Part shown: positions 1-64,000 of the stretch, piece after piece
Numbering within the stretch: position 1 is the first letter of the stretch
How the letters are laid out: each line of letters begins with the position of its first letter
Source of the DNA: Dimorphilus gyrociliatus
Lineage: Eukaryota > Animalia > Annelida
Length of the DNA: 64,000 nucleotides
Direction: 5' to 3'
NCBI GenBank assembly: GCA_904063045.1
Contig: CAJFCJ010000005.1
Span: forward strand, 3,749,689-3,813,688
Notes under the pieces: model-generated
The model's input: only the letters and a program-made list of their open reading frames with translations
The model's database searches: none
What the model was told of the DNA's origin: nothing
Position numbers and translations under genes: made by a program

Positions 1-1
1 A

Positions 2-1401
2 TTAACGAACGATAATATTGAAATAACAACGCAAATATGTAAAGCAATGAAAGCACTGGAGGATAGACCAGTACTTTTTCGATATTCGTTAGACGAATAT
101 GGAACGGCTCGCAGAAGCGCGATTGTCAGAACTTTTATTGACGCATTAACCAAAGGAGGGTCCAGTGGAACCCCGCGGCCAATCGAGTTACATTCTCACG
201 ATCCGTTACGCTACGTCGGTGATATGATGGCTTGGATTCACCAGGCTTGTGCAACTGAAAAAGAATACTTAAAAACCATTTTAAAAGATTGTGTTAGCGA
301 AGATAAGGACTCTTTGGCCTTAAATGTAATGAGCCATGTAACAGAAGGGTTAGGCCGACCGTTAAAAGTGCGACTAGAACAAGTCTTGTTGTCGGATCCA
401 CAGCCTATAGTCTTATATAAACTGACAAATCTCTTGCAATTCTATTACGGTACACTTAAAGGAATATTGCCAGAAAATGCAGCTTTAGTACAATCTATGA
501 CAGAAATGCATAATTTAAATACGCAAATGTTTTATAATAGCTTAAATTCTATAACTTCTAGACTTTTGGAGAAAGTTGAAATGCCACCAGTAGATTTGAG
601 TGCTACATCATCGGTAACTAGCACTTTACAATTGTTACAGGACATTTTATCGTCGCACGATTCATCTCTCGTATCCGTAGACGTGAGAAGAGAAGATTAC
701 GGCAAGGCGAGTTTGCAAAAGTTTGTTTTATGTGGATTTAATTGATTTTTCTTTTCGCTCACATTTACAGATCGTAAAAGCCGTTATCGAACCGCTTGTA
801 AAAATGTGTTCCGTATCGGCAAGTAATTTGAAGAGTACTGATATGGCCACATATATGTTGAATAATCTCCATCTAATGCACACAACTCTCACTCTATTCG
901 AGTTCACAGACAATAAACTGGAAATGCTTAAGGCTCTGATGGAGGCTCACGTCGACACCCTAATTAGCGAACAAGCGGCTATCGTACTGACACGAACCAA
1001 TTTGGTAGAGTTTTACCAGAAAGTTCAGCAGCATAACATCAGTCTACACGGTCCTCTTTCTCAATTACCGGCAGCCGATGCAGCTACCCTTAAGAGTGCT
1101 ATGGTATATAGGAGCGCGTATTTAATTGAGCGCTATACAAGTGTCAGTTAACACCTGTAATTCATTTCCGCAGGCGAAATTCGATTCCTATCTGGCATCA
1201 CCCGATTCGCTCGTTCTTCCGCAATGCAACGCGTTGATGAGCACGAAATTACGGGACAGCGTTAAACAGCGATCAACAGAATTAATATGCCGTGCCTATT
1301 CTTCAATGTATCAAGCCCTTAAACTTTCAGAAAATGAATATCCCGAGGCGAACACAATCGCTCCAAGAACACCCGATCAGGTTATGAAATTGTTGACGTA
1401 G
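2..1401 (+). CDS. COG6: Conserved oligomeric Golgi complex subunit 6, 5'-truncated by the window edge; exons <2-706, 771-1103, 1174-1401
   Basis: Translation ALEDRPVLFRYSLDEYGTARRSAIVRTFIDALTKGG...PRPIELHSHDPLRYVGDMMAWIHQA and the C-terminus AKFDSYLASPDSLVLPQ...RTPDQVMKLLT match COG6. The three ORF-track frames join in phase 0 across introns 707-770 (GC-AG) and 1104-1173 (GT-AG). Stop TAG at 1399-1401. Confidence 0.95.
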
Positions 1402-3740
1402 ACGATACCATTTTGGCGTGGGTGAGGTAGGCCTGTCGTGTCGACTTTAGCGAGGATTCATCGAATTAATTAGAGCGTCTTTGACGAATACAACTTGGAA
1501 GATGTTTGTATATAGTATATATAGTGGAATCTTGCTGTTATACTTCAGCCGCCAATCTTTCCCTCACACTTGTGTAAACGACCACCTCGATTCCCCGCCG
1601 CCTCGAGCATTATCTTAATGCAATATTGTTTCGAAAACAAAAAGCTTTGGCTTTTACCTTCCAGCCATCTTTGGCGGAGCTCACCTTTCCGGCCGCTTTT
1701 CCATTAAGCTAACGTTATCTTGTTCCAGAGGAGAGAAAAAATAACGCGGACGCATAGCGAAAGAATAAATCAAGCTTTGCTAAAGAATTATGCTAGCCGA
1801 TCAATCATGTTCTTCTTATATCGGCCTCGTTCTGCGGTCGGCGTAGAGTGAGAGAAGAGAGAGGGGATTGTATTTGTATATAGTATATAGTATATAAATA
1901 TATATGTATATATATATAAATATATTACATGCAAAAAGTCTATACGAAAAGACAGGAATATACATTATATATATAAATATATATACTAATATATATATAT
2001 ATATATATATAAAACATATGATCTTTTATGTACTGATATATGCAATTATATATTAATATATATTTATATATATATAAGACAATATATGTAGAAGTGGACT
2101 TATTTATAAGTTTATGCATTTATAGATATCTGAACATAAAAGTTATTTACTCGTAACGTAAAAATTTCCATTCATATCTGCATAGCTGTATATCTATTAT
2201 ACATAAATTTCTCTTTTCTGATATATGAAAGGGATAGATATACTTTTTTAAATGACGCCTCTAGGCCTGCTATAGATGTCGTTCTGTTTTACACATTTTT
2301 ATATTGGGCCAGCTTTAATGCAGAACTATGGCGGAGTGTGAATGAATTAAAGGGAAGCCTTAAGGCTACGATTTTTTTCCTCTCGTTCGCGTGGGTAAAT
2401 TGATGAAGAGGCTGTTCGGATTGCGTCATGAAGAATAATTTCACGGCTCGCCGCCTGCTAGCATCTTTCATTACATTGTTGCCTTAATATCGACACATTT
2501 ACGCGGAAAAGTCGTCTAGTACTCTAAACGTTGGAAAATTAGGAAGCGGGAAGGGTGAAAATTGCTCTTGCGAGGAATTACGTTGAAAAGACATTCGAGC
2601 GTTCAACTTAATGCATACTGCATATTGCAGAGGTCGCAAAAAGGTTATCCGGGAAATGCCAACCTCAATTGTTAGACGGAAGATATATAAATGAATTTTT
2701 AATCTGCATGGACCTGTTTATTACTTTATTTCGATTTTATTCGCAGCTGTTTTCTGCTATGAACTTTGACATTTTACATGCATACAGATTCGAAGCGGAC
2801 CAAAAATAAACTGAGACAGTGATTTATAAGAGTTGCAGTTGCTGTTTCGTGAAAAAGTTTTTTCTTTTTCGCTCCAGCTGCTCGTTTGCTCTTAAACAAA
2901 CTAGAAAAATCAATTTTCCTCCTTACATAATTCGTATAGACATTCGACATTTCTTGCTAGTTTAGCTCCGTGCTAGATTTCCGAGTTTGCCCGGCAGATG
3001 TTTGCAATTTGCATTTAAACCTTGTTAGAATCGGCGAAGAGAGACGAGCAGTTTGTAAAGTTTGGCGTAATTCGTCTTGTTCTAATCTTATTCAGCTAGC
3101 TAAGGAAAAGGTCGCACCGTCTTCAACTGTAATTTTCCTTCTCCAATATCGAATTAGCCCTCTATATAACAGAAGCTCGCTCAGTGTTCATGTGGAAGAA
3201 ATTAGCCGATTTCGGGTGGGCGAAGAGAATCGAGGCTTGATTACTTGAGGACTTTTGCTAGAAACGATAAAATTTCATTCTAGCTCCCAGATCGAATGGC
3301 AATTGCCTGCAATCGTTCTATAATCTCCTCTTATCATTTGGAAAACATCTATAGGCGTTTTACCAAGCAGACACTAAAGCATAGATACCATTCGTAGAGA
3401 AGAATGGAGAGGGAGGAAGGAGAAGATCTGGTTGAATTAAGAGACAGTGAAAAATCGAGGGAACATTTCTTCGATCTTCAATAGTCGTACATAAATAATT
3501 AAGGGGTAATGGGAAAGACCAGTATAGACGGGGAGTGGGCGGTCAGAGGAAAAATCGTTGGACGTATGTAGGCCTCCATTTGTTATTCGTGGTAAAAAGT
3601 CTATCATTCAATACAGGGTGCGAATATAAACACTTAACGACTGAGCGCTTTATATTTAATCGTTATAATTAATCCGTCGCTGTTCAAATAGGAAAATACC
3701 GCCCTACTGTCAGACTCCAGATCTGAATGCGAAGCGAGGG

Positions 3741-3769
3741 ATGACGTCATTACTGATCCGTTCTATTGG
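3741..3769. promoter_or_regulatory. Candidate promoter elements of the chloride-channel gene: CRE palindrome plus inverted CCAAT box
   Basis: ATGACGTCAT at 3741-3750 and ATTGG at 3765-3769, about 350 nt upstream of the ATG at 4107. Motif match only. Confidence 0.4.
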
Positions 3770-4106
3770 ATTGTGACGGTGCATTATGCTAACAGAATGC
3801 GGTCGACGAGGACGCCGCCTGGCCGCCGCCTGAATTCACACGCAGAGAGAGTTTGCTGCTGACAAACCGATTTTTGAGTACGTCTATATAATAATAGAAA
3901 AAAGGGAAAGGAGCAATAAACGGCTCAGTGAGAAGCCAATTTTGATTTTTACAAAGAGAAGAGGAGTGTTAGCAAGAACTGACAAGTAAAGAAAACGAAT
4001 TGAAAAGAGTGGTAAGAAGAAGTAGGTATAAGGAGTGAGGAGGAAGACTAAGTGGGAGAAGAAGCAGAAGTGATGTAAGGCTATTTTCTCCGGGCTCTAG
4101 ATTTTA

Positions 4107-7100
4107 ATGCTCTGCTGTCGAATTAACCTACTGCTCTTCGCCACTCTTTTCCTGTGGCTGCAGTATGGGCAGTTTGTCGAATCAGAAAAAAAGGCTAATA
4201 AACGCCAATTTCTTAATAACCAGTGAGTATTTATGATTTGTAGATAATACAATATTCAAGACCTGAATAGACTATAAAGTCAGAGATGACTTGTAGTTGT
4301 GGATATATCGCTATGAATAAGGGCAATATTTACTTATGCTGTCTTTTAGAGTGTGTACACATGCGTAAGATATTTATATATATATATATATATATGAATA
4401 TAATGAAGACAGACATATAGTCATTTTTTTTATATTATATATATATATCTATATTTCCTACCTCTCCACGTCTAGAGATGTTTACATTATACACTCAAAA
4501 GTTGTCTCTATCTGTTATACATGACCTTCAGCATATATTGTATATTTATGTCCCACTCGTCGCGTGTCCTCCTTAATTTACGTTTTTTATTGGCTTAACG
4601 TATATTCGTTAGTTATATTCGTTCTACGAAGCAAAATATCGTGCTAGGCTGCTTTAAATGGATTTTCGGATCAAAATCAAAATCGAGATTCATCGTATGT
4701 ATGAATATTATTTGGTATGCATTTTAGACAGCTTAACCTGCCCTTGAGAATGAAAAATAATGATGAAAAAATATATTCTGTGTTTATCCATCAACATTTG
4801 CACAAACAAGCGTTTAAAGCCGTCGTTGCAAAAGTAAATTGCATACGGCTCTTTTCTAATATTTTCTCTGTTGATTTTCGATTGGCGGAAGGAAATTCTT
4901 GTAGTGTTCCCTTACTGATAGACTTTTTGCAGTTGGCCTTCACCCATCGACCATTAGTCGCAGCTTCGGTATTAGTGACGCCCGTTCGCTGAGAGTGCAG
5001 AGAGACGCCTCTTGGGATTCAATGACGTTACCGGTTTCTTTTATACGTTCCTCCTAATTCCGCTTTTGTATAAGCTAAACGGCATCAAGACGATGAATAT
5101 TAATCGTTCTATCTCTGTCATTCTGTATGTGTCTTGCTTTTATGCTTCTCTTACCACGTTTTTGCCCTGTCTTTTTACCACTGTCTACCTCCCACCCCCT
5201 CCTTTCTTCTCTCGCTCTGTCTTTCGTCTGTACTTTCTCTGTCTCTGCCCCTACCTCCCCGCCCCCTCTCTCTCTCTCACTCTCATTCACTCTTTCCGTG
5301 CTTGTCCTCTATTTCTGTTTCACTGGGTTTTTTTTATTTTTTTATTGATTTCTATCGCCCTATTTTATTTCACTCGATCGCGCAAAATACATACATACAA
5401 TTTATTTATCGGCGTGTAAAAAAAAATGTGCTCCAAGACGCCGTCGAACAGGCACGGCGCTCGTTAAACAAGCGTTTCTATTGATTTTGTCCTCGTTCGA
5501 CGGTCGTACTACGTCCGCTTTTCATCTTTGAATTTTAATAGAGACGCCCCTTTAATGGTGTCCCTTCGCTCGAGTTTATATCCTCATTAGGATGGAACAA
5601 AAACTAACGACTAAGCAGAGAAAATTTCTATTAATAAATCAGATGTATAGAGAAAAAACGATTAAACTTACCGTATTTTATACATAAATACTGGCCTATC
5701 AACTCCGGAAGGGGTACGGCCTATCGATTCGACGCTTGCAACAGAACTTTTAAATTATTGACAAGCTGGCCTTTTCTTCGAACGAATGCAAGGCTGGTCT
5801 GTATAGCGTGAAACACTGGAAAAGCATCGACTCGTCGACTGTCGTCGACGATTTATTTTGAAGCAATTGATCTGCCCGAGGCATGTTTTTTCAACCTGAA
5901 AAAAAGACACTCTATGTTATTGATAATTATTTAAATTACTCACCGACGGCGTCACAGTTAAAGATTAGGCTTAAAAAATTACTTAAGCTCTACGTTGTAG
6001 TATTTTTTTAATGGGGTTTTTCATCATTTAAGCGCGTGTAAATGGCGTTGAGATATGCTATTTCTATGTATCTCTCTTTCTCTCTCTCACCCTTCACTAA
6101 TCGTATGTATTTCCATGAATAATACATAGGTATATCTATTGTTACGAGATTATTATATTATATCTATAGTGAAACATCATTTGTTCTAATTGCGTGTGAT
6201 ATGCAGCATATTTATGCAACGAAATGCATACGTGTACACTTTTATTCCTACTCAGGACCGGTTCAGCTTGAAAGACGCTTTATGTGGCAAGTGAAAATGT
6301 CATCCGGTTGGCGTGACTTGCCATTCGAATCTAACGTGTGATGTTTTCTAACGAGCGTTGCAGTTTTGCGGGGCGCTGCCGTATATCGAACGACGTGCTC
6401 GTTGAGCTGATTAGGAAAATCAACGTCCCGGAGGCCAGAATAGAAAATGCATTACATATAAAAACTCTAGCCAGCTAAAATGGTTGATGGTCGTGTTTAT
6501 AGGCCTATAAATGAAAAAAATTTTTAACTCTCTCGATGACGTTAATCAAGAGATTAGACGCAAAAGCAGCGGTAGCGAATGTCGATATATAGTTTAATTA
6601 AATCGAAAAAGAGGCGCCGTCGGCCAATTTTCTTTTACGAAAGTGGTTGTATTAAATAAAAATAAAGGGGAATGAGAAAAGTGTGCAAGGTAAAAAATAG
6701 AGGCAAAGCTGAAGCGAGAGAGAAAAAGAGAGTGAGGGAGAAAGTGAGTGAGAGTGAGAAAGAAATGAAGGGTGAGAAAACGGATTGGGAGCTTGGCGCA
6801 TAGGAAGATGTAAGATATTTATAAAATGGTAGAGAGGGAAAAAGATTGGAGTGGGGTATGGGGACTTGATAAACAAGGTGCGGTGGAGGGCGGATAAAAG
6901 GTTTTGAGGTGACGATGTAGCCTTAAGGTTGGCGGTAAATAGAAAAAAAGAATAGGAAGTGCGATTGAAAGGCGAACAGTAAGGTGCTAAAGAGACTGAG
7001 CAGGGGGGAGTAAGAGGAGAGTGAGAGGGGAAAAGAAGCCGTATACGCTTTCATTACCGGTTAATTAATGACGGCTCTATACTGGAAAGCGGGGAATAAA

Positions 7101-7959
7101 TATTTGACGAAGGGTGCGGCGGTCCAAATTTAATTTTTAGCCGACTGTCAAGAATCGAATAAGCGAGAAATGTGAGAGGAATAACAGCAGAAATCCGGCG
7201 TCCGAAACGGCGTTATGAGAATTTTTTTTTTATTAAATATTTTCTTTTCCCTTGTTTGCTTTATATACACATATACAATATTACAATATATATAGTATAC
7301 TGCATAGTTTGCCAAAGAGTCATCTGCGCTTTACACAATCATGGAAGCGTATTGCTGTAATTATCGATAGGAAATTTCTTTCTTTTTATCCAATTTCTCC
7401 CTTACTCTTTTATATATATATATATATTCATTTTATTATATTCGTCTGTCTCTCTATCAATCTATCTATCTATCTATCTGTGCAGTTTTATATATAAAAA
7501 AATTAGGTATTAACGGTCTTACATAGAGGATTAAAAAAAAAGGAAATGAGAATGAAAGAGAAAGAGTAAATAGCTTATACCAAACTTCATTAATGAGTAT
7601 ATTTTCTCTTTTTTTTCCTCCCCTCTTATAGTGGCAGTGGTAATCTGTATGGTAAGAAAAAAGATCCGAATAAAGGAAAAAGGGTTAAGAAACGCTACAA
7701 TTCGTAAGTTGACACTATTCCAATAATATCCGAGTATACAGTTTTGTGTTAGATCGATCGAATGTAATGTAATAAAAGAGAAAAAAATTTTTCTTTCCTG
7801 TTTTTTTTTTAGAACTTCCGAATTGTTCAGAGCTTTAATAGATGGAGAAACATATAATAAACAGGATCCTCCAACGAAAGGTAAGAGAAAAAACTAAAGA
7901 AAAAAAAATTCATTAGAGTAATTTGTTAGTTTTTTTTTTTCGACAATTCCCTTTCCCTT

Positions 7960-7990
<31 letters not shown>

Positions 7991-10900
7991 CTATCTATTC
8001 CTCCCTCCCTCCCTCCCTTTTTTTTATATATATATTTCTTTATGTTTATACTGTACATAGTATATTTGAATAAAGGAATAATTTCTCTTTGTTTTTTCTT
8101 CTTAATCCATTAGATAAACCTACTCGAGTCAAACTGGGGATCTACGTGAACAGCTTTTATTCCATTAGCGAACAAACAATGGTAAGGGAGCCAAATTCGA
8201 TTTGTTTGTCTGGAACATGCCCACCAAGTGTATAAATAATATCTCTATATATGTTTAGAATACTAGGGAAAAGTCGACTTTATCTAAACTGTTCTATACA
8301 CCGATAAACGAGAAAAGCAGACTTGCTTTGCCACAGATTAAAACAACGTTTGTCATTCCTTTTCTCTCTTCCACTTACACTATCTAGCTTATCTCTCTTT
8401 TTATAGATAATCTGTCAATCTATCATTTTATCAATCTATCTTTCTCTTTCTACCTTTTTTAACGTGATTTTTTTTAATATGATTTTTCTAACAAATTCGA
8501 TTAGGACTCGTCAATCAGTTTTTACTTTCGTCAAGAGTGGTACGACCCAAGGTTGGTTTACAAAAAGGAAAATGCCCCGCGACATACGTCCATACCTTTT
8601 AGGGTCGGAGATTCGGATGTTGAAAGGGTATGGCTGCCTGATACATTCTTCCGCAACGAAAAGTTCGGCAGTTTCCATACGGTTACCGTTAGAAATCGAT
8701 TTATGACCTTGAATACGACTGGTAGAGTTTGGTACGTTACTAAGTAAGTGGCCGCACGAGATTTTTCGTGAGACTATAATTGAGTGGTTTGCCGTGATTT
8801 CTCTCTTAACTTCTATACAAACATTTCTTTTTGCTCTTTCGGGGGCATGTTCCAAAAGAATTGAAAACAAAATTCGAATTTTCTGCCTTTTTTTTCCGGG
8901 AATCGTGTTTTTTTCATGTTTCGCACCTCTCTATTGAAATCAGGACTATCAACTGAGTATGTACCTGCGCCAGGAGTGGCAGGATCCTAGATTGGCATTT
9001 TCCCACATCATGCCCAACGCAAAACCGGAACACAAAATAAGGATGGGTATGGGAACCTGGGAAGAAATTTGGACACCAGACGTCTTCTTCCGCAACGAGA
9101 AAAAGGCGTCCTTTCATTCCATTAGCGTACCGAATCGTCTTCTTCAGATCAAACCCGACGGTACGTTGTGGTACGTCTCTAAGTAAGTAAAATGTCTAGA
9201 TAAATAGATTTGATGATTTGGCTGGATTGTAAACAAACCGGTGATAAGGTAAACCAAGGGATGTTTTTAAGTGAAGATTGCAAATTAATAACATTAAATA
9301 GTTAATTAATAAATAATAATAATGCGCATGGGGAAATTGTTTTTTTTAAAAAAAAAGAAACATAAAAAAAGAATGATAACTTTCTTGCTTCTTAAAAAAA
9401 TAAATTAGCTGAAAAGATGTGGTGATTAAATAAAAATAAAGTGAAAATAAGATAGATAGCTGGAGCGTACGAGTAAGAGAGCGAGAGAGAGAGATGGAAA
9501 TTGAGCGTAAAAGTTCATCTAGTAAGAAAAGGGAGAGAGAGAGAGAAAGAGTAATAAAATGGCACGGGGGGAAAAATTGAGGGGAAAAAAGAGAAAGAGT
9601 GTATGAGTGATAGAGTGCGAGGGACGAGGGGCGACATGCAGAGAGAGAGAGAGAGAGAGGGGGGGTGGAGAGGGACATTATCTACACTCAGCGAGAAAGA
9701 AAAAAATATGAAATAAGAGAAAAGAATCGATTGCGCAACACCCGGTTTAAAAGAGAAGAACCGTTTGTTTATAATCAAGCATTCGAGAGGTTAGCCAGAG
9801 GGTGTAACCAAAATCGAATGTCTATTTGTCTATACTGTATATCTTTTATATTGAGCATGCCTAAAAAAAGAAAATGTTTTATCTGTTTTCTTTCTCTTTG
9901 CTCTTTCTTGCACTGATTTCTATGTAATAATATTATTATTATTCTTTATTAATATTGTTTACTGTTATTACTTTTTTTTTATTATTGTTAAAAATTATGG
10001 TTATTAGTAATAAGTGTTCCGCCTTTCTTTTCTTTTTATCCCTAACAGAATCTCAGCGACTCTTTCCTGTCCTATGCTTTTACATAATTATCCTTTAGAC
10101 AAGCAGTCGTGCCCAATCATGTTCGAGAGTTGTAAGTAGAAAAAAATAGTTGCTAAATACTCATCTATACAGTATTAGCTTGGCTTATTTATATAAATAA
10201 ATATGAGAATTATATACAATTATTTGCAGTTGGTTATACTATGGATACCATGTACTTTGCTTGGCTAGCAAGAGCTATTGAAATAGACGAGGATGTAGAA
10301 CTACCGCAATTTACTTTAGAAGATCAAATCAAGTACGACTGTTCTCAAAACTATACGACAGGAGCATATCCGTGCCTGGAAATAAGATTTATTTTACGTC
10401 GGGATATCGGTTACTTCCTCATTCAGGTTTATATACCATCCATGCTGATTGTCATCCTGTCCTGGGTAGCCTTTTGGATCAACATCGACGCCATTCCAGC
10501 CCGCGTTTCATTAGGCTTACTTACTGTGCTTACCATGACTACCCAATCGACGGGAGCCAGATCTTCCTTACCACGTGTCTCTTATATAAAAGCTATCGAC
10601 GTTTGGATGTCAGTTTGCCTGGTCTTTGTTTTCGTATCTCTTTTGGAATTCGCCGTCGTCAACGTAATATCGCGGAAAGAAGTCCGAACAATCAAACCCG
10701 TCCGTAAGCCGCCCCCGCTCAGAAAGGATTTGGATCCAGAAACCCAATGGGACCAGGTAAATGAGTTTCTTTCCATATCATTCTCCATATTCCCCCATTT
10801 TATTTTGGCTAATTTTGATAAATTGAGAGATTTATTGCGCTAAAGCGTATTACCAACCCTTAGATATCTAGTCGCTATTCGAAACGGAATCGAAAATGGC

Positions 10901-11466
10901 GTATCTGTTTCCAGGACGACCAGCGAATGGAGAGTATAGAAATGGGCGGTAGACACGATTTTTCAGGCATTCCGGTACTTATGCCTGCTCTCCGCGTGCT
11001 AATTTCAGAATTTTTCTTATTTTCTTTCCTGCCTGCGGTTGACTATTAACGCCAGCAATTTCTTATTTAAACATCTGCCAGATGGCGCAGCGTGCCTTTG
11101 TTATTTTTCAATTTTAACTGACTGCTTCTAACCAAATGTTTATGTATAAAAATAATAAAATAAAAAGCATTTTAAGTGGTTTTTTCTATTTTTCCTATTA
11201 TTTTTACTTCATTATGTCTATTTTTGTTTTTTCTATTAAAAAACAGAAAAAATCTATTACAGTCTCTTTCTTATAAACAGATCAACATTGTCGAGAACGG
11301 ATCGGACAGGAGAGAACCACCAAAAGTCGTCGACCCCGAAGGAAAACATAAGGCTCGAAAAGTCGATAAAATCTCTAGAAAACTTTTCCCAATAGCTTTC
11401 TTACTCTTCAATATCATCTATTGGATTTTCTACGCGGTTCCACTATCCCATCCATCTAAAAATTAA
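4107..11466 (+). CDS. GlyR/GluCl-like Cys-loop ligand-gated chloride channel subunit (about 452 aa); exons 4107-4222, 7632-7703, 7813-7880, 8114-8181, [8505-8743 OR 8944-9182], 10049-10131, 10230-10756, (optional 10915-10974), 11281-11466
   Basis: Signal peptide MLCCRINLLLFATLFLWLQYG; Cys-loop CPMLLHNYPLDKQSC; loop-C disulphide CSQNYTTGAYPC; M2 with the anion-selective PAR motif (AIPARVSLGLLTVLTMTTQ); M4 FPIAFLLFNIIYW. All GT-AG junctions are phase-consistent and total 1359 nt with one alternative exon. The ligand cannot be assigned from sequence. Confidence 0.92.
8193..8881 (+). other. Predicted long-range pre-mRNA duplex (docking site 8193-8222 / selector 8843-8881) flanking alternative exon A
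   Basis: TGGAACATGCCC (8211-8222) is the exact reverse complement of GGGCATGTTCCA (8843-8854). Two further nested pairs: TTTGTTT 8201-8207 with AAACAAA 8865-8871, and AAATTCGA 8193-8200 with TCGAATTT 8874-8881. Confidence 0.7.
8505..8743 (+). CDS. Mutually exclusive exon A of the chloride channel (loops D-A-E)
   Basis: TAG acceptor, GTAAGT donor, 239 nt, phase 0 to 2; DSSISFYFRQEWYDPRL...WLPDTFFRNEK...GRVWYVTK; no stops. Confidence 0.85.
8944..9182 (+). CDS. Mutually exclusive exon B of the chloride channel (loops D-A-E)
   Basis: CAG acceptor, GTAAGT donor, 239 nt, phase 0 to 2; DYQLSMYLRQEWQDPRL...WTPDVFFRNEK...GTLWYVSK; no stops. Confidence 0.9.
10915..10974 (+). CDS. Putative 60-nt in-frame exon in the M3-M4 intracellular loop (DDQRMESIEMGGRHDFSGIP)
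   Basis: Acceptor TCTGTTTCCAG, donor CCG|GTACTT, phase 0/0, no stop, in a GC-richer island of an AT-rich intron. No homology support. Confidence 0.4.
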
Positions 11467-12609
11467 ACAGATAAACTGGTAAGTAACAAACTCAGAAGGA
11501 GAGAGAGAGAGAGAGAAAGAAAGAGAAAAAAAATGAGATAGTTTCTTTCTAAACCAATTAAATGGATTAAGTGAAACTGCATCCTTTATTTCCTTCATTC
11601 TTCTTTCTATTATTATAAAAATCACTATACAATCTTAGCAAGTAGTATAGTCTTTGATTCATCGTACTGTATTTATATACTATAATCGTTTTTTGTTATA
11701 CAGGTTTTGATGGCTGATATTTTCGATAATAGTTTTCTGCTCATTTAAAAAACAAATCGCTTTTTATTGGAATTTTTAACAACAAACATTTTAAGAAGAG
11801 ATAATAAAGAAGAAAGAATAATTAAAATAACACAACAATCTTCTTTATTTCTATATTTTTTTCTTTTGTTCTTATTTTTCTTTTCCCTGTTTTTAAAAAT
11901 TTTTATTTTGCTAAAAACTTTCTAAAAAGAAGAGAAATTCAAACAAAAAAATTACGATTAGAGGTAAAAAAAATCAAATTGTTTGGGTGGAAGGAGAGTA
12001 CGATGGAGAGCTAAGCATGGATTAGAGATAGAGCGAAACAGACAAATTGATAGATAGAGAAAAGAACGAAAAGAAATGCATAAAACAACGAAAGTAATAT
12101 TAAATAAATTCAATGGGAAAGTATCAAACGGACAACTAGGAAAGGAAAAGAAAATATTACGAATGTTTTTGGTTGGAAGGAAAAAAAAAGGGAAATTGAT
12201 TTTTTTTATAAAAAAAAAGAAACCAAAATTTTTGACAGAAATAAAAAAGAAAAGGAGAATAAAACGACGGGCAAAAAAAGTTCATAAAATGTTGTTTTAA
12301 ATAAAAATATTATAATATATTAATAAACTTGTATCAACGAGATTTTTCACTGCATATACTGATTTTGTTATGACAGTTATTTTCGTATATAAAATATGCA
12401 TATATTTCATAAATGTAATTCTATACATAATAATAATAATAATAATATATATGCAGTATGTATATATGTGTATGCTTTTATGCGCATACCACTAGGTACT
12501 GTATATATAGACGTTTATACAGCATTCGTACTGTGTATAGAAATATGTCTATACAATCGTTATTTCTACATAATTTTTGTATGTATACATTTATCTATAT
12601 ATATAGATA

Positions 12610-12640
<31 letters not shown>

Positions 12641-13920
12641 GATATTTACATGTATTGTATACACAAATTACTTGCTCTCTTTGTACTAAGCTCGTATTAT
12701 CCAAGATTCTCATGTTGTACAAGATGAAAAATCATAAGAGAATACAGTAGTAATTTTCAGCTAGGCAATACTTTTATACCAAAAACAAAGGAAGCAGGAG
12801 AAGGTATACATGTTTAAGATTATATAGAAAATATGTTCTTCCCTTTGAAATTAAAAAATTGAAACTCTGAGAGAGAGAGAGAGAGAGGTATGCAAAATCA
12901 AAGAGCAGAAGAAAAGGAATAAAAAAAATTAAGAGAAATGATAGAAAGATAGATTAAGAGAATATAAATGAGAATTATTCTCTATATCGACTAGTGGACA
13001 TTATGTACAGAATATTGTTTATTTTAGCATTTAATAAATATATACAATGTAAATTATGATCTAATCCTAAATTAATAGCTTCTTCCTATCTATTCTTTAT
13101 CCTCCTACATATTTTCCTTTTTATAATCCGGTTTTGTTTATCATCTAATCTTGTCCGAAATGAATTTGGTACTTTAGGATACTTTACAATATATATGTAA
13201 ATATATAGTATATACGTGTTTTCGCGCGCTATTTAGACGCTTTCAATGAGAGGTTTATAAACAATATGCCAAGTATATGAAACGCGTGTATTAGATACAA
13301 ATTTATAAACTATATCTGCCATATAGCATATCCTATATTCCATATGCCATTTATCCATATACAGTATATATACTGTATATAAATACAATAACGTTTGATA
13401 GTACTATACTCCCTTTTATTGGAAAGTTTGTTAAATCTTAACCGCGAAAGATTATCTACTTTATATACAGTATATACTGTATATGTAACTGCGGGATATG
13501 TAAACTTAACTATATGAGTTGAAAGAGCATACATTCTCAATAGGGTTATCTGTTTATTACTGGAATATGCGGTGCGTAAACTGTATATTGATATTAAATA
13601 TCCTTAATATACTGATCTAAAAACTACGAGAATAATATCTATATATTTTGTTTTATTCTTGTTATTATTGATAACTAATAGCGAGTTTTAAATGTGCATT
13701 ATACAATATATATATATACTGTATATAGATGTTCTTCTATTTCAATGAGTATAACAAGCGTTATAGAGAATTATTTTGCTGCTGTAAATATTGTTTTATT
13801 TTGCAGTTTAGGCCAAGATCTTTCTCTCGTTTAAGATTTATATTTATAGGCTATTGACGTAACATTTAGTATTTTTCTAACATAAAAACATAAACAAGAT
13901 GAAAAAGTGATTTATACAAT

Positions 13921-15113
13921 TTACGCTTGAGTATTCGCATGCGTCTGTGATGGCTTATACTGGATTTCCTCGATCTTGTAACCTTTTGGCGATGGCCACT
14001 TGGCAGAACCAATTAACCAATATGTGATAATTTCTTCTGATCCTTGTATTTGCGTGGACTCTCTTTCCTGGAATTGAAAGCCTCCAGCCAAGGTGAGAAG
14101 GTCGAATGTTGATGATGAAATGTGGATACATTGAGCTGTTAAAAAAACGGGCACTTACGAAAAATGTGGGCTATTTAAAACCGCTGGCGAATAGATAACT
14201 AGATATTTGATATTCGTTCCTCCGTCTGACGTTATCGTTAATTATAAACAAGAGAGCAGGCGGTGTTAAGGGGTCAATATTGAAATGTTTGGAAAAGCCT
14301 TATCTGACCACATTTTTTTACTTTAACCTACAACCTCTTCATATCACTTACGTAATCCCTTCGATTCCATTAAATTAGCTCTATTGACCGTTTTCCCGAA
14401 TAGACAATATCTCGGCATTTTCAGTCCAACAACGCCAGCTACCACAGGGCCACTATTCATCCCTATTCTTAATTTTAGCGTCGAATTGTCCAGATGCCAA
14501 ACGGACAATGTGCCAACTGAATGTAATAAATCTAAAGCCATATTAGCTATCTCTTTAGCGTGAGAATAACCGTTTCTCCTAGGAACGCCTGATGCAACCA
14601 TATAGGCGTCACCTGAAATAGTAAGAAATAAGCTAATGAATTAGACATTTTATTGATGAGTTGAGTGGAAAGAAGCCTTTCGCCGCTAACCTATAGTTTC
14701 TACTTTATAGACGTCATAGTTATCCGTCTTCTCATCGAATAATTTGTACAACATGTTAAGCATATCAACAACTTCAAGAGGAGTAGATCTGGCAGAAATA
14801 TCAGTGAAGCCAACTATATCGGAGAAATAGACCGTAGCTGATTCAAAATGTTCAGGCTCAATTTCCTCGCTCGATAAGAGTCTTTCGGCTATTGATCCGG
14901 GTAATATCTATATATTGTATAATAATGAATAGCCCAATTAAGAGAGAATGATGGAGAAAAATTGTCTTAATATTGAATTGACTTTTTAACCTTTTGTAAC
15001 CTCTACATCCAATCTAATTTCTTTTACTTACCCTTAATAAAAGGAACTTGGTCTTTTGCTTCTCATCTTGAAGTTCATCTGTCTGCTCTTTTAGGCTGGT
15101 AAAACATTAAATA

Positions 15114-15146
<33 letters not shown>

Positions 15147-16471
15147 TACAGTATACTGAACTACTAAGAGACGAAAGAGGTTAAAGGAAGGGAAAGGGGA
15201 GAGTAATATACAAAGACGGGAACATAGAAGGATAGATAATTAAATAAAATACATGAAACCTACCTTAGAGCAAAATTCTGAAGACCGGTTGTTAATTTAA
15301 GTATTGAATAGATAGTTATAGGAATCACAGATAGTACAATAACTATTAAGGACGTATAAGCTATCAAATTCTGTTTGGTTGTTACGAGTGTCTGCTCCAA
15401 CCAGATTGTTATATTATTTGTTAGTTCATCTTCAATTATTTTAAGTATATTTATATATGATGTTATATTACTTATCCATATATTCCCTCTTTGAACTGAT
15501 GGCGGTACTCTAATATTACGCTTTATCTCGTTTCTTAAATTTGTAAGGTCAATCTCTAGTTGACTATTCGTGTAATATTTATTAATTAATGTATTTATTC
15601 CTTCGGAATAGATTCCAGCTTTTTTCAAGTAGGAAATTCCCTCGGATTTTGTATCTACATACCAAACTAGATCCGACTGAGGCATGTAACCTCTGCCGAA
15701 GAATGTACTTCCGATTGCTCTTTCTTTACCAGTCATTTCTTTACCATGTATTAATAAATGGAAAGCGACTAAATCATTCCATTGTGGTAAATTTTTTGCA
15801 ATAATTATACCATCAACTAGAATTTGAATGAGTGCTTTATTTGCCTCCGAAAAGAATGTAATTTGTTCGTTTACCGGAGACGTTTTACCGTCCAAATTAC
15901 GTCTATTTTCTTTAATGTATTCGTGTAAACTTTGTCTTGAATCCAAATATCTCGGAGAACTGGCTGTTTTTCTCCATCCTTTAACATTAGTTAGAGCTTC
16001 GTCAGTTTCAACATATTTGAAACGAGATAAGTCTTCAAAAACTTCTGGAGATCCCTTAGAACTAACAAATAGGGCAGTACTGCCTCTCTCCTTTTGAAGT
16101 GCGTGTATAACTCCACTTATCTGAACGCTAAATGATATTGAATCTTTCACAGATACAGTTAAATTATATAAAACAAGTGCATTAACCACGGCTATTATTG
16201 ATTCAATCAATAAGATAACAATCGGGACACAGCACACTATAAGAATCTTTCCAAATTCCTTATTTCTGTTCCACTTTGTTTTAATTGCTTGACGATTAAA
16301 ATCTTCAGTCAACTCCTTTCCTTTAGTAGGAGTTTTCATACTTTTAGTATTAAACGGTGGTGAAATAGAATTTGAGGTGTGGTTACTTGCTGCAAGCTTA
16401 TCAGCTTCGATAGATGGAATAGAAGAGATTTTACTTACTGGAACGACTTTTCTTGTTGATTTTGAAGCCAT
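13921..16471 (-). CDS. NIT-domain membrane guanylyl cyclase A (TM-NIT-TM-coiled coil-cyclase; about 654 aa; degenerate active site); exons 16471-15264, 15095-15032, 14907-14691, 14612-14352, 14135-13921
   Basis: NIT-type motifs [18 protein letters not shown] and [12 protein letters not shown] between two hydrophobic helices; class III cyclase motifs [36 protein letters not shown]; no kinase-homology domain. Junctions are phase-consistent (1965 nt). Confidence 0.88.
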
Positions 16472-17206
16472 TTCGACTATTTTTATTAAAAAATAAAATT
16501 TCTTCTATATTCCTGTTTGGCAAAGTATGCAAAATATGCTTTTACAATTTGAACTAAAAGAGAGCTTTTTGCTATCTTCTCTGTAATTAAAGGTGAATTT
16601 ATATATACAATATATACTGGTTAATTGCTATCTACATAGATATAAATTCCCTCTCTTTCGTATTCCTTTACCTATAATTTTATCCCGTTTTCGTTCCTTA
16701 TATACTTTTGATACACTTACAGAAAAGAGAAGGTAGCGCTAGAGTGTAAATTAAACATCTTATGAATATTAATTATTATAATTATTTTGTCATTTTCTAA
16801 CGTAATCATAATGATTAATGAATATTAGGATATTCCGGGATATGAATTTTTCTTTTTTCTCTAATTTAGATTTATTAATATTCACATAATGTAAAACATT
16901 ACACATACAAGTACACAAACACATATACATTGTATATATGTATATATATGTATATATGTGTATAGGTATACTAGTAAACTAATATTAAATCATTACTAAT
17001 GAATATACTGTATTACAAACCACACATCTTCTATTAAAATAGTTGGAATACGAAAAATATATGGTAGATAAGGATAACATACAAGAAATTAAAGAATGAT
17101 ATTTGATGTGGTCGTAGTAGTAGAAGTAGAGTCGTAGTTGTGGTGGTGGTGATGATGGTAATAATTATATCAATATTTATTCATTCTTTTTTAACTGCTT
17201 TCAAAG

Positions 17207-18345
17207 TCACGTTTGAGTTGAAGCGCTCTTGAATTTTTCATCCTGCAAGTCGAGATATAACTCTCTTCTAACTGGAAAAAGGTTAGAACCCAATAGCCAA
17301 AATGTGCACATGCTACCTTTTCCTTTGATTTCTATAATACCACGTTCAGCAATTTGAAAGCCACCCAAAGCTCTGAGGCAGTCACACGTAGCAGATGACA
17401 TTTGAATTCGTAGAGCTATCGTTTGAAAAGTCGAAAAAAGAGTAATTTTAATTAATTTTCAAGCTTATTTTAGATTTGTTGACATTTTTTTAACCTATGA
17501 TTTGACACGTTCTCTACTTTTCATTGATATGACATCAAATATCCACTTTTAGATAAAAAGAGTTAAAGACAAAAGTGAATTGTTACTAACGAAGTGATGT
17601 TGATTCCATTCTTGATGCAGTATTAACGCTATCGCCGAATAAACAATATCTTGGCATTTTCAATCCTAAAATGGGACGGAAAAGTAATAGAATATATATA
17701 CTGATAGGGAGAGAGAGAGGAAAAGAAAGAGAGGCAACTGTTACTTATTTATCTAATTACAATCAATTTTCTTATTAAGATATCAATTTAAGTAGAGAAA
17801 AGAAAGATAAATAGAAAGACAGAAAGAAAGGGAAAAAGATAGAGAATCTATTAATTAAAAATATCTTTATAATTATACAACTTACCTACAACACCAGCAA
17901 CAACGGTACCTTAAATGAAACAAAATTATGACCTTATTTTTTTCCTACTATTATGTAATATTACCAGAATTCAGGCCTATTCTGAGAAGCAATCCCTGTT
18001 CGCTGAGATGCGGAACTTTTAATTGTGGTATGGAATTTATTAAATCTAAAGCCATGTTTGCAATTTCTGAAGCATGTTGTATGCCATTTCGTTTAGGAAC
18101 ACCTGATGCAACCATATATGCATCTCCTGATTACGATGTTTTTGGACAAGAATTCAATGAAAACAAGAGAAATCGAATTATAACTTTGTAGATATGTTTG
18201 TTTTTACAATATAGTATCTATATACAGTATATATAATTGTGTTATCTTTTATACCTATAGTTTCAACTTTGTAGACATCGTATAGATCGGTCTTGTCGTC
18301 GAATAGATTGTATAAATTATTCAACATCGTAACAATCTAGTTAAA

Positions 18346-18381
<36 letters not shown>

Positions 18382-20552
18382 TTTTGCAATATATACAGTA
18401 TTATTATGAATATAAAATGATCAAATATTTTTAATTCAAACCTGAATTGGTGTTGATTTGGAAGATATTTCAGTAAATCCAACAATATCTGAAAAATAGA
18501 CTGTTGCTGATTCGTAGACTTCTGGTTCTATTTTTTCACATAATAAAAGTTTTTCAGCTATACTTTCAGGTAGCATCTGTAATAAGAAATAGAATAAGAA
18601 AGGAAACGAGTTAATATACAGATTATTTGTGTATGTAAGAACAGATAGCAACAAAGTTAAGCAATTGAGGGGGAAGAGAGAGAGAGAGAGAGAGAGAGAA
18701 ACAACAAGAAAAAGGAATGCAAGGAAAGATAAGCTTTAGCTATTAAAAAAACTAACTAATCTCGTTTAATTATTAATATCGATATTATTTTGTTTTATTA
18801 TTCTATACTCTTTCTTACCCGTTACTCTTATCTGTAACAAGATCACTGTCACCTCTCCTCTCTCTCTCTCCCTCTTTTACTCCTTTGTATCTCTTTCTAT
18901 TTTAATATTTATTTTAGTAGAAAGAGAAAGAAAGAGGATTGAAAATTAGGAGAATAATCGAAGGAAAATACTAAAAAAACACGGGGTTTAATAGTCATTA
19001 TAATTTATTTTTGGTGAAATTACCCTTAGTAGCAGGTACTTTGATTTTTGTTTTTCATCTTTTAACTCTTCTGTTTGTTCACGTAATCTAAGTAGAAAGA
19101 AAACAATAAAAATAACTTTAATCTTGCCAACTAAACAACGTTTATATTTGATTAATAACAATTAAGATTAGGATGTAGAGTTTTATTGATAAGAGAAATA
19201 AAGTAATATTACCCAACAGCGAAAGCGTGTATCCCGGAAGTTAGTCTATGCAGAAAATATATAATAATAGGAGATAAAAGTAAAACTAGGCCCATTAATG
19301 TTGAGTAAATTGCTAAAGTGTATTGTGAAGATTTTAACTGGCTGTTCAAATCAAGTTTTATTTTCAAAGCAAGATCGTCTTCAATTTCTTTTAACAGATT
19401 AATATATAGAGTCATGTTCTCGAACCACCATTTAGCCATTTGTACTGATTTATTTATTGGTCTATTTAACCCAATATCTGTTCTCATTTTGGACAATGTT
19501 CGGCTTAGAGATGTATTACTGAATCTGCCTTTCAAAGCAATTGTTACATCACTCGAATAAAGTTTCGCCTGAGAAAGATAAGATAGGCCATTCGATTTCC
19601 TTTCTAGATACTTTATAAGATTTGTTTGAGAGAATGAACCTGATGAAAAACACAAAACGAGAGATGCTAAAAAACGAAGTTGTATGACTTCGATATTAAC
19701 GAAATAATTTTGTAAAGTATACAATTTTTGAACTTATTAAAGCTTACCTGAAGTAAAATACGTGCTACCAAATGCTCTTTCAATTCCACCTAATTCCTTA
19801 CTTACAATCAGCATGTGAAAGGCAACGAGTACTTTCCACATATTTCCATTCTTACTGTTTTGAATAGTTTTTGACAAAAGAAGTATAAGATTCGAATTAA
19901 TATCAGTATAAAAGTCAAGTTCTCCTTGAATTGTCGAATTTTTAAAATTCAAATTTTCTCTATGATTTTTTATATAGGTGAGTAGAGATAATTTTGAATT
20001 CATATAATCAACACTGGAATAGTCTGGCCAGAATGGTAAATTTTTAATAGCCATATCGGTTAAAGGATATTTAAGACTCTCAAGCGATAGCTTAACAGTT
20101 TCGTCTCCTCCACTGCTTATGTACAAGACCGTTGTACCTCTTTCAATTTGTATGTTATGTACAACTTTACTTGATTGAATTGTAAATTCAATTGAAGATA
20201 GAATATTTTTAATCTGAATATAACTATCAGATATTTGAGATAGTGAAACAGCATTATATACTAGAAGAACAACCACTGGAATGAACGCAACTGTTATTAT
20301 TTTGGCGAGTTGCTTAAATCTTCCTCTCGAAGTAAAAGGATCATCCGAAATAAAATAGTCGAGAAATCTTCGAATACAACTTGCTTTAATTGTGACCATT
20401 TGTTCTTCCAAGTTACTGCGTTCCGATCTGATGGATGACACGTATAATGAACTGTGAAGTCCATTTGAGACGATACCTGATTCCCTTCTCCTAGTCGAAG
20501 AGGCTGATTCACTTATTGCTTTTTCCACGGACCGCCTAATCGAAAGATCCAT
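17207..20552 (-). CDS. NIT-domain membrane guanylyl cyclase B (about 660 aa; intact active site); exons 20552-19748, 19639-19213, 19087-19024, 18576-18442, 18336-18255, 18126-17965, 17909-17886, 17665-17591, 17415-17207
   Basis: NIT motifs [12 protein letters not shown] and [12 protein letters not shown]; two TM helices; cyclase motifs [51 protein letters not shown]. Junctions are phase-consistent (1983 nt). Confidence 0.9.
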
Positions 20553-21555
20553 GATGTCACGACCAATTTATGAAAAATCAAGATCAACCAAGAGCGTCAC
20601 GTTAGCTGACTATATTTGAGGAAAGATTAAGCGTCGTCTACTAAGGTGGCGCTCAAGGAGCAGAAGTAATCATTTCTAATACCTATTATTAAAAAAAGAA
20701 AAAACAAGAGTAATTCTACTAAACTAAAACAAACAAATATTCTCGGATTTCTCTTTGGATATTTATTAAATTTATAATTATTTCTTAAATATCAGTATAT
20801 ATAGTTTTATGATAATTTCAAAAAAAACAGGGGGAGCTCTTTCTGGGACAAAGGGGTTTTATCTCTGTTGAAAAAAAGACCTTTAATCTCTTCCCTTTTT
20901 TTGTTTCTTTTAATGTAAGTGGAGTAGCTTCCTATTGTCTTTTTCATTGAAATATCTAATTTGACTCCCCATTCACGATTTTGCAGTATATATATATGTA
21001 TGTTTTCAATAATTAATTTGTTATCTCTTATATTATAGCTCAAACAAAGTTAATACTCAAAATGACAGAAAAGTTCATAATAACTAATCTTTTAATAAAA
21101 TTTTTATAATGATACTAATTAACATAATCTAAAAGAAAGTAAGGAGAGAGATAAGGTAAGGAAGCTCAGTAGGTATATGGACAGAAAGTATAAAGTAATC
21201 CATGAGTATGTCTGCGATGTTTTTAATAAGGAGTAAAAGAGCAAAAGAGAGAAAAGAGGGACAAATATAGAGAGTAAGAAGAATCTTTTTTTTTGCACTG
21301 GTATTAATACATTTCTATATGTAAAAATTTTTTACAAGTACAATTTTTTATATATTTCATTTTATCTCTTTACGTTGTTCATGTTCAAAAGCCTATGCCT
21401 TAATAATATCTTCTTCGAAATAGCAATAATGATAGAGATAAAGGGAAAGAAGAAAGTATAAAGTACAAAATAATAATAATAATAATAAATATAAATAAGT
21501 ATGTAACTAGTAAATAATAGGAGAAACAAGTATAGATTAATAGATTAGTATATAT

Positions 21556-21595
<40 letters not shown>

Positions 21596-24375
21596 TATAT
21601 ACAGTATAATCATTATCTCTAATTCAATATTATCAAAATACCAAAACCAAACGGTAATTTTTTATTTTTGACTAAACAGCCTTTTAGTTTTAACTAAACA
21701 TTGCAAATTTCGTACCAGAAACAGGAACAGATCTTGCACCTGATAATTCTTTCCTTGCTCTCTCCTTTTCTCTTTCTTTCTCGCCCTCTCTCTCTCTCTT
21801 TCTCTTTCTCTTTCCCTGCTATCATTATAATGTTATGATATATAATTAGATAATTGGTATTGTTATTGGTATTGTTGACGCTAATGATTCTGAAAGAAGC
21901 AAATATAATTATGTATAGTATTTTTATCGACAATTTTCATTTGTGTAAAAGTTAGTTGGGTAAAATTTAACTGAGTGAGAAATTAAAAACGTCTGAGGCC
22001 TAAAATAGAAGGAAACATCTAAGATCAGGGACACGATATTAGAAAAAGGATCTACAGATGTGGAGTTTCCTTTTATACTGAAGTATAGACTAGAAAAGAT
22101 ACGACGAATATAGACAATAGAAAAAATATGATTATGGTATAGTCACGATCAAAGACTCTTCCTTTTCCGAATATATATTCAAAGTATAATCAAAAATTCT
22201 GATAAATTAAAGCTAACTATATTACGATGAAATAATTACATCGTTAAATATTAATAATAAGCTTAATAAGTATAAATATACTATTAATAATCTCATCTTT
22301 GGTTATATACAAACATATATATATATATATATATATATTAGTATATATTTATATCTACTTATATGTAAATTATGAAGTGAGAACAAGACTATTATACGCT
22401 CTACTTTCCTTAAGATAATATTTTTCTAGGTTGTTTAAAGGAAAATTTATGTATATATATATATATTATATAGACTTGCTTATGTAAAAAAAAAAGTCTA
22501 AAAGGTGTTTCGAGTTGACTATAACTCTCTATACTCAATTAAAAAAAAGAGTTAATAGTATAAGCTGCTTACGTACACACTAGTAGGTATATTACGCAGT
22601 GTATATATACAGTATTTGTACATATATATACCTCTCCTAAAAGAGCACGTTAGTTACGTGATCATAAGGTGCAAAAAGATTATAAAACGAAAATTATTTA
22701 CTTCTCTTGATCTAGAAACTTATCTTCTTAACTACCCACCAATAACTCTTGCTCTTTTTTCTCTTTGTTTCACCCTCGTTCTCTCGCTTTTCGCTCTTTC
22801 GCTTTCTCTTTTTCTCTTTTTCTCTTTTTCTTTTTTTCTTTCTTTCTCTCTTCTCTCTCTTCTCTCACTAATTGGCAAGTTTGAACTTTCTTTCAACAAC
22901 CAAAAGTTGGTTCCCAGTGCTAGGCAATTATATTAGCCTCTCTTCTAAGGCATAAATAAGAGCTTATTGATTACAGTAGCATAACGATTAATTATGGCAT
23001 ATTTATTGAAACACTGCAAAGGAGTTTGAGAACTGTTTTAATAAGTTTCGCAGAAAGGAAAAATTATTGAAAAAATTGAAGGTACTTCTTATACTATATG
23101 ATGCGAGAGAGATGGGGGAAAAAAACTCATCGCCAGCAGATTAGGCTAGGCAGAAGCGGCTTAATACGAAGGTCCCTAGCGAAATAAACCTTCAAGCGTT
23201 TTCTCTAAGGGTCATCAATGCCGTCATTTTCCTGAGTGGGTATCAGTTGTCTAAAAAGAAAAAAAAATGGAAAGGAAAGAGGCTAGAGAGGCGGGAGGAA
23301 GAAAGAAGGACAGGGAGGAAAATAGTAAAAAAAAAAAGAAAGTTTGAAGGTGTCTTATTCAAAAAAGAATATGAAAAGCTTATGTGAACGGTTATTTAAA
23401 GTTACATGTATTTATTTCTCTAATGATATTAATTGTGTCATGCTACCTTCTTCTCTTCCTTTTTGATAAAACTTTTTCCGTTTTGTGCGTAATTTTCTTC
23501 TTTAAAAAGTAAGACTCCTTGGAGAGAAAAAAGACGCACAAAATATTTAATACTAGTTAAATTAGGGGAAAATTTAGAAAAACTATTTCCTTTAATTTGC
23601 GTTAGATCTATGAATATAGCTCCTTTGCCATTTTTTTACTTATTTTACGTTCTCTTATTTTTACTTTTCAATATCCCTGAAAGCCAAAGGAGATGTTAAT
23701 CTACTTTTTTAAACTTCCATCAACACCTGACGAACTTCTCTCTTAGGGCCGAATAAATTTAGTTAATAAAGCTTAAAAGCTATATGCTTCCGCCCCAGCC
23801 AATTGGTCGCAGGCAAACAACCAAAAATTCTACTGGCTCTTAGAACACTTCCCCCTTATGACCTGACCCTTAGCTCTAAAAAATCTTTCCAATTTGTCAT
23901 GGAACGACGACTGGGGTTGGGTTCATTATATACAAACTGGATTTATCGAGATTTGCAGCGATATTTAACAATCGATATTCGTTACATGAAGAGAAGAATA
24001 AAAAGAAGAATAAAATAACAAAGACCGAATCGAAGAAGCAAAAGCAGACCAAGAAGAAGAAGAAGAAGAAGAAGAAGAGATAAACGAAAGAAATAAAATA
24101 GTTTAGATATACATACCAAACATACGTATGTAATACTAAATATATAAATAAAAAAAAGAGATTATCCGTTATCTTATCATTTCGTCTGTTAGCCTTTTTC
24201 TTGTTCTATTTTTTAATGGAAAATACATTCCTTAAGGTGCAATTAGAGCAACTATAACAAAAGATGAACAATTTTTTTCTTTTTCATAAAGATTATGTTA
24301 AAGGTCAAAAGAATATTAAGTGATAAGGAGTTTTATATTCATTTATCAATTTTATAGAAGATTTTCTTTTTTTTT

Positions 24376-27300
24376 CTAATCTTCCGAACCGGCAAAAGAA
24401 TGTTTTTTTAATTCGAAACTATGTTCATTCCTCATACTTAACGATATTGCCTCGTGCTTGTCTTTTTGCAGTAAATATTGTCTTGTTCCAACAGAAGATG
24501 GCGCTCTAGATGTAACGGAGCGGTTCGAAAATTGCTTACAGCAGCATTTTGTCACTTCTTTCCGAAAGTCCAAAGTGAATAAACCTATATTGAGATAAAA
24601 TGAATTTAATTAATTTCTTACGGTTAAGATTAAGGAAAGTACTCAATTAATTTAGATGTATTTAATTGGGTATATTTCAAAAAGGTTGCCAACCCCTTAA
24701 AAAAAGACTAATTGTATGCAGACGGTAGTAATTTTTTCCCTAACTATAGAAAAAGATGAAGAAAATCAATAGATGTTTTTTTCTACTTCTTTAAAGATGG
24801 CTAAACACTTTCTCAAACAAAGCTATATATCCCCATAATTAATGGGAGAATGATGCGTGAATATTACAAGAAAAAGGTGAAACAGAACGAAAAGGAAAGA
24901 CGAAGAAATCTTTCTTTTGAAAATAAGGTGGGAACAAAAAATGAGAAGTGTAATATTACCGTAAACTATTGGATCAACGCAGGAGTTGGATACAGCAAAG
25001 ATGAATAGTATTCTTTCCAATTTTTTATCAACAGTCTTTGCAGAATCCCTTTTTTATTAAAAAAGAGAAAAGATAAGAAAAATGAGTTGATAAATAATAT
25101 AAGAAGGGCTTAGAACAATAACAAGCATTATCTTAAAAAGCTACTTGTACTTTTAGTTATTGTTAGTTTTGAGAAAAGTTATGAATCAGTCATAAAACTA
25201 TCACTTATTACTCAAAGTACTGTCTATTTATCTATATTGTAATTTGAAGAAGGTTAAGTTGACTTACGGATCAATCCAATACCACGTTGACATTGTATAA
25301 TAAGGTGTCCAACATAGAATGAATGCGAGAACTAAATAGATTAATTAAGAATTGTAAGTATCCTTTTAGAAATCTCATTAGCACGAAGAAAAAAAAACGA
25401 AGAAAAAGGTACCTATCATAACGGTCATCTTGAGGGTTTTCATTTTGGCCTTTTGTATCTTACCAACCCCACTTCTTCTTAGTTGTTCACAATCCGATTT
25501 CTTCCCTGTTGCAACTCCCCCAACTTGTTCTATAATAATTAATTAATTAACGGAAAGTTATGGGAAAAAAAATTAGCAAATTGAAAGAGAGAAAATGGAT
25601 ATTTCTATAAATTTAGTCTGACTTTAATGTATTAATGTTTCGTCAGAGAATAGCTATTAATTCAATGTCGGTTTATAAGTACTAATGTAAAAAGAAAAGC
25701 TTGGGGTATTATAACTGGTAATACAGCAATTTATTATGCGCATCATACACATGTTGAAAAGAAATAAAAGAGGAAAAAATAGGCGAAAGTTGTCGGCAAC
25801 AATAGCTATTATAAGGAAAATCACATTTAGCCTGAAGCTAATAACTTATGATGTTAATTGGAGAAAAGAAAAAAACTTTGACGTTAGCGTGTCATTCACA
25901 AAACGCAATTAAGCGATGGGGCATTCTTGCGTAAATCAAGAAAAATTACCTCTGCTTTCTCTACTCTTCTTCGATATTTCCAGTAGGATAAGTGTATAAG
26001 TTCCTATAATCACTAATAATGGAACAATGTATACTGTACAAATGTTGAAAACATTGTAGGCCATTTCATGAGCCATTGTTGGGTAAAAATTGAAGGTTAC
26101 GCACTGCTCGAAGCCTTTAAGACGTGGATGCTCTTCGATGTGGAAGATGACGCTCTATATAAAAAATGAGAGTTATAAAGGTGAAAAAAGAGAATATTCG
26201 TTTAACCTATTTAACCCATCTTATTTATTAGTGCGTGACAAACGCTATACCGGCGTTACATTTTCAAATATATTTACTTTTCAAGCTAGTCTCTGCCCTA
26301 ATTAAGAGGGAGGTCTTGTTATAAGAATGCATTCCCTTTCCTTCGACTTTCCGGTTGACCTTAGGGCAGGAAATCGGAAAAAGCAATTGGCTTTTTTCGG
26401 CGTCCCTACCTTGAATAGTTTACTCTAAGAATTTCCTTTTGTTTGCAATTATATTCTTAAACTTCTGCCGTAATCCATTTGTATCTTTAGCTGTTTTAAA
26501 CCTATTTCCTAAAGGTTATTAGCTAAACCAATATACAGTTTTATGTTATCAAAATAGGAATTTTCACACATAGCATTTTGCAATTTAAACAAAGGAATCA
26601 TGACAATTTAATTTTCAACAACAATACTCTCGACTAATGAGGTTCTTTGTCCACGCGTATAGAGTATTATAGAGTATATTTATCTTTCAATCATTTTGTT
26701 TTTTATTGTGTCTTTAAACAAGGGGAGTGAATAAAAGAGAGAGAGACAGAGAAAGGGAGAGATGGAGACAGAGATTGTGTATACTGAAAACGTGCCTAGC
26801 ATGTACCTATATATAATTTTGTATGTTACATGTTTGTATATGTATATATTTATATATACTATATACATAGAAAACTGAGTCTGATAATGAATGTAAAGGG
26901 AAAAACAAAAGGAAAGCGGAATTTACTTATGCTTAATAGTCTTAATAATATAAAAAGAAGAGCTGATGAAAAGAAATGTATTCGGAGCGAAATCCTTCAA
27001 GTAATTCATTTGTTTTTCATTTCATAAACGCTAACTATTTCATTGCACATCTTAGTTAATCTCACCTCCTTTAGCCATCCTTACCACCTAGAATACTTCG
27101 ATATCAGACTAAAATAAATATTTTTATAATGGCCTATTGTTAACATTCTCCTTAAACCCATTAAGTAATCTAGTTATGTTTTTACGCCGAGCTTCCCTTA
27201 CAGAGTAGCTACAGTCATGCAACTTATTGTTATTGAAGTCTATATGTAAAAAAGGCCTACCCATACAGATAACATTCGTAATAATACGTTTTTATAAAAA

Positions 27301-28105
27301 TCATTCAGTCTATCCTCTCTTTCTCTTCTCATACAGAAACTTTCATATACTGCATAATATATAATATATTAGTATATATATAATATGCAATAGAATGTGA
27401 AGAGAATATTTCTCTCTGCCTCTCTCTCGTCTTAATTTGTCCTTGTTCGACCTACCTGTGGAATGCTAGCAGTTATAGAGAAGATCCAAGCAAGGGTAAG
27501 CATAATTTTACCCCTTTTATCAGCGTCGTTTAAACTGAGAGGATGCAAGATTGCAAAATATCTGAAAGGGTAGATATAAGGTATAGAGTTAGGCGCTCTA
27601 ATTAAGTGCTAAAACGACAGTAAGAGGGAAATTTTAGTCCTTGTATTTGTATATTACTATACCAGCTTTTAGTTACTTACGTTACCCGAAATGTTTACTT
27701 AAGCTACTCATCTAGGATAATTACATCGTATTCTTACCTGTCCATTGAAATGCATACAAGTATGAACGATGAGAGATAGATTCCCAAGCTTCTCCAAAAC
27801 ATAAAGAACCTACATCCAATATCACCAGACTTCCATGAAACAGTAATTGCCCAGAAAATTTCTAAAGGTATGCTAATAAAAGTTACCATAAGATCAGCAA
27901 TAGCAAGATGCATTATAAAAAGATTGACGCGTGATTTCCTATGTCTGTTTCTGAACAAAGTTATGAAGACAGTTAAATTGGATACTGCAGATACGAAGAA
28001 AATTATTGAGAAGCCAATAACAGCAACCAGATTATCATCATCGAATGTTGTACCTATTAAATCTAAATGGGATCCGTTCGTAGTATTTTCTAACAACGTC
28101 GCCAT
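24376..28105 (-). CDS. Class A neuropeptide GPCR of the GnRH/AKH/ACP/corazonin receptor family (about 385 aa); exons 28105-27738, 27561-27456, 26154-25950, 25529-25413, 25331-25268, 25048-24960, 24584-24376
   Basis: RKSRVNLFIMHLAIADLMVTFISIPLE (TM2), CISMDRYFAILHPL, QCVT in ECL2, KAKMKTLKMT, FILCWTPYY, SNSCVDPIVYG (DPxxY as in GnRH-type receptors), N-terminal NTT/NGS sequons, C-tail CCC. The exons total 1158 nt in frame. The ORF-track start at 28120 is a TTG; the first ATG is at 28105. Confidence 0.88.
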
Positions 28106-28440
28106 ACGAACGCCTACCAAGAATAGTTGATGGTAAATGCATATTTTAGCGCCTTTTCTCCAGAATCTTATTCGTTGCGGGTAGTCACGTGTTCTCTTCT
28201 ACCCTATTTTGACTCTATTTAGAGGGAAATGTTTATCATTGTCTTAGTAATGTTTTTAATATTTCATCTTTCCGCCCCTTTCCACTACGACTCCTTAATT
28301 TTTCGCATACACAGAAATTAATTTCACCTCGAAGCTGCTTTTAGTGTCATGTATCTTCTAGCTGCTTCTTTTATTCTAGTGTTGGATTTCATAATTTTCA
28401 TTTGGCTTGTAAGAAGTAGAAGAGGCCAAGAAACTAAGGA

Positions 28441-28443
<3 letters not shown>

Positions 28444-28486
<43 letters not shown>
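28444..28486. repeat. (GA)n microsatellite
   Basis: Uninterrupted dinucleotide run; one of many in the window. Confidence 0.95.
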
Positions 28487-28489
<3 letters not shown>

Positions 28490-29151
28490 CCAATATCAGC
28501 GAAAGTAGGAAAGATTAGCTAGGATATGGAAAAGAAAAAGGCAACATATTTCTTTCGTATATTTAGTTTTCAGGTTGTACCAGTAAAATGTTATTGAAGA
28601 AGTAAATAGTTTATTCAAGACATTCTGTCCTGTAACCTTTATGTCTTTATTTACTTCAATAAATTTCTCTTATTTTTTAATTCTATTAACAGAAACTGAA
28701 ATATGCGCTTTAAATGAGCATCGTTAGATACTTAATTGGAATAAATTATGTAAATTGAATAGGAATGCGCTAGGGATTTGCTGCAGGAAGCTGCAAGTTC
28801 CCCGAGCATTGGATTAATTTAGCCAAGTCGAAATGACTCTAATTGGTCGTCGCATATAACCGGAGTAATTTGTGCATGGTAATTCTTTACCACGTGACGC
28901 TCTTCCTTCGTGCAATTCACTCTGTTTTTATTCTCTTTTTTTTTATAATTAACATGACGAGTGTTAATAGACAAAATAAGAATTTCTGTTAAGAGTCTTA
29001 AAAAGTGAATTAAATGTTATTAGCGCCCTCTGTTTCAAGATGATTATTCGTTTATTGGAAAGAAAAAAATACCTATATATAAGTGTTTGAAGATATTTGT
29101 AAACTGAAGATTATAATATTTCATCTGTTGCTTATTCGCTATGTTTAGCCA

Positions 29152-29192
<41 letters not shown>

Positions 29193-29311
29193 TATATAGA
29201 GTATACTTGCATTACTAAAAACTCAATCATCCCTTTAATAAGAAGAAACATAATATATAATAATAATAATGACAATATGATGTAAACGTTATGAAGCTTT
29301 AGAGACAGCAC

Positions 29312-30322
29312 TTAAACGTTAACAGATCGATGCTTGTATGTCTTTTTTTCACCGTGTAACATTACATTCATACCTTGCCCCTTACTTCTGTTTGCATATC
29401 TTGAACCACTACCTTTCAGTCTTCTTGGAGGCTTTGAATCACCAGGTAACTGTCCATGTTTCTCTATTAGAATGTGTAATGTTCCCTTATTTCCACTTTT
29501 TGCGATGTCTTGCCCTTCTCCTCTGACTCTGGCATTTCTTGTGCCCTTATCATCCGACAATTTCCCGTAACTCTCAAATAATTCTTTAGTGGATCCGGCA
29601 TTTTTTTGAGCATATTCTGTTGCTTCTGGTCGTACCCTGGGTGGCTTTGTTTCTACTGGACATGGTCTAGAAGAAAAGACTTGATCCATAGAGCCACGGC
29701 TCTTCGAGGCTATTTCACTCGCCTCAGGTTTTACCCTCGGTTGAGCATAATCATACGAGTATTTTTTCGTCTCATCAAGGCAAAGATGCATTACACCAGC
29801 ATTCTTGGCTGCATTTCCACTTGCTTCAGGTTTAACTCGGGCGGCAGGAAAATCGTTTCTAAATTTTCTGTTTGCAGATTGATCAAGAACTAGATTCATT
29901 TGACCTTGGGACTTTTCAGCAATATTTCTACCATCACCGGATGTACGAGAAGCTAATCTTGGTGTTGTATAAGGATCCTTTGCTTTAAAGATACCGTCAA
30001 TGCTCCCTTTGACGTTTTTCAGAGCGTATTCGCTTCCTTCCGGCCGTACTCTTGTTGTCAATTTTGGTTCTTCAACATAGCTTCTAGCAGAGTCTAGTGA
30101 CAAGTTAACACTTCCCTTGTTTCTAGTTGCATATTCCTGAGCTGCATCCGATAATATCCTGGGTTTAGGGGCTTCAGGGTCCGAGTAGTTTTTATTACAT
30201 TCAGAATCCATGATTAAGCCCATTGTTCCCCTATTTCTATTCATATTTTCGTAGGCCGCTTCACTACCGCATCTACTGAACGGTCTAGGAGTATATCCCG
30301 TGGCAGTATTATTTGAATTCAT
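29312..30322 (-). CDS. Uncharacterised basic tandem-repeat protein (336 aa, nine repeats of about 33-37 aa)
   Basis: Single ATG-initiated 1011-nt ORF, not low-complexity. The repeat is visible at protein level (e.g. PRVKPEASEIASKSRGSM, PRVRPEATEYAQKNAGST) with diverged DNA, which argues for coding selection. Family not recognised. Confidence 0.8.
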   Translation of the reverse strand: MNSNNTATGYTPRPFSRCGSEAAYENMNRNRGTMGLIMDSECNKNYSDPEAPKPRILSDAAQEYATRNKGSVNLSLDSARSYVEEPKLTTRVRPEGSEYALKNVKGSIDGIFKAKDPYTTPRLASRTSGDGRNIAEKSQGQMNLVLDQSANRKFRNDFPAARVKPEASGNAAKNAGVMHLCLDETKKYSYDYAQPRVKPEASEIASKSRGSMDQVFSSRPCPVETKPPRVRPEATEYAQKNAGSTKELFESYGKLSDDKGTRNARVRGEGQDIAKSGNKGTLHILIEKHGQLPGDSKPPRRLKGSGSRYANRSKGQGMNVMLHGEKKTYKHRSVNV

Positions 30323-33300
30323 ATCCCTCGCTATTAGTTACCGGTTTCCGATTAACAATATCTTTCTATTATTGTTTTCCACCTTTCTATTATTACAAGG
30401 ACAGTCCAGAATCTCTTATTTTATCCATTTAAAGGAGACCAAAATCCAAAACGTACGACAAAGCTTGTTGGTGATTATTATCGATCGTGTGTACGGCTGC
30501 TAAGCGCCAATAGATAAACAAGATCCTTGGCGATATTAGGCCTATTGGTTATGATAAAATCACTTTTTTTTTATGCTGTAAGGTCCATTATTAGATCTAA
30601 TTATAAGAGGATTCTATGAAAATATCTAAGTAAAATCATATTTGTTTAGTACCCTTTCCCTATTTTTGCTTTAAAATCAAATATGGTGAGAAAAGAAGAA
30701 GCTGTACGAGTTAATACTTCATAGGCCTAATTATTAAAATAGAAGCGAAAATAGAATATTTTTTCTCTCTAAAAGATAGCTAAAACCTTCGCGTAATTTA
30801 CCAATTTTCTCATCTAATTGCCTTTATAGCGATTAAAGGAAGGAGAAGGATGAGTAAAACAAAAGATTGAAAGAGCATCTACTGCTTTCTGGTTGTCTTG
30901 AATTTTAAATAGAATTTTATCTATTTGTTAATCGAGGTGTTTGCAGTATTTATGAGCAATAAAAAAAAACAACAAGAACAATCATTAAGATGGATTTAGA
31001 AACTTTTAACGCAGCGAGATAGAAATCGGTTTACATCCTTACTGTAATTCTTAAAAGACAACTATAAGATGGGAAGATGGTAACTGAGAAGACAGCTAAA
31101 GAATGTTAATAAAAACGCTTACGGAAAGCGTTATAAGGCTAAAAAGGAAACAAGAGTAATCTACGTAAACTCTTTCCGTAAATTAAACAAGTATTTAATC
31201 ATTGTCTAATAATGAAGAAAATCTATGTTGCTATGAAAATGAAAAGTACTTTTACATAAAAGAAAACAACAAGAACTTTCAGATAATCATCTTTACTTCA
31301 ACCGGAAGTTGGTTGGTATTAAAGTAAGAAAAACAAAAACAGGGAAATAGAAAGATAAAGAGAGAAGGAGAATAGAAACAAATCAAATAATAATTAATAT
31401 TGGTTTTATTAATTGAAACTTTATTTAAGTTTTTCTGTAATTAATAACTAACGATTAATTATAAAATAGTATTTTATCACATAAAAAGAATAATATCGAA
31501 GATTATTCTTTTTAAATTCTATTTATGCCAAGTTCTTACTATTAGAATAGACGCTTTTCTTACTGCTAAAACTCTTGTGAGTTGTATACATTCAGACGGA
31601 CGCTGATATTCCTCTCCTTCCTTTTAGAAAACTAAGCATACATTTACAGAAAAAACCACTAAAGTAACATAAATCATGTATAATAAATTTAAATATATGT
31701 ATAGAATAAACGCTGAGGTTTTTTTTTTAATAGATTATAGTAAAAGGAATGTGACGAGAATATTAAACGACCCATAGAGAAAGAGAGTAAAAATATTATA
31801 CACGAGGAGAAACAGAGAGATAGACAGACAGAGAGAAAGAGAGTGAGAGAGAGAGAGAGAGGGGGGGGGGAAATCTCGTCTAAACCAAGAATAAGAATAA
31901 AAGAACACAAAAATAAATTTATTTTCCACAGGTAATATATTAATATTGTTTGATGAATATTCTCTCCTTTCCACCTATCCTTTCCTGTTTATATCATAAC
32001 TCATCATCAATCGTCTATTCCTCTCTCCCCCTCACTTAATATCTGTCTCTCTACCTAGATCTCTTTTAGAGCTAAGAATTCTTATTAAAATCTATATAGA
32101 AAGTATTAAAGCTCGAAATATACGCAATTTCGTAAATTGTTATAATCAACTAATTCATAACGTTCCATACAACAAATAAATTTCTAAACGGAGAGATAGA
32201 GAGAGATCTATTATCGGGGCGCCACCTATCTGCAGAGTATAATTAAAGAGTGTATGGAAATGAAAAAAAAAAGTGAGAATTTATTTAAGAATAGGAAGAT
32301 TGAAAAAACGAGGAGGTTGGGAAACGCAAGACCCTATAAATAAAAAGAAGATAAGGAGCAGAATAACTGGGTCATTAGCGTTGGGTTCGTTGTCAATCCG
32401 GAAATATTGTGACACTAAAGTAATGGCTATACTAGAAGTTTTTTTCATTTCCTAACATGCAACAGATTTCCTGCTAAAATATTCCATACAGTCATAAAAT
32501 TTCAAGACTTGAGACTGTATTACTCGAGTAAAGGAACAGACGTCACGACTAATAAGAAATTCAATAACACACTAAAGCCTAACAGAAACGTGTTCTAAAT
32601 AATAAAAGAAAAAGCAAAGATCCCTTACCCTCCTATTTTCCCTACAATCCCACCTTTCATACTTCATTCAGCATAATCAATTATATGATAATAAATTTTT
32701 AGTATATAGTCTCAAGATTACACTAGGATAGCAAAGATATGAATACACAAGCGCGTCATCTGGCGGCTCATCATTGCCAATTTCTAACGCGTCACAAACT
32801 AATAACAATAGAAACGGTAAATCCGTCAAGCTTTGGAAAGGGACCGATCGAACGCGGTGGTGCTATTTAATCAGAAAGTCGCTTATTTTCTCTACTTATA
32901 TCACACATACTTTATTTGTATACTGTATACAGATATACTTGTATAAATATAACTTATTCCAAACTAGGATATATATACGGAGAGTATATCCTATATATAG
33001 TTTTAGGTTGTATTATTTCTTTTGCATCAGACGTATACACTGAAATTACAGTAATATTTATGAATATCAATTGACAATAGGGTGGATATTTTAAAATTTT
33101 GATTTATTATGTAAAACGAATAAGACAAGTCATCTATAGATGGTATAATGTTTAAAAAAAATTGCATATATATACATATCATATACTTTTAAGGGGTATA
33201 ATCTTACAGATACAAACGCCAAAGGATGATTAGTCAATACGGGAATCCTGTGATAATCTGATGACTGCTAATCAGCAAATCCTTTAGTTTAAAGCTATTG

Positions 33301-34380
33301 TTCTCTTGAAAGGGGATTGATAATTGGGTATTGCCAAAAGATTTTTACTTCTAAAGTGCTTATTGACGTAATAATTTTTTTCAAAGAGGAAAAAAAAAGG
33401 CGGTAGTCTCTTTTCCCATTTACGAATGGCTATAAAGACGAGACCACGATTAATCAACTAAAGTTGATTAAATGAATCAAGTGAAAAACAAAAGAAAAAT
33501 GTTCCAGATTCACCTGCAAATCATCTGCAATATATCGCCGCACCACTTCGTATTGTTTACTGACTTTTATTTGCACTCTTTCCCCGATTGCTGCTTTTCC
33601 TTGTTGTTTTTTATGCTCCGTAACCTGAATACGTAGGCTTTCATCTATATGAAATAACCCGTTTGAAGGCCTAGAAGGGGTGACGCCTCCGGTATAGGAT
33701 ATACAGTTATTTTTTTACCTATAGCACTAATTGATTTCTCCTAATATACACTTGTTCAATGTTAAATTGATCGGTGTGTCAACAGGCGCTTGCCTTTTTT
33801 CTTAGCCTCTTCTGCAATATAACAACAGCAACAGAAGTGTGATTAATGTAAAAAGTAGGAAGGTACACGCGAATTTCATGTCTGGTTAGTCACGGTCCTT
33901 TTCAGGTTGAAATTAATGCAACTATTTTTAGCTGACTTGACATGCAATTCACATTGAAAGGTGCGCTATCGAACTGTTGCTTTTTTGCAGTGGAGGCCGA
34001 AGCGATTAATCTAGAGCTCGTAAAGAAGGAAACGTGACAGCAAAATCACTGCTTTTCTTAAGGGTGAAAATTTTTTTATCAATAAGCCTGTCCCGTTTGA
34101 AAGGAAAAGTACGATGCATACTTTTCATTACTTTCGATTTCTTTTACACTCAGTCTCTTTTTTTCTCTTTCTCTTTTGCCCAGTTTCTGTAAATATCTAC
34201 CTCTTATTCTCTCGTTTTCTTCTTTTATATTTTTCTCCTCTTTTTTTTTTCATCCATTCTTCTTTCCTTAAATACACTTTGTATAGTTTATATTTATAAA
34301 CATTGTATACTGTTTGCAGAATCTCTTTATTCCGACATTTTTCTTTAATGCCGGTTAGTTCTTTTTCTTTCCTCTTTTCT

Positions 34381-34411
34381 CTTCCTCCCCCTTTCCCTCT
34401 CTCACTCCCCT

Positions 34412-34463
<52 letters not shown>

Positions 34464-34484
34464 CCCTCCCTCTCTCTCTCTCTC
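34381..34484. repeat. CT-rich / (CT)n simple repeat
   Basis: Direct reading; it explains the spurious SLSLSL ORFs. Confidence 0.9.
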
Positions 34485-35610
34485 TTAACACTCTTTCCCA
34501 AAACAGCTTGGTTTAGAGTGAGGACTCTAGTTCAGTATGCTAAATAATTGCGCGCCACGCACAAGGAAAGCACTATTAATTTCTACTTTTCACTAGTCCT
34601 ATAATTTTGCAGTTTTTGTATATACAAAAGCTATTAGCTTACGTGTAAGCGTGCCATTCGAATCGTTTGGGGGGAAAGTTGTCAATAAAACTTAATTATA
34701 CTCTATTTTGTTTCGGCCTATTCGGACGACGTTATTCGGTCTGGTAAATAAATAATGAGGCAGGGAGAAAGGAACGTCCTTGCATAGAAAGTATTTGCCA
34801 CGAATATGTGGCAGTTAGCTAATTTGATAAATGTTCTTTACGGAAGAAACTCTAAAGCTTCTCTCGGAATTAGGTTGAAATTAAGGTCGGTAAAGGTCTG
34901 CTTTGTCTAGAGCAAAGTTTCTACCTACTAGGCCTAAGTTGTCCCAGCAGATCTACCATTAAAAAGTAACTGATCGATAGATGGCGTTTAAGTAGAATTT
35001 ACAAAGATCCGTATATTAAAAGATGTCACGAAACAGCTTCATATCTAACAAGACGAAAATAGGCAGTATTTTTTAATTGGTTAAAAATATCATGTTTGGA
35101 AAAATTTTGACAGCCTATGCAACAGAAGTATCAACAACTTCAAAATTAGTTGTAATAATAGCAAAACTCTAAAGAAGAAGAAGAATAAAAGGAAGGAGAT
35201 AAAGAGATATATCTATACATATAAATTTATATATGTATATATATATAAAAAGGAATAACTAAATTATTAATTGAAAGATAAAATGTATACAAATTCTTTT
35301 TTATCTTGTAAAAATTTTATTAAAATGCGACGTGTAGACAAAATTAATAAATGAAATATTAATGAAGTATTTACTACATTGAACTATTATATTAAAATTT
35401 ATGTATGTTATGAATTAACATAAATTTATTTGTATTGATATTATTTTTATCTATAAATAGATGCAAATATATAAAAATAGATATATAAATATATATATAA
35501 ATATATACATGTATTTATATATCCTCTATATATTTTGTTATTTATGGTTATACTAAACGCTATAATTTTTTATGTAGGTGAATAAATGACCTACTGTGAC
35601 GTAATTTTTT

Positions 35611-35652
<42 letters not shown>

Positions 35653-38600
35653 AGTTGTTTCCTTTCCCACCTTCCACCTTTCCCTGCCACGTCCTCTCTC
35701 TTTCTCTCTTTCTCTCTCACCCATTCACCCTTATATAAACTGTATATAAAGGTTATTTATGGAGGAGAGCGAGACAAACATACTGTAATAAAAAAAGAAA
35801 ACAGTTTTTTTTGTCTTGAATGATTTTCGCAAATTGTAAAATAAAACAGCATAAAAAAAATCAGGAGAAAAAATTGGGGATAAAATATTATCGCAATTGT
35901 TTAATGGTAATTTGATGATTTAATATGAGGACGCAGGAGTTTAATGGCTCTTTATATAATGTTCCGGTCGCTTTTATTATCGCATCGTTTATTCGTTATT
36001 TGCTTCTATTTTTTGCGCCTCGCCGCCCGCTTATTGTTGTGGCTATATTTCGCTTGTTTTTTTTTTTGCCTTTTCCTACCCATTCTCGTCGACCCTCTCG
36101 CCTCAAACGAACACTACCTTTCTTCTTTTTATCCTGCTAATCCTCTTCCTCTTGGTTTGACTGAATATATTTCTTTTTCATTTTTTTTTCATCTTCCATT
36201 ACTTCCACCCCCTCCAACTCTTCAATTACTCCTCCACCCCTTTGCCCTTCTCTACTGTGACCTTCCCGTGCAGATCAATTTATGAAAGGAAAGGATATTT
36301 TACCGCAACGTTTAAGAAAAAAAACGATTTTTATTTAGAAAAGTAAATTCGACATTAGACCTATGAGCGGAACACGTGACTTCCATAAAGAATAATTATT
36401 ATGCAAGGAAGGGCTTCTACAGGAAAGACTGTTGCATGTTTTATGTAGAATATATATATATATATATGAAGTATATAAAATATATGGAGTATAATGAACT
36501 GTATATAGTAATATAAACTGTAGTTTGTGAACATTAAGTACTGAATACAATATCTAGGAAGTGATTGAAAAGATCTTTCAACGTGTGCGTTAGTATACTC
36601 TTGATTACACAATAGCAGAAGAAGAAGACTATTATATATTCAATACATTTGTATTTGTATTATAAACAATAATTTTATGACTTATTCCCCTATTACCCTA
36701 TCAAAATATTTTTATAGGTTCTACTAGCTTTACAAAGAAACAGTAAAAAAGGTTAAATTAGATTCCACACGTTTTGTATCATATACATAGAATTTTACTA
36801 TATACCTCATTTCCCATCTATCTTTCTCTTCTTTATCTTATATATATATCTTATATTTTATATAAGCTTTAAGTATATTCAGGTTTGAAAGCATCTCTTG
36901 TTACAAATAGATGATATAATGCACTAGGTGTCCCATACATTATGTATAGGTTCGTTGTTCGAAAAGAACAAGAGATAGAAACAGGAAAGGAGACAGAGAG
37001 AAAGAGAGAAAGAGACAGACAAATATACAGAAGGAGAGAACGTTTGAAAATGGAAAGTTAAGAGAAAAGAAACATGTGGAATATTTGATGATTTCACGAG
37101 GCGATGTCCTTTATCTAGATTAATCTTACAAAAGTCCTTCTCTGCTTTCTTAATGACTAGAAAATATTTTCCTATGAATTGTTTCGTATTATATTTCAGC
37201 AATTACAAAGGCTATTATTAAAGGCGATTAATAAGAAACATCACTTCCTAAACTAAATAGCCTATATTGTATTTAATTGAATACGCTATTTGAGAGTGTG
37301 GCTTTTTTTCCACCTTTGATGTAGTATAAATGTTGTCGTTTCCTCACCATATACCATATTTTTTTTATCCAATATCGAATAATTCCATTAAATGGTATAA
37401 ATTACAAAACATACTAGTTTTTATATATACAATACTGACAGAGAATGTTGCCTAGTTTATTAATCTCTATGAAACATTTACATAATATGCACGTGTGTGC
37501 ATAGTTAATAACCATACTTGAATAAACTATATACTGTGTACAAGACACTAAAAACTATGTAATTTATATATCAGTTATTGTTTTTTAAAAAAAACAACAA
37601 CAACAAAGAGGAAAACAAAGAAATTAAAAAACAATCTAGGAATATTCAAATAAAAGTAGATCAATTAAATTGTATATGTTTTATAGAATTATTTATATAT
37701 CAACTCAGGAAATGTACGCATCAGACTTCATACACTTTTCTAGGAATCGAAAAGTGTTACTTTTCCACTTATTTACAAACGGCTTCGTGTTCATTACAAG
37801 ACAAAAATTCCAGTTATTACTATGTTATAAAGGCGTTAAGAAAACGATCAATAATTATTATCAAGTGCTGTACGCTGGAAATAAAGTGTTGCTGAGCGAG
37901 ACAATAGCACGAAGCCATAAATGGACGACACTTTGCAGTATTCTCTTGCAGATTCATTGCGCGCAATTTTTAAGTCACTTCTGAAAATATAATTATAGCA
38001 CAGGCTACTTTTTTTTTATCTTAGTCCTTTTGTTGGAAGTGTCTTGCACAACCGCCTTAGTAACGTGACAACGTCAATTATTATCATTAGAGAAATAATG
38101 TTAATTAAAAATGGCTGTAGCGTCTTCTAACGAACCATGGCATTTTATATACTCCATAATATATTATTCATTTGTTAATCACATTCTGTATTATGTACCT
38201 GCCGCTTACATAACGCGGAAATAACAATCCAACTAAACCTTTTATATATTTGCTATGAGAGATGTATAGATTTTATACTGTACATATATACGCTCAGTGG
38301 CAGATGTCTTTCTACCTCTTCCTCTCTTCCTGCCTTTTGCCCTCTCTCTCTCTCTCTTGTTCGCTCATATTTCTTATTACCTTTAAGAATTCAGGGTATA
38401 TTCGTACTAAAAGAGATTAAATTATATATTAACATTTATTACACATAGTAGAACTCTGGATATTCTTAAATATTACAGTATAGACACACATTTTCTATAT
38501 CAATCCACATAGAAAAATATATCTATATTTAAATATATAAATATATATATATTTATCTATGACGTTTTTTGTCACTGGTCCGTAATTAGGCCTCAGGCTG

Positions 38601-39638
38601 GATAGATGAAGACGGAAGAAAGGTCAATGCTTTTAATGCAATTAAATATAATGATTGATAGGTGGCAAACATCATTAAAAAAAAGGTGATTACGATTAAA
38701 TAGAGTGTAAAAGAGAAGGACGAAACGAAGATTGTGCACGGAATTCATTGATTGTTTGCTGGTGATTAAAGAGCAAGAAGTGAGCAATGGAGAGTGATAT
38801 ATTGTTTGCGACGTTCTTTTGTCTGATACGGCAAGAGTGGATAGAATGAGTGGGGAAAGGTTTGAAAATAAAGGAGGAATGAGGTAGATTGTTTTTCTCT
38901 ATTTCCTTTCTAGTCGACCTCTTCTTGTCTAATCGTAATTAAACCCGAGAAAAAAGTATATTCCGGTTTGTCATCGCTTTGTTAAATCGATTTTGCATTT
39001 AAAACACTCTCGTTTGTAAGTTGCTTGAGGCGTATAAGCCTACAGCGGTTTGTGTACGGTCTAATTGCCGCACGTCAGTTTGTCATGTTTGTCGTTGGAG
39101 CGTGTTCTGGAGATATATATGTTGTTTGCCATTTATTAGGCTTGTTTATTAGGCGTAAAAAGTTTTTCTCCTATCCTCCTACGCCCCCGCCTTTATTTAG
39201 AATCGTTTTATCTTCAATAGTCGCTCGCTCCGCCCACTTTTCTACTATAGATAATCTCACCTCCCTCCACCTTGTTCAAGAGTCGTGACATGGAGCAGAC
39301 GAAGCATACTTGATGAAATTACGTCGAATAATCGGTGCTATAGAGTTTTTCATGGTTTGTTACTTCTCTATTAGCACGGAATATATAGAAGAATATGTTT
39401 CTATATATAGTTATATAAAAGCTAGACAAGAGAGTAAAGGACGTGATAAACTGTGCGTGTAATGATATGAATATATTAGCATTGTTTGTGAAATTTACTC
39501 TTTACATTCTATAAAGTCTGTTGTATAATTGCATATAGAGTTGTTTTATTTTCAAGAAAAGGGATAGAAAACACCGACTAAAGATCTACATCAAACACGC
39601 AAGGGGGGTTAAGAATATGGAAGAATGGAAAAACTGCA

Positions 39639-39674
<36 letters not shown>

Positions 39675-40072
39675 CAGTATATATAAACGAAAGTCGAATT
39701 TTTCACCGTTTGCTTGGCGCTTTAAGTAATTGGAGAGAGTTAATTACTTTTTGACCGTTTTCTATTTATAAATTATGCATAGAATAAGTAATGTATACTG
39801 TAAAAAGAAAAAAGAGAAAGAATAAGAAATAGGCGACAAAAAGAAAGAGTGGGGGAGAGACAAGAGAGGTGGTGAAGCAAGAGAGATAGCGGTGAGAAAT
39901 TGTATGAAAAAGAGAAGAAATCAAAAGGAAAGATTTAATAGGAAAGATGAAGAAATATAGTGTAGAAGATATGACAAAGATATTTCAAGTATTCATATCA
40001 AATAACCAACTACAAAACTTGACAACTACACGCCAATGCACAGTCGGTGTCCGCGGAAATTGTACGACTGTC

Positions 40073-40106
40073 TGACGTCATTCCGGTAGAACATTACCAT
40101 AGAAAC
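40073..40106. promoter_or_regulatory. CRE + ETS-like + RFX X-box cluster in a CpG-rich island with no adjacent CDS
   Basis: TGACGTCA 40073-40080 immediately followed by TTCCGG; ATTACCATAGAAAC 40093-40106 fits the X-box consensus RTHNYY-WT-RRNRAC. Motif evidence only. Confidence 0.4.
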
Positions 40107-40923
40107 GACGACGCTTGAAAAGGACATATAGCGCTTCCGCCGACCGCGATAATGAGTTGGGACGTCGGTAGTTTGTTGCCTATTGTTTGTCGGTGAGACG
40201 GCGCTTTTCCATTTAGCTTGTCAGTCTCATAATCCGGCAAGGGTTTCATTTTGATATTTATAGTTATATACTAGACGTGCCGTTCATTTTCCGAAAAGGA
40301 TCAGTCTCAAGGCATTTTCTGCCCTTTTCAGCAACCCTCCTTCGGGCCGCCGCTTTGATTTGTGATATACGAACGACACCCTCTCTAATAGGGGTCAGCA
40401 TTAACAAAATGTTTACCATTTTGTTATGTAAACATGTTTATATATGTACTTCTATATTGTTCATACATGGACAAACTATAACTATGTATGCGTATGTACA
40501 CATTATATGCTCTGTGTGCATATACTAAAGGTAGCCGAGGGCTATAATTTTATGCAGCGCTTTAAGAGTGTCGCGTGTTCTGACCGCTTTTGTGGTCATA
40601 TTCTTACAGGTCTCGTCTCAGGTAGAACTGTTGTTAATTAGTTCAGGTGTTCTATTCACCTTTTCTACAACATGCAGGCGCATTAACTCTCCTTATAAGA
40701 CATATAATGTGTTCGGTCTATGTGCATTTGTCTACAATCGCGTGCTATAACAATAAGGAGACCGGCACATATACGAGTTCGTCACGGCGGAATGAAAATA
40801 GAATAAAGAGGAATAAATGCAGCAGCGAGTCATTTAGATCCTCATAAGTAATCCACCGACGTTTTTTTCTCCTCTTTTTCTAACCTTTTCTCTCGCTCAT
40901 TCCATTCCTGCCTTCCTCCTTTT

Positions 40924-40959
40924 CTCACTCACTCACTCACTCACTCACTCACTCACTCA
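40924..40959. repeat. (CTCA)n tetranucleotide microsatellite
   Basis: Direct reading. Confidence 0.9.
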
Positions 40960-41866
40960 TTTGCTCACTCACAACTCACTCTCTTCATCGTATTTTCCCC
41001 TCCCTCTCCTCCTCCCTTGCGTTCTTCTCATCTCAGTCTCTGCCCAGCCTCTCCCTTTCCCTTTCTCTCTTTCTCCCTCTTTTCCTCTCTCACTCTCTCA
41101 CTCTCTCGCTGAATTGGCGCTAACCTCATTCTCTATCCCTTGCTCTCCTCAGCGTACCAATTAAAACTTTCATTTCTAATCCCCCTTGCATTCCCAATTC
41201 GTTCGTTAAATATCACATAATATTCTTACGATTTACTCCCCCAGTAATTTCTTTAAAGCTCTTCACATCTACCACTGTGAAAAAAAAGCAATATTTGGAC
41301 GCCCAACAAACAATGCTGGTGGATACTTATGACATGAGTTAGGGGTGAAAGGCGTCACACCAACTCTTTTTTTTTTGAGCTATAGTTTTTAAGCACTTGG
41401 GATTGCTTTTTCCTGGCTTTTTTTTTATCTTTTTCTTTTTTCATCTATAGCTCGATCGTTGCAAGTAACTACAGTTATATAGAATGTAGGTACGAGTATA
41501 GAATTTGCAATAGAAATTTGCTATTAGATACTATTAATATACATATAATATATTAAATAATACACATTTATATAATTGAAGATTGTTTTGGGATAAATGT
41601 ATTTTCTAGATTTTTTCCAAAACAGAATTAAATCACACATTGAACAGGCAAATCTAAAGAATTGTGGGCACATAATGCTGTTTATGCAGATATTTTTTTC
41701 TCGTTCTTTTGACCTCCTGCATGTATGTCATAAACTTAAAATGAATATAATATATGCACACTCTCACCATTTGGGTTAAGATGCTGTAAATAAGTTATTG
41801 ATAAGTTTTAGATATAATAAGTAGAGCAAAGAACAAAAAGAGAGAAATGTATACATATTATATACG

Positions 41867-41910
<44 letters not shown>

Positions 41911-43066
41911 ATATCTTATATATAGCATCTTTTAGTTATTTTCGTATGTACAATTTTTTCTCAACAATTTCAACAAACTACCTACAGCAGATAAAATATA
42001 CTTTTTTAAGAACAGGATAGATTGGTCCTAGATACGTTCAATAAATTCATAAAGCACGCTCGTTTCTGTTTACAGTATATATATATAATATAATTGAATA
42101 AAGAACTAAACAACCATATATATATATATGGTTGTTTATCTATGTACAGCACTTGCTCTTCGAGATAAATACGCCTATGTAAATATTTTTTGATGATGAA
42201 ATGCGTATAATTGTAACTTGGAGCAGGCACTGTACATATAGAACATAGGAAAACTTAGATGTCAATACATGTCCCTATATGTTAGATATATATTTATGTA
42301 TACATATATATATTAGTATATATATATATACATTTTCAAGGACTCTATTGAGAGGCAATAGGTGTGCACAGAAAACAACTTGGAATGCAAATAAAAATTC
42401 TTCTAAGAACAAAACAAAGCAAAAAATGATAAACAAAGGAAATATTTAAAGTTATGGAACGATGGAAGCTCTTTTGTTAGGTCTAAATAGCGAATAAACA
42501 ATATTATGTGTATATAGGACATATATAAATACATGTATATATATCTTATTCATTATCGTACTGGCTGGAATGTTTAAAATGTGAGGTTTCTTCCTTTTTT
42601 AAATCGGTTACCTTTTCAGAAAATGGCCTTCAAAAAATAAGAATAAAAGCAATAGAATGTAAAATTTGAAAGAGATGAACAATCAAAGAACAATTTCATA
42701 ATGATAGATAAATAACATAAGTAATTTTATGTCGCTTTTTACATAATCAGTATATAGTCAGCCTATATATATACAGCTTATACAGACAGATTTTCTGTAC
42801 ATAATTATGGCTAAATAGAGGACTCTCTTCGGTTTTTTGTTGTCATTTCAATAACATATTTAAAATTTAAGATTCGCAAAATAAAACATTTTCGATAAAA
42901 CAAAGAACAACACTAGGATTATTTTTGGGGGCAAAAGTTTTCCCAACTTGATGCATTGTGAGGATTGTGGCAGTTTTTTGTATTTTTTTTGTTTCTTAAC
43001 TGGTCAAAAAAATAAACATCCTTGGATTATGTTCTTATGTCCTCTTCCAACACCCAGCTATACCTT

Positions 43067-43552
43067 CTAACTTCCTATATTTTCTTTCTTTGAAGAGGGT
43101 AGCCCGGGTTGGTTTTTCGTTTCACCTAATTCGTACATAGGGCTTTCACCCCTCATATCGCAAACGACGTTTGTTAACGCCATTATATAATTCTTGGCTA
43201 GCATTAAGGTCTCAATCTTTGATAATTTCCGGCTCATCTTTACGTGAGGGATCACTTCTCGCAATCCTTGAAAGGCGTCGTTCAGCGAATGCATTCTCAT
43301 TCTTTCTCTTTCGTTACTTTCCAATCGTCTGAGGTTTCTTTCCCTTGCATTTAGGGCTTTCCTCCGCCGTTGTCCTCCGTTTCTCTTACCGAGTGTTGAT
43401 GATGTTCGCTGCCTTTTAGCCGCCGTAGGTTCATCCCCGTTGGCCGACGAGGAATCCGATGGGGAGTTGGATGTTGTAGAGACTGAATCAGTTCCTGGAA
43501 GTGATCGTTTTCTCATTTCATAGTCCGTAGTCCTCCACCCGGCTACGTCCAT
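43067..43552 (-). CDS. dimm: bHLH transcription factor Dimmed / Mist1 (BHLHA15) orthologue, 161 aa, single coding exon
   Basis: The b[60 protein letters not shown] is the Mist1/Dimmed signature. Confidence 0.9.
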
Positions 43553-45540
43553 GCCTTATCAATAGACAGATGGAATGAATAGATAAAAAAATAACAAAAA
43601 ATAGTCAAAAAAAAAAAATAAAAATTAATCAAGTAGAAAAAAAGATGTAAAGAGCAAAAAGGAGTCAACAAAAATTGTTAATAATCGACCAACTGTTGAC
43701 ATACATATATACTACATACGACTTTCCATAAAAAATCAAATGAACATATAGATATAACCTTATCCGCAAAAATTGCTAATTGATTATCGTTATTATCCAA
43801 GAAGTAAGAGAGGAATTCGTAAAATAAAAGCTTATAAATTTATCTTCTTTTATACACGGCACAGAATATTACCTTATTCTACACAGTGGAAAGGTAATAA
43901 GCTGCAATATATAATCCGCAAGAACCTTTTCATTCAGCGAAAAGGTGGAGTATCCGCAGTATATATATATACTGTATATTTAGATATATAATATTTAGAT
44001 ATATAATGCATATATATATATATATATATATATATTTTGTACCATAAAATAGAAAAGAATGATATCAGTTTTTGTTATTTAAGATGATTTTGACCTTGAA
44101 TTTCTAACCGGTTCCCTTTTATTCTTCATTATCCTGTCTAGAGCATTAACAAGTGAATGCCGATTGAAGAGATTCTTTACGCACAATACAACGTGATATA
44201 GAAAAATATACGCATACTATTTTAAAGAATAAAATAAGAATATAATATTAATACATATAAGAATAAAATTTATATAAACTGTACGTATTTAATAGTAAAT
44301 GCAAATAGTAAAACAGATGAATCACCTTTATATTGCTCTATCTAATTGCTATTTACTGGTTCAAATATACTGGATTATCCAATATGATACAACAATATTG
44401 TATTTCCATTCAGACTGGCCCTGATCTATTTTCAGACTCGAAAGATATTACATAAAATATACAAGTTGCTTAGTCTTTAGGTAGAAAATTATCAGCAATA
44501 TCTAATTCAATACAAATTTAGGAATGTTTTGTTTTTCTCCAAATACAAATAGCTGGATAAAATAGAGATTTATATGGATAATTTATCGACATTTTGATTA
44601 AGATAAAATCGAAAACAAAGCGAATGGAACATTAAGATAATTAGCTTCTCGATTTGCAATCAATTCATTCCTCTTCCGCCTTTTTTTGTACTTTCTAGTA
44701 CATTTTAGTATGATTTAATTATGCAAAAGCTAAACATATATAAATAGGCGAATATAACTTGAAACGAGAGTCACGTTCTGAGTCACATTTCACTTTTGCA
44801 GTTCAGTACGTGATTCGGATTTGTACGTATCTATATATACGTCGGCTACAAATTGATTTAGACGGCGGATTATCTGGGCGGTCTATAGGCGATTTTATAC
44901 AGCACTCCATTAGGGAACGGGTCCCGACCGTTTTCTCTGCTTAAGTAAAATAGACTGGAGGAAAAGCGCAATTATGAAGGAAAAAACGAGGGAACCTGGT
45001 AAAACAAACGAGCGCCTCGGGAATGGAATCAATCAGTGTAGTGAAGAAGTCTTACATGCTAATGCGGCGAGTAGGTTTGTAATTAGTTTGCAGGAAGTTG
45101 GCTCGACAGCAACATCTGTACACGTTCTTTTAATTCGCGCCATTGATCAACCTTATTTATTCAGCTTAACATTTTCTTTATGATTGATATATCCGTTTGT
45201 CTTCCTGTTTTTTCTATTCTTTGTCGCTTCATATAGTCTTTTCTCTTCCACCATTCTCTTCCTCGCATCCCTCAACTTCATTCCACTGTTTATCTTTATC
45301 TATCAGTTTATTCTCTTTAAAATATTTTCAAAGAAAGACTAGCAGTGGATGTTCACTGGCCCACAAAAATAGGGGCGAAAAGAGTATCTAAAGAGTCAAG
45401 GTCTATTTTCTTTCAGTGATCAATAATCGTTTACATAATTTTACTTTTATACGACTAAAAGCTATATTCAGGCTATGAATGAATATATCTATATACATGT
45501 ATAAATATATATATATACTGTAAATGTATAGTATATCTAC

Positions 45541-45582
<42 letters not shown>

Positions 45583-46346
45583 TAAATATATCTTTAATTA
45601 TTACATTTATAAGGCTCCTTATAATAAATAAATCGGGAACTGCATTAACAATAGTTCGCAATATGTAATAATCCACCTACATATTTCATATATTGTATAT
45701 GATGCACACTATCACATTTACAAATACATGTGTACATGAAGCCCTATATGAAAAGGAAGGAATAGATATAAATAGACTAATAATATATCTATATGTAGAT
45801 ATATATATTCATCTTTACTCCACTCTTTATACATTTCCTACTCACATAATACGATAATGTTCCTTATATACAAATATATATGACATATATGTAATATATG
45901 CGGCATCTGCTATATCTCTTCTATTTATTTATTTATGCTTATATATGGGGTAAGAGTCGCCATAGTTGTAGCTTATCCTGATAAAAAATGAAAGACTGCT
46001 TACGCAACAGATTTTGAAACCCCCTTCATTTTTTTTACTTTTTTATATCCTGATGGAATAATCCAAACGCTTACGAATTTCCATCATTTATATTCGCTTC
46101 AAATGGCTTGACTACTTTTTCTACGGAAACATGACATCTATATATAGCAAAATATTATTAATATATACTATCATATGGATATACGCTTCATATAATAATG
46201 TATAACAATGTATATAATGTATATATACATATATATAGCATATCCGCTTTTAATATATTATAATATATGAAACTAGATGAATATTTTCTATATATAAATA
46301 TACCGCACATAGATATCGTATATACCTTTTTATAGTTTATATACAG

Positions 46347-46381
<35 letters not shown>

Positions 46382-48122
46382 ATGTATACATACGAAAATA
46401 CATATATACAGTATATACTGCATAATCTAATACACGAAATGTGTGTTAAACTATATCGAAAATTTACTTATAAATATATATCTTATAGACAAGTACTGCA
46501 TGTTACCTATTTCAATCGATATACAACGAGAATTATCTCGTCCTGCCGTCCAACAGGTGCGCGACAATTTCCGTTTCGCTATATATGTACATTTACTCCT
46601 TGTATACATAAACTCATATATGTATATACTGAATATATGCGGGTTTAAATACACTGATATGAACCAACGATGATGGGGGTTGGGGGGAGGAGAACTGTGG
46701 GCGGGCGAGCGAAAGATAGATAGATTGATAAAATGATAGAAAAATCTATGAAAAGAGAAAAAAAAACTTGGTTTATTGGAAAATAGAATAATGTGGAAAG
46801 AGTGAGAGAGTGAGTGAGTGAGAGAGAGAGAGAGAGAGAGAAAAAAAAAGAGTAACTGAAGGAAAAGAAAAATAGTGTGAGGGAGGATAGAGAGATAGAG
46901 AGAGAGACAGAGAGAGAGAGAGAGACAGAGAAAAGAGTAAGATTGAGAGAAAAAGGGATGGGAAGGGAGTAAAAAGAGAAAAGGGTAGAGAAAATTATTG
47001 AAATATTCTTTGTGTTTAAATGAACAAAAAGATAAAAAAAAAACACTTTTGTTCTTTTAGTGAAAAAAAAAACCGAACATTTCTCTTTTGCGCCGGCTGT
47101 TTATAGGCTTGAAAAGGACTAGAACACATGTTCTCTCCGGATAGAATAAGAGAGAAATATAGCTAACGTGAACAATATATGGACATAAATAAAACGGGGA
47201 AGAAAACAAAAAAAAATCGATTAAAGGTTGTCGCATGAAACAAAGGATAGGCGACGTAGGATTGCGATGCTAAGTCTATTTGACAAAATCACTATGATAT
47301 GTCCTGTTCATCTATCATTTTCTATCATTTTAGCTGGGCCGGTTATAAATCCTCTATACTTAACGAGTTAAGAACACTCAACGTTCTTTTCATCGATTCT
47401 CTTTTATACCATACGTTTATTTATCTACCAACTAATGTACATATGTATCTTATGGATAGTCCTTATTACACAATTCACATATATTAAACACCTAAAGCAC
47501 ACGCGAAGACATAAAGTCAGGCACAATAACATTAACGGTTTCACATATATATAGATGTGTCTAAATTACGTGAACTTTATATGGCGGGAACCTATTAAGA
47601 CCGAAGAAGAAAGTGTACATCTGATTACCAACACCCTACATAACATTATATATATATAAAAGGAGAACGGTTTTCGTGATAATTCGGCAGCTGACAGGTT
47701 TCAAAAACTGCTTAGTCGCATTATATCAAAGACGATACAGCCGAAAGATAAACAGTGTGGAAAGACACTAATTAATATGGCTAAAAATAATTTGGAGACA
47801 AACTAGCTGTCTGTATAGGTCATACATCGGACGTTCCTCGGCTTGGCTTGTAAAGAAAATGTCAAGTGGAGACGGTTTTTTGTTTGCTCATACGATTATA
47901 TCGATTTTCATCTAGCCTTTCGAGACACCGGATAAGATAAAGGCGATCGTTAATAAATCACCCGACAAACTTCTACTATAGACTTACCTGTAGAAAAAAA
48001 TAACAGAGAATTCACGGAACGACAAACGATTGAAATCGACGAAGCGAACGTGTCGGACGAACGACTGCACTAGCGCGGCATCTATACTGCATTACTTGAT
48101 TTGCATACCGTCGTACGATGGA

Positions 48123-48145
48123 CCAATCAGCTCGTAGTGACGTCA
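48123..48145. promoter_or_regulatory. CCAAT + CRE, candidate dimm promoter upstream of a non-coding first exon ending at 47988
   Basis: CCAAT 48123-48127, TGACGTCA 48138-48145, and a consensus minus-strand donor CAG|GTAAGT at 47988/47987. Confidence 0.4.
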
Positions 48146-49468
48146 TACGTAACGCAAAACCATCAATGAACTCTATACAGTGCGTGGGATCGTTCCTTCG
48201 AAATTATCAGCAGCAATTTAGCGTGGTATAGTATACATAGACTCGGTCGGTCGCCTGCCATTTATCGATCTCAGCGTTTATAAATAGAAAATAACACAAG
48301 CGTCTCTATATATTTCTATGGACTTATTTTTGTCCGTTTGCAACAAGTAATTGTCACACCTTTCCTTAATAGTCGAAGATTTCTAGCCCCTAAATATACC
48401 ATGTACAGTAGGCCTATGCGTGGAAATATTTATTCGAGTATTAGAATCAAGACATTTTATCAATTTTATATACTCCACTTATAAGAATTTGTTTATTAGA
48501 AGAAGAAACGCAACGTTTTTTCCTGTCGTGGTACAATGTTATATATATATATATAAATATCTGTACGCTTTTTATTTATTTATGCTTGTCCAGATATAAA
48601 CAATACATACTTATATACATCTGACTTGTAATTACACATGTATAATTTGAAGAACGTGCGAATGACTGCTGCCTACGGAGACAATTAGCGACTTTTCTGC
48701 TTTCGTCATATCTTATCGCCGAGCATATGTTCCTTCTCAACAAGCGCTCGCATTCTCGCCTACATTTATAAACTGCAATATCAGCAATTGCAGACAGACT
48801 GTGACGAGCGTCCTCCAGGGAAAGGGCGGACGTTGTGAACGTGTTTTCCCTTAGCGTCTCCGGCATTCGACGTAGATGCAATTCAGATACATTTACTCCA
48901 ATTTTACATACAACAAGCTGTTGTCGACAAAATATTATCTCTCATTCTTTTTCATTACTTTTTATACACTTAATAAGCGAGCTCTGTCGAACATGACATT
49001 TCATTCAAGGCCAAGGTCCTATTAACAGGTTTCATAAAAGCTGCGTGTAGTGTTGATGTGTTCATTAATTATTTACTGATTGTCGTTTAAGCACCTGCCG
49101 AATTATCTTAGCCTTTTTTTAATTATCCAAATGGATTAACTGTTCCCATTTACGAACTACTATTTCTAGTCCTAAAATGTATGCTTCCTCTAATCGATAA
49201 ACAATAGTTGTTACTTTACTTAAAGCCCTAGAAATTTTTATTATCCCAAAGGGATATGGTAGGGTTGGCTAGAGGTCCCTTCCAAAATGCTTCGTCTATA
49301 ATGTTTTCAAGCGATCCCTCGACTATTCTCTTTTCTATTACGTCACGCCGATACTTTGTTGACACTCTTATTGAATATGTCAGGCGCTAAATCATGACTA
49401 AAATAGGGGATTAGCTGTAGCGCGGGTCGAAAACAAAGAATTGTATTAAAACATAAGTAATCCACAAA

Positions 49469-49470
<2 letters not shown>

Positions 49471-49515
<45 letters not shown>

Positions 49516-49562
49516 TATATATATATTAGTATATATATATATATATATATATACTGTATATA
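49471..49562. repeat. Interrupted (TA)n microsatellite
   Basis: Direct reading; contains TAG interruptions and a TACTGTA at 49552. Confidence 0.9.
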
Positions 49563-52134
49563 CGTTTATTTATATACATCAATACAATTTCATAATAAAG
49601 ATAGAAAATTATAGATAGCAAAGATATATATACATATATCTATACAGATAGAGGGAAAAAAGAGAATAATAGTTTGTCGTAAAAGAAGAACAATGACTGA
49701 TAGAACGAGGATAGTATTACCCACCTTCTGGCAACGTGTGACAGCCGACTTTTACTTCATGTATATTACTTAGCGATTATACTTCGGACTTTCCTCCAAT
49801 TAATTACATTTTTTCTTACTAATAACCTATAGAAATATTAGTTCTGTAAAAACACTACAAAGAGTTTACTTTTAATTAATTAGTATCAGCTGAGGCGGAG
49901 GTTTTGAGAATTTTCTCTATTTAAGACAGATGTCGCCACTTGCGCGAAAAAAAAGACATCTTTTTCACGTTGACTATCTGCCACAGGGAAAATTCTATTC
50001 TACACTTTTCAGCATTTCTTTAGCAACAGATGTCGCTAGGTGTTCTCATTGTCAACTTTACGACAAACAAAGCGATATAATTATTCGTAGACCCTGTTGA
50101 CCTATGTCCTGAACCGGTGGGTGGGCGGCCCAGGCAGCTGGAGACTCGTCGAGAATGGACACCACCGTCAAGTAGGATGACTTTTGAAGAACAAAGCCGA
50201 GCGCATTGGAGGGTCAGAGGTTGTTATCTCAATGCCGTCACTTTACGCATCCTCCTCCGGGCGAAGGTCAAGAAAATTCAGTGCGAAATGCTAATTGTCC
50301 AGCTGCACGTTTGCCAAGGACAAAGGATTTTGATTTCAATCCTTTGTAGAGCCGACGGTCAACAGAAAAGTGACAAAATTTTAATCATTGGCGTGACTCT
50401 ACATTCAAATTTGTTGAAAATGATGGATGAGTAAAATTCTGAGAGCTGTTTTTTCAATAAATCCTTTTCCAAGCTATTTAATGTCCATTAGAAAGGTCGA
50501 CTTTAACTTTTGGTGAAAAAGACCGGACTCTTCTTTTCCCACAGTGTAATTAACTTTTAATTACATCAATGTCATGGGAAGGACGAGATCGCCTTTTATA
50601 TTTTTTTTAGCCATACGTCAATAGATTTTAAATAGAAAAAAAATGTTTCCCAAATATAAAAGCTCTCTAAAGTATTTATCGATTCCTCATCGAAGTCATC
50701 AGCAATGATGTTTGTCACAAAAAGAAAACGACATTTTGGCACGTGTCAATTCCAGTTGACACCACGCACCTGCTGTAATTGTTGCTTGCAGTTTTTGCAG
50801 TTGGAGTTTCCGTTCTCGCCATAATGAGCGATTTAATGCCAATTGTTAGAGGGAGGGGGCAATTTTTTTTCTTTTATTAAACTCTTTAACCAATAGTTTT
50901 TATAATAAGTAATAAAGCAATTTGAATATTAATGAGTTAAGAGGAATGGAGAGTAGGTGTTTAACTAAAAATAAACGAACAGTATAAACAGTATCATAGT
51001 ATTCATAATTTTTTTATAAAGGTCAAATGGAAAATTAACATTTGCGTTGAATTCTAAACTCGGAACAAAAAAATTCTAATTATTCCCGTTTTGTCTGGTC
51101 TTCATCAGTGTCATGTCGGGAAAATGTGGCCCCGGGGATGTACACCTGTTCATTCATGTAATTAAGAACACTTTTCGACCACTTTAAAATTGTAAATCCG
51201 TAATATACCCTCATATTAACAAAGCGGAAAGGTACATGTGTATATGTACATTACTTTGTTCGCATTCCGTTAGGATATTAAATCTCGAAAGAAAAATTAA
51301 TCTAGCTGATAATGACTCTATCGGGCTGACCTTCGCACCGAGTCCGAGCAGCGGTCATCAACGAAAATATTTGCTATCAGATCATTTTACGGCTCCTATC
51401 CGGATGCATTGGATGAAAAGGATAAGGTTTTCCTTTATTTTTCCTGCGCCCTACTCTTTCTATTAAAACCCATTCACCCCCTCCAAAAAGTGTTCATAAA
51501 TAACTACCCAGGCGTTCAAGAACGTGCTGAAATCGCAATTGCCGGACGCGCCTCCTCTGCAGGAGGTAATGTCCACCCGACGTCAGCAATTTGACTAATT
51601 GATTGATTAACATATTCGTCCTTTTTGAACTCCTCTTCGACTCGTTTCAAACGAAAGACGCGTCTATTAATTCGAAAGTGAGATGAAGTTCGCTTCACGT
51701 GACGCCTTTTTAGTCGGGAGTGTGCAGAGTGCAGTTGGCTACGCATTTATAGAAATCACAAAATTCCGCGCACCTGCCTATATTTTTCTCCCCTAGATTT
51801 TAAAACTATTATTCCTTTTTCTCTTTTCCTTACACCTCTCCTTCCCCCTTCCTCCTTAGACTCCTCCTCCTCCTTTTCTTCTAACTATTTTCTGTTAGGG
51901 AGGGGGCGGGCTATTGAAAACTCTCGGCTTCCATAGAACTCAGTTGGAAAGCAGGAATTCCTTCGAAAACTGATCATTAAATTATTAACCGATCAATCAA
52001 TCGTCCAACATTCCTTACTCTATAGACCCGTAAAAGGAACGATGATTGAATGATTTGTGGCGAGAAGACACGCGTTAGACACACGCTACCGCGTCTTTCC
52101 TTTTCCGCTTACGTCTCCTCGCTATTCATCTCTT

Positions 52135-52640
52135 TTCCCACGCTACTCCTTTTTTTTCTTAAGACGGCTGTACGGTCTCCTTCTCGTACATTAAACTTAT
52201 GTACATGTGTAAACAATGTACGGGGCGTGCGATTTGGCGGTGGAATAAAGATTTAAACGAGTTATTGCATGCCAGTTTCGTTTAAAGAGAGAAAGACGTA
52301 AACGTCGTATTTATTTACGCTATATATTTATCAGCGTCACCCTTCCCTTATAAACGGTTATCACCTAGTTTATCGGGATAAGATGTCGACGAATGTCCTT
52401 GCCGATAAACGCCTATCGCTTCATCTATACGCCTTTCGTGAGAAAAAGCAAAGCGTTTGGTTGATGTTATAATCACTATGTCACGCTTGATTAGAAACGG
52501 AATTGCGTAATAAAATTTTTGTCACGTGATCTTTTGATCATACCCGACAGGATATTGCACAAAATTCTAGAACTTCGTATAAGGTAACTACTAGCTACTT
52601 TGAAAGAGGAACGCCTGACGTCACGTTGCGCAACTTCCGG
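52135..52640. promoter_or_regulatory. Candidate Notch-responsive enhancer 3' of Hey
   Basis: RBPJ/Su(H) sites CGTGGGAA (minus, 52135-52142) and CGTGAGAA (52437-52444); ATTGCGTAAT 52502-52511; CACGTG 52523-52528; TGACGTCA 52616-52623; GTTGCGCAAC 52625-52634; CTTCCGG 52634-52640. Confidence 0.45.
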
Positions 52641-53489
52641 TGCGCTGTTACAACTTAAAGCAGCTAATTTTGCGGAATTCAATTTCATAATGATTGCGTG
52701 TAATTGGCGTGCTTCGTGTTAGCATCAAAGACGACTTCTTCCTTTGTCCACCGGACGTTTATCATCCTTAATCTGTTGACCCTATGACTACTTAATAAAT
52801 TCTCGACGACCCCGAAGTCGCGACCTCAATGGCTTATTTCGTTTCAAATTGTCTATTCTAACTAACGTTTTCCTTTCAGTGAAAGACAAAATAAGTAGAA
52901 AATTACCGAAGAGGGACAAATAAATGTATTAAAGAAGAATGCACAATAGGTTACGAACGTATGTATATGAATAGAAAAAGAGGGTGGGAGGTAGAGAGAG
53001 AAAGAGAGAGAGAGAAAGAAAGAAAAAAAAGAAGGAAGAATAATAGAAAGGAAGAAAAGTGAAAAAAGGTCCTTTTGCACGGAAATCGTCCATCACTAAA
53101 AAATGCGCACCTGTTTTCTTTCAATCGCATTAAAATTCCACGCAAGAAATAAATACATATATTCTTCTTTGTCAAATGATAAAGGCAAAACGAGACTAGA
53201 CGTATGAAAAGAGGAAACGCGGTAAGAAAAGGAATTTCGGTCAAAAAATACTTGACACGGCGCAGGGACGTCTAAAGATACAATAATAACAGTATCTACC
53301 AGCTGGGATAGCCGTTAACGCCTCATTTTCTAATTTTGACAAGCGATAAGGGATTCGGATCAGTTACACGTGTTCTTTTTCTCTCTTCTCTCGATTTATT
53401 TACGATTAGTGCATCTCACAAATAAATATACGTTTAAAACAAATTACGTATAAATAGATAACGACTAGTTCTCGCCAATTTCATCTTTA

Positions 53490-54808
53490 TTAATATGCTA
53501 ACTCCGCCCCCCAAGGCCTATATGGCTTACTTGAAAGAAGAGTGGGAGGAGTTAATGAATGTACATTGTCTTGAGTTGTACCTATACCATTTTGCGAATC
53601 TTGAGAAGGCGGAGCGCAAGCCGACTGATATGTCTGACTAGAGTTGGGCGTCGTGTACTGATAGGTGGGCTGTGAGTATGAAATTGACGCCGGCCATTGA
53701 TTCTGTTGTAAACTAGCACGAGCCGCCGCTTCTCTTTGCGCACAAAAGGATTCCAAGTGGGATAGTAGGCGGATCCTTAAAGGGTTTTGAATATCCATTC
53801 CTTCAATAGTCACCAAATATCTAGCCGCCTCCGATGCACATTCGCGGAAACCGATTGTTCTGTAGTCTATTGCCATAGTTGCTTGGTCGGCGTTGTATCC
53901 TGTAATTCCTGTTTGCAAAAGGATTTTGTATAAATGTCAAGGTCAGTCAGGTCATGGGAACAAAAGTTCTTCATTTTCCAGGGAGTGGTAAGAAAAAACG
54001 AGAACAAAGAAGCCAAAAAAAGGTATAAATACGTAGATAATATAAAATTAATGCTTACCTTTCTGCTGCAAAATTTTTAAATGGTCTACAGTCATTTGAA
54101 GTATTTCTGCCTTTTCTAATTTTGCCGAACCCTGTTTCTCATAGGCGGCCGGTACTAAACGTTTCAGCTCGATTAACGACTGATTGATTCTGTCTCTCCT
54201 TCGTTTTTCAACAATCTGTCGGATTCAGCATGTCAATCAAGCGCTTAAACGCTTTTGTAAAAAAAGATTGCTTACGCCTCTCCTCCTCTTCCGGGATGGA
54301 CCACCGCTGCAACTTTGATCCGGAGAGCTATTAATTAAAGGATACATTTAATAATATCATTTATATTTAAATAGCAGTATACTTTGACATATTTATAGAA
54401 AGTAAAAAAGGAGTTGACGTTTCCAATCAAAGTAAAAAGAATACAGGTCGGATGAGAATAAAGAAAAGCTATGTTTGTCTAATTAAGCAAACATCTGCGA
54501 AGTTCTTTGTGCTATCTTTTATACAAATAAAAAACGCATTGTATTACATAAAAGAAACTGGAAGGCAAGAAACGCATTAAAAATGTTTGTGAATATTTAA
54601 TAAATCAACCGTTAACTATTATTGCTATTTCAAAAAAAACCGGAACTGAAATAGACGCTCAAACTAGAATTAAATATACTTATATAACAAAAACGCTAAT
54701 TTATTGAGCGTTATATTACTTTTTCTTTAAATTTATTTATTACCTCTCTTTATACATTGTGTCATCTTCTCCAAAATCGGATCCATCGTCGCTATAAGCT
54801 CTTTTCAT
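53490..54808 (-). CDS. Hey: Hairy/E(spl)-related-with-YRPW bHLH-Orange repressor Hey (230 aa); exons 54808-54744, 54327-54276, 54215-54059, 53908-53490
   Basis: N-terminus MKRAYSDD; basic region [20 protein letters not shown] with the Hey-type Gly; [18 protein letters not shown]; Orange domain [18 protein letters not shown]; C-terminal KPYRPWG. The exons total 693 nt in frame. Confidence 0.95.
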
Positions 54809-57800
54809 TCTAATTCCAATATTCATTCGATGTAACATAAATAGCTATTTAACTTTAATTGTTTATGATGTTGTAATAAGTTAAATTCTTTTTAGACGTC
54901 AACTAGACGGCTTTCGTCCTTATCCATGCGCTGACACGACGTTTAAAGTGAGTTATTCACTCGCAAATTCAAAAAACGACAATTCACTTTTAAGCTCCTC
55001 CCACTAACTCTATTCTTATTGGTTAAATGGCACACTTTATCCGTCAATCAAGCGTACTCCGCTTTTCGACCAAAAAGGGACGCGATTTTTGAGTGGCTTT
55101 GGTGTAACCCGACTTGGTTAGATCATATTACATAACTATTTCGTAACTGATTTTTTTATACCAGAGGGTTTATTAGTTTAGCATCAAAAGACCGCCGCCT
55201 CAGCTACTTTTACTAAAAGTGTCGTGCTCCGTATTAATACCGCTGTATTGGCTATATCTAATAAACAAACAAGTCCCTTAGGTGTTCTTTAACTAATATC
55301 CAACAAGTGCTTGATTTTAATTGTATATAAAAGGTACAATACTGTATTTTGTATAAAGTACGATAGATATATAGTATATACTGTATATATGTGCAAAATA
55401 CTGTGTTTATTCGAGAAAAGCAAGACGGAAAGAGCGTCTCTTTTAAATGAAAATAGTGATAAATAGACATAGTTTCTAATTAAAATATTTCGCACATATT
55501 TATCATTTTTTTTATGATAATAAGAATAAAGTAATTAAGTTATCTTTTAAAAATAGAACTAATAAATCTTGGTTCTTTTATATTGTCGAAGAGAAACGAC
55601 TGATATATTAACATGATTAAATATAACTGCAAAAGTGACATCTATCGAGTATTTATTTACAATACAAACGATTGGACGCGATCTTACATTGTGTTATGCA
55701 AAGTGTAAAGTAGTACCATTTTATTCCTTTTAACCGTTAATATTTGCAGAGGATTTAGTTTACGGAAATCTAAATAGCTTCTTTATTCCATATCGAAGAG
55801 GACAAAAGGATAATAATAAAGGAAGAATGAGAGAGATAGATAGCTAGTTAGGAAGACAGAGATCGAGATATATGTATAGACTGTATAGAGAAAGTTTGAT
55901 TATTATGTTCTTTTAACTGTTTATGTGATTTAGTGGATAGTTATCAAATATTGTTCAAGTAAACAAAAGGGACAAACATAGAACAGGAAAAAACTTGGAG
56001 ATTTTTTTCGGATGTCGTAAAGTGTTTGACATCCTTTATTTATTCTTTTCTTTTTCCTTCCTATTATTTTATAATTTAAATAAAAAAAGCGCTCCCTTCG
56101 TCTCCTATCCACCCCTTACCACCCCTAGCTCCTACATCTTATCCATCTTGAATATGTAAGAATGACAGATTTTTGACAGCGTCTCTTCGTCACTTCATCC
56201 CTCTTTCACCCATTTCCCCTTGTAAGTTAATATATTGAATTTACCCGCATTGGCGCCACTTGTATAAAGTTTTGTAAATAATTCGGATAAATCTTTGTTG
56301 TCTTTTCTCTTTGCCTTAGTGGTTTTAGCTTCTTTGTCGATGGCACTTAATACATAATTAAATATATGCTTTCTTTCTGTTCTCTTCCATTAATCATTAT
56401 CACATTTTGGTCTAATATCTGGTTCTTTTTTCGTAGTTACTACATAAGGGAACGTGTATATACGCATTTAATTAAAGAAAACAAATTAAATCCTAAATTG
56501 GATGTATCATTTATCCAAAGTATCCATGTTTGTACAGTTTATCCCTGTAAATAGACGTTAATGGCATTCCTAACAGTCGGCTAAATCTGTTTGGAATCTG
56601 TAATTAATAAAATCACGCAATATATATATCTACATTTGAACTTGTTAACCAGAGTAAGTGGATTGTATCGTTTTGGTTTACTGTAAATATCGCTTTCTCC
56701 ATTTTGCTTACTATCTGTAAGCCCATTTCTCCGTGTCTCTATATAAAGATAAAGATAATTTATTAACGTATAATACAATTGATCGCTCCAAACTAAAATA
56801 GTTAATATTCTTAGCCCGTTACAAAAATTTACATATTTTTCCGATTTGTATCAATCCTAATTGGAGAACTGCACCAGATGTCGCTTTTACCGATGATTTT
56901 TTTTTTCTTCTTTTGGACATCAGCTACTCCCCTAACTGTAAAGTGTTAAATAAAGAAAGAATAATGGGGGACGTTTTGAAAAAGCAGAACAGAAGCTTAA
57001 AAGGGAAAGGAGTGTTAATATACAATCTATGTACATTTGAATATAGATTTATAATAAGAGCAATTAGATAAGAGATATCTTATTGTTGCATTTGTTATAA
57101 AATATTGATTAATGGCATAAATATATTTATATAAAGCGAGTAAGTAGGAAGAGAGGGAGAGAGAGAGAAGAAAGGAATATAAGAGTACTTGAAATAATTT
57201 TCAGTTTCTATATACAAGTTATTGTTAATTGGAAGATGAAGGAGAACTAGACAAGGAATTAGCTGATAGCTTTATGTTTTATCTCTTTTGTCTATAAATC
57301 TCTTTTTTATTTTTATTTAGCTAAAAATTAACGGTTTCTGTCTAAACTTACTCTTTAAAGAGAAATGAATAAAAACTATTTACATTATTGTCATTTGAAC
57401 ATTCAAACGTTGATATGGTTGAATGTTTGGTACTTGCTTTTAAAAGGAGATCAAATAATAATACTATTGAAAATCTAACTGACGATTGGATAAAGTAAAT
57501 CTTAGTATTTATTTCTATTTTAACAAACCACTAAATAGATTATAGTTTGATGGGAAAAAAATGTAACTGTTTCCTCTTTCACAACACGTTGGGTTTTTTT
57601 GTAGTTTTTTGTTTCTATATTTACTAAATCACACTCATTCAATCTCATAAACAAAATTTATATATATGTACTGTATAGCGAGAGAGAGAGAGAGAGGGAG
57701 AGAGAGAGATTCTCTCTTCTTGATAAGAAGATAAAATTAGTGCATCTGCATAATATTCCTCTTTATTATAGAAAGAGTGTTTTGTTCATTAACCCTCTCC

Positions 57801-58868
57801 TCATTAACTAATACAATATCATTTTTTCTTGTAATATGTCCTATTTTATTTCCCCTTCTCTTTTGTCTTTATTCCTATGAAGTAATCGTCCTATTGGTTT
57901 ACCATCTGTTTGTCTTCTATTAAACTTAAATAATTAAGTACATTAAAATAACAAAGAGTACTTTTTATGGATGCATGAATTTTAATTTAATTAGTTTAAT
58001 AGAATTAAACAAAATCGATTTTTAATCGATTTGAGATTATTTGAATCACCTTTAATTACGATTTTGTCGAATGTGTACATATATTTACTCTTAATATATT
58101 TTTGCATTCGAAAAATCGATGGAAAACTAGGTGTAATCATTATAGATAACTACTCTTCTTGTTACCTAGCAACCTTTACAATAACAATTGAGACTAAGAC
58201 AAGAAGACTAAGAAGCTTACCTACTATTATGAGCTTTACTAATTTCATATTAATTTAATTGCCATATAAAATATTTAGATAAGAGTGAAAAGGGGAAGTA
58301 ATCTTCTTTTAAGAGAAAGAAGGATAGTCTGTTTACACGAGTAACAATGAAAGGTGGAAAAAAAAGTGATAAACGGAAAATAAGAGAAAACAATAAGTGA
58401 AAAGGTGGAAAAGAGAGAAGAAAAAAAGGATGGGGAAAATTGAGATAGCGATAGCTTTGTATAAGTATAATAATCTTTAAAAGAGTGATGATAAAATAGT
58501 CTTTACTAAAAAAAATATCGACCTTTACAAGGTGTGAAATGAGAAAAACTAAATTTATTTATTCTCGTTTATTTACAATAGGCCTACAAGGGGAGAATGA
58601 AAAAAAAATAGGAGTATTATAATGATTCTCTTAGAATTTGAATATAGAGCTTATTATAGAAATGATTGAAGGACTGTCGGTCAATGAACATTTTACTAGT
58701 TTATATAAGTACATTCTGAAAATTTCTTTATTACTAATCCTATGTTCAATTTTTCGATGATCTAGTAATTTTCTCACGTCGTTATGGTAGCAATCCGTCA
58801 ACTAAACACTTTCAATAAAAGACAGTCTGAAAAAGGGAAGAACAAAAGGGAATAGTGCTTGACTAAAA

Positions 58869-60204
58869 ATGAGTTTGACAGTTGATGAAAGTTCATTAAG
58901 GAATTGCATAGACGAAAATACTAAGGCGATCAGGTTACTTGGAGATTTGGTAAAGTTAATAAGTAAACAAGTAAGAGCATAATTATTGAATTATAGAAGG
59001 AAAAAGTATTAATTAGTTCTCTTTTTGCTTTTTCCATCTTTTTATTAGAAGGAGGAAGATGATATATTGCAAGAAGAAAGAGAAGAAAGTATACAAGTGC
59101 AAGTTCGTTGCGTGTTCGTTAGAATTAACGATATCGATACCATTTCCCAAAAGTATTCTGCCGACGTCTTTATCCAAGTATAAGTTACTAGTTTACTAAA
59201 ATTATCTTACCTTAGAGTTAAAAAGCTCTGTATTCTACTCGTAATAGGCTCAATGGGCTGAAGCGAACCTAGCAGGGTACTCCCAGAATGAATTAGATCG
59301 TCTAAATTGGAAGCGACAATGGCATCCGAGAATAAAAGTAACGAATGTCCTGGGTGATTTGGAACGCAGCGACGAATGGACAGTCGCTAAAGCAGGATCT
59401 GAGTATGCGGTCTGCAGTCAAAGAATGAGATTAAAAGGAGATTTTAAAGAGAATCTAGAATTGAGGGATTTTCCAGTTGACGTTCAAGAATTATCGATCC
59501 ATGTAACTAGCGAGCACCCTGCCTCTAAAGTGAAATTAATAAAAGATGCGTTTATTTTAAGTTCGTGCGACGTTTCCGAGTTCGGCGATTCGCACGAATG
59601 GACGCTTTTTGAGCATGTCGACTCGCAAGAGAGCGAACTAAATACGCAGGAAATGAATTCGAAGAAATTTACGAGGTCCAAAATTACGTTGACCTGTCAC
59701 GTAGCCCGAAAGGCCGGCTATTTTTTCTGGAATGTTGCCCTCATTATGTTTTGTATAACATCTTTGACGTTTTGTAGTTTTACAGTAGATAAGGAAAGTC
59801 CAAAAGATAGGTTGGGTATAACTCTCACACTTCTCCTAACGTCTGTAGCTTTCAAGATGGTTGTCTCTAGATCATTACCAACGATCTCTTATTTGACGAG
59901 TTTGGATATTTATATACTCATTAACATGATGATTCTTGTCGTGCAGTCTATACACACTACATGTATTTCGCTAATAACCAATAAGAGTATACAAGATAAA
60001 GCTGACAAGTATTTCCTCTATGCTCTAGCTACTTTTTTCGTTATGGATCACGTAGTATTTTCAGCCTATGTTCTGTTAGCGTCTTACAGAAAAAGAGTTT
60101 ACATGTTAAGAAGGGATAAAGATTATCAGAGTGAAAAAAATAGACTAGAACGTTTAGCCTTGGACAATCATGTGAATGGAGATTTATTTATTACAATGAA
60201 ATAA
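58869..60204 (+). CDS. Cys-less (Pro-loop) pentameric ligand-gated ion channel-like subunit (about 395 aa); exons 58869-58970, 59049-59177, 59248-60204
   Basis: pLGIC hallmarks: V-x-V...INDID..SQKYSADVFIQAQW, W-x-P (WHPRI), RDFPVDVQ, GYFFWN before M1, four TM helices, M2 DRLGITLTLLLTSVAFK, LPTISYLTSLD. Neither Cys-loop cysteine is present. Phase-0 introns. Confidence 0.85.
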
Positions 60205-60538
60205 TGATATAGATGGCAGTAGCGTATTCTGTTTCCTTAACTAACTCTCAATTTTCTCTCTCTCTACTATATACATATATAAATTTATACAGTATGTATA
60301 AATATATATAAATTTATATATATATATAGATAGATAGATATACAAGTACATATATGTCATTCTATCTCTTTCCACTTCTTCCATTTCTTCTAAAGATGAA
60401 GCCATATGCATTTCACTCCCTTGATTAATATATACCTAGAACGGTTTTATAATCATCTAATTTCAGCTTTTTATTTAATGAATTGATTAAATTGAATAAA
60501 AACTAAATGGAAAAAATAAAGTAGATTATAAAAGGTCC

Positions 60539-61593
60539 TTAAAAAGTCACGAGGTGCTTAGGTAGATGACCAGAATCGCCAACCAGGAAAGCCGAAACGG
60601 TTCCATCCGGGTGGCACATAATCCACGTTATTGAACAATGAGTCAAAGCAATTCTCATCCAGGCAGCAGGTGGCAATTGAAGAGCCCTTAAAAGTAAAAA
60701 TCGAACAATATTGCCGTGAGCTACCAACAAGTCGTAGGTTTGAAATTTCATTGAGTTTTCATGTCGGTAGAAATACTTTCGAAAAGTGGACTCCATTCTT
60801 GGGCCGTCAATGTGATAAGAACGTTCGCTCATTTTAAAATGAGTTAATCTGGGAATTGGTTCTACGGGTCCTCCTTCCCTAAGTCCATCGTCAGCTTCCG
60901 CTTTGGCCCAATTAAGCGTCTGATGAATGATTTTAGCCGTTTCTTCGGCTCGGGGCATTGAGGAATAATAAATATTGCTGAAAGGATGTTTAATGTCTTT
61001 CAATCTCCTGGCAGTTAGATTGGCTTGTTGCCTGCCCAAATCCGTCAGTCTACCGGTTTCTTTATCGAATTGACCATGTCTGACGAGGAACACGTTTCTG
61101 GTTACCGATGCTTTCTTACCGGTTTTCTTCTGTTCACTTTTCCTTAATAACAGTTGACTTATAGTATATATATGTATAAATTATGAATATATAATCGTCG
61201 AGTATATTTGATACTGTATATAAGATGTATTATTTAATACTTTGAAGGTAAAGTAAACGAAATATGGAACGGTTCAGAAAAGAGCAAATGGGAAAACTAT
61301 TAGAATATATGGAAGAGAATAGAGTTCAAAAAGGCTTTCGAGACTAAGAAGAGATTTGAAGTCTTAATATACAGTAGCGTATATTTATAAAATACAGTAT
61401 TTATATATACAGCATGCGGTACTTACAAATCCCAATTGTAATTCCATTGGTCTACATAAGCCGTACTTTTCCGATTTCCCAATCGCTCCCCAATCACTTG
61501 GCTTCGCCATTCCTTACAGATTAAAATTACTAGTAATACGACTATTAACAAGATAGCTGTTACGCGGAAGCAATAGATAACTCTCGGTGTCAT
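60539..61593 (-). CDS. PGAM5: PGAM5-like mitochondrial Ser/Thr/His phosphatase (261 aa); exons 61593-61427, 61157-60539
   Basis: N-terminal TM anchor (VTAILLIVVLLVILI), WNYNWD (the WDxNWD motif), catalytic FLVRHGQ, SSMPRAEETA, LREGGP, HGNIVR...RALQLPPAAWMR, GDSGHLP. The exons total 786 nt in frame. Confidence 0.88.
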
Positions 61594-62385
61594 ATCTATT
61601 ACTAGTTTGTTACTGTATAATCCTAGTCAACATAGACTCCATTTTGCCCGGCTATACTCCCTTTTTTTTTATACTAATGCGATTTTTCAATATGCTTTAT
61701 ACAATAAAATGAAAAAATCAATTGAAGGAGATTTCAATACTCTTCAGCATTTATATTTTTCAATATTCGTCCCCTTAACAAGTATAATTTTGACAATTTC
61801 CTCGTTATCCTTCAAAAACAATAATTTCCTTTTTTTTCTTTTTCTTTGTAGTTATATCATGGAAATAGAGTATAAACTGGTACTAAATTGTAGATAAAAA
61901 GTATAAAGTTTAGCTTATACGAATTGACAAAGAAGTAGAAATAAGAATGTGATTTTAACAAATACAGAGTAAAAGAGAAAGAGAGAGGGAGACAGATAGA
62001 AGAAGAATATAGAATTTCATCTTGATTTTAGGTATATAGTATTTATAAACCTAATAGAAATGAAAGAGAAAAGATGGATGATAGAGAGAGAGAAAGAAAG
62101 ACAGAAAAGAAAGAAAGAAAAGAGAGAGAAGGAGGGAAAAGAAAGATAGTTTGCATTATATATAAAGAAAATCTATCAAAGATATAAAGAAAGCGAAGTA
62201 TTTAAATAGTTAATAAATTAGAAAATAGTTTAAAAATAAGAAACTTTGAACAAGAAAGTCGAATTGATAAAATCTTATTAATCTCTATATTACTTAATCT
62301 CTTTACTTTTTCTTTGCAAAAATTTATCTGGCAGTCATTTTGAATGTTTTTTTTTCTTTTTTGTCAAATAAAATGAATTTTGTGA

Positions 62386-62416
<31 letters not shown>

Positions 62417-62640
62417 TATAAATATATATATTTATATACAAAGTTGTACTGTATATGCTGTATATGAAGTATACAAGAATATACATATACACCGAGAGCG
62501 AGAGAGAGAGAGAGAGAGAGAGAGATAGAAATAGAGATAGAGATAGAGATATAGATAGACAGATATGGGAGAGAGAGAGAGAGACATGGTATGTATGTCA
62601 TGGCAAGTAAAAGTTATTTTCATCTATTCCTTCCATTCCT

Positions 62641-64000
62641 CTAGACGAAAATGTAGGCTGTCCAGTAGACAATGTTAAAGGTGAGAAAGGCTAGTGGAAA
62701 GGCTTTTCTTGATATTTTATCGATCTTTCTGGCCTTTTGTCGACCATCCGGATCTCGGACGTAACCGCGCTTGTCCATTGCTTCGCGGAAATTGCGTCCG
62801 TTGTTGATAATGTTAATCTGTGAGGTTAAGAATAACAAACTACTTTTTCTCAATAATGGATTAATAGCTAATGGAGGTAGGTGGGTAAGAGAAAAATTGT
62901 GTTTACAAGAAAAGTGTTATAAAGAGAGGAAAACTGATTAAAACCTGTTCAAGTGCAATCTCCTCCTGATGTGTAGGTTGTGCTGCCGCTGCTGCATGAC
63001 CTGCTAACAATGCTCTTTTCCGGAACGTATTACGAGCTGATTGACGAATTTCCTTTCTTGAAAATACATTAACAACGGCAAATTCTAGAAGAGAAGCAAA
63101 AACGAAGATCAAACACATCGACATCCAAACGTCTATTGCTTTTATGTAGGAAACACGAGGAAGCTGCGACCTATTCCCCGTCGATTGTGTTGTCATCGTC
63201 AATACAGTAAGCAGGCCTATTGTTACTCTTGCCGGTATGGCGTCTATACTTATCCAAAACGCAACCCAGGAAAGAATTACGATGAGAACGCTTGGTATAT
63301 ACAATTGAATCATATAATAGCCGATATCCCTCTTAAGAACGAAGTTAACCGACAAACAAGGATAGGAACCAGTCGTATAGTTTTGGGAACAATCTTTTAG
63401 GAAGAACTTGACGAACCTAAACTGAGGTAAATCCAGCTGACCAGAATCCATTTCAACTGGATTATCCAGCCAGTCGTAAACTAAGGTGTCCGTTGTGTAT
63501 CCAACTGTTGTTGTTTATAAAGAGAGGAATCGAGATGAAGATATATTGATATATTGATATATATATATAAAATATGAGCAGATTGAGACATGAGAGATAG
63601 ATAGATGGATAGATAAATAGATGTATACACGGCAGAGAGAACAGAATTCGAAGATTGAAGGTAGAGCGATGCAAAAAAAAAAAAATTTATTGTTTATATT
63701 GATTGCCATAACAATATAGTTTAATATATACTGACAACTTTCGAACATCATGGGACAAGTTTGTGTGTCTAGAGGGTATTTGTGCAATTTCATCGGGCAG
63801 GAAAGCGTTGCGGTAATTCTGCAGTTTTTTAATCTCATTAGGATTTTATAAAGAGTATTGATCGTAATTCTTTTTTTCATTCTTTTTATTTTATCACCTA
63901 CTTACTTGGAAACATACCACAACATACCACTATTCTTTAGCGTCAGTAGCCTATTTGGAGTTGTTATATCGTGGTATTTAGCTAATTTTTCATTTCGAAA
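62641..64000 (-). CDS. Second GlyR/GluCl-like chloride channel subunit, 5'-truncated by the window edge; exons >64000-63906, 63818-63736, 63504-62945, 62817-62641
   Basis: FRNEK...WYVSK, Cys-loop CPMKLHKYPLDTQTC, CSQNYTTGSYPC, AIPARVTIGLLTVLTMTTQ, and M4. Intron positions match the + strand paralogue, including the 83-nt Cys-loop exon. Confidence 0.92.

What the first reader, a model, noticed from the sequence alone, without database searches (positions are those of the whole stretch)
8193..8881. Docking-site/selector-like RNA duplex positioned to control the mutually exclusive exons
A perfect 12-bp inverted complement with 7 G/C pairs (8211-8222 with 8843-8854) links the intron upstream of exon A to the A-B intron. 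Two nested helices (8201-8207/8865-8871 and 8193-8200/8874-8881) extend it to about 27 bp. The upstream arm starts 11 nt after the constitutive donor at 8182, and the downstream arm ends about 60 nt before exon B's acceptor. Pairing would therefore loop out exon A and bring the donor next to exon B, the geometry known from competing-RNA-structure splicing in arthropod Dscam1. My rough chance estimate for the 12-mer alone between these two introns is about 2%. The 11-mer CAAATTCGATT occurs both in the upstream arm (8192-8202) and over exon A's own 3' splice site (8492-8502), so the downstream arm has a possible competing partner. I found no equally strong duplex that would loop out exon B. I do not know of this mechanism being described for a lophotrochozoan Cys-loop receptor, but I cannot search.
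Basis: partly seen in the sequence, partly recalled or inferred. Interest (0 to 1): 0.85.

Follow-up and report, generated by a model that had tools for sequence, protein, structure and literature searches.

The report
Intron RNA helix looping out exon A
A worm chloride-channel receptor gene uses one of two alternative exons, and the flanking introns, far better conserved than the coding sequence, can form a strong RNA helix that probably folds the first exon away; this is a known type of splicing control, here untested and outside insects.

Summary
Window 8211-8222 and 8843-8854 are a perfect 12-bp complement. Two more helices bring the core to 27 bp (local duplex -40.8 kcal/mol). The 12-bp helix has pair probability 0.84-1.0, the other two 0.68-0.96.

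- **Chance:** 0.7% by shuffling, about 1.8% among real placements in this window, 0.7% by energy.
- **RNA:** contigs from four public runs show exon A (8505-8743) and exon B (8944-9182) used one at a time. B contigs are deeper.
- **Frame:** both exons are 239 nt, so the reading frame alone already penalises using both or neither.
- **Conservation:** in a related species that differs at 23% of third codon positions, the A-B intron differs at 2 of 198 sites and the first 149 nt of the upstream intron at 3 of 149. All 27 core pairs are unchanged.

Limits:
- No covariation could be obtained.
- Conservation covers far more than the arms.
- More distant relatives have no clean counterpart.
- There is only one selector, so this is a loop-out helix rather than a competing docking/selector set.
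- The downstream arm also holds a GCAUG (Rbfox-type) motif, which supports a protein-binding rival.

My verdict is a good, untested new member of a known kind. Unchecked notes from this scan report similar candidates in other genes of this genome.

The parts
8114..8181 (+). Constitutive exon upstream of the cluster; donor GT at 8182-8183
   Evidence: Translation KPTRVKLGIYVNSFYSISEQTM. RNA joints 7880>8114, 8181>8505 and 8181>8944.
8182..8504 (+). Intron I1 (constitutive exon to exon A), 323 nt. Its first 149 nt are nearly invariant in relative L001.
   Evidence: 3 of 149 substitutions against 76 of 333 at third codon positions, Fisher p 2e-10.
8193..8222 (+). Arm 1 (docking-like), made of H3 8193-8200, H2 8201-8207 and H1 8211-8222. 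Weaker flanking pairs extend it to 8184-8232.
8492..8502 (+). Second copy of CAAATTCGATT, between exon A's CTAAC branch-like site and its AG. It is only a weak alternative partner of arm 2.
   Evidence: D13. Duplex -8.6 kcal/mol. AAATTCGA lies at three places within 8193-8881 and at four others in the rest of the 64-kb window.
8505..8743 (+). Exon A (239 nt), the minor alternative; Neur_chan_LBD positions 48-117
   Evidence: Pfam E 9e-14. Joints 8181>8505 (run X3) and 8743>10049 (run X1).
8744..8943 (+). Intron I2 (A to B), 200 nt; the most conserved stretch of the gene between the window and L001
   Evidence: 2 of 198 substitutions, Fisher p 8e-15 against third codon positions.
8843..8881 (+). 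Arm 2 (selector-like), made of H1 8843-8854, an internal loop 8855-8862 followed by a 2-bp mini-helix 8863-8864, H2 8865-8871 and H3 8874-8881. 8870-8881 is itself a palindrome.
   Evidence: The changes in L001 fall after 8862, at 8863 and after 8887, outside the 27 core pairs.
8845..8849 (+). GCAUG (Rbfox-type core motif) inside helix H1 of arm 2. It lies 102 nt after exon A's last base and 99 nt before exon B.
   Evidence: Predicted fully paired when the helix forms, P(unpaired) 0.00 against 0.28 with arm 1 blocked.
8944..9182 (+). Exon B (239 nt), the major alternative
   Evidence: Pfam E 3e-14. Joints 8181>8944 in all four runs and 9182>10049 in three.
10049..10131 (+). Next constitutive exon (start of the Cys-loop), joined to either A or B
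   Evidence: Joints 8743>10049 and 9182>10049.

Best explanation
The gene is an anion-selective Cys-loop (GluCl/GlyR-like) receptor of a small annelid. It has two tandem alternative 239-nt exons encoding the loop-D to loop-A part of the ligand-binding domain.

I propose that a 27-bp core helix, about 35 pairs with its flanks, forms in the pre-mRNA. One arm starts 11 nt after the constitutive donor. The other ends 62 nt before exon B.

The helix would enclose exon A, with its branch site and acceptor, in a loop of about 620 nt. It would leave exon A's donor mostly paired. It would also turn the 762-nt intron from the constitutive exon to exon B into an effective path of about 73 nt from donor to acceptor. 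Exon B would then be the default product. Exon A would be chosen when the helix fails to form or is opened.

Shown: the sequence, the thermodynamics, the mutually exclusive use with B contigs deeper, and the strong purifying selection on both intron stretches.

Inferred: that the helix forms in vivo and that it is what biases the choice.

The reading frame acts as a separate backstop. Each exon is 239 nt, so using both or neither shifts the frame.
For: - Exact complementarity.
- Duplex energy -40.8 kcal/mol; pair probability 0.84-1.0 for the 12-bp helix and 0.68-0.96 for the other two; present in MFE and centroid.
- Both arms are each other's best partner anywhere in the pre-mRNA 7600-11500, by 6-10 kcal/mol.
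- Chance 0.7-1.8%.
- RNA contigs show const>B in four runs, const>A or A>exon 4 in two runs, and no A>B joint. B contigs have about 5-9 times the k-mer depth of A contigs in the two runs that show both forms.
- In relative L001 the duplex is kept at -41.0 kcal/mol with pair probability 0.82.
- I2 has 2 of 198 substitutions and the first 149 nt of I1 has 3 of 149, against 23% at third codon positions.
- All changes in the arm zones lie outside the 27 core pairs: 8192, after 8862, 8863, after 8887.
- With the helix allowed, exon A's 5' splice site has P(unpaired) 0.08, against 0.44 when arm 1 is blocked.
- I2 is 200 nt, so the steric-hindrance mechanism is not available.
Against: - There is no covariation. 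The arms are invariant in every close relative reachable, so conservation cannot separate pairing from any other sequence-specific function.
- Conservation covers all of I2 and 149 nt of I1, much more than the roughly 70 nt in the helix. Extending the pairing over the rest is only marginal, p 0.03-0.11.
- Low-complexity TC/GA pairings elsewhere in this gene reach similar energies.
- Distant relatives with the same exon-3 cluster show no clean equivalent.
- Frame plus NMD alone could enforce exclusivity.
- In Drosophila Rdl exon 3, another Cys-loop mutually exclusive pair, the structure model was tested and rejected (PMC13762713).
- Depths come from contigs and are only a rough guide to isoform ratio.
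Confidence: 0.5

Rival explanations
1. The conserved intron stretches act mainly as binding sites for splicing regulators, and the complementarity is incidental or secondary. In particular, the GCAUG inside arm 2 could be an Rbfox-type site. It lies downstream of exon A and upstream of exon B. By the established Rbfox position rule, binding there would favour A and repress B.
For: - Conservation extends far beyond the arms.
- GCAUG lies at 8845-8849.
- (U)GCAUG lies 50-120 nt upstream of 4 of 9 exon-3 copies in the window and three more distant relatives, where 0.74 is expected. P is 0.003, but the distance window was chosen post hoc.
- AAATTCGA occurs at three places inside this 689-nt stretch, which looks like a repeated protein-binding motif.
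- In insect Rdl and GluCl exon 3, the regulatory elements found so far are protein-type elements (PMC13762713, PMC13512814).
Against: - The motif here is GGCAUG, not the canonical UGCAUG.
- A single GCAUG in a 200-nt intron is not rare by chance.
- This reading does not explain why a 27-bp complement of the site sits right next to the constitutive donor, with p of about 1%.
- If the helix forms, the motif is fully paired. The two readings may therefore be parts of one switch rather than rivals.
Confidence: 0.27
2. The inverted repeat is a chance match or a relic with no role in exon choice. The intron conservation reflects something else, such as a DNA-level enhancer in an unusually long intron, or ordinary splice signals.
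For: - Perfect inverted 12-mers of normal complexity at this spacing occur about ten times in this 64-kb window, in 1.8% of placements.
- The scan looked at many features.
- Larger introns in Dimorphilus often carry open-chromatin peaks (PMC7854359).
- Frame plus NMD already explains exclusivity.
Against: - The 12-mer is extended by two further helices to -40.8 kcal/mol, p 0.7%.
- Both arms sit in sequence more than 10 times more conserved than synonymous sites.
- Their placement at +11 from the donor and -62 from the acceptor is the functional geometry.
- The arm-zone changes in L001 avoid the core pairs.
Confidence: 0.13
3. This is a true competing docking/selector switch. Arm 2 toggles between arm 1 and the second CAAATTCGATT copy over exon A's 3' splice site, or another hidden selector exists, and the competition sets the A:B ratio.
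For: - The 11-mer is duplicated exactly. Its 10-nt core is kept in L001 at both places.
- The palindrome AAATTCGAATTT in arm 2 can pair with either copy.
- Tandem duplication is known to create competing selectors (PMC6071210).
Against: - The alternative pairing is only 8 bp and -8.6 kcal/mol, against -40.8.
- Both pairings would disfavour exon A, so they do not form a toggle.
- No other partner of either arm comes within 6 kcal/mol, and the runner-up sites are not conserved elements.
Confidence: 0.1

Closest known systems
Docking-site/selector competing RNA structures in arthropod mutually exclusive splicing (Dscam1 exon 6 cluster; 14-3-3xi, Mhc, srp, MRP; Yang et al. 2011 as cited in PMC13512814; PMC4691838; PMC6071210)
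   Same: - A tandem cluster of homologous exons used one at a time.
- A conserved element just downstream of the constitutive donor.
- A complementary element upstream of a distal variable exon.
- Pairing loops out the proximal exon and brings the donor close to the chosen acceptor.
   Different: - Only one selector exists, for exon B, so no competition between selectors is evident.
- The cluster has two exons.
- The animal is an annelid, not an arthropod.
- There is no covariation and no experiment.
Long-range intronic pairings controlling vertebrate mutually exclusive exons (human ATE1 exons 7a/7b, elements R1-R5; PMC7797038)
   Same: A two-exon mutually exclusive pair with conserved complementary intronic boxes whose pairing biases the choice.
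   Different: - ATE1 has competing pairings (R1 and R4 compete for R3) plus an ultra-long-range helix, validated by mutagenesis and antisense oligos.
- Here there is a single helix and no validation.
Mutually exclusive exon 3 of insect Cys-loop anion channels (GluCl exon 3a/b/c, Rdl exon 3a/b; PMC13512814, PMC13762713)
   Same: - Same receptor superfamily.
- The same part of the ligand-binding domain, near loop D, is swapped by tandem alternative exons.
   Different: - For DmRdl exon 3, the competing-structure and steric models were tested and excluded in favour of protein-bound elements.
- For SfGluCl, short intronic and exonic elements were mapped.
- No intron helix comparable to this one is reported there.
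Rbfox (U)GCAUG-dependent choice between alternative exons, and 'RNA bridges' that present or hide such sites (established knowledge, not tested here)
   Same: A GCAUG lies between the two alternative exons, in a conserved intron, inside a long-range helix.
   Different: - The motif lacks the leading U.
- No binding data exist.
- The link to Rbfox is an inference from position only.

Membership tests
Docking/selector competing RNA structure (Dscam1 exon 6 type) | Tandem homologous exons spliced in a mutually exclusive way | tested here: met
   Exons A and B are 45% identical in protein and both are Neur_chan_LBD. RNA joints show A or B, never A joined to B.
Docking/selector competing RNA structure (Dscam1 exon 6 type) | Docking site in the intron next to the constitutive exon | tested here: met
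   Arm 1 at 8193-8222 starts 11 nt after the donor at 8182.
Docking/selector competing RNA structure (Dscam1 exon 6 type) | One selector per variable exon, all pairing with the same docking site so that only one can pair at a time | tested here: not met
   There is a single strong partner, arm 2 upstream of exon B. The next-best partners are 6-10 kcal/mol weaker. The copy at exon A's acceptor gives -8.6 kcal/mol.
Docking/selector competing RNA structure (Dscam1 exon 6 type) | Arms conserved across species with compensatory substitutions | tested here: inconclusive
   The arms are invariant in L001 and, for the one arm each contig covers, in runs X1 (arm 1) and X3 (arm 2, to 8883), so no covariation is possible. 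There is no clean counterpart in L003-L006.
Docking/selector competing RNA structure (Dscam1 exon 6 type) | Disruptive mutations change exon choice and compensatory mutations restore it | not testable with these tools
   This needs a minigene or an in-vivo experiment.
Exon loop-out by long-range intronic base pairing | Stable complementary boxes in the two introns flanking the regulated exon | tested here: met
   -40.8 kcal/mol; pair probability 0.84-1.0 for the 12-bp helix and 0.68-0.96 for the other two; p 0.7%.
Exon loop-out by long-range intronic base pairing | The looped-out exon is the less used one | tested here: met
   A-form contigs are absent in two of four runs and about 5-9 times less deep in the other two. 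Contig depth is only a rough measure.
Steric-hindrance mutually exclusive splicing | Donor-to-branch distance in the intron between the exons too short for splicing (under about 50-60 nt) | tested here: not met
   The A-B intron is 200 nt.
Frame/NMD-enforced mutual exclusivity | Exon length not a multiple of 3, so double inclusion or double skipping shifts the frame | tested here: met
   Both exons are 239 nt, entering in phase 0 and leaving with 2 nt of a codon.
Rbfox-regulated alternative exon | (U)GCAUG in the flanking intron, at a conserved position | tested here: inconclusive
   GGCAUG lies at 8844-8849. (U)GCAUG lies 50-120 nt upstream of 4 of 9 exon-3 copies across relatives, P 0.003 with a post hoc distance window. 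Binding was not tested.

The most novel reading that the evidence does not exclude
The helix and the GCAUG inside it could form one switch. By default the helix hides the GCAUG and shortens the 762-nt intron to an effective path of about 73 nt. That is close to the 66-nt median intron reported for Dimorphilus (PMC7854359), so exon B would be spliced by short-intron recognition. In cells that express an Rbfox-type protein or a helicase, arm 2 would be captured as single strand, the helix would fail, and exon A would be used. That would be a structure-gated protein site deciding a ligand-binding-domain swap in a lophotrochozoan neurotransmitter receptor. It may also be one case of a genome-wide habit: unchecked notes from this scan report similar helices at ABCC4, CASK, TPP2 and an AMPA receptor gene in the same genome.
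Probability: 0.2. Interest if true: 0.7.

Novelty: new member of a known kind. Interest (0 to 1): 0.5.

Why it matters
RNA-structure control of mutually exclusive exons has been shown experimentally almost only in arthropods and in a few vertebrate genes. For the one Cys-loop receptor case tested, Drosophila Rdl exon 3, it was rejected.

This annelid example would extend the mechanism to Lophotrochozoa and to a ligand-binding-site swap in an inhibitory receptor. It is well suited to a test. The gene is compact, the whole regulated unit is about 1.1 kb and would fit a minigene, and the helix is short and clean. Its two intron stretches are about 10-20 times more conserved than silent coding sites.

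Whatever the mechanism, that level of intron conservation shows that the choice between A and B is under strong selection.

Tried and rejected
1. **Covariation.** The only relative with alignable introns (L001, Logan contig) and the contigs of runs X1 and X3 have invariant arms. No covariation test is possible.

2. **Intermediate relatives.**
   - The search for related loci with the exon A peptide in metagenome contigs found nothing.
   - An exact-pattern scan with the end of the constitutive exon found nothing.
   - Cluster members of the exon-5 ORF led to contigs that lack the exon-3 region or have it more than 10 kb away.

3. **Equivalent helix in distant relatives (L003-L006).**
   - Intron sequence is not alignable.
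   - The best duplexes are not at equivalent positions.
   - L005 is not significant. L004 is nominal (p 0.025). L003 is significant (0 of 40 shuffles) but is a messy GU-rich pairing.
   - I treat this as neither support nor refutation.

4. **A 150-nt zipper between I1 and I2 to explain the wide conservation.** The whole-intron duplex has z -3.8, but once the core is removed the rest is marginal, p 0.03-0.11. Rejected as unsupported.

5. **A docking site downstream of the cluster in L003.** Only long imperfect alignments were found. Rejected.

6. **Known RNA families in 7500-11600.** There were only two sub-threshold miRNA-like hits outside the region.

7. **Origin as the inverted ends of a transposon.** Rejected. 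The 12-mer has no other copy in the window, and the arms enclose a functional exon.

8. **Spliced full-length protein search.** Not done.
Full report
**The gene and its exons**

The stretch lies in a compact gene on the + strand, at about 7.6-11.5 kb of the window. I read its exons from the sequence and confirmed them with spliced RNA contigs.

| Feature | Coordinates |
|---|---|
| Upstream exons | 7632-7703, 7813-7880 |
| Constitutive exon | 8114-8181 |
| Exon A | 8505-8743 |
| Exon B | 8944-9182 |
| Exon 4 | 10049-10131 |
| Exon 5 | 10230-10756 |
| Optional loop exon | starts at 10864 |
| Last coding exon | 11281-11466 |

- Exons A and B both match Pfam Neur_chan_LBD at about positions 46-117. 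Exon 5 matches Neur_chan_memb. Exon 5 also carries the PAR motif typical of anion-selective Cys-loop receptors.
- The best named relatives are annelid proteins from Helobdella.
- Earlier notes of this scan name the genome as Dimorphilus gyrociliatus. I did not verify that myself.
Each alternative exon is therefore 239 nt, not a multiple of three. Using both exons or neither shifts the reading frame.

**Check of the observation**

- All three helices are exact: 8211-8222 with 8843-8854 (12 bp, 7 G/C), 8201-8207 with 8865-8871, and 8193-8200 with 8874-8881.
- With short flanking pairs, the two arms give -40.8 kcal/mol.
- In a fold of 8114-9250, pair probability is 0.84-1.0 for the 12-bp helix and 0.68-0.96 for the other two. 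The helix is in both the MFE and the centroid of 8170-8960.
- Each arm is the other's best partner anywhere in the pre-mRNA, by 6-10 kcal/mol.
- The 11-mer repeat at 8192-8202 and 8492-8502 is real. The stretch 8870-8881 is itself a palindrome.

**Chance**

- A perfect complement of 12 or more between the two introns arose in 0.7% of dinucleotide shuffles.
- In real sequence of this window, at the same geometry, it arose in 4.6% of placements. The figure is 1.8% after low-complexity matches are removed, which is about ten distinct cases in 64 kb.
- A local duplex at least as stable arose in 4 of 600 random placements.
- The match is therefore improbable, at about 1%, but not extraordinary. TC-rich against GA-rich tracts in the same gene reach similar energies.

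**RNA evidence**

Contigs of four public runs were laid on 7600-11500.

| Joint | Meaning | Runs and k-mer depth |
|---|---|---|
| 8181>8944 | constitutive exon to B | all four runs: 183, 63, 5, 566 |
| 9182>10049 | B to exon 4 | three runs |
| 8181>8505 | constitutive exon to A | X3: 7 |
| 8743>10049 | A to exon 4 | X1: 33 |
| 8743>8944 | A to B | not seen |

- The exons are truly mutually exclusive, and B is the commoner form.
- These are contigs, so the ratios are only approximate.

**Conservation**

- A 20-kb Logan contig (L001) carries the orthologous gene of a related species. Both exons are 95% identical in protein.
- Third codon positions differ at 76 of 333 sites (23%). Other introns differ by 13-28% or cannot be aligned.
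- The A-B intron differs at only 2 of 198 sites, and the first 149 nt of the upstream intron at 3 of 149. Fisher p is 8e-15 and 2e-10.
- All 27 core pairs are unchanged. The changes in the arm zones lie outside the core pairs: 8192, an insertion after 8862 with G8863A at the edge of the internal loop, and an insertion after 8887.
- The helix in L001 has -41.0 kcal/mol and pair probability 0.82.
- Contigs of a third taxon (runs X1 and X3) also show no substitution in either arm.
- This is strong evidence that these intron stretches are functional. It is not specific for pairing. Nothing varies within the helices, and the conserved sequence is several times longer than the arms.
- A wider zipper between the two introns is only marginally supported, p 0.03-0.11.

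**More distant relatives**

- Contigs L003-L007 carry the same gene family. They have two or three exon-3 copies, and also duplicated exon 4, exon 5a and last exons.
- Their introns cannot be aligned with the window, and no clean helix sits at the equivalent place.
- Complementarity between the upstream intron and the intron between the exon-3 copies is not significant in L005. It is nominal in L004. It is significant in L003, but there it is GU-rich and messy.
- The helix is thus specific to the window's lineage as far as I can see.
- The tree of exon-3 copies is unresolved, and exon A sits on a long branch.

**Mechanism**

- *Geometry.* The donor at 8182 lies 11 nt from the helix, and the helix lies 62 nt from exon B. 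Exon A, its CTAAC branch-like site and its acceptor lie in the loop of about 620 nt.
- *Exon A's donor.* With the helix allowed, exon A's 5' splice site is predicted mostly paired, with P(unpaired) 0.08. With arm 1 blocked the figure is 0.44.
- *Steric hindrance.* It is excluded, because the A-B intron is 200 nt.
- *My reading (about 0.5).* This is a loop-out helix that makes exon B the default, with the reading frame as a backstop.
- *Not a full docking/selector set.* There is one selector only. The copy at exon A's acceptor is a weak partner (-8.6 kcal/mol), and pairing there would also disfavour exon A.
- *Intron length.* If the species is Dimorphilus, whose median intron is 66 bp (PMC7854359), the helix would bring the 762-nt intron into the size range that its spliceosome handles best. 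This is an inference.

**Rival readings**

- The core of arm 2 contains GCAUG at 8845-8849, the core of the Rbfox binding motif.
- (U)GCAUG lies 50-120 nt upstream of 4 of 9 exon-3 copies in the window, L003, L004 and L005, where 0.74 is expected. P is 0.003, but I chose the distance window after seeing the data.
- AAATTCGA occurs at three places in the 689-nt stretch.
- Protein binding could therefore explain the conservation. Alternatively, it could work together with the helix, which would hide the GCAUG.
- In the insect Cys-loop genes studied, Rdl exon 3 and GluCl exon 3, the elements found so far are of the protein-binding kind. The structure model was rejected for Rdl (PMC13762713, PMC13512814).

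**Comparison with what is known, and novelty**

- The closest known systems are the arthropod docking/selector structures (PMC4691838, PMC6071210) and the ATE1 pairings in mammals (PMC7797038).
- My paper searches found no report of such a structure for a lophotrochozoan gene or for a Cys-loop receptor.
- I rate this a new member of a known kind, supported by sequence, thermodynamics, RNA usage and conservation, but not by covariation or experiment.
- The scan has noted similar candidates elsewhere in this genome (ABCC4, CASK, TPP2 and an AMPA receptor gene). I treat these as leads only.

Noticed in passing
window 62653-64000, minus strand: A paralogous Cys-loop anion-channel gene runs off the end of the window. 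Its exon-5 part is 72% identical to this gene, and exon-3-like, exon-4 and last-exon matches are also present. The two receptor genes lie about 51 kb apart in convergent (tail-to-tail) orientation.
   Followed up: partly
window 10757-11280: There is an optional exon in the intracellular-loop region. RNA joints 10756>10864 (runs X3, X12) and 10756>11281 (runs X1, X3, X12) coexist, so the M3-M4 loop is alternatively spliced as well.
   Followed up: no
L003, L005, L006, L007 (ENA contigs): Related genes in other, probably annelid, assemblies have several tandem exon clusters in one gene: exon 3 in two or three copies, exon 4 in two, the first part of exon 5 in three, and the last exon in two. The window's gene keeps only the exon-3 pair and has exon 5 fused.
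   Followed up: partly
window 8845; L003 3882, 5163, 5203; L004 6433-6460; L005 2252: (U)GCAUG motifs recur 68-108 nt upstream of exon-3 copies in several relatives, and 13 nt after the exon 3.1 donor in L005 and L006. This suggests old Rbfox-type control of the cluster.
   Followed up: partly
window 8153-8743 (run X1 record 1) and 8504-8883 (run X3 record 15): Two partly spliced A-form contigs were seen. One has exon A already joined to exon 4 while the upstream intron is still present. The other has the constitutive exon joined to A while the A-B intron is still present. They may show the order of intron removal, or they may be assembly artefacts.
   Followed up: no
window 9160/10049 (run X4): A marine metatranscriptome contig uses a GT 23 nt inside exon B as donor to exon 4, which shifts the frame. 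It could be splicing noise or come from another organism.
   Followed up: no
window 9021-9031 against runs X1 and X3: In the related taxa, exon B carries a 1-nt insertion after 9021 and a 1-nt deletion at 9031. This compensating pair of frameshifts recodes about three residues.
   Followed up: no
window 8567-8576 and 8994-9003: A perfect 10-nt complement links exon A (GGAAAATGCC) with exon B (GGCATTTTCC). It is probably chance and was not tested.
   Followed up: no

What the first reader, a model, noticed from the sequence alone, without database searches (positions are those of the whole stretch)
13921..14612. NIT-GC A looks like a pseudo-cyclase partner for its neighbour NIT-GC B
GC-A keeps both metal-binding Asp (FSDIVG, IGDAY), the guanine-selecting Glu/Cys, and the Asn. 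However, it reads [13 protein letters not shown] instead of FGD[10 protein letters not shown], so the transition-state Arg is Leu (codon 14371-14373), and the pyrophosphate-binding KGKG motif reads IQGSEE. GC-B has every residue. Class III cyclases build each active site from the Asp pair of one chain and the Asn/Arg/Lys of the other. An A homodimer should therefore be nearly dead, and an A/B heterodimer would have one working site, paralleling the alpha/beta asymmetry of soluble GC but arising here by local tandem duplication. The frame and splice sites of A are intact, which argues against a pseudogene.
Basis: partly seen in the sequence, partly recalled or inferred. Interest (0 to 1): 0.75.

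Follow-up and report, generated by a model that had tools for sequence, protein, structure and literature searches.

The report
Half-dead NIT guanylate cyclase beside intact twin
A small marine worm carries two neighbouring nitrate/nitrite-type sensor enzymes, and one has lost, and kept lost under selection, exactly the half of the active site that its neighbour can supply, so it probably makes cGMP only in a mixed pair, as several known cyclases do.

Summary
The window is from Dimorphilus gyrociliatus (annelid). Two tandem minus-strand genes, A (16471-13921, 5 exons, 654 aa) and B (20552-17207, 9 exons, 660 aa), both encode TM-NIT-TM-coil-class III guanylate cyclase. A keeps both metal Asp, the beta4 Arg, the guanine Glu/Cys and the Asn. 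It reads [13 protein letters not shown] and IQGSEE where B and about 110 of 116 relatives read [13 protein letters not shown] and IKGKG.

A is not a pseudogene. It is spliced and transcribed, and an intact orthologue in a sister species carries the same changes. Its cyclase domain has dN/dS about 0.07, as constrained as B's. Among 98 conserved columns, A departs at only 7, all in the two motifs that supply the transition-state Arg and the triphosphate Lys.

The best reading is an Asp-donor ("C1/alpha/NeoR-like") half-cyclase that needs a complete partner, with B the obvious candidate. Pairing with B is inferred, not shown. Earlier unchecked notes from this scan report Asp-less cyclases elsewhere in this genome that could be alternative partners. 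A conserved new Arg (T574R) leaves a small chance of a relocated catalytic Arg.

The principle is known from sGC, tmAC, ODR-1/DAF-11 and NeoR/RGC, so this is a new member of a known kind. Separately, A's introns 2 and 4 are 88-94% conserved between species, far above the exons, and this is unexplained.

The parts
13921..16471 (-). Gene A (NIT-GC A), 654 aa. Exons 16471-15264, 15095-15032, 14907-14691, 14612-14352 and 14135-13921.
   Evidence: Model with GT-AG at every intron. Pfam NIT and Guanylate_cyc. RNA contigs give junctions 14135|14352, 14612|14691 and 14907|15032, and a continuous exon 1 (15264-16707). The public model DgyrCDS3993 is 100% identical where it overlaps.
17207..20552 (-). 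Gene B (NIT-GC B), 660 aa, 9 exons: 20552-19748, 19639-19213, 19087-19024, 18576-18442, 18336-18255, 18126-17965, 17909-17886 (24-nt micro-exon), 17665-17591 and 17415-17207. All catalytic residues are canonical.
   Evidence: A 2295-nt transcript contig joins the exons, including the micro-exon. The sister-species orthologue L004 has the same exon lengths for exons 1-8.
14371..14394 (-). Helix alpha4 motif of A: K570, N573, R574, N576 and L577 ([10 protein letters not shown]). The canonical form is FGD-TVNTASR. L577 is at 14373-14371.
   Evidence: The sister species reads FGE-TVNRANL.
14032..14049 (-). Beta7-beta8 loop of A: IQGSEE (Q614, S616, E617, E618), replacing I/V-KGKG. The triphosphate Lys is lost and two acidic residues are gained.
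   Evidence: The sister species reads VQGSEE.
14608..14820 (-). Retained 'donor-side' residues of A: D454 (14820-14818), E494 (14700-14698) and D498 (14610-14608). R545 (14469-14467) and C566 (14406-14404) lie further on.
   Evidence: These columns are invariant in 116 relatives and in both A orthologues.
14136..14351 (-). Intron 4 of A, 216 nt, 94% identical to the sister species. It lies inside the finding's span.
   Evidence: No Rfam hit, no fold better than shuffles, no tRNA.
14908..15031 (-). Intron 2 of A, 124 nt, 88% identical to L001 and conserved in a third taxon (L003).

Best explanation
Gene A encodes a membrane NIT-domain guanylate cyclase whose catalytic domain is a one-sided half-enzyme. 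It keeps the residues that one chain gives to an active site: the two metal Asp, the P-loop-like FSDIVGFT and the beta4 Arg. It has lost the residues the other chain must give: the transition-state Arg of the NxxxR motif and the beta7-beta8 Lys. The Lys loop now carries acidic residues. An A/A dimer therefore has two crippled sites. Paired with a complete subunit, most plausibly the adjacent sister paralogue B, the dimer has one working site (A's Asp side plus B's Glu/Cys/Asn/Arg/Lys). It also has one dead pseudo-site (B's Asp side plus A's Glu/Cys/Asn/Leu/Gln) that may be regulatory. Because the two NIT sensors are only 38% identical, such a heterodimer would place one catalytic site under two different sensors. 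Shown here: the residues, the gene models, transcription, purifying selection, and the confinement of A's changes to two motifs. Inferred: loss of homodimer activity, heterodimerisation, and the partner's identity.
For: 1) Residues and models. 2) A departs from the consensus in both species at only 7 of 98 conserved columns (570, 574, 576, 577, 614, 616, 617). All 7 lie in the two motifs that hold the Arg and the Lys (hypergeometric P = 2.4e-8). 3) The sister-species orthologue L001 is an intact 656-aa ORF with the same 5 exons and reads NRANL and QGSEE. The B orthologue L004 keeps NTASR and KGKG. 4) dN/dS of the cyclase domain is 0.073 for A (dN 0.068) and 0.048 for B (dN 0.080). 5) A and B are sister clades (97/97). 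A's stem branch is 0.42 against 0.20 for B, and terminal rates are then equal. 6) Both genes are spliced and present in the same RNA-derived run. 7) Precedents: the CYG12 structure assigns Asp/Asp/Arg(beta4) to one monomer and Asn/Arg/Lys to the other (PMC2576301). NeoR lacks NxxxR, keeps Glu/Cys, donates the Asp pair and is active only with RGC1/2, and those genes are clustered (PMC12264004). ODR-1/DAF-11 is an obligate heterodimeric receptor GC (PMC5225109). AC8 C1 reads ...IANKLES, resembling A's ...RANLMES.
Against: There is no direct evidence of A/B contact or of co-expression in the same cells; one bulk run, held as contigs, cannot rank expression. B needs no partner. A keeps Glu494, Cys566 and Asn573, which a wholly dead site would not need, although NeoR does the same. 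T574R, conserved in both species, places a new Arg one helical turn before the lost one and might partly replace it. Unchecked notes from this scan report Asp-less NIT-GCs and an Asp-less receptor GC elsewhere in this genome; these would be more complementary partners than B. Only two species carry the informative exons.
Confidence: 0.55

Rival explanations
1. A pairs not with B but with one of the Asp-less cyclases encoded elsewhere in the genome. That would form a truly complementary, mutually obligate heterodimer like ODR-1/DAF-11.
For: Earlier notes of this scan describe two NIT-type GCs that lack a metal-binding Asp, and a receptor GC that has lost its metal-binding half, in the same genome. 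ODR-1/DAF-11 is a precedent.
Against: Those notes are unchecked and I could not fetch the sequences. Adjacency and sister paralogy favour B. In the chytrid system the partner genes are clustered.
Confidence: 0.17
2. A is an active homodimeric cyclase whose catalytic Arg has moved from position 577 to 574 (NTASR to NRANL), with an altered phosphate loop.
For: T574R and R577L are both fixed in two species. This column is T in 110 of 116 relatives. Residues i+1 and i+4 of a helix lie within about 60 degrees of each other (inference from helix geometry).
Against: The Lys of the beta7-beta8 loop is also lost and replaced by an acidic GSEE. D570 is variable (K or E). No coordinates were available to test whether R574 can reach the substrate. 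In NeoR, restoring NxxxR alone did not restore activity, so such sites decay in several places at once.
Confidence: 0.12
3. A is a non-catalytic decoy or brake. It binds B or other GCs and lowers their output, or it signals without making cGMP.
For: An A/B dimer has at most half the sites of B/B. RGC1-cat mixed with NeoR-cat showed Vmax reduced to 50%. The acidic loop might occlude the partner's site (inference).
Against: A pure decoy has no need to keep D454, D498, R545 and the FSDIVGFT loop, yet all are retained. A's NIT domain is also under purifying selection (dN/dS 0.12).
Confidence: 0.13
4. A is a decaying duplicate (a young pseudogene).
For: Loss of two catalytic residues; longer stem branch.
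Against: The ORF and splice sites are intact in two species with dS about 0.9. dN/dS is 0.07. The gene is transcribed and correctly spliced.
Confidence: 0.03

Closest known systems
NeoR/RGC1-RGC2 heterodimeric rhodopsin-guanylyl cyclases of chytrid fungi (PMC12264004)
   Same: A sensor domain is fused through a coiled coil to a class III GC. One subunit lacks the NxxxR Arg but keeps Glu/Cys and donates the metal Asp pair. The partner supplies Glu/Cys/Asn/Arg. There is one catalytic and one pseudo-site. The genes are clustered in the genome and the two subunits carry different sensors.
   Different: The sensor here is an extracellular NIT domain between two TM helices, not a rhodopsin. A keeps the Asn (NeoR has Thr) and also loses the beta7-beta8 Lys. 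It is an animal, not a fungus. Nothing has been tested biochemically here.
ODR-1/DAF-11 obligate heterodimeric receptor GC of C. elegans (PMC5225109)
   Same: Membrane receptor GCs in which each monomer gives part of a single catalytic site.
   Different: There both partners are described as incomplete and mutually dependent. Here only A is incomplete and B is fully canonical. Those proteins have ANF-receptor-type ectodomains and a kinase-homology domain, which NIT-GCs lack.
Soluble GC alpha/beta and membrane adenylyl cyclase C1/C2
   Same: An Asp-donor chain (alpha, C1) lacks the Arg. AC8 C1 reads ...IANKLES where A reads ...RANLMES. The other chain gives Asn/Arg/Lys, and the degenerate site is regulatory (PMC2576301; PMC12264004).
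   Different: In those enzymes each chain lacks what the other supplies. A keeps Glu/Cys/Asn. Tandem alpha1-beta1 gene arrangement in vertebrates is recalled from memory and was not tested here.
NIT-GC family (Moroz et al. 2020, PMC7400543; Platynereis NIT-GC1/2, bioRxiv 10.1101/2023.08.02.551600)
   Same: TM-NIT-TM-cyclase architecture. The tree places A and B with gastropod NIT-GCs. Platynereis NIT-GC1 makes cGMP after an NO donor, and this requires the NIT domain.
   Different: In the parts of these papers that I read, no degenerate or heteromeric NIT-GC is mentioned ('heterodimer' occurs 0 times in the Platynereis text).

Membership tests
Class III nucleotidyl cyclase catalytic domain (PF00211) | Profile match over the whole domain | tested here: met
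   A's exons 3, 4 and 5 match profile positions 2-57, 59-140 and 145-182 of 183 (E 7e-16, 6e-28, 1e-4). The best PDB match is ANPR1 at E 1.5e-67.
Class III nucleotidyl cyclase catalytic domain (PF00211) | Two metal-binding Asp and the beta4 Arg (donor side) | tested here: met
   D454, D498 and R545 in A; D462, D506 and R553 in B.
Class III nucleotidyl cyclase catalytic domain (PF00211) | Guanine-specifying Glu and Cys | tested here: met
   E494 and C566 in A; E502 and C574 in B. These columns are invariant in 116 relatives.
Class III nucleotidyl cyclase catalytic domain (PF00211) | NxxxR: ribose Asn and transition-state Arg | tested here: not met
   A has N573 but L577 (TTA, 14373-14371), and the sister species has the same. 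B has N581 and R585. So A is a member of the fold but not a complete catalytic unit.
Class III nucleotidyl cyclase catalytic domain (PF00211) | Beta7-beta8 loop Lys (KGKG) | tested here: not met
   A reads IQGSEE and its orthologue VQGSEE. B reads IKGKGS.
NIT-domain guanylate cyclases (NIT-GC) | NIT domain (PF08376) flanked by two TM segments, then a helix and the cyclase domain | tested here: met
   NIT E-values are 1.7e-22 (A) and 1.4e-16 plus 1.7e-4 (B). Each protein has exactly two hydrophobic 19-aa segments, at about 75-100 and 368-394 in A and about 80-107 and 376-401 in B (Kyte-Doolittle scan).
NIT-domain guanylate cyclases (NIT-GC) | Phylogenetic placement among NIT-GC cyclase domains | tested here: met
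   The A+B clade is sister to gastropod NIT-GCs (95/95) within a 92/98 group that holds the other NIT-GCs.
Asymmetric heterodimeric class III cyclases (sGC, tmAC, ODR-1/DAF-11, NeoR/RGC) | One chain keeps the Asp side but lacks Arg/Lys, and a partner chain has Asn/Arg/Lys | tested here: met
   A and B respectively.
Asymmetric heterodimeric class III cyclases (sGC, tmAC, ODR-1/DAF-11, NeoR/RGC) | The two chains are made in the same cells | tested here: inconclusive
   Both are spliced in one RNA-derived run (contig depth 9-16 for A, 27 for B). That run is bulk and held as contigs.
Asymmetric heterodimeric class III cyclases (sGC, tmAC, ODR-1/DAF-11, NeoR/RGC) | Physical heterodimer; activity requires both chains | not testable with these tools
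   No multimer prediction or assay was available.
Pseudogene | Broken frame or splice sites, neutral evolution, no transcript | tested here: not met

The most novel reading that the evidence does not exclude
A and B form a two-sensor receptor. Two different NIT domains (38% identical), perhaps tuned to different NO-derived species, jointly gate a single catalytic site. The dead site (B's Asp side facing A's Glu/Cys/Asn and an acidic GSEE loop) acts as an allosteric or self-occluded pocket. A's dosage or isoform is set by the two ultraconserved introns. This would be the first heteromeric NIT-GC, and a coincidence detector for NO metabolites in an animal.
Probability: 0.2. Interest if true: 0.7.

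Novelty: new member of a known kind. Interest (0 to 1): 0.45.

Why it matters
NIT-GCs are a recently recognised and barely characterised route for NO/nitrite/nitrate signalling in invertebrates, with one enzyme assayed so far (Platynereis NIT-GC1). A conserved, selected half-enzyme next to a complete twin implies that NIT-GCs, like soluble GC and some receptor GCs, can work as mixed dimers. That changes how single-gene knock-downs and single-gene expression assays of the family should be read. It also gives a compact, testable pair for studying how two sensors control one catalytic site. The principle itself is well established in class III cyclases, so this is an extension and not a surprise.

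Tried and rejected
1. Pseudogene: rejected.
2. More NIT-GC copies in the window: none.
3. Linkage of the A and B orthologues in the sister species: contigs L004 and L001 do not overlap, so tandem order there is unproven.
4. A orthologues beyond close relatives: two word-index searches found only P0001 and P0002 (exon 1) and nothing above 58% identity for the cyclase domain. B's public protein did not appear, perhaps because of the length window.
5. Biopython's ML dN/dS on the whole gene gave an implausible optimum (dS 0.19). I used NG86 and the per-domain ML values instead.
6. Conserved introns as structured RNA, snoRNA/miRNA, tRNA, paired intron helices or repeats: no Rfam hit at E<=1, z-scores from -0.7 to +2.2, no tRNA, no intron2-intron4 complementarity, single copy in the window.
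7. RNA runs: only one holder, kept as contigs, so there is no expression ranking and no view of rare isoforms.
8. Species of the sister contigs: the run accessions were not found in the paper library.
9. Platynereis NIT-GC sequences: no supplement is held.
10. Structure prediction was not run. Only a monomer is offered and no coordinates are returned, so it could test neither the dimer nor the reach of R574.
11. The large representative search was not used, because relatives were already in hand.

Full report
**What is there.** The window is AT-rich eukaryotic DNA with short introns. A word-index search with A's first exon returned DgyrCDS3993 of Dimorphilus gyrociliatus at 100% identity, so the genome is that miniature annelid. 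Six-frame reading and splice-site inspection gave two tandem genes on the minus strand.
- Gene A has 5 exons (16471-15264, 15095-15032, 14907-14691, 14612-14352, 14135-13921) and encodes 654 aa.
- Gene B has 9 exons (20552-17207) and encodes 660 aa. One exon is a 24-nt micro-exon at 17909-17886.
- All introns are GT-AG and both frames are open.
- Pfam finds NIT (PF08376) and Guanylate_cyc (PF00211) in both.
- Each protein has exactly two hydrophobic segments flanking the NIT domain.
- There are no further copies in the window.
- The finding's span, 13921-14612, is A's exon 4, intron 4 and exon 5.

**The observation.**
- A keeps D454 (FSDIVGFT), E494 and D498 (KVETIGDAY), R545, C566 (PRYCLFG) and N573.
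- A reads [13 protein letters not shown], with L577 encoded by TTA at 14373-14371.
- A reads IQGSEE at residues 613-618 (14049-14032).
- B has D462, E502, D506, R553, C574, N581, R585 and IKGKGS.
- HMMER alignments to solved ANPR1 and GC-C show A matching throughout except at these two motifs.
- In the same call, adenylyl cyclase 8 gives two useful comparisons. Its C1 half, the Asp donor, reads ...DIANKLES, like A's ...RANLMES. Its active C2 half reads WGKTVNLASRMDS. So the Lys at A's 'FGD' position is not in itself disabling.

**Is it decay?** No.
- A Logan contig from another run (L001, 4802 bp) carries an orthologue of A with 76% amino-acid identity. It has the same five exons and an intact 656-aa frame. 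It reads [13 protein letters not shown] and VQGSEE.
- A contig from the same study (L004) carries the B orthologue with the same exon lengths for exons 1-8. It reads [13 protein letters not shown] and IKGKGS.
- Pairwise NG86 estimates for the cyclase domain are dN 0.068, dS 0.93, ratio 0.073 for A, and dN 0.080, dS 1.69, ratio 0.048 for B. The NIT regions give 0.12 and 0.15. A's catalytic domain is therefore as constrained as B's.
- A maximum-likelihood tree of 24 cyclase domains puts (A, A-orthologue) at 100/100 and (B, B-orthologue) at 98/95. The two are sister clades at 97/97, next to gastropod NIT-GCs.
- A's stem branch is 0.42 against 0.20 for B, and terminal branches are alike. This fits a burst of change after duplication followed by constraint.
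- The duplication predates the two species. It is old: 38% identity in the NIT region and 66% in the cyclase domain.

**Where A changed.** I aligned A, B and their orthologues with 116 relatives from the second search. There are 98 columns that are at least 85% conserved and where B keeps the consensus. A departs in both species at only seven of them: D570K/E, T574R, S576N, R577L, K614Q, K616S and G617E. All seven lie in the two short motifs (11 conserved columns) that supply the transition-state Arg and the triphosphate Lys (hypergeometric P = 2.4e-8). The donor-side residues and the Glu, Cys and Asn are untouched. The motif windows were chosen from known function and not blindly, so the P value is indicative only.

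**Transcription.** One public run (X1) holds the locus as contigs that skip the introns, so it derives from RNA. The contigs match the window with no mismatches.
- One contig joins A's exons 2 to 5 exactly at my junctions.
- Another covers exon 1 continuously from 15264 to 16707.
- A 2295-nt contig joins B's exons, including the micro-exon.
- The exon 1-2 junction of A and intron 4 of B were not listed. Both introns hold (TA)n repeats, and the tool says it dropped joints at repeats.
- Contig depths (9-16 for A, 27 for B) cannot rank expression.
- The public 521-aa model uses a GT inside exon 1 and deletes the second half of the NIT domain and TM2. The continuous contig and the coding conservation of that stretch in the sister species argue for the 654-aa form.

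**Mechanism.** In class III cyclases each site is built across the dimer. One monomer gives the two metal Asp and the beta4 Arg. The other gives the ribose Asn, the transition-state Arg and the beta7-beta8 Lys (CYG12 structure, PMC2576301). A therefore has a complete donor face and a defective acceptor face.
- An A/A dimer has two defective sites.
- A with a complete partner has one full site and one pseudo-site.

The closest worked example is the chytrid NeoR/RGC system (PMC12264004).
- NeoR lacks NxxxR, keeps Glu/Cys and supplies the Asp pair. It is inactive alone and active with RGC1 or RGC2.
- The non-catalytic site behaves as an allosteric brake.
- The genes are clustered.

ODR-1/DAF-11 is the receptor-GC precedent in animals (PMC5225109). 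I therefore read A as an Asp-donor half-cyclase that needs a partner, with B as the leading candidate. That choice rests on adjacency, sister paralogy, joint conservation and joint presence in one RNA sample. None of these shows contact.

**Caveats and rivals.**
- T574R is fixed in both species, at a column that is Thr in 110 of 116 relatives. It puts an Arg one turn before the lost one. A relocated catalytic Arg cannot be excluded without coordinates. The simultaneous loss of the Lys and the gain of two acidic residues argue against full activity.
- Earlier notes from this scan, unchecked by me, report NIT-type GCs lacking a metal Asp and a receptor GC lacking its metal-binding half elsewhere in this genome. 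Such proteins would complement A more exactly than B does.
- A might act mainly as a brake on B.
- Degenerate receptor GCs are not rare. Teleost retGC-like proteins read FGDTVTTASLMES...VKGSED, and an oyster NIT-GC reads FGDTVHAASKMES.

**Novelty.** NIT-GCs are known (PMC7400543; bioRxiv 10.1101/2023.08.02.551600), and so is the asymmetric-dimer principle. In the library searches and in the parts of the papers I read, no degenerate or heteromeric NIT-GC is described. This is a new member of a known kind and is of moderate interest.

**An unexplained extra.** A's intron 4 (14136-14351) is 94% identical to the sister species, and intron 2 (14908-15031) is 88% identical. Intron 2 is also conserved in a third taxon.
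- For comparison, A's exons are 72-91% identical at the nucleotide level. A's introns 1 and 3 are 51-62%. All eight B introns are 52-69%.
- Exon 3 between them is 91% identical, so its synonymous sites are conserved too.
- I found no Rfam family, no fold better than shuffles on either strand, no tRNA, no pairing between the two introns, and no other copy in the window.
- Intron 4 ends with an AG / 12 nt / GTAAGT arrangement that could be an in-frame micro-exon or a recursive splice site. The one transcript contig skips it.
- Another agent reported over-conserved introns in a different gene of this window.

Noticed in passing
window 14136-14351 and 14908-15031 (also 14691-14907; 13841-13919; 13447-13611): Introns 4 and 2 of gene A are 94% and 88% identical to a sister species whose exons show dS of about 1. 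A's other introns and all B introns are at background (51-69%). Exon 3 (91% nt), the first 79 nt of the 3'UTR (91%) and a 175-nt downstream block (83%) are also conserved. There is no Rfam hit, no stable fold, no tRNA and no repeat. The function is unknown; an intronic enhancer or a splicing/dosage control element are possibilities.
   Followed up: partly
window about 14159-14170 (minus strand, inside intron 4 of A): An AG / 12 nt (CCCACATTTTTC) / GTAAGTG arrangement lies 23 nt before the real acceptor and has the same layout in L001. It could be an in-frame 4-residue micro-exon or a recursive splice site. It is not used in the one transcript contig available.
   Followed up: no
window 15264-15673 (within exon 1 of A): The public protein DgyrCDS3993 (521 aa) splices from an internal GT (after ...SDLV) to exon 2. 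This removes 133 residues, namely the second half of the NIT domain and TM2, and would put the cyclase domain on the wrong side of the membrane. A transcript contig runs unbroken through this stretch, and the stretch is conserved as coding in the sister species. It is probably a mis-annotation.
   Followed up: partly
window 17886-17909 and the gene structures of A and B: B has a 24-nt micro-exon encoding T-V-V-A-G-V-V, confirmed by RNA and conserved in L004. A's four introns all sit at positions shared with B, and B has four more. So A lost four introns (or B gained them), and the two ultraconserved ones are among those A kept.
   Followed up: partly
proteins P0031, P0055, P0069, P0092 (teleost retGC-like) and P0081 (Crassostrea NIT-GC): These are independent half-dead receptor GCs. 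The teleost proteins read FGDTVTTASLMES and VKGSED, converging on A's R-to-L change and GSE[ED] loop. An oyster NIT-GC reads FGDTVHAASKMES and has a disrupted KGKG loop.
   Followed up: no
window 17013-16707: B's transcript contig ends at about 17013 and A's begins at about 16707. The two mRNAs are therefore separate and only about 300 nt apart, in the same orientation. The intergenic DNA is not conserved with the sister species.
   Followed up: no
window 17815-18215: A joint at depth 99.6 with AA..AG ends and only 21 nt on one side in run X1. It is most likely an artefact of the (TA)n repeat in B's intron 4 and not a splice.
   Followed up: no
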